The position numbers were made by a program, and so were the translations under genes. Source: Ascidiella aspersa (Eukaryota). Taken from it: a stretch of DNA of 64,000 nt. Under the pieces are notes generated by a model. The model did no database searches. It was not told where the DNA came from and saw only the letters and a program-made list of their open reading frames with translations. Shown here piece by piece: positions 1 to 64,000 of the stretch. How positions within the stretch are numbered: the first letter of the stretch is position 1; every line of letters starts with the position of its first letter. The stretch is from assembly GCA_963924565.1 (NCBI GenBank), contig OZ004609.1, positions 26,908,001-26,972,000 on the forward strand. Direction: 5' to 3'.

Positions 1-114
1 TGACCTCCTTTATTTGTTGCCAGGTTTGCCTCCTTGTTGTTTATTAACTCGTTGGTAACATCCTCGAGTGCGCGCCAAGTAGGTTTCGACTCCGGCGTGT
101 CCTCTGTTCCTTAG

Positions 115-267
115 GTTGAAGATGAGATATCCGCCGAGCATTACAAACTTAAGCATGCCCCGTGCGTGAAAACGTATGAGGATCTAAACACAAATCTTTC
201 GTCTTTAAAAGGAAGACATGGACACGGGTTGTGTCCTCATAAGCATCGTCATCCGGCCCGCGACTAA
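115..267 (+). CDS. Probable terminal coding exon of an unidentified gene entering from upstream of the window
   Basis: Acceptor ctctgttccttag at 114 is followed by 50 open codons (VEDEISAEHYKLKHAPCVKTYEDLNTNLSSLKGRHGHGLCPHKHRHPARD), TAA at 265-267 and AATAAA near 313. No recognisable domain. Confidence 0.35.
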   Translation, partial: VEDEISAEHYKLKHAPCVKTYEDLNTNLSSLKGRHGHGLCPHKHRHPARD

Positions 268-871
268 TTGGACTTTTTTAAGGTTTTTATCTTGATTTTA
301 AAACATTTATGCAATAAAATACATTTGTAAGGCAACCTCGCTTTTTCGTACACTATACAAGCAGATTATAATAGCAACGCATATTAATCACCACTTTGTT
401 TCAGTTCCTCTTTATATTCCGATCCGCTTAAATATATTTTGTGCCCACAGTTTAAAACAATTGCCCACCCTTGCTATAAGGCAAAGGTTTTTACGTAAAG
501 TGTGGTGCGTCATTCTGATGAGTAGTTTCAAAAAAACGTCGCACACTAACTGCGTCAATAAAATGCTTGCAAATATATTATTATCTCTGACTTGTAGATT
601 TTTTCGAAATTATTCTTACAAAACCTACAGCTATTTTGATATTCTCTTACCAATAAACCAAAAAATAACACCAATAAAAAGTTCGTATCGGTGGGTGCAT
701 CAAACTTTTCCAAAGAACAAAACTAGAACTACGCTACTGCTTTAAGGTAAGGCATCAAAACAACGTTAATGATAAACGATATAGTCTAAAGATATACGTG
801 CCTTAAGGTAACTAATGCATTTACCAGTTGTTATAAAATCGTAGCCCATTGTATATGTTTTCAGTATTATT

Positions 872-1333
872 CAGTGTTGTAAACATGTTCTTTCGAAATG
901 ACGTAAGTCCCAGCCAAGTCATTCGTAAAATACCTGAAGTCCAAGTAAAGTCTTTCTTTTTTAACTAAATAAATAAGTCCCGGTCGAAGTTATCGTTTGT
1001 ACAAGTCAAGTCCCAGTCAAGTCATAATTAGAGCAAGTCAATTTTATGTCAAGTTCTTGTTATAAAAAGAAAACGCTAAACTTATGAAACTGGTGAAATC
1101 CTCCGATTGTGAGCATTTACTGAAGTAAAACAAAGATAAACGCAATAAACAGCAAGCAAATTGTTTTATGTTCAAATCAGGACGAATAAGCCAATTTTAT
1201 AAAAAATAAATGCCTAATAAAAACACTTCTTTTTAATCCAAGGCTTTGGTCCGAAAGACTTAAGTCAAGTCAAGTCATTTAAAAATAGTGACTAAGTGCA
1301 CTGTCAAGTCAGTGACATGTCATCACAACACTG
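872..1333. mobile_element. hAT-like MITE with AAGTC subterminal repeats
   Basis: TIRs CAGTGTTGT...ACAACACTG. 8-bp TSD GTATTATT/GTATTAAT (7/8). Many (C)AAGTC motifs near both ends. Confidence 0.75.
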
Positions 1334-1842
1334 GTATTAATAGTAGGCCTATACCTTATTTAAGCAGTGACTTTAAAATAAGCGCAACTAGAAAATATTT
1401 TTACACAAGCACTTTATTAAGGAACTCTAGATTTAATAATCTTAGGCCTGTATTGTGAAACGCCAGACAAAAAGGTTAACAGACACATTTTGCCGAGCGG
1501 TCTTGGTTAAATACCTAACCTCGCGTGAAGGGATAGTCCGTCTTTCAGGTAGGCTATTCTTTGTATTCCTGCAAAAAAACGGGACATAACTTAGGCGTGC
1601 GTTACGATGCTTTTCGTAAACAAATTACCTTACAGATGAACTGCTTTAGGCCTATAAATTAATATTTTTAGCGAAAACTGTTTCCAACAATTGTTACATA
1701 CCAAAATAGCACGCCATCACGAATAACGTACCGTACGAAAATACTTTTTATAGCTACAGTTACAGTTCTAACTTAATCACACAATATACACCACGTCCAC
1801 CACTAAATAAATTTCCTCATCCGCAATTTACCCAAATAGTAT

Positions 1843-4800
1843 CCCAGCAAACAATTTACCGTTGCGAAAACGTTTTTTATTGGACTATTTGAACTACCAA
1901 TAGCGTTGTTCCCGACCGTTGTTTTGCCGTAAAGTGTAGACTCCCAGCATCGTTTTTAAAACGACATATATTACGTCAATCTGACTTTCCTATAACGTTG
2001 CACAGAAATGTCGTGTGGACGTTATTGTGTAGACTCTCCCGCTTGTAAACGATAAATATTAGAAACGTAAAACTCAGAAATATATATCTGTTAGAGTCTT
2101 CTGTTAGATATACATTTCTATATGATTACGATTTATTTGCTTAAGTCAGGGGTGCATAACCTTTTAGCTGTAACGGCTCTATTGATAGTCTTTATTTTTC
2201 TCACGGCCGCCAGTATGATATTATTGACGTCATAACGTGGCGTCATTTTCCTGGCTTAAGTAATAAATTGTTTAAATAATAAACGAAATACTAAAAGCTT
2301 GCAAATATTTGATTCCATTGGAATTGCGTACACCATTCGCACAAAAACATTGACAATTGTGTATATTTTACCTTAAGGAATATCTTTGGGTTGAATGTTT
2401 TCTTTTTCAATCGCAAATAGTTGATTTTTACTGGTTTCGCAGAAAGAAAAAAAAATAGTTTTAAAACACTTTAAACTAAAAGTTGTTCATACAAATAATT
2501 ATGGTTTTATATAGGCCTATACTGGACATTGAACGTAATGTCGATTATAATAAAACTTTATTTTTTATTACAATCCATATTTTAAAACATTTTACCTTTT
2601 TATAAATTTAATAAAGTAATCTTATAGTTTGAAAAAAAAAGTTAAATTATAGGGTCAATGGGGGATAAATTATAAAAAAAAAACTAAAATACAGTTTTAA
2701 GCCATTTCATCTGATAAATACACAAAAAAATAACCAGGTGTTGTCAAATATATTTTGTCCCATGAAGAAAGTGCCACACAACACAATTAACACATTTTTT
2801 TTTGTTTAAGCCTTTTGTGCTGCTTGGTAAGAAACGTAATCTGTGATGTACTTGGTGATAAACGTAATCTGTTATGCAGTCCTGTAAATCTGCCTTAAAT
2901 TTTAGTTAAAATCTATAATATATAGTGCAATACAAAATTGCATTTGATGTGTATATTTTTCAATATTTAAACTGCATGTAAATATAATACTAAAAAATCC
3001 TAATGTTTACTTGTGGGTAAAAGTTGAACAAATGTGGCATTATTTACGCTTACATTAAAAAATATTTTAAATGAAGTAATTTGTCATAGTTTGTGAAGGC
3101 ATCCCATGATTTCTATTCTGGTGACATCTTGTGCCTAGGCAACAGCTAGCTGTTCCTAAAAATGGGAGCTTGGATCCGCCAAATAAAGAAATATAAATGC
3201 AGTAGGGATGCTGTGTGGGTACAAATTTTGGACGTGCAAAATTCTGAAAGGGGCAATGAACACGTGTCTTATAATCACCCAAAATACCGATTTGGGCACA
3301 ACTCAAATATAAGAATAATTGTCTTAAAAGTGTTAAAAAAAATCTGTTGGCCATATAAAATGAATAAAAATCATATATGTTATGTAATAAATTTATTAAG
3401 TATGCTATTTAGGTAAATGAAGATTAAAAAATATTACAACGTTACCTTGATTAGCAGCCGACTTAATTTGAGTCTTCAAATTCCACAATATAGTTTCTAT
3501 TTAATGACACTTTTTGCCGATATATCCATTGTCAATATCCCATATATGCAAACTTTCTACAGATATAATAAAGCTTGTTTCAAACGTTAGATATAGTTGC
3601 AATATTTTCATAAACAACACAAAATTTATCATAGTCAAATTCAATAAACACTGCACCATTTTACCCATAAAAAAATACAACTTAGCTTATTAACCCAAAC
3701 ACATATTTGATAATAAAGTCTAAGTTTTAGGCGAATGAGATAAACTGCTGACAGCAAACTCCAGCGCAGCTGCCCTAACTTGCACTTCCTCAAAGTTCAA
3801 ATGTTCGCGCAAAACACGTTCAAACTCGATTGTGATGATGTCATCCGCATATCGGCCAATCGGACGTCGTGTGGAGTAAAATTATATGCACGGTAGCGAA
3901 GCGGGACGGGGTGGGAGGTCGTTGCGAGCCAGCAGGAGGCCACTCATGCCAACAGGGCTGTTTCCCGCGGGGCACAAAAAAATTACGATTTGTTTGATGT
4001 CAAGGCAACGTTAACGAATATAATATCTTTAAATACAGCGACATATATCTATTGTCAGAATATATGCAATATGCTTCATAAACTTACAAAATAAGTGTTT
4101 GTTTGACAAATCACTTGAACAAGAAAAAATACAATTTATATGGCACGTATATATTTTCAAACAATCAATTTGGTAATGTTTTTTTCGCAGCTTAAATGTT
4201 AAATTAACTTGATTCCAACTGTTAGGATTCTAAACGTAATTGCTCAAAAATTAAAGTGACCTACACATCTGTGTTACTTTTTTTTTAAAACCTAGACGTT
4301 TAATCATAAACGTTAAATACGATCATAAGCAAAACGTTTTTAAGAGTTTATCATACGTTAAAATGAAGCTTATATATTAAAATGTTTCATACGATGGTTT
4401 AAATAACGTTTTTTTTTGTCAAAACAACGTTTAATAATATCCGTAAAACTAGTCCAAGGAAAACGTTATATAAGATTGACTTTATTTTATACATTTATAT
4501 ATTTCATGTAAACGTTTAGCTAACGGTATTTTATTCACAACTTAAACGTTCAAATAACTCCGTTGAAAGAGTACAGATTTTAAACGTTATTTATAATTAA
4601 AATAATATTATATTTTATAACATTACAATATAATATTATATTTCCGTTTTTTTCGAAAACTTTAACGTTTAACGATATACGTTAAATAAGTTCATAAGTA
4701 AAACGTTATATAAGCGTAACTTTATTTTACAAATGTATAAGTTACATATAGACGTTTAACTAACGGTATTTTAGTCACAACTCACTCAGACGTTGAAATA

Positions 4801-5448
4801 ACTCTGTTAAAAAGGTACGGATTTTAAATGTTTTTACGATTAAAACAAAGCTATATTCATTTAAAGTTACTTATTAAGGTTTACATAACGTTTTTTATAA
4901 CATTAACGTCTAATCACATATGTTAAATGGGATCTTTAGTAAAACCTATAGTGTGTAACTTTTTTTTAACGTAAAATAAAATAAAAAAATAAAAAATAAA
5001 AAAACTGCTGTTTATGTGTTGCTTTATAGCGTTGACATAACGTAATTAAATTCTTATCGTTAACGTATGATTAAATACCTTTAAAATGTACGACTTTTAA
5101 ACGTTATGGAAAAAATGTTAAAAAAATTGCATTTAAATGTTGCATATTAAAGTTACACTAACGTCATAAAAAACGCAACGTTAACGTCCTAATAAATGTT
5201 CAGGACTTGCGATTTTTAAACACTTGTTTTAACGTTACATAAACGTTTGTAATTTTCGGTTATTTAAAAACTTCATGTTCACGTTATAATAACGTTGGAA
5301 CATTAGTTTTAGCTTGGTAAACAGAACAACGTTCGGGAAAAACTAATATATAACATTTACTCTGTTGTGTTTCGACGTAGGCTATTACCACTTTACAACC
5401 AATTGGTAACGTTGTAAAATGGTTGTATAACAGTGTGTGTTTGCTGGG
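1843..5448. mobile_element. Large non-autonomous TIR element (CCCAGCAAACA termini) with AACGTT-rich subterminal arrays
   Basis: CCCAGCAAACA at 1843 and TGTTTGCTGGG ending at 5448. AACGTT-like motifs are dense at 1860-2070 and 4270-5420. No transposase ORF and no clear TSD. Confidence 0.5.
4280..5350. repeat. Degenerate tandem repeat, period about 240 bp
   Basis: aaaacgttatataag...taacggtatttta.tcacaact recurs at about 4460 and 4700, with a decayed third unit at about 4941. Confidence 0.65.
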
Positions 5449-6017
5449 AATTGTGTATATATTTTCCCACAGTGTTTAATATATGTCGAAGCAACTCGTT
5501 TTTGAGTTTTCGTTACATTGGAAAAAAAATAGTTTTTCCTAAAACAAAATAAAAAAAACTATTTGCGTTATTTCGAAGTGCAAACCCACGTCCAGTGCAG
5601 TAGACCTATACTTCTTATATGTTGTAGAATATTGTCTCGATCAGAGATTATCAAACAGTGTGCCGACTTTTTTAAAGTTAATAACGAGACACAAATATAT
5701 AGACCTAAATATAAAAAGTAAGCTACTCACTTTGAAAAATCAGCGCTTTCCAAAGACAAGCTAAGCTAAGTCAAGAATAATAAAGAAGTATTTTACAATT
5801 ATTTAAAGTAACTTTTAACATTGCGAAAAAATGCCATGCAACACAGAAGTTAATAACGATAGTCAGATTTTTCAGGAATCGGTTTAACGCTACCTGTAAA
5901 AGTTAAAACGATTGCGAATTAATATGTCGTGCTACAGAAAACTTTTTCCACTATAGCCAGGAATACAGCGACACAGGTGGAATTCCCGGCCTCCTTTTTG
6001 GCCAATGGGAAGACGTA

Positions 6018-6093
6018 GAAAACTATTTACAAAAGAACTATTTACAAAAGAAGAAAACTATTTACAAAAGAAGTGGAAAACTATTTACAAAGA
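6018..6093. repeat. Minisatellite, 4 copies of AACTATTTACAAA
   Basis: Four directly visible near-identical units. Confidence 0.85.
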
Positions 6094-7365
6094 ACAACTG
6101 GGAAAATCGTTTTTGTTTTTGGTTAATAAAAAAAAATATTTTTAGTTAATAAATAAAAATAAAGATTAAAAAGAAAATGGTAAAAAGACGATTAATACTT
6201 TTTTTATTAAAATATTATTTTTGACGGACAAAACATGTCGTCCATTGTCCATTTTGAAGCGAAACTGTTGTTGCACAGCCAGTGTCTTTCCAGAAACATT
6301 GAAAGACGTTGAAAGATTGTATTGTTGTTTATGGCAGGTTAGTTTAAAATTGACAAAGTTTATTTGTCTTAAAATACGACGTTTTATCATTTTTACTTTT
6401 ATTATATGATATGGTAATTGCAAAGTAGTGTTTAAACATATTTTGGCGCTGATCCAGAATCTTACTTATCACTTTTTTTACAGTAGCGAAATCGAGTTGT
6501 CAAAAAAAAAAATATATATATTGAACTATAAATATAATACTAACACATGACTCAAGCTAACTCGTACCCGAACCTAAGTGGTGTTAGCAATATAAACGGT
6601 GCTAGTATATAAATAAAAAGGTACAATCTACAATTTATCCTCATTTTAAGATTGTGCACAACGAATAATATTTAAGTTAGGGTGCGGGTTTGAGTTGGGT
6701 AGGTCAAGTAATATTATTACATAATAAATACAATCATACTAGAAACCAAAACACTAACCGACAGTCCGACCCAAATATTGTGCGTTATTTTAATATGTTT
6801 CAGCGCTGTTGTAGGATTCTAGGCGATCTTCCACAGCCGCCGCACTCTTTAAATGATTCATTTGGGTTAGCATCGAGTTTCAGTTGGAGAGGGACAAGTA
6901 TTATTATATTTATTACCCAACATTTATTTATTTCCATGGACGACGATGTCCTAGGTTTCTAGACCAGCCTTATGGGTTAGGGTGTAAGTTTGGGAGGGTC
7001 AAATATTTATTATATTTATTCTCCCATATTTTTTCTTTCTTGCAATTTCAATTTTGACGACTTGTTTTGTTACCGTAAACAAGTGGTATCATTCTGTACC
7101 AGAGTATAAATACTCGGCGCTGATCCAAAATCCTCCCACAGCATTGAAACATTTATTAAAGCAACCAGTTTATTTTTTAGTTATGGTGCCGGTTAATGTT
7201 TGGGTGAGGGTGGGTCAAGCATTATTATATTTGTTATTTAACAGTATTGTTTACCTTACCAAGACACTAACTCATGCCCTATCCCAAATCGTTGTGGTAG
7301 GATTCTGGGCTAGTGCCTGAAATAGTTTTACACCTAAAGGAATGTTATTTCTGTATTTTTTCAAA

Positions 7366-7510
7366 GCCAGGTTGGAAAGTTAAGCCTGCTCAAGGGATTG
7401 ATCGGGCTAACGGCTTTCGGTATAATACTTCATTTTCAGCTGTACAAATTTTAGAAATAGCATTATTTCACCTGCACAAATTTCAGCAAAAATTTCATTC
7501 CCCTTGTTGC
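7366..7510 (+). mobile_element. Decayed fragment of the element family at 57438-58038
   Basis: GCCAGGTTGGAAAGTT..GCCTGC matches the reverse complement of 58014-58039. Internal CAGCCGCGCA motifs appear here as CAGCTGTACA and CACCTGCACA. Confidence 0.55.
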
Positions 7511-8129
7511 AGTTGTGCAAGAGATCAGTGTGCATTATGAATGATTAACGCAATAATTTGTCGAAATAAACAAATTAATTCCACTAGTACGAACTCTCAA
7601 AACTGTTGCATGATTTTATCAAATTTTTTCGTTTATATTGTTCAATTGGGACCAATATAATTTGTTGGTTTTGCAATAGAAGATTACACCTAACTGAAGA
7701 TATGCAAGTGGCAAGTTTGAATTCAATTTCCTTAAAAAGTTAAGTTGCAAAATATGTTGCCAACTTAATAACAAGGAAAATAATTACTTGAAATTTGAAA
7801 ATATACTGTGGTGTGATATTCTTAATGTGTTTTTTTAGATTCAAAACTTATTATTCTAGAATATATACCTTGAGAATTCTCATTTGAATAATGAATATCC
7901 CTGCTATTTACCCAGTACACTTTCCTATTTCAAAAGTACAGTCTTCATCACATACAGTGCTTATGCACTTTAATGAATTCATTATTTAATCTGTTTTATC
8001 TGTCTTTCAAAATAAATGTCAATTATACTAATGGAATTTTAATCTCTTTCTTTTATATAGCTGTTTTATCATGAACTAGAGGTTAACCAAATAAGTTTGC
8101 TACAATTTTCCTTAGTAATTTGGAGCATC

Positions 8130-10547
8130 ATGGCTGGCATTAATGTTCTCGCAAAGGCAGTGTACGACAACTTTGCTGAAACAGGAGATGAGCTGAACTT
8201 TCACCGAGGCGATGTTGTCACAGTTATAGAGCAGAACACTGCTGGGCTTGAAGGCTGGTGGCTCTGTTCGTTTCGGGGGAAACAAGGAATTGCCCCTGGA
8301 AACAGGCTGAAAATTATGGCAGGCATGTATGGCTCAGGTCAAGGTGGAGCAGTTACAGCAGCAGCCCAGGAGCAAGACGTTTATGACGTACCTCCGTCAC
8401 ATTCCTGGAACAGTCCACAAAAGCCATTGTTTGCTGACCAAGAAGAAGAGTACGATGTTCCACGGAGCCAGATGAAAGTCGGCAACAACAATCCGGAGCC
8501 TTACTCGCCCACTGAGATTTATGACGTACCCAGAGCTAGCGCCTGGAAGCAGGGCCATAACAATAACGAAGACCAAGAAGTGTATGACATTCCACCATCT
8601 GCACTTTCTGCCCAACCTATCCAACATACCCATGTTGTAGATGACCAGGACGTTTATAATGTACCAAGTAGTCTCATGGCATTTAACAACACACCGGATC
8701 CCATGGAGCTGTATGATGTACCTCCGCTTGTGTCTCGTGGCCCACAACAGACTGTCTTTCATCCAGAAGAAGTGTATGATGTGCCTCCCAGGAGAATGGA
8801 ACAGGTATCCTCTGATTTAATTGATGTACAACATCCGGAGGAAGTTTATGATATTCCATCGTCCCTTGCTTTCCCTATATCAAAAACAGAAAATATTCGC
8901 TCACCAATAAACAGGCAAGAGTCGAATGAATCTGATGTAGTCTATGATATACCACAGTCCAACAGGGCGCCCGGTAGGCGTTACATACCATCTGGCCTAA
9001 ACAGCCTTAGAAGGATGAAGAGAGAAATCAACGCTTTGTCCACAGCTAGTGCTAGCAATTCCATGCAACCCCAAGCACAGCAAGAGCAACCTGATTACAT
9101 TTATGATGTGCCACCACAAGTAAGCAGAGACTCAAACCACAACCAACAACAACAGGCCAATCCTGATGATGTCGTAGACGGACTACTACGCCGCTTGTCG
9201 ATGAATGAACCTGTAGACAACAGAGCTAATCGTCTCTCCCAGATTTCCAAGGACTCATACAGCAGTTTCATTGATGACAATCCCCTTCAATTCAGTGAAC
9301 TGCAACTTGACTTCAACACTGCACTTGAACAGTTAATTGAGCTCAAACGTCAGTTGGAGGACTCTGTGTCAAGCCTTCTTACAATGGTGAAGAAAAACTG
9401 GAGAAAACGAGAAAGCATATATGGAAAAACAACTGATATTCAGAAGTTATTTTTAGATGTGCTAAAAAGCTTAAATCAGTTTCTTATTTTTGCCAGAGGA
9501 GCAACTGCCAATGCTTGTAATGCTACTAATAACCATTCAGTAGGCAAGGCACCAAAAAATGTGCAGACTGGCCTGAGAAAGTTACTTAATCCAGTTGAAG
9601 AAGATGCAGAAATGCTCAGAAGGGCTTTTTCTGAGTTGGATGCTGCTGAGTGGGATATTGAAAAGTTAGCTCTGGCTGACGATACTGATGATGGAATTGC
9701 CTTAGATGAAATTGACAGTTTTGTAATGACCTCCAGGGCTGTTTCGGACGATGCTGCCCAAATGGCTGTCTACATCCATACTCATGCACAGTACATATTC
9801 ACAAAAGCAAAGGATGTGCAGCGTACATCTTCGCCCCCAGTACAACCTGCCAGCCCTGAGAGACCTATTCAGGAACGAAATGCCCTGCAAGCAAGACCGT
9901 TGCCCTCTGTACCCAATAAAAACGATACCGTAGCCGTGCCTTCCCCAACCACTGTCATGCCTGGTGAGGATGCCTGGCTTGAGGATTACGATTATGTTGC
10001 CTTGGAGGATAAGGATGAATTTGAGCAGAGCACACAGAGTCCCACTTCTGGCAACTTGGCTGGACTAAATAAACGACGAACCCAGCTGCTCGCATTAGAG
10101 AAAGAGCTGTCTCCGAGCATCACCCGACTTGAGGCCGGCAAAATCAGCAGCAAAGAAAAAGAGGCCCTCAATGAACTTGCCATCGACATTCCAGAGTTGA
10201 TGCAAGGCTTGTCAAATGCAATTGAACAGTTCACGAATGCAGTGGAAAAGGGAAACCAGCCGCACACATTTGTTGCTCTGGGCAAGCAAGTTATTTTGTG
10301 TGCCCACAAACTAGTATTTGTGGGGGACTGCGTTCACCAGCAGGTCAGAGTGCAAAGTGTTAAGGACTCCATAAGGGATCACTGCTTTGACATGTGCACT
10401 GCGTTAAAGCACACAGTTGTATCAACCAAACTGGCAGCCCTGCAATGGCCAGCAATACATGCTGTGCAGGACATGGTCGACAAAATATATGACATTGCAA
10501 AGTGCGCTCACAAAATCAGGCTTACCCTTGATCATGTTTTATACTAA
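8130..10547 (+). CDS. BCAR1: p130Cas / Cas-family scaffold (BCAR1/NEDD9-like), 805 aa, intronless CDS
   Basis: N-terminal SH3 (VLAKAVYDN...LEGWWLCSFRGKQGIAPGNRL). Substrate domain with 10 YxxP motifs (6 YDVP, 3 YDIP, 1 YNVP). Helical bundle region, Src-binding RPLPSVP and YDYV motifs, and C-terminal FAT-like domain (GKQVILCAHKLVFVGD). The first ATG is at 8130; the ORF track start at 8097 is a TTG. Acceptor ttttccttag at 8115. Confidence 0.95.
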   Translation: MAGINVLAKAVYDNFAETGDELNFHRGDVVTVIEQNTAGLEGWWLCSFRGKQGIAPGNRLKIMAGMYGSGQGGAVTAAAQEQDVYDVPPSHSWNSPQKPLFADQEEEYDVPRSQMKVGNNNPEPYSPTEIYDVPRASAWKQGHNNNEDQEVYDIPPSALSAQPIQHTHVVDDQDVYNVPSSLMAFNNTPDPMELYDVPPLVSRGPQQTVFHPEEVYDVPPRRMEQVSSDLIDVQHPEEVYDIPSSLAFPISKTENIRSPINRQESNESDVVYDIPQSNRAPGRRYIPSGLNSLRRMKREINALSTASASNSMQPQAQQEQPDYIYDVPPQVSRDSNHNQQQQANPDDVVDGLLRRLSMNEPVDNRANRLSQISKDSYSSFIDDNPLQFSELQLDFNTALEQLIELKRQLEDSVSSLLTMVKKNWRKRESIYGKTTDIQKLFLDVLKSLNQFLIFARGATANACNATNNHSVGKAPKNVQTGLRKLLNPVEEDAEMLRRAFSELDAAEWDIEKLALADDTDDGIALDEIDSFVMTSRAVSDDAAQMAVYIHTHAQYIFTKAKDVQRTSSPPVQPASPERPIQERNALQARPLPSVPNKNDTVAVPSPTTVMPGEDAWLEDYDYVALEDKDEFEQSTQSPTSGNLAGLNKRRTQLLALEKELSPSITRLEAGKISSKEKEALNELAIDIPELMQGLSNAIEQFTNAVEKGNQPHTFVALGKQVILCAHKLVFVGDCVHQQVRVQSVKDSIRDHCFDMCTALKHTVVSTKLAALQWPAIHAVQDMVDKIYDIAKCAHKIRLTLDHVLY

Positions 10548-11938
10548 CTCTTTTGTTTCCTTTGTGTTGTGTGTTTCGGCATCAAAGGCAACAAACTGAA
10601 GTTTTACTTTGCAAGTTGTGACAATTTGCTTCTGTGATTATGTTTAAACTTTGTTTTGTGTAGACCCGCTCTCTGTACAATGACCTATCACCATTGCCCT
10701 TTGTTTTCCTGCTCTGCACTGCTTTTATAGTTTTGAAACACATGAAGCTTGTAGTACAGAGTTCAACAATGCACTAGTTTTACTGACCTGTTAAGTATCC
10801 ACATGAAAGAGTGTACTATTTTGTTGATTTTTAAAATAAACCATAATCATTTTTTTACCATTGATATCTTAGAGAATGTTTATGTTATTATAATTATGAA
10901 ATCAAAACAAATTTTGAAGATAGTTTTAATCTTAAAACACATTCCTTGTTATTTTGTTACTACTTGCAACCTTTCCAGAAGTGCGTTTCAACTTGTCCTA
11001 AATTTTTGGTTAAGTGCTTTTTGGAGTATTTTAGTAGTTTAATTAATTTGTATGCTTCCATTGTTCATATTTATGTTTGTTACTGTTCAGTAAAACCACT
11101 TGATCTTCTAATGAGGGTTTTTGCAACCATACTGCTCGTTTAACTAACTTTTGTTTGTTGATTTTACATCACTGTTTAAGCAGACTTTAAACAATTGAAC
11201 TTTTTTTGGTATCTAAAAAGCCTGGAGCTGAATCATTGATTTCATGTGATTTCATTGTAATTAATGACGCAGGTTACTTCAACTGTAATGCCAGAAACTA
11301 TTTCTAGTGGTAATTCATAATTATTTTGAAGACATAACTTGACTTTTAATGTGATTTAAATGTTTTTGAGTGTTGATTTATTATTATTGACATGCTACTT
11401 TGCTTTAATCCAGTGTTGCTAGTTTATGCATTTTTACTTTTCTTGATAATCCACCCTTTAAAGGTAGATAAACATTGTCATGACTAATGCTTTCCAGCGT
11501 AAATTAAGGATGTATATATATTACAATGTAATTTTTTGCCCATAACTGCAAAACTTAGTATTACTTTACTAATCATGTTATCAATTCCTAAAAAATAGGC
11601 TATTATTCCACTATAATTTTTTCTGCATTCGTGAGTAGGTACATTGTGTTTTATGTAACCCAACTATTTTATTTTATACTGCAAAAAAGTTTGCAACAAA
11701 GACACACCTAGCTCTTGTCTGGCAACTATGCTTTTATTAACTTGTAATTTTTATTGGTGCTTTTTCTGACGGTGCTGGTTTTGTTGCTTGCGGTAATATT
11801 TTCACTTTGTTTTTTCTTCTTAATCCTTCTCTGTCGCTTTATAATGCTTTTTCTCTTTAATCGTAGGAACATTTAGCAACGGAAAGCTTTAAATTTTTTA
11901 GGTAGCTCCTAGACTTAGGATAGTTTTGGGACAGAGAA

Positions 11939-14900
11939 ATGGCAACGTCCAATGGAACTTCAGAAGGCAGTAATAATGACATGGCCAACACTCTTAAAGA
12001 AATGCTGAAAATCAACAGTTCTAGTTCAATTGCAGGTATGTATGCCTTGCCACTTGTTCCATGAACCATGCAAATATAAAAAATAACCCTTTTAAATAAC
12101 AATGTTTTAAAGTTCCTAATATGACCCTTAATTTAAAATGTGACATAACTTCCCCAGCCCGTATATAGTAAATTGTTTTTCACAAAAGCTGAAAAAACTT
12201 GATAGATAAAAATAATAAAATAATGACTTTTTAGCCTCATGTAAGCACCTACAAAAAAGTTTTAGTAATTTTTTTCAGTATTTTAAGGATAAAAAATTTA
12301 GGTTTCAGGCCACTGAGTATTTTATTTATATGGTTTATCCAGTCTTACAAGCACATTTTACACAGTGTTTATTTACGACAAGGTTTGTTGAAGTCAGTTT
12401 GAAGAAGGTGTATCGACCAACAAAATCTTGCTGGCATATTTTTTAATGTTTATGTTACTGTTGTACTTAACTGTCATTGTTTAAACACTGGCAGATGTAT
12501 TAAATATACACACTTGAATCACATATGTTATTTTTGTATGTTGATAGTTGAACAGCACATTCACAATGGAGCTGGCGATGGGCTTCCGTTGACTGCACCA
12601 CCAAACAATGAGGTTTTAACTTTTAATTTAATGAACAACAATCCTATTATGTTTAATAGCTACATATTTTTTAAGAACCTTGCTTGTGATAACATGGTTT
12701 AATGCAAAGTTTATATACTTTTTAGGAACTGGTGGCGGCACAGGAGGAAATGCACAATCACTCCCAAACAGTTGATACAATGTGCCTATTTTGGGTTACT
12801 TGTGTGTCTGATTAATCATGACTAAAAATAATTAATGTATACTCTATTTATTTTAATGGATTATGTTACTCAGCACAGTATTTTGAAAAACTCATTATCA
12901 AAAAAGTGTTAGCTTTTCCTATATTATATACACAGCTTTGTAGCTTGACCCTTAATTCAGTTTTAAAAAATGTTTTACTTTGTCGAATACCTTTTTTACT
13001 TAAAGCAGCCTGAATATAAACTTGTTTTTCAGCTTGTTAAGAGACGTGGAAGATGGAAAATGTGTATTGATCAATAACAAACACACAAGAATTGTAGCAA
13101 GTCCCAGGTCTGAAATTGACAGCACTGTGCCAGCAAGTAACAAGGTACATTTGTCTGCATTTATTTAAATTTAAGGAGTCAAAATGATGTAATGCTAAAC
13201 TTGTTTTCAATCAATTGTGACCTATTTCAAATAATATCACCTTATCATGCCACCTGACCTTGTGCAACATGCCAATCAAGTGTGTATGTATTGTTTAATT
13301 ATGGCAATCTGTATTACCAGCAAATATGATAAACTAGGAGTTATGTCTGTCAGCCCAGGTACTGAGGTACATAACAATTACCTGCCGAAATATATTTGAT
13401 AACAATCATTCTGTTCAGTTACATAACAGATTTTATACTACATAGTCATATTTTTGCATGTTTTAGGCATTGAAATGTAACTTTTTTTTAAATTTGGCAT
13501 CTAAGCTGTTGAGTTAGTTAATTAGTAAGCTAATTTTTAAAAGTTGCTTATGCCAGATGCATGGCAAACGGCCAATTTTTCCAATCATCGTTTATGTAAA
13601 ATCTATCCAGCCAATGTTTATAAGTTTATTGTTTTTTGACAGCATTTTTGTCTCCATTATTTTAGGTAAAGGTAAACACCGTCACCAAGTTTGACTGGGA
13701 CCACAAGTACTACACTGGCAGTCTTATTTCTGTCACAAACACCTACATTGCATACACCATTAAGGGTAGGTATTTAATGCAAAATTTATAAACCAACCGA
13801 AAACGTTATCTCTTTAAAAGATCTCTCTTAGAAGGTAATACACCTAGTCATACAACTATACTTGGTATGAAAGCTGTTTTGATACATGGCAATTAATGGG
13901 TTTGTGTATGCCAAAGGTTTAGTTTCAAGTACTCCACTTCTTTTGTACATAATCGTGTTGTATGCCAAACCTTGTCCTCTATTTGGAGTGCCTAAAAGTA
14001 TTATTCTGAAATCTATCAAATGCTAATGCATCTACTTTTATTGTGTGGTTGGCCATTCTTAAGGTCACACTTCGGTGTTATGTAAAACTTTTGCTTCCAC
14101 CAGAACCCTGTAAATGGTTTAACAGTGGTAATATAGGGTAAAATACCTTCACTGTTTAATTACGTTTTGTTTTGTAACCAACACCAGCTGCCTTTTTTTA
14201 TTTCAGGGTTTTGAGTACATGAACTCTTCACTATACTGTTACAAACATTTTTAAATCTGCAATTTGTTTTATTTTGGTATTATTTAAGGTCATACAGCCC
14301 ATTCAGTTCGAGTCATTAATCGTCACAATTCTTCAAATCGCGTTCTTCTGAAGGGTTTTTCAGGAATTGTATGTGATGTTGCATTTGCATCACCCCGCTC
14401 CAACATTCTGGCCGCTGTTGATTCCGTTGGCAATCTGATTGTATGGGAGCTCACCGATGTTGCCGGAAATATAGAGTATCCTTTTCACTTTTAAGTAGTT
14501 ATGACAGATTCAGTGAGTCTGTGATGGCTTTTCGGTGTACTAATTATACGCAAGCCGTAATCGTTGGTCAAAAAGCAGCTATAGAAGGGCTAAATCACAG
14601 TTGTTAACACACAAATGTGTGTACATGTTGTACAAGTTAGGTTTAATGATGATTATCATGAGTTTTTCTTCAGCATTGTTTTGTTTGTTTTTTAAGACTT
14701 GTGATAAAATATACTTTAGACTATCACATGTGGACTGTAGTTGAATTCTTTGACAAGCGAAATCCCTAAAAAGATCGGAGCGCAAGATTTGCATAGAGTC
14801 TGAATCTACCGTGTCAGATGAATCCGGAACCTTTCGTGTCATCTGGATTCCATTTGTGAACCTCGGAAGCAAAGAAAACAGCCTCGATGGTGAATCTTCA

Positions 14901-17900
14901 TCTTTCCAAGACACCATAGATTCTGCTGACAATGAAACACAAAGGATGCTGGTCCTATCGTATGGCAGGACGGTAAATTAATTTAATTTTAGAGACTAGA
15001 GTTTTAAAGTCGATATACTATTTATGTTAACTGCAATGTGGTAATATTAGTTTGATTCCAAGAACATTGTTTCTTGCTAAAGGATTTTTATCAAAACTTA
15101 CATTTATCATTGGGTTTTAATTTGAACAAAAAAAAAAACTCATAAATTACTCTTTTAATGAAGGCTGAAGTTTGGGACTTAGATGCTGCTTTTCAAATCT
15201 CTGCTGGAAAAAAAGTAAGAAGAGCGGATTTAGGACAAGCTTATGTGGCAGTGACACACGACGATGTAAGTTTATTAAACAAACATATTTTTGATGTTAC
15301 TATAGTTTTTGCAGTGTAAGCATTTTAATCTGAGACAAATCCCATATTTATAAAACAGTCTTTTTAGACATAGTCAACATGTTTTTTGTTTACACTATGG
15401 AAATCTGGGAGAATACAACATGAAAATAAATATTTTTTTAGTACTTTCATATTTCTTAACACTATCTAAATCTAACTGAAACCCTAATGTCGAAAGTACC
15501 AATTATAAATTTGTAAATTTAAATAGTCGCAAGTCATTGCTCTTAAATTTTCTTAAAATAGTACTGTTTCAGTTTGTTGAAAAACCATAACCATAAATTA
15601 AATTTTAACTGTTCGCCAAATTTAAATTTAATTGTCGGCCAATATTTACCCAACTAAACAATTTTTGTCATAAATATATAGTCATTTCAGTCAATCATTT
15701 TGTACGCTTATAGTGAGCAAAACAGAAATAAATTAATAAAATTAAATTTTAGCTATTTAAATTTAACCATTTGAACTGCTTCAGTCGGTGACCCAACCAA
15801 ATCAAACCTCCCATGCTGAAATCCTTTACCGTACTTTGGCGATTGCAACTGATTATTAGTATTATTGCCACGTAAAATCTTTCTCCATACAGATGCAGAC
15901 AGCCTTAAACTGGCACCTATCAATAAACGCCGGCTATTATGCGGCACCCCTTCTTGTTTAGTCTCATACCATCGCAGGCTAAAGTTACAAAATCACGTTT
16001 CCTGGTCCGCTCTAAATAGTTGTGTGCCTCTTGTGAAATCCGACTTACGATTCCCACGAAACGCAGGTGATAAGTGACTGCGAACTGTCCCCGATCGGAA
16101 ACGTTCTGGCGGCTGCCAGCTACGACGGCTACGTCAAGTTCTGGCAAATTCAAATCGAAGACAACCAACCTTCCTCGTGAGTGATAAACGCAGAAAAATA
16201 AAACTGTTTTTTTTTTAAAAAAAAAAGTTTTGTCATTGCGTTTCGTAATTAGAATTTGGTCACATTTTACTAACTTATAAAACACTTTTGGGGACGTTAA
16301 AATCAATTTTGTTTTTCAATAATGTAGTATGCTATGTTATCATTACAACTTGAAATTATACTATACAGCAATATTGTCTTTAACAACTTGAAAACATTGT
16401 ATTCCCGCAAACCTTTATCATTAAAAAAGTTGGTTTATTTTTATTAGAAATGCATTGAATAATTAACCACATTTTGTTTTTTAATACACATTTTTTGTTA
16501 TTTTCATGTTAAATACTTTTAATACCACGGTATGCTGAGATAGCAGTAGCAGCAAATTGACAGCATGTATATTGTGCTCAACAACGTTTCTTAACCTTAC
16601 AGTACCGTGGCACGTCACAAATTGCTATTGCATATACGTAGAAAAATATAAACGAATATCACTAAGATACTAAGCATTTTACAGCACACACGCCTCACAA
16701 TTAATTACGCCTTGTCGGTTAATGGTTGTAAATGATACACCTAATCTTACAGCTCAGGTCAGCGCACTTGCGCACTATACATGGCGCTTAATGTGAACGA
16801 ACGTGCGCTAATTATAAACTCCCATTAACCTAGCATGACATAATTCTCCTGAAACATGTGCTTGTTGTTGGGTTAATTTAACGAGCAATCACGGTTGCCC
16901 GAAGTTGTCTCTTACTCCGCCCGCAACGCAAAACTTTCTTACGCGGCGGACCACTGTTTGCTATATTTGTTGTTGTTGACGTTTTGTGCTTTCTATCAGC
17001 TGCCTTCATAAGTGGAAGCCGCATGACGGAAAGCCGGTTTCCTGCGTCAAGTTTTGTGACAATCGGCAAAAGTCCGAGTTCAGGTATGTTTTTTTTCTTT
17101 ATAGCAGAGGTTCTCAAACTGGGGTGGGTCCGTGTATCCCTTGGGGGTACGTGGACTGCTTTTAGAGGGTCAGTTTTGGGCATACTTAAAATCATGGTTT
17201 TTATTTTTTTTTAAATGGAAATGATTTTTTTAAACTATTCCTTTTCCTTTAATTTGTTTAGACTTTTACATTTTTTTTTGGACCGAAAACAGAGTTCAAG
17301 ATAAAAACAAAATTACTAAGTTAGCATTTTGATGTAATATGAAACGATTAAACAGTGTGTAATGGAGATTAGATCTATTCTGAGCGCAACACATACTAAT
17401 TACAAAACACCCCAAATATCAATACCTTCGTGCCATAAACCGCACTGTTTTAAATAAATGCTCAATTCCAGCGTCTACTGGAGGTTTCTTCTAACGGGAT
17501 GCGACAGGAACAACGAACTTAAGATGTGGTGTTCAGTCACTTGGAATTGTCTTCAGGTGAGTGCGTTCATTTGGAGCTGATTTCAATCATTTTTACGGTT
17601 TTCATGTCTGGCATGTCTGAGGGTATTTCTGTTTCGAAACTGTTGTGTGGCGACCTATAGCCACTCGCCAAATAAAAGGTCGTATCGTGTTTAAACGTAA
17701 GATATTTGGAACGGTATGTTCATGAAGACTTGCAACCAGTTAATTATATAAGTAAGTTGAAATCACGCGGCAAGAATGTTTTTTGAATTTAATGACGTCT
17801 TGAAAAGGCAGAGGTATTATAGTCGTCTCCCTTTTAAACCAAACCTGTTTATCGTGCCATTATTTAAGCCTGTATGTAGAAAAAGTAAGTTAACTGCTTG

Positions 17901-20900
17901 CGAATCGGCTATAGCTGGGTAAACCGCAAAGTTGACAGATAACGGGCACTTGAGCATTTCTGAAAACGCGTAGACGGGCAAATATATGTAGTAGGGCTTT
18001 GTCGATCATCTCCTTGAACTATCTCAAGTTGACTAATCGCCTCTCTTCGCTGCGCAGGTGATCAGCTTCGCTCCCTCGACGCCGGCGCACGCTCTGCCCG
18101 AGCTGAACCTGGTTCTGCACGCATCTGTCGACTTCGTTGTCCTCACCGATATCAACAGGAAGGTCAGTGTTTTGCGCACTTTACTTTTATTGCGCTATAA
18201 CCGGGGCCTATTGTACTGTATAGCGCGTTGCTTGTACTTTATACCTTATTGCTTCGTTTGCTGTGCCAACCCCTTGCCCTACTATACTCTATATTTTTTT
18301 GCACCGTTAGTTGTGAAAGCCAGATGGAACGTCATAACAGTAAAACACAAATGCTTTAAAACCTTGCCATTTCAGCCTAAAGCAAATAGCGTTTTAAGTA
18401 ACTTGGGTGTGATTATTTGGTTTTTGGTCTGTTTCTATGTTTAAAGCAGTTATCACAAAACATTTTGTGTGATGCGTTTTGGTGTGCTAGACAATTACCT
18501 AAATATTGTCATAAAGACAAAAACATGTCAACAGGTAAGACAGATAACGTGACTTTTATCGACCTTTTTTTCTATAGCAGTTATCATGCTTGCCTATAGA
18601 TTTGACATTTTTAGGTTTGACACTATCTTTGTTCACATATAGGAAGGGTTTATCCGGGGTTTACTAGAATAAAGTTTCCGATCTATAATAACAAACCCAG
18701 AATATCGAATCCTAGTATAGTTTAATTGCCTACTTCATTTTTTCGTGTGGATTAATCATAAACTATTTGATAACATTGACATAACTATACTGTGATCGAA
18801 AGAATAAACAAAAATGATAAGTCTTCACGAATTCAGTTCATTTTATAGGAGACTGTTGTGATTTAGTTTTACTTTTTGCAAACGTGATATGTAAGTTAGG
18901 CAGTCAAATATTATGCTGCAAACAATGTAAAGTTACGACTGCCATTGATCCGTTACTATTACTTGATAATTAGGCTTACGTAACATCGCATAGCGGTAAA
19001 TACAAACGGAAAAATTAGATTGGAGTTAAATTTGTAATCGATTCTAAGAATCCCATATTCTATTTCTCTACACATTGGTAATAAAGAACTTTCAACGCCC
19101 CAACAGTAAAATATTTTTTGTTACTTAACAAAGCCACTTATAGATAATTTTATACTTATTTTTTATTGTTTGTTTATCGTCCTTGGTCTTAAATTTGTAT
19201 TGAAAGTCCAATTGGAACACAGAGATTTTTTATCTCGAAAACGTGAACCGCCAGTGGACAAAATAATTGCATTCAAGTTTTTACAAAATAGTACAGTAAG
19301 TACACCTTGTGGACATAGTTTGTTTACAGCTCATTTACCCAGTTTAAAACGACGAAATGTAAACCTACATATCTTTAATTATAATGGCACATTACAATTA
19401 CCAACTTAATCCTTCATTTTTAGGTAAAAAGAATCGTTTTTTTTGCGTGGTTTACTATCTACCTACCAACATGCCTGTATACCTGTTTATAGGCCATGTT
19501 CATCGCATCGCATCGCGCCTAACTTAAGGGGCTTCGCGAAACAAACCAGACCGACAAAAAAAAACCCGAATTCGAGCGCTGGCCATTCTTTCGTGACGAT
19601 TGGTTCGCGCGCAAGCAGGACGTTCGCACTTTGTGTACAAACATTTGCGACAGGGCTCGGAACGGGAACGGCGCTTTGTCCGCGTCTGTGTTCTTTCGTG
19701 TACGACACTAGCCCCGTGGCGAATGACGATATATGGTAAAAACAACAAACTCCACTACCGCCTTTACTTGACTGCTTTGTAAAACGCGCCTCTTAGTTCA
19801 GACTTTAAGTCCCTCACCCTTTTTTAAGTAGATTTATGCGACCACTTAAAATATGACATTTGTGTATATTTTTAAATGGACGTTTATTTACCCACGTACC
19901 GAGTACTATTATTTCGTTGAAAAGTTTTCTCAAAATTGTTAATTTATTGTCTTAATTTTCGGAGGTTTAAAGCTTTAATTTCTATTAAATATTTTGGCGA
20001 TTCTAACTATTTACTTGGTTTTGTGGTGCTACCATGCTGTGGTGCTCTTATCGCCCAAAAGCCTATGTTGGTTTAGATTTCATCTTTCGTCTTATTTTGT
20101 ATCTTTAAAGTCCCACTGGCGCCCACCTGATCTTTAAAGTAGTTTGGTTTTACAATACAGAACAGTGCGTTTTAAAGTAGAGTACGTAACTAAAGGGTGG
20201 CTGGGACGTAAAAGTCCTGTTGCCCATCCTTGGGACATTTGTTTGACAATAAACTTATGGCTAGTGAGTTTTGTAAACATAAAATATCCTCAGTTTTCCC
20301 CCTTAACTGGAAAAAAATAAGAAAGCGAAAGTTAGCGACGGTATTCTATAAAAAATCATACAAAAAGTGTAAAAAATGTAAAAATATATATTGATTTCAT
20401 ATTCTGGATTCCGTGTTTTATTACTACCTAATTTATATACCTAAAAACAGACCTCCATTTCCCTTGAGACATTTTTAGGGAAAAATGAAGCTGTTTTGAC
20501 ATGTTATCGTAAACCACACTTAGTTCCACTTTTTCGACGTTATTTTGTCAACAAAACGTACATAAAGTGACAAAAAACAGGCGCTTTTCCCCACTTTTCA
20601 CTTGCCGCTTGCCACACACTATCATCCTTCCGTCTTCAACCGAAGCACTCCAAAACTAAACCACCGATCCCGCTAAAACGCGTCTAACCCTCGCTGCTTC
20701 TCCCAGGTGCTGTACGTGATGCAGTGCAAGACCGACCTGGCCCAGGGTGCAGCTCAGCTCACCAGCATAACACCCTACCAGCTAACCTCGCCTCTGCTCA
20801 GCGTCGATTTCGTAGAGGCTCGCGCTTGCAAGTTCAAGAGCCTGGACGACGCCGGCGACCGTTCGCCGACCGCAGCCAACCTCTACGGCCGTACGTCACC

Positions 20901-23900
20901 GTTTGATGACGTCGACGATGACGAGGATGATGACGAGGCGGGAAGCGGCGAAGAGCCTCGCGCAAACGAGACCAACTCGCAAGGTGTGTGATGCTATTTT
21001 CACAAGGCGTTTTTTGCACTTCTAATATTGTAACCGTTTTGCGGCTCTCGGCTTGCGGTCTGGCTGCGATTTTGCAAAATGGATTACGCTCTTTTAGCGC
21101 AAATCGATTCGTTCTACCACGCAAAGCTTTTATTCAGTGGCTGAATTTACTTGCCAGAGCTGTTCACGATCGCATGCAAATAAAATAATTTACCTCACTA
21201 GGGGTTTTATGGTGTGTAAAACTACTTAATCTGCAACCACATTAAAACCGTAAATCCTAAAAAAAGTAGTAGCACGGTTAATGTGTCAAGATAATCATAA
21301 TGCATGACCGCCAATTAAGAATATAAAATGATCGGAAAATGGTTTGCCAAAAAGTCTAACTAATTAATGTTAGATTATTGTAAAGTTAAGCAGGGTTGTT
21401 CCTAAGCAAAAATTTCCACTCGCGAGCCTGGCGAGCGTCTATCAATCAGCACTCGCCTGGACGAAATAACACTCGCCAAATTTGTTGGCACGCAGTCTGC
21501 CAATTTCCGTCCTAGCGCGGTCATTTCTTTGGTTATCTGTTAAACTGTCTTATGGTTTCTATATGTAAACATTAGTTTTTATAAAAGTCTGGTCGTTTAT
21601 ATTTCCATGCATGGATGGACAAATTACTGATCCATAAAGCAATTTACGCTACAAACAATGTTTTTAGCCGAATTTTTTAAACAATCATTGGTGAAAAAAA
21701 ATAACACTAATATATTTCAATAGCCACAGCCTTCCTGTTTTCCATTTTTCTAAAAATTCTTGCGCTCTTTTGTTTTCGTATTATAATTTTTATGTGCAAG
21801 GACGTTTTACCGCAGGTTGCTTCGCGCCACAAACAAAGCGCCACATTTCGCCTAACACTATAGTTACTGGTTGAACAGCAAGTAATGACAAAATGAATGT
21901 AAATTTACAACTAAACCATTTATTCGCAAAGTTAACCACCATATGCACCAGAGGTTCTGTGCTGCGACGCCCTATAGTGGGTCGTTTCAATTTTTCTAAG
22001 GGCTTGAAACAATGGTTTCGATTCGTTTCTAAAAATGCGATATAAAATATTCACAGACAGTAATTTTTTAAGATTTGACTTGATAGACCGCTATGTACTT
22101 TGACAGATCGCAACGTACTTACGAGAATAATTGCTAACTCTTAGCTGTAGTTACGCATACACAGGCAGGCGATATTTTAAAATATCATAGTGTTCAATTG
22201 GCCGTTTTGGTTCCTAAAAACAGCGTAAAAACATTGCTTACAAATCTAGTTGTGAAACATTTGCATTCGAACTGGTTGTTACCAAAAACTGCAGCAATTG
22301 CTCTTAATTTCCTAATACAAACAATTAAATAAATACAAAAAAGTAGAATTATTATCCTGGTTACATCGCAAGTCAAATAAACCTTTCCAAAGGCGTCAAC
22401 GACCGGGTTAAACTTTTAAAAATTAACAGAGTTCACGTTAAACAATAAACCTCATAAGTTCATAAACTATTTACCACTGCAGCAATGACGTATTCGGTTG
22501 TTTGCCGGTAAGCAATTTTAAAAAATGGGACCAACAGTCTTTATTACGATCATACTACGGGACAAAGAGTCTCTTTTACGACCTTCGAACGTGACTTCTT
22601 ATTATTTGTGTAGTGTTGGATGAATTTGCGCTTTAGAGTTTGAGGAAATAACTGGCGCTAAGTTATATTTCGCTTAGTAGTGGTGCTTAACACAAGTTGT
22701 CCTGCACCAACAAATTAAATTTATCGCCGAAGCCACTCGCCAGTCGGGCGAGTGGATGTCATTCAGCACTCGCCAGGAGCGATTTGCACTCGCATTGGCG
22801 AGCGGGCGAGTGCTTAAGCCCAACCCTGTTACGAAATTATTTCAATATGAGTAAACTTATGCGTTTTGCTTATTTAAACTTGATTATGCACTGTTAATAA
22901 GGCGCCAGCATATCTGCCGTTGCACCAAAGCGCCGCTTTTAAGTTGCACATTATTTTCTGCCATATGGAAGTCGCCCATGAAAAATTCGTTTTCCTGGCG
23001 TTTACTGATGTTTATTTCAAGCTCGCATTGTGCTGCTTTCAGATGGAGATACGGACCTCTCGGCCAAAAAGCTCAACGGCTTCCTTTTGAAACTACTCGC
23101 CATCCAATCGAAGTAAGCACAGTTTTGAAGCACGATGGTTGGTGGTTGTACTAAAGCGTAATAACAATATCAAAGCCCGTACAGAAATAGGTATCATTTT
23201 AAACTCTTTTTTCATTTTCAACATCGGGTGATGTGCTTCTGTATGTGCTTTGATATTCTTATTGCGTTAGAACAGTGTTTTTATCAATACACTGATTCGT
23301 AGAGTGAACAATACGCCCTGGCGTTGACCCCGTGTCGCATCCTGTACGCTGCGAAACTGTTTACAGGCAAACAATGAATATTGGCCAAAGCCTGGCAAAA
23401 AATTCTCCATTGTTATGACGTAGTAAACTGAAACTGCCTGTAATAGTTTACAAATGGGTAAATCCAACAGGCTTCCTATGAGTTTTGAAACAGGGCTGCT
23501 CACCACAAAGTCAAGTCTTTAAATATGTAAACTGTCTTTGATTGTCATTGATTTGCGTGTTAAAATTCTTTGAAAACCCTATGTTTCAAGTCTTTCAAAT
23601 TGTTTTGTGTAAGCTTAAGATCTTTATTTAGAAACTCCCATACTAAACCAACTTTTCAATCTACTTGTAATTGTGTTAATCGTGGCATGTGTTCATTTTG
23701 TTTTTGAATTATATTCAAAACTTGTCTCAATTTTGGTTCTTTAAAAACTAATAAATTTTATTATGAAAAAAAGCAAAAAAACAGTTGAGGCAACCCTTAT
23801 TGGAGATCTTTTCCTGCGAGGTAATGCGCCTCTTGGCAGCCTTGTGTATTCGCCGCTTAACCCTATTCTCTTCAAATTTTAAATCAACGAGTCCGTCATT

Positions 23901-26900
23901 AGGCGTCTAGCCGCGCCAATTTAATCCGTCTAGAAATGTGATGACTCACAAACTCATGCCGCCGATCAATCGCTATTGGAATTACGTAATAAAAGTGACA
24001 CTGAAAACGTCTAGAATTAGGTTGCTTCGGACAACTGCGGGCTGAATTGGGTTTTCCTCGCGTAGACACGTGTGTTTACATTGGGCGAGACTATTTTTGC
24101 AAAGTTCTGACGCACGCGTTCTGACGTTTTCTGTCCAACGTGCGTTTTGTTCTCGGGCAGATTTTTGCCTCGTGGCTCTTCTATAGCTTGTTTGGCGGTT
24201 TAGACGTCTCGCCTACGCTTTACGTAAGGTTAAAACGTTAAAGTCGGCTTTATTTTTTGCAAATATGATATGCCTTTATCTGGTTTGCTTAACGTGACAG
24301 GAATGTTGTGATACTCCTTCCAAAAACTATCCTTATTGGAAATCTAATTTATCCTGCCTTTATTGCTCTTGTGAGCCTTTCTTTGCCACATAAAAGTACA
24401 AGGCAATTATATGACACAAAATGTAACCATTCAAGCACGCACCTATTGTTTAACAACAAAAAAGAAATCCCCATTAAAACAGAGCCTATATTTCAACCTT
24501 TTGAAAGTGAGTTTAAAATATATACATGGCTCAAATGGGCCTAATCTAATCGACCCAGTGTTTATACAAGTATATGAGTTCCACGCGCCAAAGCAGCAAT
24601 CGGCTTTATGATAGCCGCTGTCGTGGCTTTGGAGTATTTTAAAGCAGTGTTTTCCAACTATGCTACGCAAACAGCTTAGTGGTTATATCCCAAATTTATT
24701 AAACTCCCGCTTGTTAATGTCTTTCTCCACGCTTGGGAATTTTTTTTCTCTAAATTAAAATTATCTATGTCTCTTAAATTAAATTGTAATACTTGTTGTT
24801 AGTTTGTTTGTTTGTTTGTTTGTTTGTTTGTTTGTTTGTTTGTTTGTTTGTGTGTTAACATACTAGTTCGGGGTGGTCCATACCCGGGACCTAAGTCAAT
24901 ATGTGTGGCCCGCGTTACATTGTTGTTTTAGTGATGGCCAAATTTCTCTACGCGCGCCCCATTAAAAGGTTTCGTACAGTGTACGATTTTGTATGTTAAA
25001 AAGTAGACAAATAGTTTCGTGGCCTGAGATGCTGGCAGCCCTGTCCATCTTGTACTTGTTGATAAACATTTCTTTTTATTCTGCGTGGCTGGGCTTCGTT
25101 TTAGTACATTATCATAAAAATTATTATAGCTGTTGCTTGCAGTCACGATTTTTCAATCTGCCTTGACGCGCAATTACTTGTTTCATGTTTTTTCACACCT
25201 TCAGCAGCTAAATCTTCATCTTTTCCCACAGGAGCCTCCAGAACCTTGACATCCGCTTCATCCCGAACCGCGCCTTGCTTCCGGCCGGTGACGTAGGCGT
25301 TAGCCAGGAAAACCTTAGCACCTACAACACCATCACCGACAGCATGAGTAAGTTTATTTTATATTATACGCCTGAACAACGCATATGCTCATAGGTAATA
25401 AAATTAGCACTTTAAGGAAAAAATTGTTTTTAGAAAAAACAACTTAATTTTATTTCTCCAGTTCCATTATTTCTCCAGTTCTACCGTGGTCTATTAAACA
25501 AGTCCACAGGATTTCGTATAACGTACATTTTTCTATAAACTTTGATAAAGTTCATATTGCTTCAAAAGCCAATGACTGCTGGGTCTACAGAGTTATTTTA
25601 AAAGGATTGATGGCATACTTGATAAAAACAATGTAAAAAAGCAGATTCTGACCAAATCTCATTTTTATCCTTAGAAAACTGAGGATGGCACAGTTACGTG
25701 TTATTTTCTGAATTTTTAATGCGTGCGATGTGTTCTAGGATCTAATGGTAAAACGCCATATGACAGTGTAGCATTTTCGTTAAAACAGAAACTACATTTG
25801 AATTAATTGTAAAACTGTTCTTCCGGTAAATACCTTTTTATTAATGGTACTGGCGTTTTTTTTCTAACCTGTACAGGAAATCTTCATTCACCAGCTTGGC
25901 AACAACATTTTTCATATTCGTTTGAATTTAATTGCAAAATTGTTGTTCCTGCAAAATTTTATTAAAGTACCAACGTTTCGATTACCTATTCGGGCAAATT
26001 TCTTCAGGGCAATATTTAACTATAGGTGAAAAATATTATATATATATACCAGACAAACAATTAACAAACAAACTCTACGAAGATTTCCCGAGTATGATGG
26101 TCGAAAAGGTACATTAATAAAATTTTGCCGGAAGAACAATTTTCCAGTTTAATTTAAATGAATATAAAGTTTTTGGCTGGTTGGCGGCGAATAAAGATTT
26201 TCTGTACAAGTTATCGAAACGTCGGTACATTCAATAAAAAAATATTTACTGGAAAACAAACTTACAATTAATTCAAATGTAGTGTATGTTTTACCCAAAA
26301 TACTTTTGAAGATTTGGCATTTTCCTCTTTTAACTCCATCTACCTTCCTTTCTTCACAGAGGACTCGGTCAGTCTGAGCAGCATGGATGACAACATCCCC
26401 TCGCAGTCGGGAGTCCTCGGGAATGACGAAGCGGATGAGGAGTCGGCTGGAGGAGACAAGGCGGAGGAGGAGCTCAGGTCCACGGAAGAGGAGGACGCAA
26501 CCACACCTCCAGCGCTACTTAAGGGACACTTTGTTCCTCGTGGCAACGAGCAGGAGGATCCAAAAGAAGACGATGCACAGGAAGCCAACCACGACGATGT
26601 GAGTTGATAAGCGCGTTTCGCACAGCAAATGTTTTAGTTCGTTAGGTTTAATATCAAGTGAATTTGCAATTTTTTTTAGTAGGCTGTGAGGTTTTTTTAT
26701 TTCTAATCATAAGTCGAACGGTACTTGTTAGTTACTTCCTTAATAAAATATACAGAAAATACATTTGTTAACATACTTTTAATCAACTTTTTTTTGTGTG
26801 CCTACTTTGTAGTTTCTTAAGTTGGAAAACAAATTGCCAATACTCTCATAGCATTTGACACTTTACGCTTCAACTGGCCTTGGATGACATGTAGTAAGTT

Positions 26901-29900
26901 CAGCTAAATTCTTTAATGGTTAAAACGCTTTGTTTTTTACATATATCACAGCAAAAAATATTGCTGTAAACTAATGCAAGACACAACGCTTCGATTTTTT
27001 ATATCACAGAGTAAACAGAGTAAAAAAAAACTTTTTATTGCTGTACCGTAAGTGATTGCTCAAATCAGGGCTTCGCAAACTCGGGGTCGCATGCACGGAT
27101 TTGGCAATTTTGGAAGTCTTATATGTCGACCTTTTCTACATTTCAATATGCATTATGTACATGTAAAAACTAATGCAAGACACTTAAACAAATGTGTACG
27201 AAGTTCGATAAACGTTTGATTCACTACTATAAACCTCAAGAAGTTCCACAAAATTAAACCGGCCGTGGGTCGAGAGTTTGAAATGCCCTGTTGTAAGTTA
27301 ACATTTCTTCTCTTAAATCTAGCGATAACTTATTTCACTTTGTTTTCCTTCCAGACCTTGGTCGCCAGTCAACCTCTTTCGTCGCCGGATCCGATTCCGC
27401 TCCTCACTCAACACTCCTCCTCCACCTCTCAGCAGGAGAAGTCGGTTGCTCCTGACGTCACTCGCTCCGTGTCTCCTCCCCAACCACTCCTGCTCACACC
27501 GGACGCCTTTATGGGATCGATGAAGAGCGTGAGTGTTTGTTGTTTGGGTGATTGCGATTAAATTGTGTAAGTGCGTGCCATTGTCACTTGCGTGTGGTTT
27601 ATGTAGTTTAAGCCAGTGATTCGCTACCAGATTTTAATAATGCAACTACAATAATGCAACTGATTGATTTTTTCCTGGTACTGCCGCAATTTTTCGGTCG
27701 TTGGGAGCTACTGTTTGGCAAACTATTTTATTGCTTTTTTTCAGTCAAGTCGAGTAATTATATACTTGAGCCTGATACCGACGTATATTTGACTTAATTT
27801 AATAACAAGAAGTGATGTTATGCTCAAATTTTAACACAGTGCATAGCCTTTAAATAGTGAATCATTCGATTGAGAAAACATGTTCAGCACGTTAAAAAGC
27901 CATATTATTTTTCAAGGTAAAAGTAATTAATCGCCTTTCATTTTAAACCGCCACATGTAGTTTCATGAACTTGTTATAAAAAAAACATTTGCCGTAGTTT
28001 GAATATGTGTTTATTTTTTCCATGTGCTTCCCTCAGCCGGGCAACCTGGTGGAGTCGGCCAACACAAGCTTTACCGCAGTTACGCCGTTCAGCAACCGGG
28101 ACGAGACCTTTTATCAGAACCAGGATCTCCTTTTGGGTTAGTTATCGTGTTTTTGTTTGAACTACGTTTGCCAACAAAATAGGATTGGTTCTGTTGACTA
28201 GGGCTGTGTAACAAGATCAACATACAGCAGGGCATTTTAAGTTTTGCAATTTATATAACGCACCAATGATCAGTGTGATCACTGAGGTCGCTTTTTCTAC
28301 TCTTTTTTTATATTTTTTTTTAACTTACAGAAGCAACGAAAGCATTCCTAGTCATTTCAGTTAAGAACCAACTGCATATATAGATTTTAATCACACATTA
28401 TTTTCTCACCCCTGCCTCGATGCATTGTACTTAATGCATTGTACCCCAATGGTGTACACTGGCCCCTGATTAGTAGTGATACTTAAAAAGCATTCCTTTC
28501 ACCACAAGTATACTATGCAAACAATGTTTGTCGTTAAAGTGCACAATTTACCATAAATACCTATGTGCTTTTAACAACTGTGAACATTTCCCAACTACAG
28601 TTAATCACCGAACTTTCAAGGTGCCAGGAACCGTTAGTAAAAGTGAGGCGGTAGGGTCGAGGCAGCAAACAAGGATTATAAGAACTGATTTAATCTTTAA
28701 AGCATTCTGGCCATGGAAACCCCTATACTGGCCATGGAAAGAATGATTTATCAGTCAATCCCGCGTACAACGTTGTACAAATATATTAGACTAAAGTACA
28801 CCGAAAAGCCATCGCAGACTCACCGAATCTGTCGATCAATGATGCGAGAAGGCAGGCTAGAAAACCAACTAGCCTGTAGTGAGGCTCGAACTCACGACCT
28901 CCAGTCATTCCGGGACCGTCGCACTACCAACTGAGCTACTGTAGGCTAGTTGTTTTTTTAGCCTGCCTGCTTGCTTCATTGATTGACAGATTCGGTGAGT
29001 CTTCGATGGCTTTTCGGTGTAGTAAAGATACGTAAGCCGAAATCGTTGGTCAAAAAGCAGCTAATCACAGTTGTTAACACACATATGTGTGTGTGTGTAT
29101 CTTTCATTGAATATACTAGACCAGTGTTTCTTAAACAGGTGAATGGTTCACCCCAGGGTGAAAATAAATTGCAGGGTGAACCAACCAAAAGGGGTAAATA
29201 AGGGGGAACCGTCAGAAATGGATGATAGCCCTGCAGTAAATCGACTACTGAACTGTTGTTTTTTTGGTGTTTTTTTGCTTATTGTAATAGTAAAGTTGGT
29301 TTGCACTGAGTGTATAAGTACAAAAAATTTGTGACTGTGTTTTGTGCTTTTGTGGCTTTATATTTCTGGACTCGAGAAATTGTAGATTTGCAATGGTAAA
29401 ATATAGCTTGGTTGATCTTAACAAAAATCGAAACAACCGAAGTCATTTTGTGCTTGACGAGATAGTTTTATCATATCATGAGACGAGGGTGAATGAAATC
29501 TGGAGATAAGATGCTAGGGATGAACAAAACTAAAAAAGTTTAAGAAGCACTGTGCTAGACTATTTACACCTTTTATCACCAAACCCATCCAGGTGCCAGA
29601 AACCACCTTCACAACCTGGTTCTCAGCCCTTCCACGATCGGGGGCGAATCGTCGAACCAGGGGGCAAGCAGCAGCCACAACCCTAACCCCAACCCCCCTG
29701 ATGAGGACCCCGTCACCCCTCCCTCGTCCCCGGTGCATCCCCGCGCCTCATCCTCCCCCGGAAGTCAGGCGGAGGTCCCCCACCACAGCATCCGGACTCG
29801 ATCCATTAAGTCTCCTGATCTCATCTCGTCCACTTCGACGCTGGAGGGAGACAAGGAGTCGGGTAGTGGCAACGCGGTCGCGGATCAGGGGACGCCCCCG

Positions 29901-32900
29901 CCCTCGCTCGTTTCGTCGAGTCTGTTGGGCCGAGGATTCGCAAGTGCGGGTAAGCAGTGATTTTTTAAGGTGGTTCGAGGAAATGCAGCGTTTTTTAAAA
30001 TATAACTGTACGTCGGAGTGTAACTGCCGTAATTTATCTTCTCAACAGATACGTTAGGTTAGGACAGTGTTTTTTAACCTTTTTTACTTGGTGGCGCACC
30101 TAGAGACATTTGAAAACTTCGCGGCGCACCTTACGAGCGAAGCGAGCGCGACCTTTTTGAGGTGTACCGGTATTTCTTTAAAATTGCTTGCAATATTTTG
30201 TTATATAGGCTTTATAGTTGCAACCAAAATAACAGCAACTTTCGGAATGAAAGACAGTTAGAAAAAAGGAGAAAATAGGATTACATAATAGTCGTAATAA
30301 TGACGAAATCGAAATCAGAACTAAATTGCCAAAATAATGCCTATAGAACCTCTTATCTAACCCCAAGCCCCACCTAGAACTATCACCAATTCCCCTAATA
30401 TTTTTAACCCTAACCCAATTGCTAACACCACAAACTACCCGCCCATAAGCCCAAACAGGGGCAAAAAATCTAGGGCCAAATCTCCGGTAGCCAAAGGTCG
30501 ACAGCAAACTGCCAATGCCAGACAGGTGTCCCCCAATCATCCCATACCCTTTCCCTACAGTCTAGGACTTAATGTTGTCCATTTAAGTCTTTTTCAGATT
30601 AATTTTGGACTTATTTCGACATGTTTGGGATCTTAAGTAGACTATTTTAGATCTTATTCTGTCGTGGTTATTACTACGAAGTTGGCGTTATTATGTCGGT
30701 GGTCTTAATACTATGGTATTATAGATTATCTGATTTAGATGCTGTTGCTTTGAAGGTCTTATTGTGTTTTCTACTTAAAAGTGCTGTGGAATCAATGAGC
30801 TAAGCCTAATAGGAAAGTAAAATATCACAATATTTTTCCTTTTGCTCGCGGCGCACCTGGCAACTTTTCATGGCGCACTGGTTGAGAAGCGCTGGGTTAG
30901 GGTAACAGTATGTTGACAAAAAAGCGGACGCGCTAATTGTTTTCAGCGATACATATGGCCGCGGCTATGCGGCAGTCAGCATTCTACAGAAACTTTCAAA
31001 CAAATTGACATCATCGCTATTAAAAAAATCAATTTTAAACTGTTTTAATGCACAACTTATCTGAATGCGTCGACATATATAGAAAAATACTTCCTGGTTG
31101 GATCTTCATCCCAACTCGCCATCTTACAGCAAAATATTCCTTATTACGTCGCAGGTCCGTCCCATCTTCCTTCGGCCTCGTCATCAGTTGACAGATTCCC
31201 CCCGGTTCTGCTCCCCTCCACCTCGGCCGGACCAAGCGGAACCGCGTGGCCCAAGGCGCCTGACGTCACTATGTCGCGATCTATGTCGGCCAGGTACAAG
31301 TGGCCCTTGATGTAGCAATACTGCGGAGTGTAGCGCAGTGGTACTTAACCTTTTTAGTATTCCTAAGGCGAACGTGGTGGATTTCAATTAACCCCTTTTT
31401 AAAAAAATAACAAAATATAATTTGTAATCAACTAATTAGAATAACACACAAAAGTGATGTCGTAATTCACTATGAAATGTCCATGAAAATTATAATTATT
31501 ATTGGGAAGCTTTTTAAATGCTCGGGATTTTCGCTTAAAATAGCCGGTCTTTGTAGCTTCCTTTCTTTGAAGGCATTTTAATAGTTTTCTTACACTGACT
31601 AGACTTGGCCACTGTAATGCTAACGACTATCATTATTAGCTGCTACACATAGGACAGCCGAATAATATGATGTTACAAAAAAGGTATAACTAACTACAAG
31701 CTCATTTAAAAATTCATTTAGTCTGCGTTCTGATATATATGGTTAAAAATACTGTATTTTATTGGAATGTAATCAAAAACGATAATCTGAATTACCCCGT
31801 GAAACTGTCAAATTACACCTTTGGAAATAATTAGCAATAAGAACCACTGGTGTAGCGTTAAAGCCTATTAGAAAATAGTTGTTTACGTATTTTCCATCTT
31901 AAATCAATATACGTACGTTCCATAGCCATAGGATATTTCATTTCATTTATTGACAATTGCAGTTTTTGTTTGCTTATCAAGTTGTCAAGCATCTTGTTAA
32001 ATCCAAATTCAGTCTTGAGTTTACTTTGTGCGGTGGTTTTTCGTCAGTTTATTAATGCCGGAGTGCACCAAATGTGTGTTTAAATACATGGGTTTGGAGG
32101 TTGTGGGCGATGATTACGACAAGTCGCCTCGCTAATTTTACCTCAAAATCGACATTATTTATACTTTGTGTCGCAGGACGCCACCTGGTGTCGTTATGCA
32201 ACAGCAACAGCCGAATCCGGAGCCGATATTTCGACCAAGTCAAGCGGAACCGCAAGCACCGCAGGAGGTTGACGTTCAGCAGCCCGGTTCAGATGTGAGT
32301 GTATTCGCGTTAAATACAATGGAACCATGGTTTAAATTTAAAAATAATATTCAAATCCAAAAAAATATATATATATATTACCTTTGTTACAATGTTACAA
32401 TGAGCTTTAAGTAAGTGTCGATTTAGGCATTTCAAAAAGTAACAATTTTTGTTTTTGACCAGGCGTAATCTCTTTATAGTAAATGCGGTGGATTTTTCCA
32501 AGTTTAAGTGCTATGTATATTTTCTACGCATATTCATGTTTGGCAGAAGTAACAAAGTTAAAGAGTTAAAGAATTCGGTTAGCCTACCATTTTACAACGA
32601 AAATACTTTGAATTGTTGGCTAAAGCTAATCTACTAAACTAAACAAAGTTTTGAACGCTGTGAACAAAATATTTAAATTCACCATTGCTACGGCAAGTCA
32701 ATTCCTTTAGGCCAGACCTGGGCAAACTACGTCCCGTCGGCCGGATCGGTCCGCCAAGCAATATAATCCGGCCCGCGGCGCATTTTCAGTAAAACTTTTT
32801 CAGGCAAAAAATAGGCCTTAACATATTTTTTCATTTCTGAATATTTTATTGAATACATTACTCTTGTAAGGTATCCTCACCTGTTCCTATACTATTACCA

Positions 32901-35900
32901 GCTTCTTTTTATTTAAAGATTCTTTTAAAACGAATCACACGTTGTGTTATGTGTATTCGAAATCCCCTTTTTTGACACGGCCCGCCAAGACGTTTTCTGT
33001 TTCTCATACGGCCCGCTGTCGAAAATAATTACCCACCCCTTTAGGTCGTGATTTTTTAACCTTGTCGTTTCTCTATACTCGCAGAGAGGTGGCGTTGATT
33101 CGCGCGAGTTGATTCGTTTGCTCAACGAGCTGCAAACCCAGCAGCGCGACCTCATGTCCGGCCACCAGAAGGAACTGCAGAGCATGACCAAGAAGCAGTC
33201 GCAAGTGCAGAAGCAGAACGCCACGTCCAGCAAGCGAAGCGAGCAGCAAGGTAAGCTAGTTCCCGAGGTCGCGAGTTCGAACCGCTCTGCCGCTTTCTGC
33301 CCACCAAACCCTGCTCTTAGAGCAAACCTTTGAACCAGATGTTCTTTAACTTAAATGTTGTTACATCCGAAAATAACTTGAAGAAATTTAATAACGATTT
33401 TTTTAAGTAAACATCACTTGAAAGGCCGTATAATTTGCGATTAATATTTATTTTACAATAACATAATTTGCAATTAAAAAACTTTTGTACAGTCTTTTGC
33501 AGTCAAGATAGGATCTCATATCACTGTCAAAATGACTCCCATGAATTGCTTCTTTTGGGAATAAAACGACTGCTTGAATTAACGGGATCAGATGACCAAC
33601 ATATGTGCCAAACTTTGTTAAAATCGAGCCCAAAACCGCACGATTGTTTTACGTCTAGTGTTTTAAGATGAAATATGTGTGTGTTGTTTTTGTCTTGTCT
33701 AAAACAGTTGATTTTTTTTGCATTAACATCCATAAAACTTCGCAGTTGAGCGAATGGAGAAGTCTCTACTCAGCGTCGGCGACACCCAGCGGAAGTTAGT
33801 GAACGACATGAAGGCGATGCAGGCCGGTGTTACCGAGGCAACCGCTGCAAAGATCGGACGCGTCATCAAGGGAGAGATAAAGCAAACCGTGCTGCCAGGT
33901 TAAAATCTGCGTTCTTTTTTCCGGTTTAAAATGCGTATGTTTCCTTGGCCCTTAGAATTTTTTCTGTTTTTTCCCAACACGATTTTTCGCAAAACTAACT
34001 TGCTCTGAAGACTTTTGTTCTGTAAAGTTATTCTCTTTTTAAAACAAGTAAGATTGCAACTAGGTAATGTTATCACTTACCGTATGGCTTATGCACATTG
34101 CACATTCGTTCAAGTATTTGTAAAACAAATAGGATGTAGCTTGATATTAAATTGCAAAGCCAAAAAGGTCGAGCAGATCGACATCATCTTGATAAAGACG
34201 TTTCGATACGAGCCTGTATCATCTTTAGTTAATTTTGTCATTTGCAATTTATTATTAAGCTACATTACAGATCCGTGCATAGTCTACCCAAATAAGTTGT
34301 TTTTCGAAAAATTACAAAAAAAAAAATAAGTTGGAAGAAACATCGGCGGTCCCCGCATTTGTTTTCGTGTCTACAATTTAAGTAAGTTAAGAGAGCTGAC
34401 CAGAAATTAATTTGTTTTAACTTCGGTAAATAATCATTTAATTTGCACCGACAGAGTTTTATCGTGTATTGGTAGTCAGGCGTTAACTAAATTGGTGCTG
34501 AAAATATTTATGTTGGTTAAAAATGCTGCACGCTGCTCGTATGTCTTAGCTGTTCGACTTTGGTGACAAGGCGTGTACTATTTGTCGAACGAAACATTGA
34601 CAAAAAAACAATACAAAAAGTTAGTAGTGCAAGGAGTAAGAAAAATACGCCAGTCCAACAACTATGATAACGACATTTGCTTAAGTGAACCAGTCGTGAT
34701 TTTGAGTCCCCTTTACTCTGGTTTCAGCCAATGTAAAAATAAATTAGGGGTCGCGTAGGTTTTTGAAAACCGGCAAGGGGGTCGCGAAAATAAAAAGGAT
34801 GGGCACCACTGTTTTACGTAGTACAGTTTCGGTTTTATCGTCTAATCTAACAAGGTTAAAAACGCGAAAATATCTGACAAAGCTTTTATTGTTTTTCCCT
34901 CAGGTCTGCAGCAAACCATGGAGCCTCTAAAAGAGCAGCTCAGTCAAGCTGTTATGCAGAAGCTGACCGCCACCGACGCCGTAATGCGAGATAACGTAGC
35001 GAAGATAGTCAAATCAAAGGTTTATTTTGTTTACTATGTTGATCACTTTATATTTTGAGTCTCAAATCTAAGGTCGATTTTGATTTTCGATAGTGAACAA
35101 ATGATAAATTAATTCCGATAAAGCTGCACAAATGTTATTCTATATAGCTTAGAAATCTGGTTGGGGAGAGGGAATCCAAACTTTTTGACGCAATGTGGGT
35201 AAAAATGTGCGCACGTTTTGTGGCAGCTGTATTGTGCATTTCTTAGATAAACTGTACTCACCTTTTGACGTGAATTTTTGACACGTGTAAAAAAAAGACA
35301 CGCCCCCTGTTGAGGTTCGAGCTCCGTTAAGGTCACAACCTCAGAAATATTTTGTTTCGCATGGTGAAATTGTCGTGAACTTTATGTAAGAACAATGGTA
35401 CATTGATTCGCCTTAACGACTAGGGCGAAAACACAATAAATTGAACGAGCGAACTGACCTTACTATTTATACTGTAGTTTTGACGTCGTAAACAACGAGG
35501 GATATTTAATTTGAGGTTACAAATTGTAAACTAGGTGTAAAATATCAAGATATGGTTTACCGAACCTGTCAAACTGTCGAACACACGTGTGTAAATATTA
35601 TTGAAAAAAAAAGGTGTTTGTTTACCTGTCAAAGGTGAAAATAATAAAGAAATTGTAATAGCCAATGTTAAAAATAAAGCAGAACAAACCACACAACACA
35701 ACATCCCTAATCGCATTTAGGACAATTCTAATATATATTAAGAAAAACTTGAAATCCTTTAAGCAGAGACATTTTTGGTGGGGTTTAATTGTTGCTCTTT
35801 TCACTGATTGGCCTTTGATCCGTACTTTTTTCATCTTCCCTTTTTTTTGTTAGTCGATTTTGTTATTAAGCTTGATCTTTTTTGTTTTAAGGGTAGTATA

Positions 35901-38900
35901 ACTTTTAGGCGTTGTTTTTTCATTTTTTGATTTTTTTAGTAGTGTGTTTCCAGTTAGTTATTTTTCGTGTGCAGTTCAATAAAAGCAACTTAAGATTTAA
36001 GGACTCCATTCCTGTAACTGTGAAAATGACTGTGTTTACAGGAAACGGTGGACTGCATTGCGGCCAACACAGCCCAAGCTCTCCAGAGCAAGATTCAGAC
36101 GAGCTTACCCGAGATCGTGTTCGCCACCATCGTTCCGGCTTTCGAGAGATCAAGCCAAGCCATGTTCCAGCAGCTATCGGCCACTTACATGCGCGGCACG
36201 GAAGAAGGTATTTTACGAGTTTAAGGAGCCAGTTGTGGGGGTGTCTTTTAAAAATATATCATTACATAGCTCTTTGTGTTAATCTATTGGCCAGTCCTGT
36301 TTTTGGCATGGAGGAAATTAATGATTTTTGGTCATATTTTGAAACTGATTTTAGATCATTCTGTATTAAGTCTGACGTAAAGTGTTAATTTTGATTACAT
36401 TCTAATGTATAACCTAGTAGTTTTCTGGATCTTTTTATTTAAATTTCCTTTTACAATATACAATACACTCAATACAGCGTAGAACATTGAAGTTTGGCTG
36501 TTACTAATTCCATTTAAGCCAATACACATCAGCCATTTTTGTGTTGAAATTATAAAAATTAGAGGGGTCTTAAGGCTCGTATAATATTTTGTTTTACTCT
36601 CCTGTTTAAAATACACAAAAGGCCTATGTCACTTTAAAACTGCAACATTTTTTGAAAGCGACTAATACTGCATTACACTTACAAAATTGTGTATAAACGG
36701 CTTATTTGTCCATTTAAAAATTAACCCACAGCACACCCTTTTTGGCGTAATCGGGGCTTAAAAAAAACCGCGGTCCTGATAAATCACACGATCGCCTTTT
36801 TCCATTCAGTTGTGTCCAAAGTGGAAAAGCAACTTCAGTACAGACTAAAGCCGGAGCAGGATCGCTTACACGGCCTCATCAAGGAAGCTCAGGACGCCAC
36901 CAACCAGCTACAGGGCGCCAGCAAGCGGCTGACCGCCGACGTGGCCGCCCTGCTGCAGAAACAGCTGCCCGCCGAAATCGACAAGTCCATGTTGAGGTGA
37001 GAAAGTAACCCTAAAATTGCAACTTTCCCTGTTTTTTCGGCAAGCTTGGGAATTTGCAAATTTTACTGAAAAAGAAGAATTGGCCCCTAGCACTTTTACT
37101 AGTACTATATCGATTGTTAGCTGTTCACAGTTATAAATTTCAAAACAAAATTCTAAAACTTAATTATATTAAACCAAGAACGTTTGTTAAAATGTAATTA
37201 ATGATTTAGTTCATATAAATGTTATAATTTGGCACTTTCTCTAAACTATAATCTGATATTGCTTTACACAATGGAGAAAACGCATTTTACATAAAAAATA
37301 ATTTATTTATTTAGAATCTCACCACTATAGAACGCTTGAAAAATATAACTACAGTTTTTTATATGTACAGTTGTACACTCTAACTTAAATTGTATCTCTT
37401 TATTCAGTTATAGATGCCTAGTTTATTCAAATTTTTAAAAACAACTTAATCGAACGCTTACAAAGAAGATAAATAGTAAATATGGCGTTTGTCAGAAAAC
37501 TGATTTTTTGGCCTACTGTGTACCAACACTTATCGCCAGATAGCAAAAAGTTGCGGATTTATTTTTTCGGAATAGAACACCTTTTTGTCCAAGTGAATTC
37601 CAGTTGTGTACTAATTTTCGGGATAGCTTAGAACGGACTACAGCTAGCGATTGTCATTATAGAGAAACAGGCAAAACAAGCAAGTGAAGCTAAATTAAAC
37701 TTACTGTTTTAAATTAATGTGCGAGGTTTCAGGATACCGATTGAACGAAATCAATTTTTTTTTAATTTGTGTATGGCCGTATTTGTCTAATTCTAAATAG
37801 AGGAATCTCAGGTAGCACTGTATAAAGGCAAATTGTATTCAATTCTCGTCAACCTAAAAAAAGTTCAATACAAGTATACAATGCCATCTGATTCCTCAAT
37901 TTTCACACTGTTTCATTGCAGATGCGAAGAACGTATAACAGCCAACGTCCAGGAGGCGATAAGAAAACAGCAGGAGACCGCCTTCGCCGAACATAGCAAG
38001 GCCCTCGCAGACATGGTGCGCCAGGTAGTGGCCAAGACCATGGACGAGAAGCTGGCCCAGTCGCCTGGCGCCGACGTGACCACTCTGGCCGCTGGCGCCG
38101 GGGTTACTGGCCAGCTGGGCGCGCGGCCCCAGAGTCGGCCCAACGTGTTCGACCAGCAGCAACAAATCCTCAAGATGCTCCAGCAGGGAAACGTCAACAC
38201 CGCGTTTCAGACGGTGCGTAAAAGCGCGTCTTTGGCAGTTTTAAATATTTATTTTACTTTTTATTTTTCCGGAAAAAAAACTTTGGGAAACGGTCAACAG
38301 GGTTGCGCATAGTGAAAGGTTCAAGTAAGGCCGGCACAATTTACTTAAAATGCGCTTTTTTTACTTTCAATAAAGCTTTGCTATGTGAGAGTTTAATTGC
38401 GTAAAGAAACTCATTAACAAGCGTGAAGGGAAACACTTTTACAGGACATTTGCAACTAGCGCACTCATCAACGTTCACGTTACAAAGATTGTGGTAAATT
38501 CATCAGTAGATTAAAAGTATGTTCACGATTTTACCTATTTCCAATAGTAAACTGTTGCAGGGCGGAATGAAGAAAAAATACTTCTATACACTACTACACA
38601 CAAATTTAATAGAGTAAATGCGCGTTCTTTTTACTCGTTTGCTCCCAGCGTGCGACTTACAACGAATTCAGCGTCGGCAGCGGTGTCAAGCTTTTGTTTG
38701 TTTCATGTTTGCCACGCTTTGTTTACTGGCGTTGACCTTCGCCGTTTGATTTTACCAACTTTATGATCTGTTGACGATGTTTTTTTGTGATAATAGTTTG
38801 AATATCCGCACTGAGCAGGGCACTTTGATTTGCCGCCGTTTTACCACATACGTTGTTGGCCAACACCGTAAACCTAGGGGTCAAGTGCCCCAATGTAGAA

Positions 38901-41162
38901 CTTTAGTGCTGCTGTGGCCTAAACGCTGGTCTAATGTTCCTTGGGGAGGCAACAACTATTTTATTATTCCTGCTTCTGAAAAATAAAAGGAATCGACATA
39001 ACCTCCAAAAAGGAACTTGCTAAATCTACAGCGTCGCGCACCTAGTAGAACAAAGTCATAATTAAACTGTAAAGAAAATTGTAATTCACGTATATATGTA
39101 TCAGTTGCTAGTTATTTAAAACAGATATATCTCAGGCGTTATTTTTAAACTACTATGCCTCGCCATGTAGTACAACTCTAAAAAATATATCTTCAGTTGA
39201 TTTTTTGCAATGACGACAAAGACAAACTTGTTTAACGCTTTGTTATACTAAAGCAAAATATCGTTTTAACAAGCAATCCGAATACAAAGCGCCTCTTGTT
39301 GCGCTATTTTTAGCAAGGTACAAGGGCGTCCCCTTAATTGCCCTGTCGTTAAAATCTCGCTCGTTCGCGTGACACAATCGAAGCAGCAGCGAGCCCAACC
39401 TCATTCGAGCAAACATAGAGCTATCCTATGCGGTAATGGCGTGAGTTGGCTCGGCCTATGATTGGTTTCTGCGGCATGCCATAGCTTGCACGCAACACAC
39501 ACCATTAAGCGATAGCTGCGGTATTAGCCTCCCCTGGAGAGCCCCCATTGCGAAAGAAAACTAAATAACACTAACAGAGGGTAATATAGTTTTGGTATGC
39601 CCGCGGCCCATTTTTGTGGCTTATACAGGCTGTCAAGTAGTATATTTAAGCATTTAATTTATTTGGACACCTTCATGTTCTGCTTAAACGCAAGAACGCT
39701 AGTGCAAAATATCTCCATTTCCCTGTGTGTTAAAAAACTGTTTTGTGTATCAGCTCCTTTTGACCGCCTAAATATGAACTACGCTACGTCATTGTTAGCT
39801 TTTGTCCGGTAATGTAAATTCAATGCGCAATGAATGACCTAATTCGTGAATAAGGAAAATATGAGACTTTGGTCTGTCGTGTGTGTCGAAACTATTTTAG
39901 TAAGTCTTTTAAGTATATATATATATATATTTACTATATAAAAGGCATTTCGGTAATTTTACCACGCGATGCTGTCATTTGGTGACTGTCAAGCAAATTG
40001 GTCGTCTATAGGTTAGATTTTAAATGGAAGGTGTGTGGTGTAATTAATGTTACAGTGCCACTTTTTTCCTTTTTACAGAAATGCTAATTTTTCAATCTTT
40101 CACAACCTGCGTTGCACGCTTTCTAGTTTTCGACACGATAAAACTACCTTATATGTCAGTTCGTTATGCGCAGCAAGTGACCATTTTTATAATTCGTTTC
40201 TCTCCATATACAGGCCCTCACCGCGTCCGACCTCAACCTTGTTATGTACGTGTGCGAGACGGTAGACCCCGCCGTGGTGTTCGGGGTTTCCCCCTGCCCC
40301 CTACAGCAACCCATCCTGCTCTCCCTCATCCAGCAGCTCTCTAGTGACCTCACCACCAAGACCGAAGTCAAACTTAAGTGAGTGGATGTTCGCTACGCTG
40401 ACGACAATCCGTACAGGATATGATTTATGTATATTGTATAGCTTTGCTACACCCGTGTTTATCTATAAAACGATGCAAACTCTTTATCAAAATGAGAACA
40501 GTTTAATAGTGGTAGGAGGGGTTGCGTATAAAAAGCTAAAAGATGAAATAAACTTTTTTTTGTAAAAACAGATTTGTGAATCTTGTTTTTTTTTGTAAAA
40601 ACAGATTTTGTGAAAAAGGACATTTGCTGGACAAATAGATCGTCAAATTCTCCATGTGTAGTAATTTCTGAAGTTTGGGTTACTACCTTAAATTCTGTCA
40701 CCATTTTTGCGTTTTTAAGCAAAATTGTTTATTTTACCTTTTGCTTTTTAGCGCTTTGCTGTGTTTTTTATATATTTTATTGTTTCACGTTTTAGGTTTA
40801 CCTTTTCGAAAAAAATATACTTAGGTACACTACTCACGGATCTGTAATGTAGCTTGATAATCATTCTCAAAGCCGAAAAGGTCGATTTACTCTACAAAAA
40901 ATATAAATTTTAAACGATTTTTTTTTAAATCAAGCGATTACTAAAATAACGACTTTTAACGTTCGCTTTTTCGTGCAGATACCTACAAGAGGCGGTTATG
41001 AACTTGGATCGGCGTCACCAGGTCACTCAGGAATACATGCACAGCGTGTTGAGTGCTCTAGTGCAGAAGTTGCAGACCTGCGCTCAGGGACCACTCGAGA
41101 ACCCGTCGCTGGGCAAAGACCTCAAGATGCTGGCCATGGCCGCCCAGTCCCTCGTCAAGTAG
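11939..41162 (+). CDS. EDC4: Enhancer of mRNA decapping 4 (Ge-1/HEDLS), about 1439 aa, 29 coding exons
   Basis: Phase-consistent exons: 11939-12035, 12548-12612, 12726-12781, 13033-13144, 13666-13765, 14289-14475, 14774-14972, 15164-15265, 16067-16176, 17000-17083, 17472-17556, 18058-18162, 20707-20983, 23043-23112, 25232-25347, 26360-26598, 27355-27528, 28037-28136, 29593-29949, 31155-31293, 32177-32294, 33085-33250, 33746-33898, 34904-35019, 36042-36207, 36810-36996, 37922-38213, 40214-40377, 40979-41162 (sum 4320 nt). WD40 motifs KFDWDHKYYTGSLI, LLKGFSG, AASYDGYVKFWQI, CLHKWKPHDGKPVSC and YWRFLLTGCDRNNELKMWC. LTPDAFM and WPKAPDV in the linker. C-terminal PAFERSSQAMFQQL and ALTASDLNLVMYVCETVDP...QPILLSLIQQL. 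All resemble vertebrate EDC4. Confidence 0.95.
14476..14773 (+). other. U12-type (minor spliceosome) GT-AG intron, EDC4 intron 6
   Basis: 5' splice site GTATCCTTTT. Branch-site-like TTCTTTGAC at 14746-14754, about 20 nt before the AG at 14772-14773. No polypyrimidine tract. Only this AG among nearby ones keeps the EDC4 frame. Confidence 0.85.
14502..14622 (+). repeat. Partial copy of the right arm and flank of the tRNA-hairpin element (28984-29092)
   Basis: tgacagattc.gtgagtct..gatggcttttcggtgta...aagccg.aatcgttggtcaaaaagcagcta...aatcacagttgttaacacaca.atgtgtgt is shared with 28984-29092. Confidence 0.85.
21391..22828. mobile_element. hAT-like non-autonomous element in EDC4 intron 13
   Basis: TIRs CAGGGTTGTTCCTAAGCA and CAGGGTTGGGCTTAAGCA (reverse complement). 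CACTCGC/GGCGAG subterminal repeats at both ends. TSD not recognisable. Confidence 0.65.
24802..24850. repeat. (GTTT)12 microsatellite
   Basis: Directly visible. Confidence 0.95.
25791..26283. mobile_element. Foldback/MITE with about 40-bp TIRs
   Basis: ACTACATTTGAATTAATTGTAA..GTT.TTCC.GTAAATA at 25791 and its reverse complement ending at 26283. An extra internal copy lies near 26125-26160. Confidence 0.6.
28797..29021. repeat. 79-bp inverted repeat (72/79 identical, ungapped) enclosing a tRNA-like cloverleaf
   Basis: Left arm 28797-28875 matches the reverse complement of 28943-29021. Confidence 0.9.
28872..28946 (-). ncRNA. tRNA-like sequence (pseudo-tRNA or SINE-head-like, nominal anticodon GGA) with intact Pol III A and B boxes
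   Basis: Minus strand reads GCCTACAG TAGCTCAGTTGGTAGTGC GA CGGTC CCGGAAT GACTG GAGGTC GTGAG TTCGAGC CTCAC TACAGGC, with TTTT shortly downstream. The T-arm is perfect. The acceptor and D stems are imperfect and position 33 is C, so it is unlikely to be a translating tRNA. Confidence 0.7.
29122..29552. mobile_element. hAT (Charlie-like) MITE
   Basis: CAGTGTTTCTTAAAC...GTTTAAGAAGCACTG. TSD TACTAGAC/TGCTAGAC (7/8, CTAG-centred). Confidence 0.8.
30065..30894. mobile_element. hAT-like MITE with a nested palindromic, CCCTAA-motif-bearing insertion
   Basis: CAGTGTTTTTTAACC...GGTTGAGAAGCGCTG with GGCGCAC subterminal motifs. TSD GGTTAGGA/GGTTAGGG. The interior (about 30180-30790) resembles 49850-50420. 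Confidence 0.7.
32713..33038. mobile_element. hAT-like MITE with CGGCCC motifs
   Basis: CAGACCTGGGCAAACT...TAATTACCCACCC. TSD CTTTAGGC/CTTTAGGT. Confidence 0.65.
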
Positions 41163-42542
41163 CCTCCTGGTGTTCCATTTTTCCCCCTAAATGGGTCGGC
41201 TGAGACGTGGTTACGAGGGTACCCGGAAAAACTGTTGTTGAGTTGCTTGAAACGGACGATTTTGCGCTTGTCGACGATAAACAATACTTTCGTTATCCCG
41301 ATGCTTGGCGCTCACACTTAGCAAACTGTTGGCAGCAGGCGTTTTTTTTGTTTTGGCGATCGCGCTTTGCCAAAAGCCTAAAAAAGCATTCCAACTATTT
41401 ACAAACCGCTCTCGGCCCCGAACAGTATGTCAGATTTTTGCCTTTAGTTAGGTTTGAACCGAGCGCTTGTTCTTTTTGTTGTAAGTCCCTTCGCGTCACC
41501 ACACAGTGCCCGGCGTGTTTTTACGATGCAGAGTCGAAACACCGAAGTGTATTTCTGTTTCGGACTGTGCATCTCAATATCGACTTACACTCTTCTTGAC
41601 TTTTAGGTTAGATTTTATTACGCAAAATTGTGTCGCGCATTTTGCTTACGTATTTAACGGTAAACACTCTTCGCTGTAAATGCGATTCAATTATATCTGT
41701 ATCCTTTTTCTAGTTACTTAACTACACTTAGTACAATTTCGTTAAAGTTTTCACAAAACGAGGCTCAGTTGTTTTAAAAATCCCAAATGGCTAAACAATG
41801 ATGACAGCTAGCGACCTTTTTCGCCACGCAAAAGTGCACGAAGATAAATGTTACAACCGCAAGGCTAACCAGTTTTTGAAGTATAGCCGCGCAAACGATT
41901 CGAGGAGCTGGCATTTATGTCTCAACTTAGCAGGCCATAAAGTTAATTGAATCATGCTTAAAGCATCTTTGGTGCCGCGTTCAATTTGCCACACAACAAA
42001 ACGTTCCCCGCATTTTTGTATTAGCGTAAGCGGTACTTTGCGTACAAGAAACTCCCTTAAGTTGGTTTGGTCACGATGCCGCCACGTAACGTATGACCGG
42101 TCTCCCGATGCCTGCCCTTAGAGCAAATACGCAAAAGGCTGGGTCGGATTGAACGACAGTCGTGTTTCGGCCTATCGAAAGGACAGTCCGCACAAATTAT
42201 TTTTTCCACGCACGCCCTGTTATTTTCAAAGCGACACGAAAAGGTCCACCAGACATTTTAAGGTAAACTTTTTACGTTGAACGCAAAACGTTTCAACTAC
42301 GACGTAAAGAAATCGGTTACTGGGAAATATATAAAAATAAAAACGTGATTGGGTTTTTTCAGCATTTAAAGTCCAGCTTCGTGTGATCGATGCTTTGTGA
42401 ACTATAATATCCTTACTGTTGATCGAACCAATAATCGGTTGGCGTTGTCAGTATTTGCCGATCTACCGAGACAAAAGTCGCCTTGCGCAATGTTAGTTCT
42501 AAAAAGGCGTGCTGATTTGAAACTCTCCTGACACCGGCAAAC

Positions 42543-45500
42543 CTAAACATTGTATTTGCATTTGATCCGGGTTGGTCCGAAGTCTAACATAAAGGTCTTC
42601 AGAAATACCCTGGTCACCATTGACGTGGGTATTTTTTCGACTTTACCCCCGAACGCCCAATTCAACTTCTTTCTTCTGAATGCCGCCGCCCCATGTTGGT
42701 ATATTGCGTGGCGCAATTTCTTGGTTATTTTCATTTCAGTTGAGAGCACCGAGGTTTCAATTTCAAAACATTTCGTTTCCAAATCTACTTGTGTTTTTTA
42801 TCGTCTGCTCAGTTGGATTAAGAGCAAGAAAAAGGCAGCACTAAGAGATACAACGTTAGATACAGTATATTGGAATGCAATAGTTTATTTAATATTGAAG
42901 AGCGCTACAGGAAAAATGAACGACGTCCATAATACAGGAAAAATAAAAAAAATATATAAGTCCTTAAAACGAGTCGCAAAAGACCTCGCCAAGGAATGTT
43001 ACCAGAACTAGAAATAGGGTAAAAAATGGTTCATGTTTATTATCGGTTGCCATTTTGACAACTAATTAAGATCGGTTCTAAACGACAATTGTCGTTCTTG
43101 TCGACAATCGACAAACCAACTTATAAAAAAATTGAATTCACGTGACTCATTAATTATTATTTAAATTATTCGCAAAAAATTTGTGGGAAATCATTTCTGC
43201 CTATTTATAAAAACGAAAATCAGGGCAAAGCTAGGTTACGTTAAATATTAGTTGCTGGTGGCCAAAGTTCGTGATTGGGCAGCTAATTCGTAAAATACTT
43301 CTTTTGTTTCACACATGTCTGTTATAGAATTCTGTCCTGTTTTTTTTAAATGGCTTAGATTTTGTCACCTTTACTTTTATGTGTTGCTTTGCCCCACAGA
43401 ATAAAATTCGTCATATAGAAGGTTTTCAAAAATAGTTGGTAAATTTGTTTCAATAGTTAGCTTACTTTTAGGTTTTTTTCAGACCTTTTTTAGGTGTGTT
43501 GATTAGATATTTTCGCGTGCCAATCTAACAGCACGTTATATCACGGAGGTAAATAGTACCTGATAGAGCGGGACGTTAACCTGCTAAACTTACCAAGTTT
43601 GGCTGCATGTGAACGCACAAAAAACAGCAAAATTGTGCCGGTGACATTAGGTTTAGAGATTCCTGGATTGCTCTTGTAGCGGTGTGCGCTCCATATTGTT
43701 ACCGGGTTGAAACTCCGGTCATTCAATTGAAACAGTCTCTTGGATTGTGACGTCATGACACCAGCCTGTGTGAATTCATCAAACTATCGACATATTGCTA
43801 TACTCGTGTTTCGCAAATTGCTTAGAATTTCCTGTTTTTCGTTGCGTGGCAGAACATAGGCGTAGCCAGGGGGGGGCCTAAGGGGCCATGCCCCCCCCAA
43901 AAAATTTAGAAATATTTTACTCTTAATACTTTGTTTTTTAGCATTTGTGAGCAGTACCACAACAGTCGATTACAGGCATGCCGTACCTTCAATTGTCATG
44001 CACTGTTACGTCACAAACGTAGTTAACATTGCATTTGTTCTACATTAATGTAGTTTTACTACTTAAAAGTCAGTTCTTGCTGTTTGAATGGTTTTCTTGG
44101 AAATAGAGTATTGCCTTAACACCAAGTCAGTTGCTGATCGAAACGGTTTGCTAACATTGTTATTGTGTTCGTTACGGCGGTAAATACAATGACAAACGCT
44201 AAACAAAAAGCTCAAACTTTTTTGCCCCCCAAAAAATTTTCGGCTGGCTACGCCACTGTGGCAAAACCGCATTGTTATGAAATTTAATTAACGCCATGTT
44301 GTATAAAGTATATAAGAGATTTCATTTTATACCAAAAACCAGCAGTTGCATAATGCATATACTGTTCACTTCTGGAGTCAGATCGCGTACGTATACGTTG
44401 GAGATAATTATGGTACGTATATTGCAAGTATATGTAAGTACTGTTTGTCGTTTGCTTGTTTATTTGCAATAAATACTATTTTATTGTGGCTGCGCCCCAC
44501 ACTCGTGATGAACAAAAATCAAAATCTCACAAATTGTAAACTTAAGAAAGTTTTTTGCTGGAGCTCTACACATAAAGCTAAATTATTCGTTCGCCAAAGG
44601 CATTGGATTAATCTTTTAAATAAAGTGTGCACATTGTTTATTCAGGACCACTCGAAATAGCAACAAATACTTTCCTTTAAATGTAATTTATTAAACTCTT
44701 CTGACTTCCCCGGTTAGCAAAGTGGAGAGAGAGGAATGTTCAATTCTATTACACCAGGCCTTTTGGGGCGGCCCTGAAATACCCGAAGGACCTAATATTA
44801 AAATTTTCAGTTTTAAGTCGTTGGGTTTTTCCGTCATAGCGAAACTCGGTATTTATCCAATCCACTTGTCAAGTGGCCTCGCTTTAATTATTAATGTTTT
44901 CATTAGAACCAGAAGTGGACTTTAAACATCAATCTGGTTTGTTGAAAAAACTGCTTTGTCATCAAGCGACCCTTATGACCTAATTTTTATTTTTATGCAG
45001 CCCGTTTTCCTTTTTCAACTGCACATGTATATAGTTGGAAAATTTTTGTGCGTAAAACAACATGCTAAAAATTCAATTAGCTATTGCCTTTTCTGTACGA
45101 AAACACTCCAGAACCATATAGGCCGAAAACATAACTTGGCTAACGCATAAAACTTACTATTACCATTCTTCTAGATCGTGATTTACTATTCAAGAGTTTC
45201 GTTAGACTGTTGCGTCATGTTTAAAAAATTAAGAAAAAACTTTTTTTACTCTTTCGAATAAATTTCCTGATACGAAAATCAACGTAATTTAAAAACATTC
45301 TTACTTTACTTGATCGAATCGTACGCCGCAGTATAACTTTTTTTTAATAAAAGAGTTTGTTTGCAATTTGTCAACACTTCATATCGTCAAGAGTCAATTG
45401 CGCAAATAACTGCGGTGTGTGAATGAAATAAAACCACCGCGCATCTGTTTGATTTAATTTAGGTCAAGACATTTTAACATTTTGACAAAGCAATAAAACG

Positions 45501-47784
45501 CCTTCATCAAGAAACTCCGCGGTGAAACATAAAAAAGCTACTTGTTAAATTTTGCAAATTATTTTAAATATATTTAGTTTTATTGCAGTTGATTATAGCA
45601 GGAAATGATCTATTCCATTTTGGATATTATTAGCCTATATTTAGAAAAATACAAACTAAATCGGTGTAAGTGTTTAGATATAATTGGCACCAAATATGTT
45701 CGATTCCTGTTCCTAAAAAGGACCTTATATTGCACAAGTTTGGCAACCAGAACAAAATGATTCACCTTTTTACAAGTTATAATGAAAGTTGACCTGTTAA
45801 ACCTTGATACATCATTTCTTTTGGCTCCCTCTAGTGCTAGTGCGTACGTGATTCAGCAAAAGACACACAAAGCGATTACAAACAAACCGTCCAGAACGCC
45901 CGTGAGGCGGACAGGCCATCTGCTTTGTTAAAAGGCAAACACGCCGGCCAAGGACTTTGGAAAGTTGGTTACGTGTACAACAACTTAACACAACTCCCCC
46001 TGATAATCCAATGCCATTGCGCTGCGATGAAGTATCACACCTCGCAAATGGCCCTGCCTACTGGTAAATCATTGCTTTGTTGGTTCGCTTTGAGTTTGCA
46101 AATACGTCGCCCCCGATTTGTCACGTAGACACCGTTGCCGTGTACCTATATAAGCCGCTCTGGAACACCGGTTTGGCGGTAACCACCTTGGACATAAGTG
46201 GATTTTGACAGCTTGAAAGTTAGCCGTGATTCAGCATAAAAAAATAAATATGGTGGAATTTTTGTTTTGAAAAAACGTTTTATCGTGGCGCTATCGCAAT
46301 TTTTCATGTGATCTAGCATAAATGGGTGATTGCTAGCCATAGTGTCGTGCCAAAATGGACTTTCGTCTTTTCTACTTGCATATGTCCGAATGTGGAAATT
46401 TCCTTTCGCCCAAAATTGCTATCGGACATTTTTCTTCCGGGAACTGTAACCAGAAATAAATCCCCCCCGAAGTGCTGCAAGTGGCTGTATATAAAAACGG
46501 AGACCCGTGATAGTGTTACGCCAGTTGCCTTCACGTACAAGAGTGCTCTCAATAACCACTCTCGTATACTTTCTAGAAACTTCTAACGTAGTACAGCCTC
46601 GAGCCGTTGCAAATTAACTCGGCTTCGTGTTTTTCGTTAGCGATACTCGAACTCTGGTCGTCACGACTTTCTGGTGAATTGAAGTAACAGAGACAAATAA
46701 AAGCCATGGCTATGCTGTCGGTTGCAGTCCGCTTCAATTCGCAAGACGTGTACGCTTCGACTTCCTTCCAAGGAATGGACCCTGTAAAAGTGAAAGCTGA
46801 TAAAGCAAACCAAAAGCAGGTAAGTTAAGGAATTGTGTTTGTTATGATAACTATTGAGCTGCATGACTAATTTCTACGGGCTCGTATGGTGGTGTGTTGC
46901 TTATACAAATATATTTTTAAAACTATATTGGTAAAAAATCAACCTTAACTTATACTGGTAATTTACTGTGATCATCACGGACACGGTGTAAGACACGTTG
47001 AACAACCTGTTATATCACGGTATGACTAATTGACTATATTACGAACGCACATTCGACATGACGAAAGAAAATTTTTTTTTTCTTACAACGAATTTGCACT
47101 ACTCAATGTGTTATTTAGTTATTAGATTCACACAAAATTGCTCAAACGTCGCGGATTATCTGATTACGGTGCGAAATTGCGAGTGAAGCCGCCAAATGAT
47201 GCGTGATAATTTGCGGGATACTAGTTAAGGTTGCCTTCGTTTGCGTCAACGTCTCTTGCATTAACTCGGTTCGAGCATAAAATTGGCAATTTCGCATGGT
47301 TTGTGTAACAGCGTTAACTACAAAATTAAATGGTGTTTGGGTTTGTCACAAAAACAATTACTTTGTTCAGAAAGTATATAAGCCACCTTATCAATAGGTC
47401 AAGACGGGTTTTAACAGAACGCAGACAAATAGAAAGATTTTGAACGGCGGACAAATTAAAGGCGTTTTTGTCGCATTTTTAACCAAATGAAAACTTAGTT
47501 GGCGAAACACTGTTAACGCATTGAAATATACTGTTAATAACACTTTATATAATTTCCTATTTTTGGTCCCCTGAAGCAAGGCGCTAACAGTTTTGGCATG
47601 CACCTATTCCGATCTAGTGAAGTTTACATTGCGAGTTTCACGGTTGCCCGCTTGAGAAAGTAAACTTTGTCGAGCAGTTTCCATGATTCCCTTTAGGGCA
47701 GATAAAATGAGCTCAGGGAAAATGCTCATCAAACTACAAATTGTAAACAGAATGTTCAGTAATTTGCACAACAAATAGACATGA
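42543..47784 (-). pseudogene. Cryptic multi-exon orphan gene or pseudogene, convergent with EDC4
   Basis: Candidate GT-AG exons 47784-47604, 46781-~45800, 44791-44706, 43765-43594 and 42784-42543. The last three join in frame with no stop (about 165 codons). The first two carry scattered stops and frameshifts. No recognisable domain. Confidence 0.4.
43855..44258. mobile_element. MITE with CA(T/G)(A/T)GGCGTAGCCAG TIRs
   Basis: CATAGGCGTAGCCAG...CTGGCTACGCCACTG. 8-bp TSD TGGCAGAA/TGGCAAAA. Confidence 0.8.
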
Positions 47785-48091
47785 CTGAAAAGATAGGCAG
47801 CAAAAGTGATCACTTTATTACAGGCATTTGAGTTTTAGTTGTTAAGTGTTAACATCATAAAAAGTATAATATCAACATTGCAGACAGCGCAACGTGAAGC
47901 CGCGAGAACGTTAAAACCACAGAACTGCTTCGGTTTAGTTGTTTAGAATTTTCTGGTGTTAGTCTTATATTTTCCATATATCGTCTCGTTTTAAAATTTG
48001 GTATATTTTCGTCAAAGGATCCCAATTTGAATCGCACACGCATTACCAATAACTTAGTGCCGCAAGGCCTGAAACCTACAAAGGCGGCAGC

Positions 48092-49032
48092 ATGAGGCTG
48101 ATAACAAGCAATGACCCTCCCTCCTACCAGGTTGCGATGAAGAAGAAGGACGTGCAGGGGATGTTCGAGCTCTTCGACAGTGACGAGAAGGGATCGCTTG
48201 GAAACGAAGAACTCAAGGCCATATTCCAGCGACTCGGCATGCCAATCAAGCAGAAGGAGCTCGATGAGTTCACTTCAGGCTTGAAGGGCGGCGACGACGG
48301 TAAAGCGCTTGACCCCGACTGCTTTGCTGCCTTGGTGAAGCTAATATGTCCGGGCGACTTTACCTTGGACGACCTGAGGGCGGCCTACCAGGTGAGATGG
48401 GGCAACTGTTTGCTTTAGTTTCGTTTCGTTCTTGTGTAGATATCACGCTTATGTTCAAGCGGCCAAGCTGTAAGAATTTTTTAAACCCTTGGCATGCTTG
48501 TGTAGACACATTATTGGCCTCTATATTTTTGTGCACCTTCTTTTTCTGCCTTTTTGATTATTGAAAAACGAAACAAACTAACTAGAAATTTTTGCTCAAT
48601 TAACTAATAATTTCTCAAATGAACTCAATTAATAATAATTTACAAAATGAAATATTAATTCCTAAAACGCTTGTCTCTTACGGTAAAGTATTTGTAAACC
48701 TTAAACATTTTCAAAACGATTAATACTCCCAATATCAATTGCAACGTCGCAAAATTTGATAATACCATTTACAATATTTAGACTTTTTTAACTTAAAACT
48801 CTAGAATTTCAGTTGTAGAGCAACTTCCCTAACTATATTTGCCATATTTGAGCAGAAATTCGATCCCCATGACAACGGCTTCATCACCAAGCAAGATCTG
48901 CGCAAGATGCTGCGCATTTGGTCACGTGACGCGCGCGATGACGAACTGGACGAGATGATGGCCGACGCCGATCTCAATCACGACGGCGTGATCGACTTTC
49001 AGGAGTTCGTGATTGCAATTTGCGCGCAATGA
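48092..49032 (+). CDS. Calmodulin-like four-EF-hand protein, copy 1 (158 aa; exons 48092-48391 and 48856-49032)
   Basis: MFELFDSDEKGSLGNEELKAIFQRLG...DDLRAAYQ|KFDPHDNGFITKQDLRKML...DELDEMMADADLNHDGVIDFQEFV. Canonical GT-AG, phase 0. Not canonical calmodulin. Extra 5' exons are possible. Confidence 0.9.
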
Positions 49033-49849
49033 CCGGGTGTGGCGAACTACGTGAAGACATGTTGTACAGCTCATAGCAAACGCGCTGAGATTGTTTTTAC
49101 TATACCCGAGGTAATTGCACAGATCTTAGTGTTTAACAAACAAAAAACAATTTCTTTTGTCAATTGTCAATACAATATTTTGTTGTATATCTTTACGGTT
49201 ATTTCTTTAGCGGTTAAACTCATTTCGCTTCTCTGCGATTTTCATATGAATCTATGCGCCAATTTGTATCATAATTTCATGGCTTGTTTGCTTGGTTTTA
49301 TATTTTTTCTTGTTGCTATCTATTTATATACAGTCTTTGCTTCTTATCATCGCTATAATAAAAACAAGTTTAGTTATTAATATGGTGAAATAAAGTTTAA
49401 TATTCCCTTAGGTTTAAAATTGTTGGGACACCCGACATTTTCTGAAATTAAAGGAGTTTTGTTACTGTAGTTAAATATGACGTAAAATAACTTAGTATTG
49501 ACTATGAACACAATTTGAATAATTCAATGGAGACAATTTGTAATAAGACCTACGATATTTTGAAATAAGACTTAAATTAAGTTAAACATTGGTAATTCTG
49601 TTGTATTTGTAAAAATTCATACAGCAAATGTAAATGCTTTACAAGGGTAATTCATTCAATAAAATATTATAAAACCGAGTAAGGCTTATATTGGCGTAAA
49701 AAGTAAGAAAAGAGCGGGTCGGTTGAAATTGTTTGGCGGGCGAGAGGCCTCAGTTTGTCCAGATGTGGCCTAGAACAGCTCAAGTACATGTCCGTCAATA
49801 GGATTCCTGCCATCAGACCGATATTCGAACAGCATTAACGTACGATAAA

Positions 49850-50420
49850 AAAAACGTTCGGAATAAGACCAAAATAAGATTAAAACCTAATAGTCGTAAC
49901 AACGTCTAAACCAGTCGAAATGGCCAGAATATGGCCTATACACTATTTACCAAACCCTAAACCCCAAACTCCAAACCCCAACCCTAACGTCATCACTAAC
50001 TCCCCTAATTACTTTAGGCCTAACCCAATTTCCAACCCCAACCATTACCCACTCCTGGCACACAAATGGGGGCAAATAATCCGGAATCAGAACAGCGGTG
50101 CTTCAACGGCGCCGTATAAACTAGGGTGCACGAACGTCGACACCATAATGGACGATGTCAGACTGGTAGCACAAATCTTCATTAACCATCTGCCTATAGT
50201 TTAGGCGTTATTTAGACTATTTAGCTAATTATTGCAATAAATTTAGGACCTATTACGACAGGTTAAGGTCTTAGACGATTTTAAATGTTATATTTTCGTG
50301 ATTATTACTGCGTATATGGCTGTATTATCTCGTTCGTCTTTCCACTAGGCTATTATAGATTTGATTTAGATATTGCTGCGTTGTAGATCTTATTGTGTGT
50401 TTTCAGTGAATAACGGTGCT
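49850..50420. mobile_element. Palindromic repeat family member carrying telomere-like (A)ACCCTAA motifs
   Basis: Shares ttcggaat..taatagtcgtaa and tattatagatt..gatttagat..tcttattgtgt blocks with 30240-30775. Boundaries approximate. Confidence 0.55.
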
Positions 50421-51568
50421 ACCAGATCTTCGATTAGGGGTTTGCTCGTAAGCACAATGGAGCCAATCGAGCAAACCTGACACCAAATTAGCGACACGCA
50501 GTTCGTTTTTAAGGTCCTACATCGTGTGACAATACAAGAATTTGTTTCATTCGACGAAGCCGAAGACCGCTTCACGCTTTGCTACATTTGCCTGGTTACG
50601 TTCGTTTAACAAGCACGCAGCTAAATAGAAGGACAGGAAGTAACACTTTAAAATACATAGATAGTATCTTAATAAATGAATATTTGCAAAGCTAAGTCAA
50701 CTCCTGGCAAAATTGTAGTGCCGTCGCTTGTCCCATTTCGTGTTCTACGGGCCACGCCAAACTCACCTCAAAGGCGACAAAGCTTTCCGCACCTGGTGTC
50801 GCATGATGCGAAACGGGCCTTTAAATCTAAAAGACACGAAAAAAAGACATCCTATATTTTGAATCGGTCAGTGTACGTTACACCTTTTTTGCTCGGACGC
50901 AGTGAGTCCAGCTAAACACATAAAAATATTTTTTGCGTTGTGCAGCGCTTAATAACCGATACGTCTAGAGGGCTACCAAATGCGCTGGAGGAAAATGGAA
51001 AAAAATGTTCTAAAATATAAAACATATATTTTTTTGTAATTTTGCACTTTCAATTTTGGCTTGGCTAACTGATAGATTTCACATTACACTGAATAAATTC
51101 CGCTATGATGCCTATGTAATACAAATTTGTAAGCAAAGAGAAAGACCGGTATATCCAAAAGATTTACAGGTGCGCCCTGAGGTATAAAGAGTTAAGAAAC
51201 ACCAGCGTGGATATTTGTTTTAGTTTGCCACGCCCGATGAAACGCGTAAAAGAAACGTTCAAGTCAGTGGTTTTCAGCCATGGGTTCGCGACCCAATCGG
51301 GGGTTCACGAAAATAGTCAAAGTGTACTGGGATGGCCGCTTACTCAGTTGGGTTTTAAGGTGTAGCTATTTAATTATTTCGGAGCGAAAGGCCTAGGTAA
51401 CCTTTAATTCTTTGTTTTATTCACGACCAAAATCAATGAACTTTTGTTATATTGTTTAAAATGTTATTTGCATTGGGTTGTGACAAAACTGTTAGTTAAT
51501 ATAATAGCCTACCGCATTAATCAGAGTCAGCTTATTAATTATTTGGTTGATTTTTTTATACCTTAATG

Positions 51569-51824
51569 CAGTGGTTTCCCATCTGGGGGTCGCGACCCCC
51601 CACGGCTATTTGTCGAACGAAAACTTAACAAGAAACGAATTGATAAGAGTAAAATAATGTGCCAGTCCAAAAATTATGCTAACGACAGTTGCTTTAGTGA
51701 ACCAGTCTTGTTTTTGAGCCAACTTTACCCTTATATACAACAAAGGTAGAAGAAATAGGGGTCGCGTACTAATTCTTGCAACCTGGCACGAGGGTCGCAA
51801 CAGCAACAAGGTTGGGAACCACTG
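51569..51824. mobile_element. hAT MITE (GGGGTCGCG type); related fragment at about 34578-34811
   Basis: CAGTGGTTTCCCATC...GGTTGGGAACCACTG. TSD CCTTAATG/CCTTAAAG. Confidence 0.8.
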
Positions 51825-52059
51825 CCTTAAAGAGAAAAAATAAAGAAATCTAGGTTAAGTGATTGTCGAAATATAGGAGTTGTTTATATAGAAAAATATT
51901 CTGTTTTTTGTTCTAATAATTTTTTTAACTGCTGAAGATTTATGACTTTTATAGCCAGCATTTTTTTAAATGCAAACAAAGATTTATGTTATAGGATTTT
52001 TACAGTCATTTCAAAAAAATTGATTCCTTTAAAATCTCGCTGTAACCAGAAAAAAAACG

Positions 52060-53044
52060 ATGACAAGGACAGAGGAAGACCCTCCTTCCTACAAGGTTGT
52101 GATGAAGAAGAAGGACGTGCAGGGGATGTTCGAGCTCTTCGACAGCGATGAGAAGGGATCGCTTGAAAACAAGGAACTCAAGGCCATATTCCAGCGACTC
52201 GGCATGCCAATCAGGCAGAAGGAGCTCGATGAGTTCACTTCAGGCTTGAAGGGCGGCGACAACGGTAAAGCACTCGATCCCGACTGCTTTGCTGCCTTGG
52301 TGAAGCTAATATGTCCGGGCGACTTCACCCTTGACGACCTGAGGGCGGCCTACCAGGTGGGATGGGTAGTGATGCGAACTTAAAGCTACTTTTAGGTCCA
52401 AGGTTTAGGTCCAAATCAAGTCGTTTCAAACAACTTGCAATTGAAATCCCAGTTCAACTCATGATTTGCACAGCTTAATTGCAAGTCAGGACAGGTGCAG
52501 CAAACGGTAAATTCCAAACAGCAGAAATTACTAAATTTATGTAGAACGATCTATTTTGTTTAAGTCAAGTGATCGATCCAATTCAAAACAGCATTGATCT
52601 GAGGCGAAGTCTTTGTTAGGTTTTTGAAAAATCAATGATTTAAGTTGCGCCTTTTTTATTTTTTTGTATTGTTTTATCGCTTTTTGAAACCCCATGCCAA
52701 TTTAATTGACAACTTATCAACACAGTCAGTCGTTCTATTTTCGATATTAAACAAAATTTTAAAGCAATACCAATGTCACAAAATTAGGTAAATCCTATAT
52801 TGTGCGATATTCGATTTTTTAATCGCACACAAGCGTTTAAAATTACGAAACTGCTATATTCGAGCAGAAATTCGACCCCCATGGCAACGGCTTCATCACC
52901 AAGCAAGATCTGCGCAAGATGCTGCACATTTGGTCACGTGACGCGCGCGATGACGAACTGGACGAGATGATGGCCGACGCCGATCTCAATCACGACGGCG
53001 TGATCGACTTTCAGGAGTTCGTGATTGCGATTTGCGCCCAATGA
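52060..53044 (+). CDS. Calmodulin-like four-EF-hand protein, copy 2 (157 aa; exons 52060-52356 and 52868-53044)
   Basis: Near-identical paralogue of 48092-49032 with the same intron position. Acceptor-like aaccag just upstream of the ATG. Confidence 0.9.
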
Positions 53045-53813
53045 TCGGGTGTGGCGGTTTCACGAAATACGTAAAGTGATGTGGTACAGCTCATTGCTAA
53101 ATGCGCTGTAATTGTTTTTTTTTACTCGACCGGCGGTATTTACCCTGGCCTGCGTTTGGCACAAATTTCCGTTTCATTTTCTTCTATCAATTTTCCTAAG
53201 AGTTTTGTTTTTCTACCTTCTTTTAGCAGCATGTAAACTTATTACGTTTCTCTGCCAATTCAATCGCGAACAACGCAATAAACGGCGAACAAATTTCGTG
53301 CGAATATGCTTAGATTTATTTTTATTTGCAGAAGCACAACCTACTTATTTAAACTCGCGATAGTAAAAAGCAATAGAACAAATATGATCATTAGTATATC
53401 ATGCCTTGTCTGAACTTATGGTAAAATATCATAGTTTCAGCCTAAAAGCGGCGCGTGTATTATCGAACAACCGAAAATAAAAGTTTTGACAACTTTACGT
53501 GAATCGATAACATCTTTGCAAACGCAGTGGTTGGTGTTTTTAAGGTTACTTCTGACGTCACGTTCATATGTAGATTTGTGACGTCCAGTTTTAACGTACC
53601 TTATTGACGTCATCTCTGGCTTTTTATTTTCATGCTGGATTGCAGAGCCCCATAATAGAGTTTATATCTGGGTGACAGCGGACGAAGTTAAGGGTCTCAT
53701 TAGAAGCCTTTAATATTTTCGAAATATAATCGTCCTGGGCTGCGCCCATATGTTTATCTTCGTTTTTAGTATATGATTGTAGGTGTGCCGCCGAGAATTC
53801 CACTGCTCTAGGT

Positions 53814-54141
53814 CGGTTCTCAACCAGTGGGCCATGGCTCACTGGTGGGCCATAAGAACACTTGGGGTGGGCCACAGACCAATTTAAAAAAGCTAGATTT
53901 AGTTTTATTTGTGTATATTTAATTTTACAGAATTAATGGCTTGGGGAGGAATTAAAAAGGAAAGTAAATTTATTGTTCAGCCGCAAGTATCCACGGTTGA
54001 ATAAATAATGTGTTTTGAAATAAGTTCTACTGTGTTTTGTTCCAAACCTATTTTGAATTTTTTTTTCATAAATATTATTGGGCAACAGAATTTTTTTGCA
54101 ACGTAAATGGGCTACGAAAGAAAAGTGGTTGAGAACCACTG
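53814..54141. mobile_element. hAT (Charlie-like) MITE, left end clipped
   Basis: CGGTTCTCAACC...GGTTGAGAACCACTG. Exact TSD CTCTAGGT. Confidence 0.8.
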
Positions 54142-56286
54142 CTCTAGGTGAATAAAAAATTAGTGATTTATTCGAGCGAACCATTTTTAAACAGTGCTTC
54201 CAAATTGTGACCTCATAAACGGTTTGCTTACCAAATACGAGGGTGATTGTACATTGAGGGACAAAGCTCTAAATTTTACAACTTTTCCTCATTGTAGATT
54301 CCAGTATTTCAATGACTTGGCCTTAGTGCACTAAAGTAACTGTTTTCTAATGACTTGACTTAAGTAGTTTGGTATCAAGACTTGATTTGATTTAGATCTT
54401 TCAGACAACTGACATAACTTGGACTTACGGCATTGAGTAAAGTGTCTCGGGTTGAAATGAAGTGTTTTAATTCGAAATTTTATTATTATATTAAGCTATT
54501 TTTTAAAGTTTTCACGTTAACCAATTAGATTGCTACATGCTCTTTTTTAGTGAATAATTAAATTGCTTATATTCGGAGTTTCCAATTTCAATATATCGTA
54601 TATTTTTTATATTATTGATTTGACTTATGACTTGAACTAATAAAGACTTGACTGGGACTTCTCTGAAATCTCGTGGATAATTTTTAGTTGTTATTTACAA
54701 ACTTGGTAATAATTATATAGGAAACTGTAAGCAGTTTTAAAGAAAAAAAATGTTTTATATAACAGATAAGATAAACATTTCTAGCTTTAATAAGTTTCTG
54801 GACAGTAGACCACCTGTCATCGTGCAATGAGCCACTTTTGGTGCGGGTTCGACTCTGTTGTAAAGCACTAAAATTAAACTTTAATTTAACGTTTAAATTC
54901 GCTTTTTATTCATGCTATTCGCTTCCCCACAAACTTACACATCGGACCTCCGTATAGAGAAAAATTCAAGAAAATTTAAAAATTTATTGAAGGCAGATAA
55001 AAGCGACGCGGAGCTAAAATAAAGAATCATCAGTTTGCAGTCTACAATGATGACATCACACAAGTATACCACAGTGAGTATAACAACGAAACAATAGTCG
55101 GAGAATGGCAAACAATAAACACGCATGCGTTGTCAACAATGCATCAAATGCGCGACCATAAGGCTTCGGCGAGATCGTTACGTTTATCAGAGCTAATTTT
55201 CGAGTAATGATCACCACGGGTACATACTCGTAGCACAATGATGCCAGCAATAAGTTACCATTATAGGTTACAGTAATAATTTTTTTGCAACCACCAGGCA
55301 TATGAGGAAAACAATTGGGTAAAATCATCAGGAATAAAAAAGTGATTGGAACAGATGCTAAAATAGGCACGTCAAATCGTTACGGGCGCATTGAGTAAAA
55401 GTTTTTTTTTTTGCATTGGGGCACCATAGAAAAAGAAAAGCCTATTAAAAGAAAGGCTAGCGAAAAGAACAGCTATAGTAAAAACGACTAAAAACATATT
55501 AAGGTTTAAAAGTTGAAAACATAGGGCTGTGAATTCGATTTGAATAAAAAAGAAATGCTTGCGCTGGAGCTAATCATGTATGTCGATTTCTAAAAATATG
55601 TCGTTCGGTGAGAACACCAAATCGAAAGAGATTGTGGTGATATACTGCGCTGTCGAAATTACGGTAACAAAGCGCAACAGTCGCATTTGGGCAATTGGAC
55701 TAACGTAAATGGCAGTTCTTACTAGTTGGAAAAAAATAACCAAGTGGACCTGAAAGCGTGCCAAACCATGAAGTATGCAGCATTTGAAAAACAGGGGTCT
55801 AATACGATCTACTTAATACCGACTAATAGTTTAAATCAATGAGCCTTTAATTTCAATACATTGTAGCAAACAACATGGGTGTTTCCAAGAGTAGTGGACA
55901 CCCGTAAACAAGTGCGATATCTCTTTAAAGCTTGAGAGTTACGTAATAGGTGCTTCATTAGGTTGCCCAGCTCCCTCGGTTATTTATTGAGAAGTAAAAA
56001 CTTTTAGGAGGCTTGTTGCACACTTTAGCTCCGGGGTAGAGCCACGTTCGATTTGGCGTAATGCATGACGCTAACCATGACCGTTACACTAAAAAGCTTT
56101 ACATGATAACCCTAACCGCTATCACATAAAATGCAAACTAGAAGATATGAAACCGAGTAGGTAAACGAAGTAATCGAAAAACACGACGTGAAAATTTTCA
56201 AACTTCGACCTTACTAAAGAAGCAAAGCGCAAACTAAAACAACGACCATTTTTTTTAACTTAAACAGACGCTCTAACAAAACAAAG

Positions 56287-59200
56287 CTAAAAATACGACT
56301 GGTTCAGGTATCCTTTGACAGGTTTCGGCAGCGGCAGGGTTTCGATGTGGTCGATCCTGGTGAACTGTCGAATCACGAACCTGCATAGATACTGGAGCGA
56401 CCGAACCTGTACAAACAAATCAACAAATCAGTTTAAGCTGGCCATCGTTACTTTCGATAAATGGTAAACTATAGGCAGAAACAAAACGGGCTTTTAGCAA
56501 ACTCTCGTAATGTCAGTCCTGATTTCGTATCGATCTATTGGCCAGCCCGTTTAAGTCAAGGTAGATGTGATTAACACGAAAATGTGTTGAACGTGTTGCT
56601 GCAATCCTGCTTTAATGAGTTATGTATCGGAACTAATAAATATTAAGCAGACCTCGATGAGTATTAATTAATTAAACATCAAGTTTAAGTAAAATCAGAT
56701 ATTGAAAATATTTTACATTGTCTCAAACTTAAACACGTCCAGTTGCTTTTAGGAGCCCATTTTTTTGCAGCAAATGAGAGTCCTAAAAGTTTAATCGCCG
56801 TTGCAAGCGCTAATCGGCGAATTGTTGGGGATTCCCCATTCGTGCATCGTTTTGTTTGTTTGTGGAATTTCCGCGTTAATTTTGCAGATGTCATACTGTG
56901 CCAGAAAACGGTCAAAAGGTCGCTTTTTAACCGCTTTAACTTGAGTTGACACAAGTAGACACTTGGAAATACTGAATGTGATTTTTCGATGCCAGTAACG
57001 TGTCTGTAGAAATCGCGCTTCAGCACGATTTTTTGACCATAGCTGGAGGCACAAGCCTTCTTCAGACATAGTATTCGCGGAAATGTACGTTTTGGGATCA
57101 AACAGTTGTCAATGTCAGCACGAACACCAAACAACTTTCGTCACCACGCTATGTCATTAGGCAGGCAGATTATCAACATTTCTTTGTAAAAGCCGTTGTA
57201 AAGTGTAATCAGGGGCGTATTCAGAAATCCAAAAAGGGGGGGTTCCGAATTTTCAACTTGGGGAATTCCCCGTTTTTTGGTCTGACGTTAATGACGTCAT
57301 AAAATAGTAACAGATATGACGTAATAAGTAATATCAGAAACAGCCAATTAACGTCCAGCAAAAGCAAACTTTCAGACGCAAAACGCACACGTGCGTCGCC
57401 GACAATCCTGCCAAGCGCCAGCTGCAAAACCGCTTAGCCAGATTGGAAACTTTGGATATTGCGCGGGGGAGATGTTTTGCAGCTGAAAAAATGCGCGGCT
57501 GAAAATAAAATTTCGACTTGAACTTGCGCGGCTGAAAATAAACCATCAGGCTACCGAAAGTTGTAAATTGCGAATTTATATTAAACTTACAGCGTTCATA
57601 GAATACTTGAATCACTGCGCAATTTTTGGTTGGTGTGCTGGATAGTATAGCATTTAATATGCAATATTACTCGATATTGCCTAATTTGACGTCACTAAAC
57701 ACGTGACCGTTGTCCACTGATGCGTGACCAAATCGCCGAACTGTGCGTTTTCAGCGTTTCGCAGGTGATTCTATATGATGCATTATATTATATACGCCTT
57801 ATAAACTAGCGTTAAAAAATGTTATACAACTTCAGTATGCGGCCCGCCAATTTTTTTTGTGCTTAAGTTTCATACAGAAGTTTGCGCGGCTGAAGTTTTG
57901 CGCGTTTGCTCGAGTCAGATTTGCGCGGCTGAACACATTTTCTATAAAATGCGCGGCTGTGACCGCGGCTGAAAGTGCTACTGCGCGGGGGATAAATCCC
58001 GATAATATCCCCCGCGCAGGCCAAACTTTCCAACCTGGCCGCTTAGTGTGCAATCGTTAACTTCTGGAGAAAAACGAAACAAGATTGTGAAATATATGTG
58101 ATTGATTTTGGTAGATCCATGTACGGGACTATGCTCAATTACAAGCACGTCTTTCGCCACATGCAATACTAAACGAAGATCGTTTTTCCCCGATGTTATT
58201 TGATTAGTGCAACATCTGCAAAAACGCCACTTAAATAGTTAATCTAGTTGAGTGTTTTTAAGCTTTTTAACTGAGTGCACACATGGCGTGCGAAGCAAGC
58301 GCGATTTTTTAGGGGGGGAATAACGGCATTTCTTGTAAATTTATTACATTGCCGAAAATTAAAATAAAAAAAATGTTAAAAAATATATATCCAATATTTT
58401 TTAATACGTTTTCCGTTTGTCCGCGATGCACTTGGTAGCTTTCCACGGCGCAAAGGTAAAGAAGCGCTGATCTAGTTCAAAAGACAGCTTTAAAACGTAA
58501 AACAACAGACGTAGAATAAACATTCGCGCGAAGCGCTAAAATTTTTCGCACTTACGTAGTTAAAATAGTCAAAAAGTATTTAAAATGGACTCGTGTATTG
58601 TGTGTCAAAGAGGCAGTGGTTCCGATGAATTACAGAGACCGCTTGATTGATTGTTATTAATTGTCGAACACACACTTGTTGATCAGCCAACCCGAACGAA
58701 TAACAAAAGGCGAAAGAGAAAAAGTATCCTGCGTTTACGGTCGACCAAACAAGCAACGAAAAAGGCGTTTTGCGTTTGATTTTGGTTTCGCATTGGCTTA
58801 AGACGCGTGGCCCAATTACATTAAAAAGCACGCAGCTTCGGACGTGAGTTAAACCCTGACAACAACGAACAAAAAACAATTAATGTCACTTACGAAAAAA
58901 AAGGGGGGGGGGGGGGGTCAAAACCCCCCAACCTTTTTGGGGAGACGGACAACTGGTAAGAAGCCAAACCCACCTGGGACAAGCGCGACACTGGAAAGGC
59001 CAGTTTAACGGGGTAGGTTGAAGAGAAGGGGTCTCGTGAACGGGAATAACAGAACACGCTGGCATCCTGCGAATCCTTCACTGAGTCGTCGATGAGCGCC
59101 ACCACCGAGGTGTAGTCCTGCGATTGGAGAAAGCAAATAGTTGTTAAACTGTGTAAGCGTATGACTGGTTGTAACTTGTTTGCCTAGTAGTGAGTAAGGT

Positions 59201-62200
59201 ATGACAGTTTCAGTTTATGCCTGGAGTGCTATGTGCTTGTTAAACATTGTTGTATTTCTTTTTTCAAAGCAGGAAAAATGGTTTCTAAACAAACAAAAAA
59301 CTACTAAATCCAAATTAAACTAGACTAGAATAGATAGATTACATTACTAATCTGGTTGCGAAAATTGGAAGCATATTAACAATAATATGTAAAGAAAGTA
59401 ATTTAAGTAATCTTAGATCTTAGTACAACACAGTAGAAAAAGTCACTATCAGGTATGGGTACTGTACAGATGAAACAAGATATCTAAATTCAACTGTCAC
59501 AAATTGTATAGAAGCAAAGGTAAAAGTTGTCAATATAAGTAATTAAAGTGTCGCTTTAAGATCTGTACACTTGCTTGGTAAAATATGTGTATAGTTTGCC
59601 TGGCTTACCGAGGCATTATTGTTTTCATAGAAGCTGAACTTTCCATGCAGGTGTTCTATTCTTGTGTGCAGAGTGCGACCAAAGGATCGAAAACTCAAGG
59701 AAAGGAGATACCTTTCATCTGAACTGTCCCTATAGTTAACACAAATTTAAGAAACAGGAAATTAAATCAAGGAAAACGTGACAAAAGGCTGCAGAGCACT
59801 ATACGGTAAACACAAGCTTAAATAATTAACCACCCAGGCCTAGTTTATCGCATTGGGCTCAGCTCGAACTTCGCTTTTCGCATTATATAGTTGTTTATCT
59901 CAGATTTAGACAAATGTATTGAACACTATTAGCTGTCTTTTTTCGAAACTCAAGGAAAGGAGACACCTTTCATCTGAACTGTCCCTATAGTTAACACAAA
60001 ATTAAGAAACAGGAAATTAAATCAAGGAAAACGTGACAAAAGGCTGCAGTGGTGCACATGCACTGGGTCAATACAACCAAACACAAAAATGTAGCATCTA
60101 ACATACACTTAAAAGCAATTAATAGCATAAGAAACAAAAGGGTAAAACTATTAAATAGTAGATATACCGTTATTGTGAGTTGTGGCCTAACAAAATCATA
60201 CCTCACAAGAAATGAACCATCTGGGGTATCATTCAGCTTTTGCTCTGCCTCAAGCTTTGTTAAAGGTCCCCAATACCAGCCTTGCCTAAAAGAGACAAAG
60301 TAACTTGTATCACAGTTTAACCAGTATGGCAGAATGCTGGCGACTTGGCGACTATGTCGGCCGAAGAATCAGCCAGAAAACCAAAGAAATTGGTGCCAAA
60401 AAAATTTTGAGTAAAAATAAAAATTTGAAAAATTTTTTTTAAATTTTTTTCCAACATTGAATTTACAAAACACCTTGTGGTTGTTTCCACACACATTTAA
60501 TCACATCTATTTTACAATTGGCAGAAATTAATTTTGTTGTGTCACTTTGAAAAAAGTTAAGGTAGTGTGAAGCACGATGTTTAGTGAGAAAAAGCCAGTG
60601 TAAGGCATATAGACTGTTTATTATTTAAAAAAGTACACACTTTTAATCATACAATTGTTACATGTTGTCAGTTTTACTTTGAATTGGCAAGTATTTCTAA
60701 ATTGACTTAAATTCCCCATTCCTGTTAAATGTACAGGTATAACATTCACATCGGCATATTAAGGATGTACCAGGCTATGCTTCTCCCCCTAAGGCCTGAA
60801 GTATATTTTTGGTCGTTTAATTACACAAATGCAAAAAAATTATTGAACTTTAGCCTGGTTTTGCTAGGTTTATGTTTCTTTGTTTTGAAAAAATCTATCC
60901 AAAAAAATCTATTCATGTTAATATGCATACTATGGGGCATGTTACCCTATGACTGTGACAATTTTTATTAAATTTTATTAAAAATATCATTATTTCGAGC
61001 AATATAAATTGGAAATTTATCCAAATAATATTTTTTCCTGCTTTTCAATCTGGCTTTGAGCAGCACGTTTTCACACAAGTTGCCTGAAAACAGCTATCTA
61101 TGTAACACTTTTAAAACAAGAAAAGCAGACATGTATGTACACCCCCAGGCCCCAGGTTGTACCTTCACTTGTCCCTTATGTATTTGTTAATGACTTAATG
61201 TCACAAAAAATTTTGCGCCTTCAGCGTTACGTTTGTTGACTAATTTAATTGTTAATAGCCTTGTTTATCGCCAAAACATGGCAAGGTTCATACATTCCTT
61301 AGGCGGGCACATCATTTAAGCTTAGGGGCGTGACCAAAAACCGAAGAATTTTCGCCAAAAATGCTTGTCACCAGAAGGCCTGAGTTTAACAAAGGTGGGC
61401 AAATAAAACATAGCCCTGATAACTATTGCCATGTGCAATTTAGTTCATTAGGATACAATAGATGTTTTTACTTAAATGTAAAAAATAAATAGCCAAACAA
61501 TACATACAAAGCCAGCTTCTTGAATTCTCTTGTCAATGTATATCGTTCAATTCCAAGTGGCAGCACACTGTGCGTTAGGGCAGCTAGCGTAGGAGACAAA
61601 ATATCTGGTGATGTGGGGCCTGCTGCTTGTTGATAATCGGTTTGTGGTAAGTGCAATTCTGTCAGTTTTTCGCGAATATCTGAGCTTGATGTTGGAAGTG
61701 GAATGGCTTGATTACCCACATCACCAATAGTCTCACTGTCAGTCTCACTGTCAGTCTGACTGCCAGGACCATTAGTTGTGGTGCACTGTGGCGACAAATC
61801 GGATTGCAGAGGTTCCTCGAACACATTAGCACATTGCGATTCAGGAGAAGGGCTGTCTTCTTTTATGTGAGATTCCACATAATTTGAGGTAATTTTAGGA
61901 GATGGTGGCTGGACGGGTTCACAAACCACAGCTTTGGCAGAGTGTCCATTACTTTGTATAGAGTCACCAGCAGAGGAAACTTTGTTATTGCTCACATTTT
62001 CATTGTTTGCTTCTGCTCAAAACAAAAGTAAGTACTTAGTCACAAGGCAAGATATAGCTTTTTTAAGCAAGCATTTTTAATACAAGCAAAAAAAAAGTAC
62101 AACAATGAACAGCAACCATAATAATGTTACCAAATTTACAGATAAATGTAAAAAGTATGTTACATACAATTTATACTCTAAATATACATATCAGGCCATC

Positions 62201-63389
62201 AAACTGACAACAATCTGTATTAAAGCTCACCTGGCAGTGAAGAGGCTATATGTCTAGTTTCTTTTTCAGTGGAGATGTGATTCGCATTTGAAGTGGAAAA
62301 CACTTCTTTGCTACATAATAATAAAATTGCGTCATTTCAAATGTTTACATTATTATTAAATTTGATTTTTAAAATCATTCTTTAATGATTTCTAACAACA
62401 CTTACTTTTGGCGATGTTTGCTAAAAAGTTTCTTTTTTAAAGATGTTTTTTTCGGACTCTTTTCTACAGATACACTGTAATAATAAAAAATTACACAAAT
62501 GTTTATCAGTAATTGCGGGCAAAAATTTTCCTGTAATTTTTTACACCACAGGTTCACATGGAAGATTTATTTAAAGGTGTGTGCACACCTTAGGTTGTAA
62601 ATCGTAGTACAATTTTTTGTAATATATTAATATATTGAAGTGCGTGATATGCCAATTCAGGTGTGTGCACAAATTCCTTGAGAAATGTACTGCACATCCC
62701 ACAGGTAACACTAATTTACGGAATGAATGATGAATGGTCGGAACGCTGTAGGAGCAGAATGAAATGAACGAAGCTGTAGGAACAGAACTGTCGGAATGGA
62801 ATGAATGGCGCTGTAGTAGCAGAATGAACTGTTGGAATGAAATGAACGAAGCTGTAGGAACAGAATGAACTGTCGGAATAGAATGAACTGTCGGAATGAG
62901 ATGAACCAAGCTGTTGGGGTTGGGGTTGGGTTAGCTTCATTTCATTCCGACAGTTCATTCTGTTCTTCATTAATTTCATTCCAACAGTTCATTCCGTTCC
63001 GACCATTCATCAAATCAGTTTCGGCCCTATTCATTCCATTCCGACCATTCCGTAAATTAGTGAGCATTCCGACTATTCCGACCATTCATCATTCCATAAA
63101 TTAGTGTTACCCCATCCCACTACAGCATGCAGACTGGATAATATCTTTGCAAAGCATGGATCCGTGGAATAAAATTGAAGCTTTGATTGGGGTTTAAAAC
63201 AGCTATTATTAACTAAAAAACTATAACTATAACATGTATTTAAAAAATTGGTTCCCTTTTTATAACTTAGTTTCCCATTTTCTTGTTGTAAAATATAACT
63301 CACTTTTCAGCAGTCCGGTGGCTATTTTGCTCTTCACCATGTTGTGTCTTTTTCTTTAAATGAACTGAAAGTCTTCTTATTTTTTTCAT
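56287..63389 (-). CDS. SOCS6: Suppressor of cytokine signaling 6-like (SH2 plus SOCS box), about 402 aa, 8 coding exons
   Basis: Exons 63389-63304, 62474-62406, 62310-62231, 62012-61508, 60285-60202, 59729-59609, 59117-58974 and 56406-56287 (1209 nt, phases consistent). Starts MKKI like vertebrate SOCS6. Contains [57 protein letters not shown] and FCYSRSR..TYPVKL..PVSR. SOCS box VRSLQYLCRFVIRQFTRIDHIETLPLP. Confidence 0.93.
57438..58038. mobile_element. MITE with GCGCGGCTGAA arrays, nested in a larger CAGGGGCGTA-type element (about 57210-58932) in the last SOCS6 intron
   Basis: TIRs CCAGATTGGAAACTTTGG and CCAGGTTGGAAAGTTTGG (reverse complement). Exact 8-bp TSD CCGCTTAG. Confidence 0.85.
59687..60049 (-). 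repeat. About 107-bp local duplication covering a SOCS6 acceptor and the first 40 nt of exon 6
   Basis: 59687-59794 and 59943-60049 are near-identical and separated by 148 bp of unrelated DNA. Confidence 0.9.
62703..63112. mobile_element. Palindromic MITE with internal 41-bp tandem units and telomere-like core (Merlin-compatible termini)
   Basis: TIR (A/G)GGTAACACTAATTTA(C/T)GGAATG. Exact 8-bp TSD CATCCCAC. Units AATGAACTGTCGGAATGAAATGAACGAAGCTGTAGGAACAG. GGTTGGGGTTGGGTTAG in the centre. Confidence 0.85.
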
Positions 63390-63611
63390 TTTTTTCGTTA
63401 TGTATAATTGCGTAACTGACAAAATACGAACAAATAAGAGTTTGAAGAGTTTCATTCTATCTATTATAATTGAGAGCGGTATTGTGATAATGCAGTCGAT
63501 ACTCAGGTCATTTGTTTTTAAATTTCAGTGATTTCACATAAGGTTTTAATTTTTCAGTCCTACCCGGAACTTGTGGCCGCTGTCAGTTTGTCACTGAACA
63601 AACGTACGAAT

Positions 63612-64000
63612 GGGTAATACTAATTTACGGAATGATGAATGGTCGGAATGGTCGGAACGCTCACTAATTTACGGAATGGTCGGAATTGTCGGAATGGAAT
63701 GAATAGGGCCGAAACTAATTTGATGAATGGTCGGAACGGAATGAACTGTCGGAATGAAATGAACGAAGCTGTAGGAACAGAATGAACTGTCGGAATGAAA
63801 TGAACGAAGCTATAGAAACAGAATGAACTGTCGGAATGAAATGAACGAAGCTGTAGGAGCAGAATGAACTGTCGGAATGAAATGAACGAAGCTGTAGGAA
63901 CAGAATAAACTTTCGGAATGAAATGAACGAAGCTGTATGAACAGAATGAACTGTCGGAATAAGATGAACGAAGCTAACCCTAACCCTAACCCCAACCCTA
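63612..64000. mobile_element. Second copy of the 62703-63112 family, opposite orientation, truncated by the window end
   Basis: Starts GGGTAATACTAATTTACGGAATG, has about six 41-bp units, and ends in AACCCTAACCCTAACCCCAACCCTA. Confidence 0.85.

What the first reader, a model, noticed from the sequence alone, without database searches (positions are those of the whole stretch)
28797..29021. tRNA-like cloverleaf crowning a 79-bp hairpin: candidate novel structured RNA or mobile element in EDC4 intron 18
Seen: two ungapped 79-nt arms with 7 mismatches whose inner ends form the acceptor stem of a minus-strand tRNA-like fold. The fold has an intact A box (TAGCTCAGTTGG), B box (GTTCGAGCC), a perfect T-arm, a CCGGAAT anticodon loop and a T4 run just downstream. 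Established: tRNA-derived SINEs carry the tRNA at their 5' end followed by an unrelated body and tail, and MITEs have TIRs without a central tRNA. This arrangement fits neither. Inference: it may be a repeat family using a tRNA mimic, for example as a Pol III promoter, an RNase P/Z processing signal or a primer mimic. Read-through transcription could also yield a long dsRNA stem, a possible Dicer or ADAR substrate, inside the host pre-mRNA.
Basis: partly seen in the sequence, partly recalled or inferred. Interest (0 to 1): 0.78.

Follow-up and report, generated by a model that had tools for sequence, protein, structure and literature searches.

The report
Fold-back copy of tRNA-bearing retroelement
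The hairpin topped by a tRNA look-alike is one old, rearranged insertion of an abundant 354-base mobile element of this sea-squirt genome, and its shape is a by-product of how the element inserts, not a purpose-built RNA.

Summary
Arms 28797-28880 and 28938-29021 are 89% complementary, and ARAGORN calls a tRNA-like fold at 28870-28947(-).

It is not a designed "cloverleaf on a stem". It is one 318-bp insertion (28792-29109) with a 12-bp target-site duplication. It consists of two 5'-truncated copies of a 354-bp unit joined head to head. A 19-nt piece of the unit occurs 1318 times in the genome, against 4 for the control.

- Every hairpin copy has a different central junction.
- Only 3 of 12 other hairpins keep a detectable tRNA at their centre.
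- The arms decay without compensation.
- Of 71 sampled loci, 46 are direct, 24 head-to-head and 1 tail-to-tail. Duplications of 10 bp or more flank 44 of 71, against 3 of 213 controls.
- Head-to-head inserts pair one "short" 3' end (about u150) with one "long" end (about u250) in 17 of 24, and never two alike.

Tandem multi-unit inserts, frequent inverted 5' copies and a one-sided "tail" match Penelope-like element insertions (PMC8557442, PMC3846280). No hammerhead was found, and I could not fetch the partner. The tRNA-like module is conserved between subfamilies (74/75).

Other notes of this scan describe the same family on other DNA.

The parts
28780..28791 (.). left copy of the target-site duplication (aatatattagac)
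   Evidence: Read. It matches 29110-29121 at 11 of 12 positions. The family-wide duplication length is 10-15 bp for perfect ones.
28792..28946 (-). 'short-end' arm: unit positions about u155 down to u8/u1, antisense on the + strand. It carries the tRNA-like module and ends at the family's short 3' terminus (..TTTCGGTGTAC)
   Evidence: BLAST to the 354-nt unit: 28795-28946 = u152->u1, 90.9% identity. Alignment with 12 other hairpin copies and one array unit.
28870..28947 (-). tRNA-like module. It is degenerate, and its 5' acceptor strand is supplied by the other arm
   Evidence: ARAGORN. No Rfam tRNA hit at E<=1, while the consensus copy scores 55 bits. Junction read.
28861..28864 (-). T4 run 6 nt after the tRNA-like module (T5 in the consensus, u81-85)
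28938..28946 (.). head-to-head junction. The two copies overlap by 9 nt because the complement of u1-7 is identical to u68-74 (the two acceptor-stem strands)
   Evidence: Overlapping BLAST segments. An extra C/G at the junction is explained only by the sense arm.
28938..29109 (+). 'long-end' arm: unit positions u66 to u250, sense on the + strand. It includes the 100-nt 'tail' u151-250 and ends ..TTTCATTG
   Evidence: BLAST 28938-29112 = u66->u253, 81.4% identity; alignment.
29110..29121 (.). right copy of the target-site duplication (aatatactagac)
28797..29021 (.). the hairpin as reported (arms 28797-28880 and 28938-29021), which is the part of the two copies that overlaps in unit coordinates

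Best explanation
The feature is a single, fairly old retro-insertion of an abundant non-coding element. Its basic unit (U) is 354 bp. It comprises a 75-nt tRNA-like module (u1-75), a T5 run (u81-85), a body, and two alternative 3' termini: a 'short' one at about u150 (..TTTCGGTGTA) and a 'long' one at about u247-253 (..TTTCATTG). A spacer follows, which is seen only in multi-unit copies.

Shown: the element inserts with variable 5' truncation and target-site duplications of about 13 bp. It inserts as monomers, as head-to-tail multimers and, in about a third of sampled loci, as two copies joined head to head inside one duplication.

Shown: the window copy is such a head-to-head product. One copy (u1/8 to about u155) lies on the minus strand. 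The other (u66 to u250) lies on the plus strand. They are joined where the two strands of the tRNA-like acceptor stem give 7-9 nt of complementarity. Both copies contain u76-150, so they form the long stem. The tRNA-like module of one copy sits in the loop.

Inferred: both 3'-OH ends of the staggered target cut primed reverse transcription. One primed at the long site of the template RNA and the other at the short site. This resembles twin priming, or the self-priming and template-switching route proposed for Penelope-like elements. The two cDNAs were then joined by microhomology.

Inferred (about 60%): the enzyme is that of a Penelope-like element. The insertion style matches (tandem copies, frequent head-to-head inverted 5'-truncated copy, an extension at only one end), and GIY-YIG-encoding tandem repeats are present in this genome.

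The hairpin has no selected function. The tRNA-like module probably does have a role in the life cycle of master copies, such as a Pol III promoter, a processing signal or protein binding. Which role is not shown.
For: Family and unit:
- The own-genome search found 12 other full-length hairpin copies at 81-85% identity, plus many identical copies of 'tRNA plus one arm' spaced 354 bp apart.
- A 19-nt piece of U occurs 654+664 times at up to 2 mismatches, against 1+3 for the reversed control.

Variable centre:
- In the alignment of 13 hairpins plus an array unit, every copy has a different junction. It lies inside the tRNA, at its 5' end, or up to about 30 nt upstream.
- ARAGORN finds a tRNA at the hairpin centre in only 3 of 12 other hairpins: L006, L008 and L009.

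Insertion signature in 71 distinct loci, sampled around the first 100 exact pattern sites:
- 46 are direct, 24 head-to-head and 1 tail-to-tail.
- A duplication of 10 bp or more flanks 44 of 71, against 3 of 213 shifted-boundary controls (Fisher 3e-29).
- The 30 perfect duplications are 10-15 bp long, with a mode of 13.
- 19 of the 24 head-to-head composites lie inside one duplication of 10 bp or more.
- 3' ends cluster at u149-157 and u247-253, while 5' ends are scattered.
- Inserts reach 1691 and 2725 bp (4 and 7 units) inside perfect 13- and 14-bp duplications (L077, L078).

End rule:
- Head-to-head composites have one short and one long end in 17 of 24, and short plus another end in 7.
- Short+short and long+long both occur 0 times, although direct inserts use the two ends 21:19. 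The probability of 17 of 17 is about 7e-6.

No selection on the stem:
- The window copy has 7 one-arm differences and 0 private two-arm changes.
- All 13 hairpins together have 97 one-arm differences against 2 private two-arm changes.

Match to Penelope-like elements:
- Passages of PMC8557442 and PMC3846280 describe partial tandems and a frequent inverted 5'-truncated copy at the 5' end. They also describe mostly head-to-head junctions with palindromes or short overlaps, a 'tail' at the 3' end of only one of the inverted repeats, and short duplications.
- PMC8557442 states that the tandem/inverted structures and the tail are not seen in LINE insertions.
- PF01541 (GIY-YIG) gives 25 hits in this genome. 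These include four copies spaced 3422 bp apart with an inverted neighbour.

tRNA-like constraint:
- Subfamily A against U is identical at 74/75 positions in the tRNA-like module, 68/75 in u76-150, 80/100 in the tail and 81/104 in the spacer. Fisher p is 5.8e-5 for tRNA against the rest, but only 0.063 against u76-150 alone.
Against: - The autonomous partner was not identified. No shared 3' end with a Penelope-like element is shown, so a LINE remains possible.
- No hammerhead or other known ribozyme is in the unit (Rfam at E<=10; no CUGANGA core on either strand). Canonical Penelope-like repeats and animal retrozymes usually carry one.
- The 'tail' here is about 100 nt, against 30-40 nt in the papers. 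The duplications of about 13 bp are longer than the 8-10 bp in the rotifer examples.
- The sample of 71 loci is biased towards young copies. All of them contain an exact 19-mer at u131-149, and they come from contigs C1 to early C5 only.
- Loci were mapped with my own k-mer script, not a curated aligner.
- No RNA data exist for the element, so the template RNA, its ends and both priming sites are inferred.
- The window locus was not confirmed in independent reads.
Confidence: 0.8

Rival explanations
1. It is an ordinary LINE-mobilised tRNA-derived SINE whose copy here underwent classical twin priming (a 5' inversion).
For: There is variable 5' truncation, variable-length duplications of 10-17 bp, defined 3' ends and head-to-head inversions. 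LINE reverse-transcriptase ORFs exist in the genome (L079). Some composites look like textbook twin priming with no loss at the junction, for example L098: u186..u150 inverted next to u153..u247.
Against: 5' ends show no peak at the tRNA start: 3 of 135 segment 5' ends fall at u350-354 and none at u1-8. A T5 terminator lies 6 nt after the tRNA-like module. Inserts include the sequence upstream of the tRNA and up to 7 tandem units inside one duplication. Inversions are in 24 of 71 loci and obey a strict short+long end rule. PMC8557442 (passage) says tandem/inverted structures and a one-sided tail are not observed in LINE insertions.
Confidence: 0.15
2. It is a DNA-level element: a MITE or foldback transposon with terminal inverted repeats, whose palindrome centre is eroded differently in each copy.
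For: There are long inverted arms with a duplication at the ends. Long palindromes are known to suffer central deletions (recalled, not from a call).
Against: Most copies (46 of 71) have no inverted arm at all and are 5'-truncated direct copies. The two ends of hairpin copies are not inverted repeats of each other: one arm stops at about u150 and the other at about u250. Duplication length varies from 10 to 17 bp. Insertions as short as about 20 nt keep the same 3' end and a duplication (L046). Multi-unit arrays lie inside one duplication.
Confidence: 0.02
3. It is a purpose-built structured RNA (a tRNA mimic on a long stem) with a function of its own, such as a Pol III unit, an RNase P/Z substrate or a dsRNA source in the EDC4 pre-mRNA.
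For: The fold is very stable. A and B boxes and a T run are present. The family's tRNA-like module is conserved between subfamilies.
Against: The junction differs in every copy, and 9 of 12 other hairpins have no detectable tRNA at the centre. The arms accumulate uncompensated changes. The window's tRNA-like fold fails Rfam at E<=1. Its acceptor stem is a chimera of the two arms.
Confidence: 0.02
4. It is an assembly artefact: a palindrome created by mis-joining reads of a repeat.
For: Papers on Penelope-like elements warn that such structures trouble assemblies (PMC8557442 passage). One search gave no contig spanning the locus.
Against: The arms differ at about 11% of positions, and each carries its own changes. 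The whole composite sits inside a matching 12-bp duplication. The same architecture recurs at 12 further hairpin loci and at 24 of the 71 loci sampled. One 112-nt contig of run X2 matches 28945-29056 without a difference.
Confidence: 0.01

Closest known systems
Non-autonomous derivatives of Penelope-like elements (PLEs), and PLE insertion architecture in general (pseudo-LTR tandems with an inverted 5'-truncated copy and a one-sided 'tail')
   Same: Both show head-to-tail multi-unit insertions, frequent head-to-head inverted 5'-truncated copies and short overlaps at the inverted junction. Both carry an extension at the 3' end of only one of the two inverted copies, show 5' truncation and are flanked by target-site duplications (my against passages of PMC8557442 and PMC3846280). 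Multi-copy GIY-YIG-encoding tandem/inverted repeats are present in the genome.
   Different: No sequence link to an autonomous PLE was shown. The extension is about 100 nt, not 30-40 nt. The duplications are about 13 bp. The unit carries a tRNA-like module, which the passages I read do not mention for PLE derivatives.
Animal non-LTR retrozymes (tandem units of a few hundred bp with type I hammerhead ribozymes, thought to be PLE-mobilised; PMC7229834 passages; abstract of bioRxiv 10.64898/2026.07.22.740005)
   Same: Both are small non-coding units, of similar size (constructs named Ax353 and Mg353 in PMC7229834, against 354 bp here). Both occur as tandem arrays and dispersed monomers, have duplications longer than 4 bp and are proposed to depend on PLEs.
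   Different: No hammerhead or other Rfam ribozyme is found at E<=10, and there is no CUGANGA core. A tRNA-like module is present instead. Circular RNA was not tested.
tRNA-derived SINEs
   Same: Both are short, non-coding and retro-inserted. Both contain a tRNA-like sequence with A and B boxes, show 5' truncation and have duplications.
   Different: The tRNA-like module is internal, not the 5' head. A T5 run follows it directly. Multi-unit inserts and inserts that start upstream of the tRNA are common. There is no A-rich or microsatellite tail.
L1 twin-priming 5' inversions
   Same: In both, an inverted 5' part and a direct 3' part lie inside one duplication, joined by microhomology. Some copies show no loss at the junction (L098).
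   Different: Here the second priming site is fixed (about u150) instead of variable. The frequency is about one in three for a 354-nt element. The two parts often copy the same stretch of the template, which is what makes hairpins.
TRIMp3 elements (Helenus, Ajax, Cassandra): non-autonomous LTR retrotransposons carrying tRNA- or 5S-like Pol III promoter sequences (PMC10886601, passages)
   Same: Both are non-autonomous retroelements, not classical SINEs, that carry a small-RNA-gene-like module inside a repeated part. Tandem arrays are noted for some.
   Different: Those have LTRs, a primer-binding site, a polypurine tract and 4-5 bp duplications. None of these is present here.

Membership tests
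tRNA-derived SINE | The tRNA-related head forms the 5' end of the element (Pol III transcript start) | tested here: not met
   Segment 5' ends are scattered over the whole unit. 3 of 135 fall at u350-354 and none at u1-8. Copies that start upstream of the tRNA, and multi-unit copies, are common.
tRNA-derived SINE | The whole element can be transcribed from the internal Pol III promoter (no early terminator) | tested here: not met
   A T5 run lies at u81-85, 6 nt after the tRNA-like module. The window copy has T4 there.
tRNA-derived SINE | The 3' end is shared with a partner LINE, or is an A-rich or simple-repeat tail | tested here: inconclusive
   No A-rich or repeat tail; the ends are ..TTTCGGTGTA and ..TTTCATTG. 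No partner was searched successfully.
MITE / foldback DNA transposon | Terminal inverted repeats at both ends, a constant internal sequence and a fixed-length duplication | tested here: not met
   The outer ends are different unit positions (about u150 and about u250). 46 of 71 loci have no inverted part. The centre is variable. Duplications are 10-17 bp.
Penelope-like element, non-autonomous derivative | Partial or multiple head-to-tail tandem copies inserted as one unit | tested here: met
   26 of 71 inserts are longer than one unit. L077 (1691 bp) and L078 (2725 bp) lie inside perfect 13- and 14-bp duplications.
Penelope-like element, non-autonomous derivative | A frequent inverted 5'-truncated copy at the 5' end, in head-to-head arrangement | tested here: met
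   24 head-to-head against 1 tail-to-tail among 71 loci. 19 of the 24 lie inside one duplication of 10 bp or more.
Penelope-like element, non-autonomous derivative | An extension ('tail') at the 3' end of only one of the inverted copies | tested here: met
   17 of 24 composites have one about-u150 end and one about-u250 end. Both ends alike occurs 0 times. The length (about 100 nt) differs from the published 30-40 nt.
Penelope-like element, non-autonomous derivative | Sequence similarity to an autonomous RT + GIY-YIG element, usually at the 3' end | not tested
   GIY-YIG hits exist in the genome, but their DNA could not be fetched.
Animal non-LTR retrozyme | A hammerhead ribozyme in each unit | tested here: not met
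   Rfam scan of three array units at E<=10 found only tRNA and chance-level hits. No CUGANGA core occurs on either strand of a unit dimer.
Animal non-LTR retrozyme | Unit-length circular RNA | not testable with these tools
   No RNA run holds the unit.
Functional tRNA gene | A canonical cloverleaf with a 7-nt anticodon loop and U33 | tested here: not met
   The consensus loop is CCGGCTT, with C at position 33 and an extra nucleotide before the anticodon stem. Rfam aligns 8 nt where the model has 6. The window copy has no Rfam hit at E<=1.

The most novel reading that the evidence does not exclude
The family may be a ribozyme-less counterpart of animal retrozymes. That would be a small tandem-capable element mobilised by a Penelope-like reverse transcriptase, in which a conserved tRNA-like module replaces the hammerhead, as a processing signal for RNase P/Z, a Pol III promoter or an RT-binding fold. 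Its strict 'one short end plus one long end' rule would then expose the geometry of Penelope-type integration. The two DNA ends of one staggered cut would prime at two fixed sites 100 nt apart on the template, which is a directly testable model for how such elements make their inverted repeats and one-sided tails.
Probability: 0.25. Interest if true: 0.65.

Novelty: new variant of a known kind. Interest (0 to 1): 0.4.

Why it matters
For this locus, little: it is a decaying insertion in an intron, and its striking fold is accidental.

For the family, more. It is young, because identical copies with perfect duplications exist. It is abundant, with more than 1300 copies of one 19-mer. It is short enough that complete insertion products can be read end to end.

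That makes it a convenient natural record of an insertion mechanism that is still not understood for Penelope-like elements. The unexplained features are tandem copies, head-to-head inversions and the one-sided tail.

The short+long end rule and the junction microhomologies are quantitative constraints on any model. The conserved tRNA-like module in an element that is not a SINE also raises a question: do host tRNA-processing or Pol III factors serve the element the way hammerheads serve retrozymes?

There is a practical side too. Such copies inflate tRNA gene predictions and create intronic long-stem RNAs.

Tried and rejected
1. Rfam on the window copy gave no tRNA and no other family near the hairpin; only a chance snoRNA-like hit at 29730-29795.

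2. Ribozyme search on array units and a regex for the hammerhead core found nothing.

3. Looking for the autonomous partner failed.
- The GIY-YIG family search gave places only, and the DNA could not be fetched.
- ORFs of 150 aa or more in everything I held showed only a LINE RT fragment in L079, into which a unit had inserted. That is not a partner.
- L046, which matched only 20 nt, turned out to be an extremely 5'-truncated insertion, not a partner's 3' end.

4. RNA evidence was not available. No run on record as RNA holds the unit.

5. Reads on the window locus returned only short repeat-derived contigs. The unique left flank was uncovered in all 4 runs, so this gives neither confirmation nor an empty site.

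6. Pfam on 10 ORFs around the finding gave 0 families. The EDC4 context was then checked with PF16529. The intron number was not checked.

7. I looked for a 5'-end peak at the tRNA start or just after it, as RNase P/Z-processed templates would give, and saw none.

8. The similarity of the two 3'-end motifs (TTTCGGTGTA and TTTCATTGTA) was considered as a shared recognition site. The commonest long end (u247) does not line up with the short end in that motif, so I do not rely on it.

9. Literature searches found no description of a tRNA-like-bearing, Penelope-type non-autonomous element in tunicates:
- Penelope-like, non-autonomous, tRNA, SINE.
- ascidian, SINE, tRNA-derived, retrotransposon.
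- 'mobilized by Penelope' (0 papers).
- Penelope-like, tunicate, Ciona, pLTR.
- ascidian, Penelope, transposable elements, SINE, genome assembly.
Repbase and Dfam could not be queried, and supplementary files, where TE libraries usually sit, were closed. 'Not in print' is therefore weak.
Full report
OBSERVATION. The reported feature is present. The repeat finder gives inverted arms at 28797-28880 and 28938-29021: 84 nt, 89% complementary, 57 nt apart. ARAGORN finds exactly one tRNA-like gene in the 64-kb window, at 28870-28947 on the minus strand. The minus strand of 28790-29030 folds into one long stem at -138.4 kcal/mol, z = -15.7, with 0 of 200 shuffles as good. The A box, B box, T arm, CCGGAAT loop and T4 run can all be read. 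However, Rfam gives no tRNA hit for this copy even at E<=1.

A REPEAT FAMILY WITH A SIMPLER BASIC UNIT. Searching the window's own genome (308.6 Mb, window = contig C3:26908001-26972000) with the 225-nt feature gave two kinds of hit.
- About a dozen full-length matches at 81-85% identity.
- Many mutually identical matches to only 'left arm plus tRNA' (query 1-151, 91%), often spaced exactly 354 bp apart.

Reading one array shows a 354-bp unit, called U here, with u1 as the first base of the tRNA-like module. Its parts are:
- a 75-nt tRNA-like sequence that scores 55 bits on Rfam's tRNA model but has an irregular anticodon loop, CCGGCTT;
- a T5 run at u81-85;
- a body and a spacer.

There are no inverted arms in the unit. 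A 19-nt piece of it occurs 654+664 times in the genome at up to 2 mismatches, against 1+3 for the reversed control.

THE HAIRPIN COPIES ARE INDIVIDUALLY DIFFERENT FOLD-BACKS. I aligned the window copy, the 12 other full-length hits and one array unit, each with 200 nt of flank.
- In every copy the two arms meet at a different place: inside the T arm, the anticodon arm or the D arm, at the tRNA 5' end, or up to about 30 nt upstream of it.
- ARAGORN finds a tRNA at the hairpin centre in only 3 of the 12 other copies: L006, L008 and L009.
- By eye in that alignment, one arm stops at ..GGTGTAC and the other runs on to ..TTTCATTG, except where an arm continues into an array.
- Flanks carry direct repeats of about 13 bp.

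Young solitary copies show the plain forms.
- L029 is a direct copy from the tRNA start to ..TTTCATT inside a duplication of 12-15 bp.
- L016 starts 20 nt upstream of the tRNA.
- L017 is 1.5 units and ends at ..GGTGTA.
- L014 is a perfect head-to-head pair inside a 13-bp duplication.

THE WINDOW COPY IN UNIT COORDINATES. BLAST against U gives 28795-28946 = u152 down to u1 (antisense on the + strand, 90.9%) and 28938-29112 = u66 up to u253 (sense on the + strand, 81.4%). The two segments overlap by 9 nt. This happens because the complement of the 5' acceptor strand (u1-7) is identical to the 3' acceptor strand (u68-74).

An extra base at the junction fits only the sense arm. So the minus-strand 'tRNA' borrows its 5' acceptor strand from the complement of the other arm. 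That explains why the arms' inner ends seem to form the acceptor stem. It also explains why the fold is irregular.

The insertion is about 28792-29109. It is flanked by aatatattagac (28780-28791) and aatatactagac (29110-29121), which agree at 11 of 12 positions. The arms differ at about 11% of positions, so the insertion is not recent.

FAMILY-WIDE INSERTION SIGNATURE. I fetched the 75 loci that hold the first 100 exact matches of the 19-mer, on contigs C1 to early C5. I mapped them to U with a k-mer script and end extension. I dropped 4 loci as segmental duplicates of others (L074, L075, L076, L102), which leaves 71. The results are:
- 46 loci are direct, 24 head-to-head and 1 tail-to-tail.
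- A flanking direct repeat of 10 bp or more (at most 1 mismatch) is found at 44 of 71 loci, against 3 of 213 when the boundaries are shifted by 30, 45 or 60 bp (Fisher 3e-29).
- The 30 perfect duplications measure 10-15 bp, with a mode of 13.
- 19 of the 24 head-to-head composites lie inside one such duplication, so each is a single event.
- 3' ends pile up at u149-157 and u247-253, with smaller piles at u215 and u232 that seem to belong to a variant. 5' ends are spread over the whole unit with no peak at the tRNA start.
- 26 of 71 inserts exceed one unit. L077 (1691 bp) and L078 (2725 bp) are arrays with an inverted 5' piece inside perfect 13- and 14-bp duplications.
- An insert of only about 20 nt (L046) still ends at the short terminus and has an 11-bp duplication with 1 mismatch.

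These features are those of target-primed reverse transcription with 5' truncation. They are not those of a cut-and-paste element.

AN END RULE. Direct inserts use the short and the long 3' terminus about equally: 21 short, 19 long and 6 other. Head-to-head composites have one of each in 17 of 24, short plus another position in 7, and never short+short or long+long. If the ends were chosen independently, the chance of 17 of 17 is about 7e-6.

Junctions show overlaps of 0 to about 16 nt. In several composites the long-end copy is confined to u151-250, for example L098, L045, L093, L063 and L037. In those the two parts do not overlap in unit coordinates and no hairpin forms. Where the long-end copy runs past u150 into the tRNA region, as in the window, a long stem results.

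NO SELECTION ON THE STEM. Over u76-150 the window copy has 7 positions changed on one arm only. It has 3 positions changed on both arms, and all three are variants shared with other copies. It has 0 private two-arm changes. Over all 13 hairpins there are 97 one-arm differences and 2 private two-arm changes, both in L013. Part of the L006 and L009 count comes from non-homologous junction sequence. L002, L003 and L011 have identical arms over this stretch, so the process has been active recently.

WHAT DRIVES IT. The unit fails the definition of a SINE. The tRNA-like module is internal, a terminator follows it directly, and multi-unit inserts and inserts starting upstream are common. It also fails that of a retrozyme: no hammerhead at E<=10 and no CUGANGA core.

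Its insertion style matches what is described for Penelope-like elements.
- Passages of PMC8557442 describe 5' truncation, partial tandems and 'often' an inverted 5'-truncated copy at the 5' end. [quoted passage not shown] They note that head-to-head is the most frequent arrangement, report duplications of 8-10 bp, and describe mobilisation in trans of sequences flanked by pseudo-LTRs.

The genome holds 25 GIY-YIG matches over Pfam's cut-off. They include four spaced 3422 bp apart with an inverted neighbour, and inverted pairs elsewhere.

The link between unit and enzyme therefore rests on architecture only. I put it at about 60%, and a LINE at about 15-20%.

How the two ends are made is inferred. 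The candidates are both target 3'-OH ends priming at two fixed sites of one (possibly multi-unit) RNA, or self-priming with template switching as proposed in PMC3846280.

IS THE tRNA MIMIC USED? Between two subfamilies (U, and a 346-bp unit at L009:1584-1929) the identities are as follows:
- tRNA-like module 74 of 75, with the only change at the discriminator;
- u76-150, 68 of 75;
- tail, 80 of 100;
- spacer, 81 of 104.

Fisher p is 5.8e-5 for tRNA against the rest, but only 0.063 against u76-150 alone. This points to purifying selection on the module in master copies. Which role it plays is open: Pol III promoter, RNase P/Z signal or protein binding. The scattered 5' ends give no support to templates cut at the tRNA borders.

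CHECKS THAT GAVE NOTHING.
- No run on record as RNA holds the unit.
- Contigs of four runs laid on 28400-29500 covered only repeat-derived parts and left 28400-28770 empty. One 112-nt contig of X2 matched 28945-29056 without a difference.
- Pfam found nothing in 10 nearby ORFs.
- Ge1_WD40 exons at window 13666-17592 (+) place the finding downstream within or near the EDC4 gene, with the tRNA-like module antisense to it.

EARLIER NOTES OF THIS SCAN. Several first-stage notes and one follow-up on other pieces of this genome describe the same family. One example is 'tRNA-bearing Penelope-style retroelement, fold-back copy'. The follow-up note on s1-790857 says the genome is a sea squirt's. I used these notes as leads. 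The Penelope lead came from them. The tests reported here are my own.

LITERATURE. My five searches found no paper describing a tRNA-like-bearing Penelope-type non-autonomous element in tunicates. Dfam and Repbase could not be queried and supplements were closed, so this is weak evidence of novelty.

VERDICT. The interpretation as a purpose-built structured RNA or a new hairpin-type mobile element is not supported. The locus is an ordinary, decaying fold-back copy of an unusual and interesting retroelement family.

Noticed in passing
window 29120-29500: The stretch just right of the insertion is itself covered at very high summed depth by short contigs of runs X2 and X8, with many joints. It looks like another repeat family next to this one.
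   Followed up: no
G000 contig C2:30628752-30640503 (places only): Four GIY-YIG matches are spaced exactly 3422 bp apart on one strand, with a fifth on the other strand 1.2 kb further on. This is the tandem-plus-inverted layout typical of Penelope-like elements. A second GIY-YIG family (255-nt hits) is dispersed on C1 and C7.
   Followed up: partly
L087 (G000 C4:19924051-19926651), also L035, L059, L083, L084: A variant of the unit forms an array of about 348 bp period in which u285..u215 is kept and the stretch between is replaced by other sequence. It gives recurrent ends at u215 and u285.
   Followed up: no
L072/L074 and L073/L075/L076 (G000 C3:24.83-25.06 Mb): The same insertions, with the same structure and the same flanking repeat, recur two and three times within 230 kb. 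This indicates a local segmental duplication after insertion.
   Followed up: no
L079 3-1293 (+): Two adjacent ORFs of about 200 aa look like a LINE reverse transcriptase, judged by eye from the translation. A 581-bp copy of the unit has inserted into them with a 13-bp duplication.
   Followed up: no
L046 about 1296-1320: An insertion of only about 20 nt of the unit keeps the short 3' terminus and has an 11-bp flanking repeat with 1 mismatch. This shows that the short terminus is a true priming end.
   Followed up: yes
window 28571-28583 and 29065-29077; window 28704-28719 and 28725-28740: A perfect 13-nt inverted repeat links the left flank with the tail of the long arm. A 16-nt near-perfect direct repeat sits 21 nt apart in the left flank. 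Either may be chance.
   Followed up: no
window 8061-10544 (+): An 828-aa open frame is the longest in the window. Its start reads like an SH3-domain protein, by eye only.
   Followed up: no
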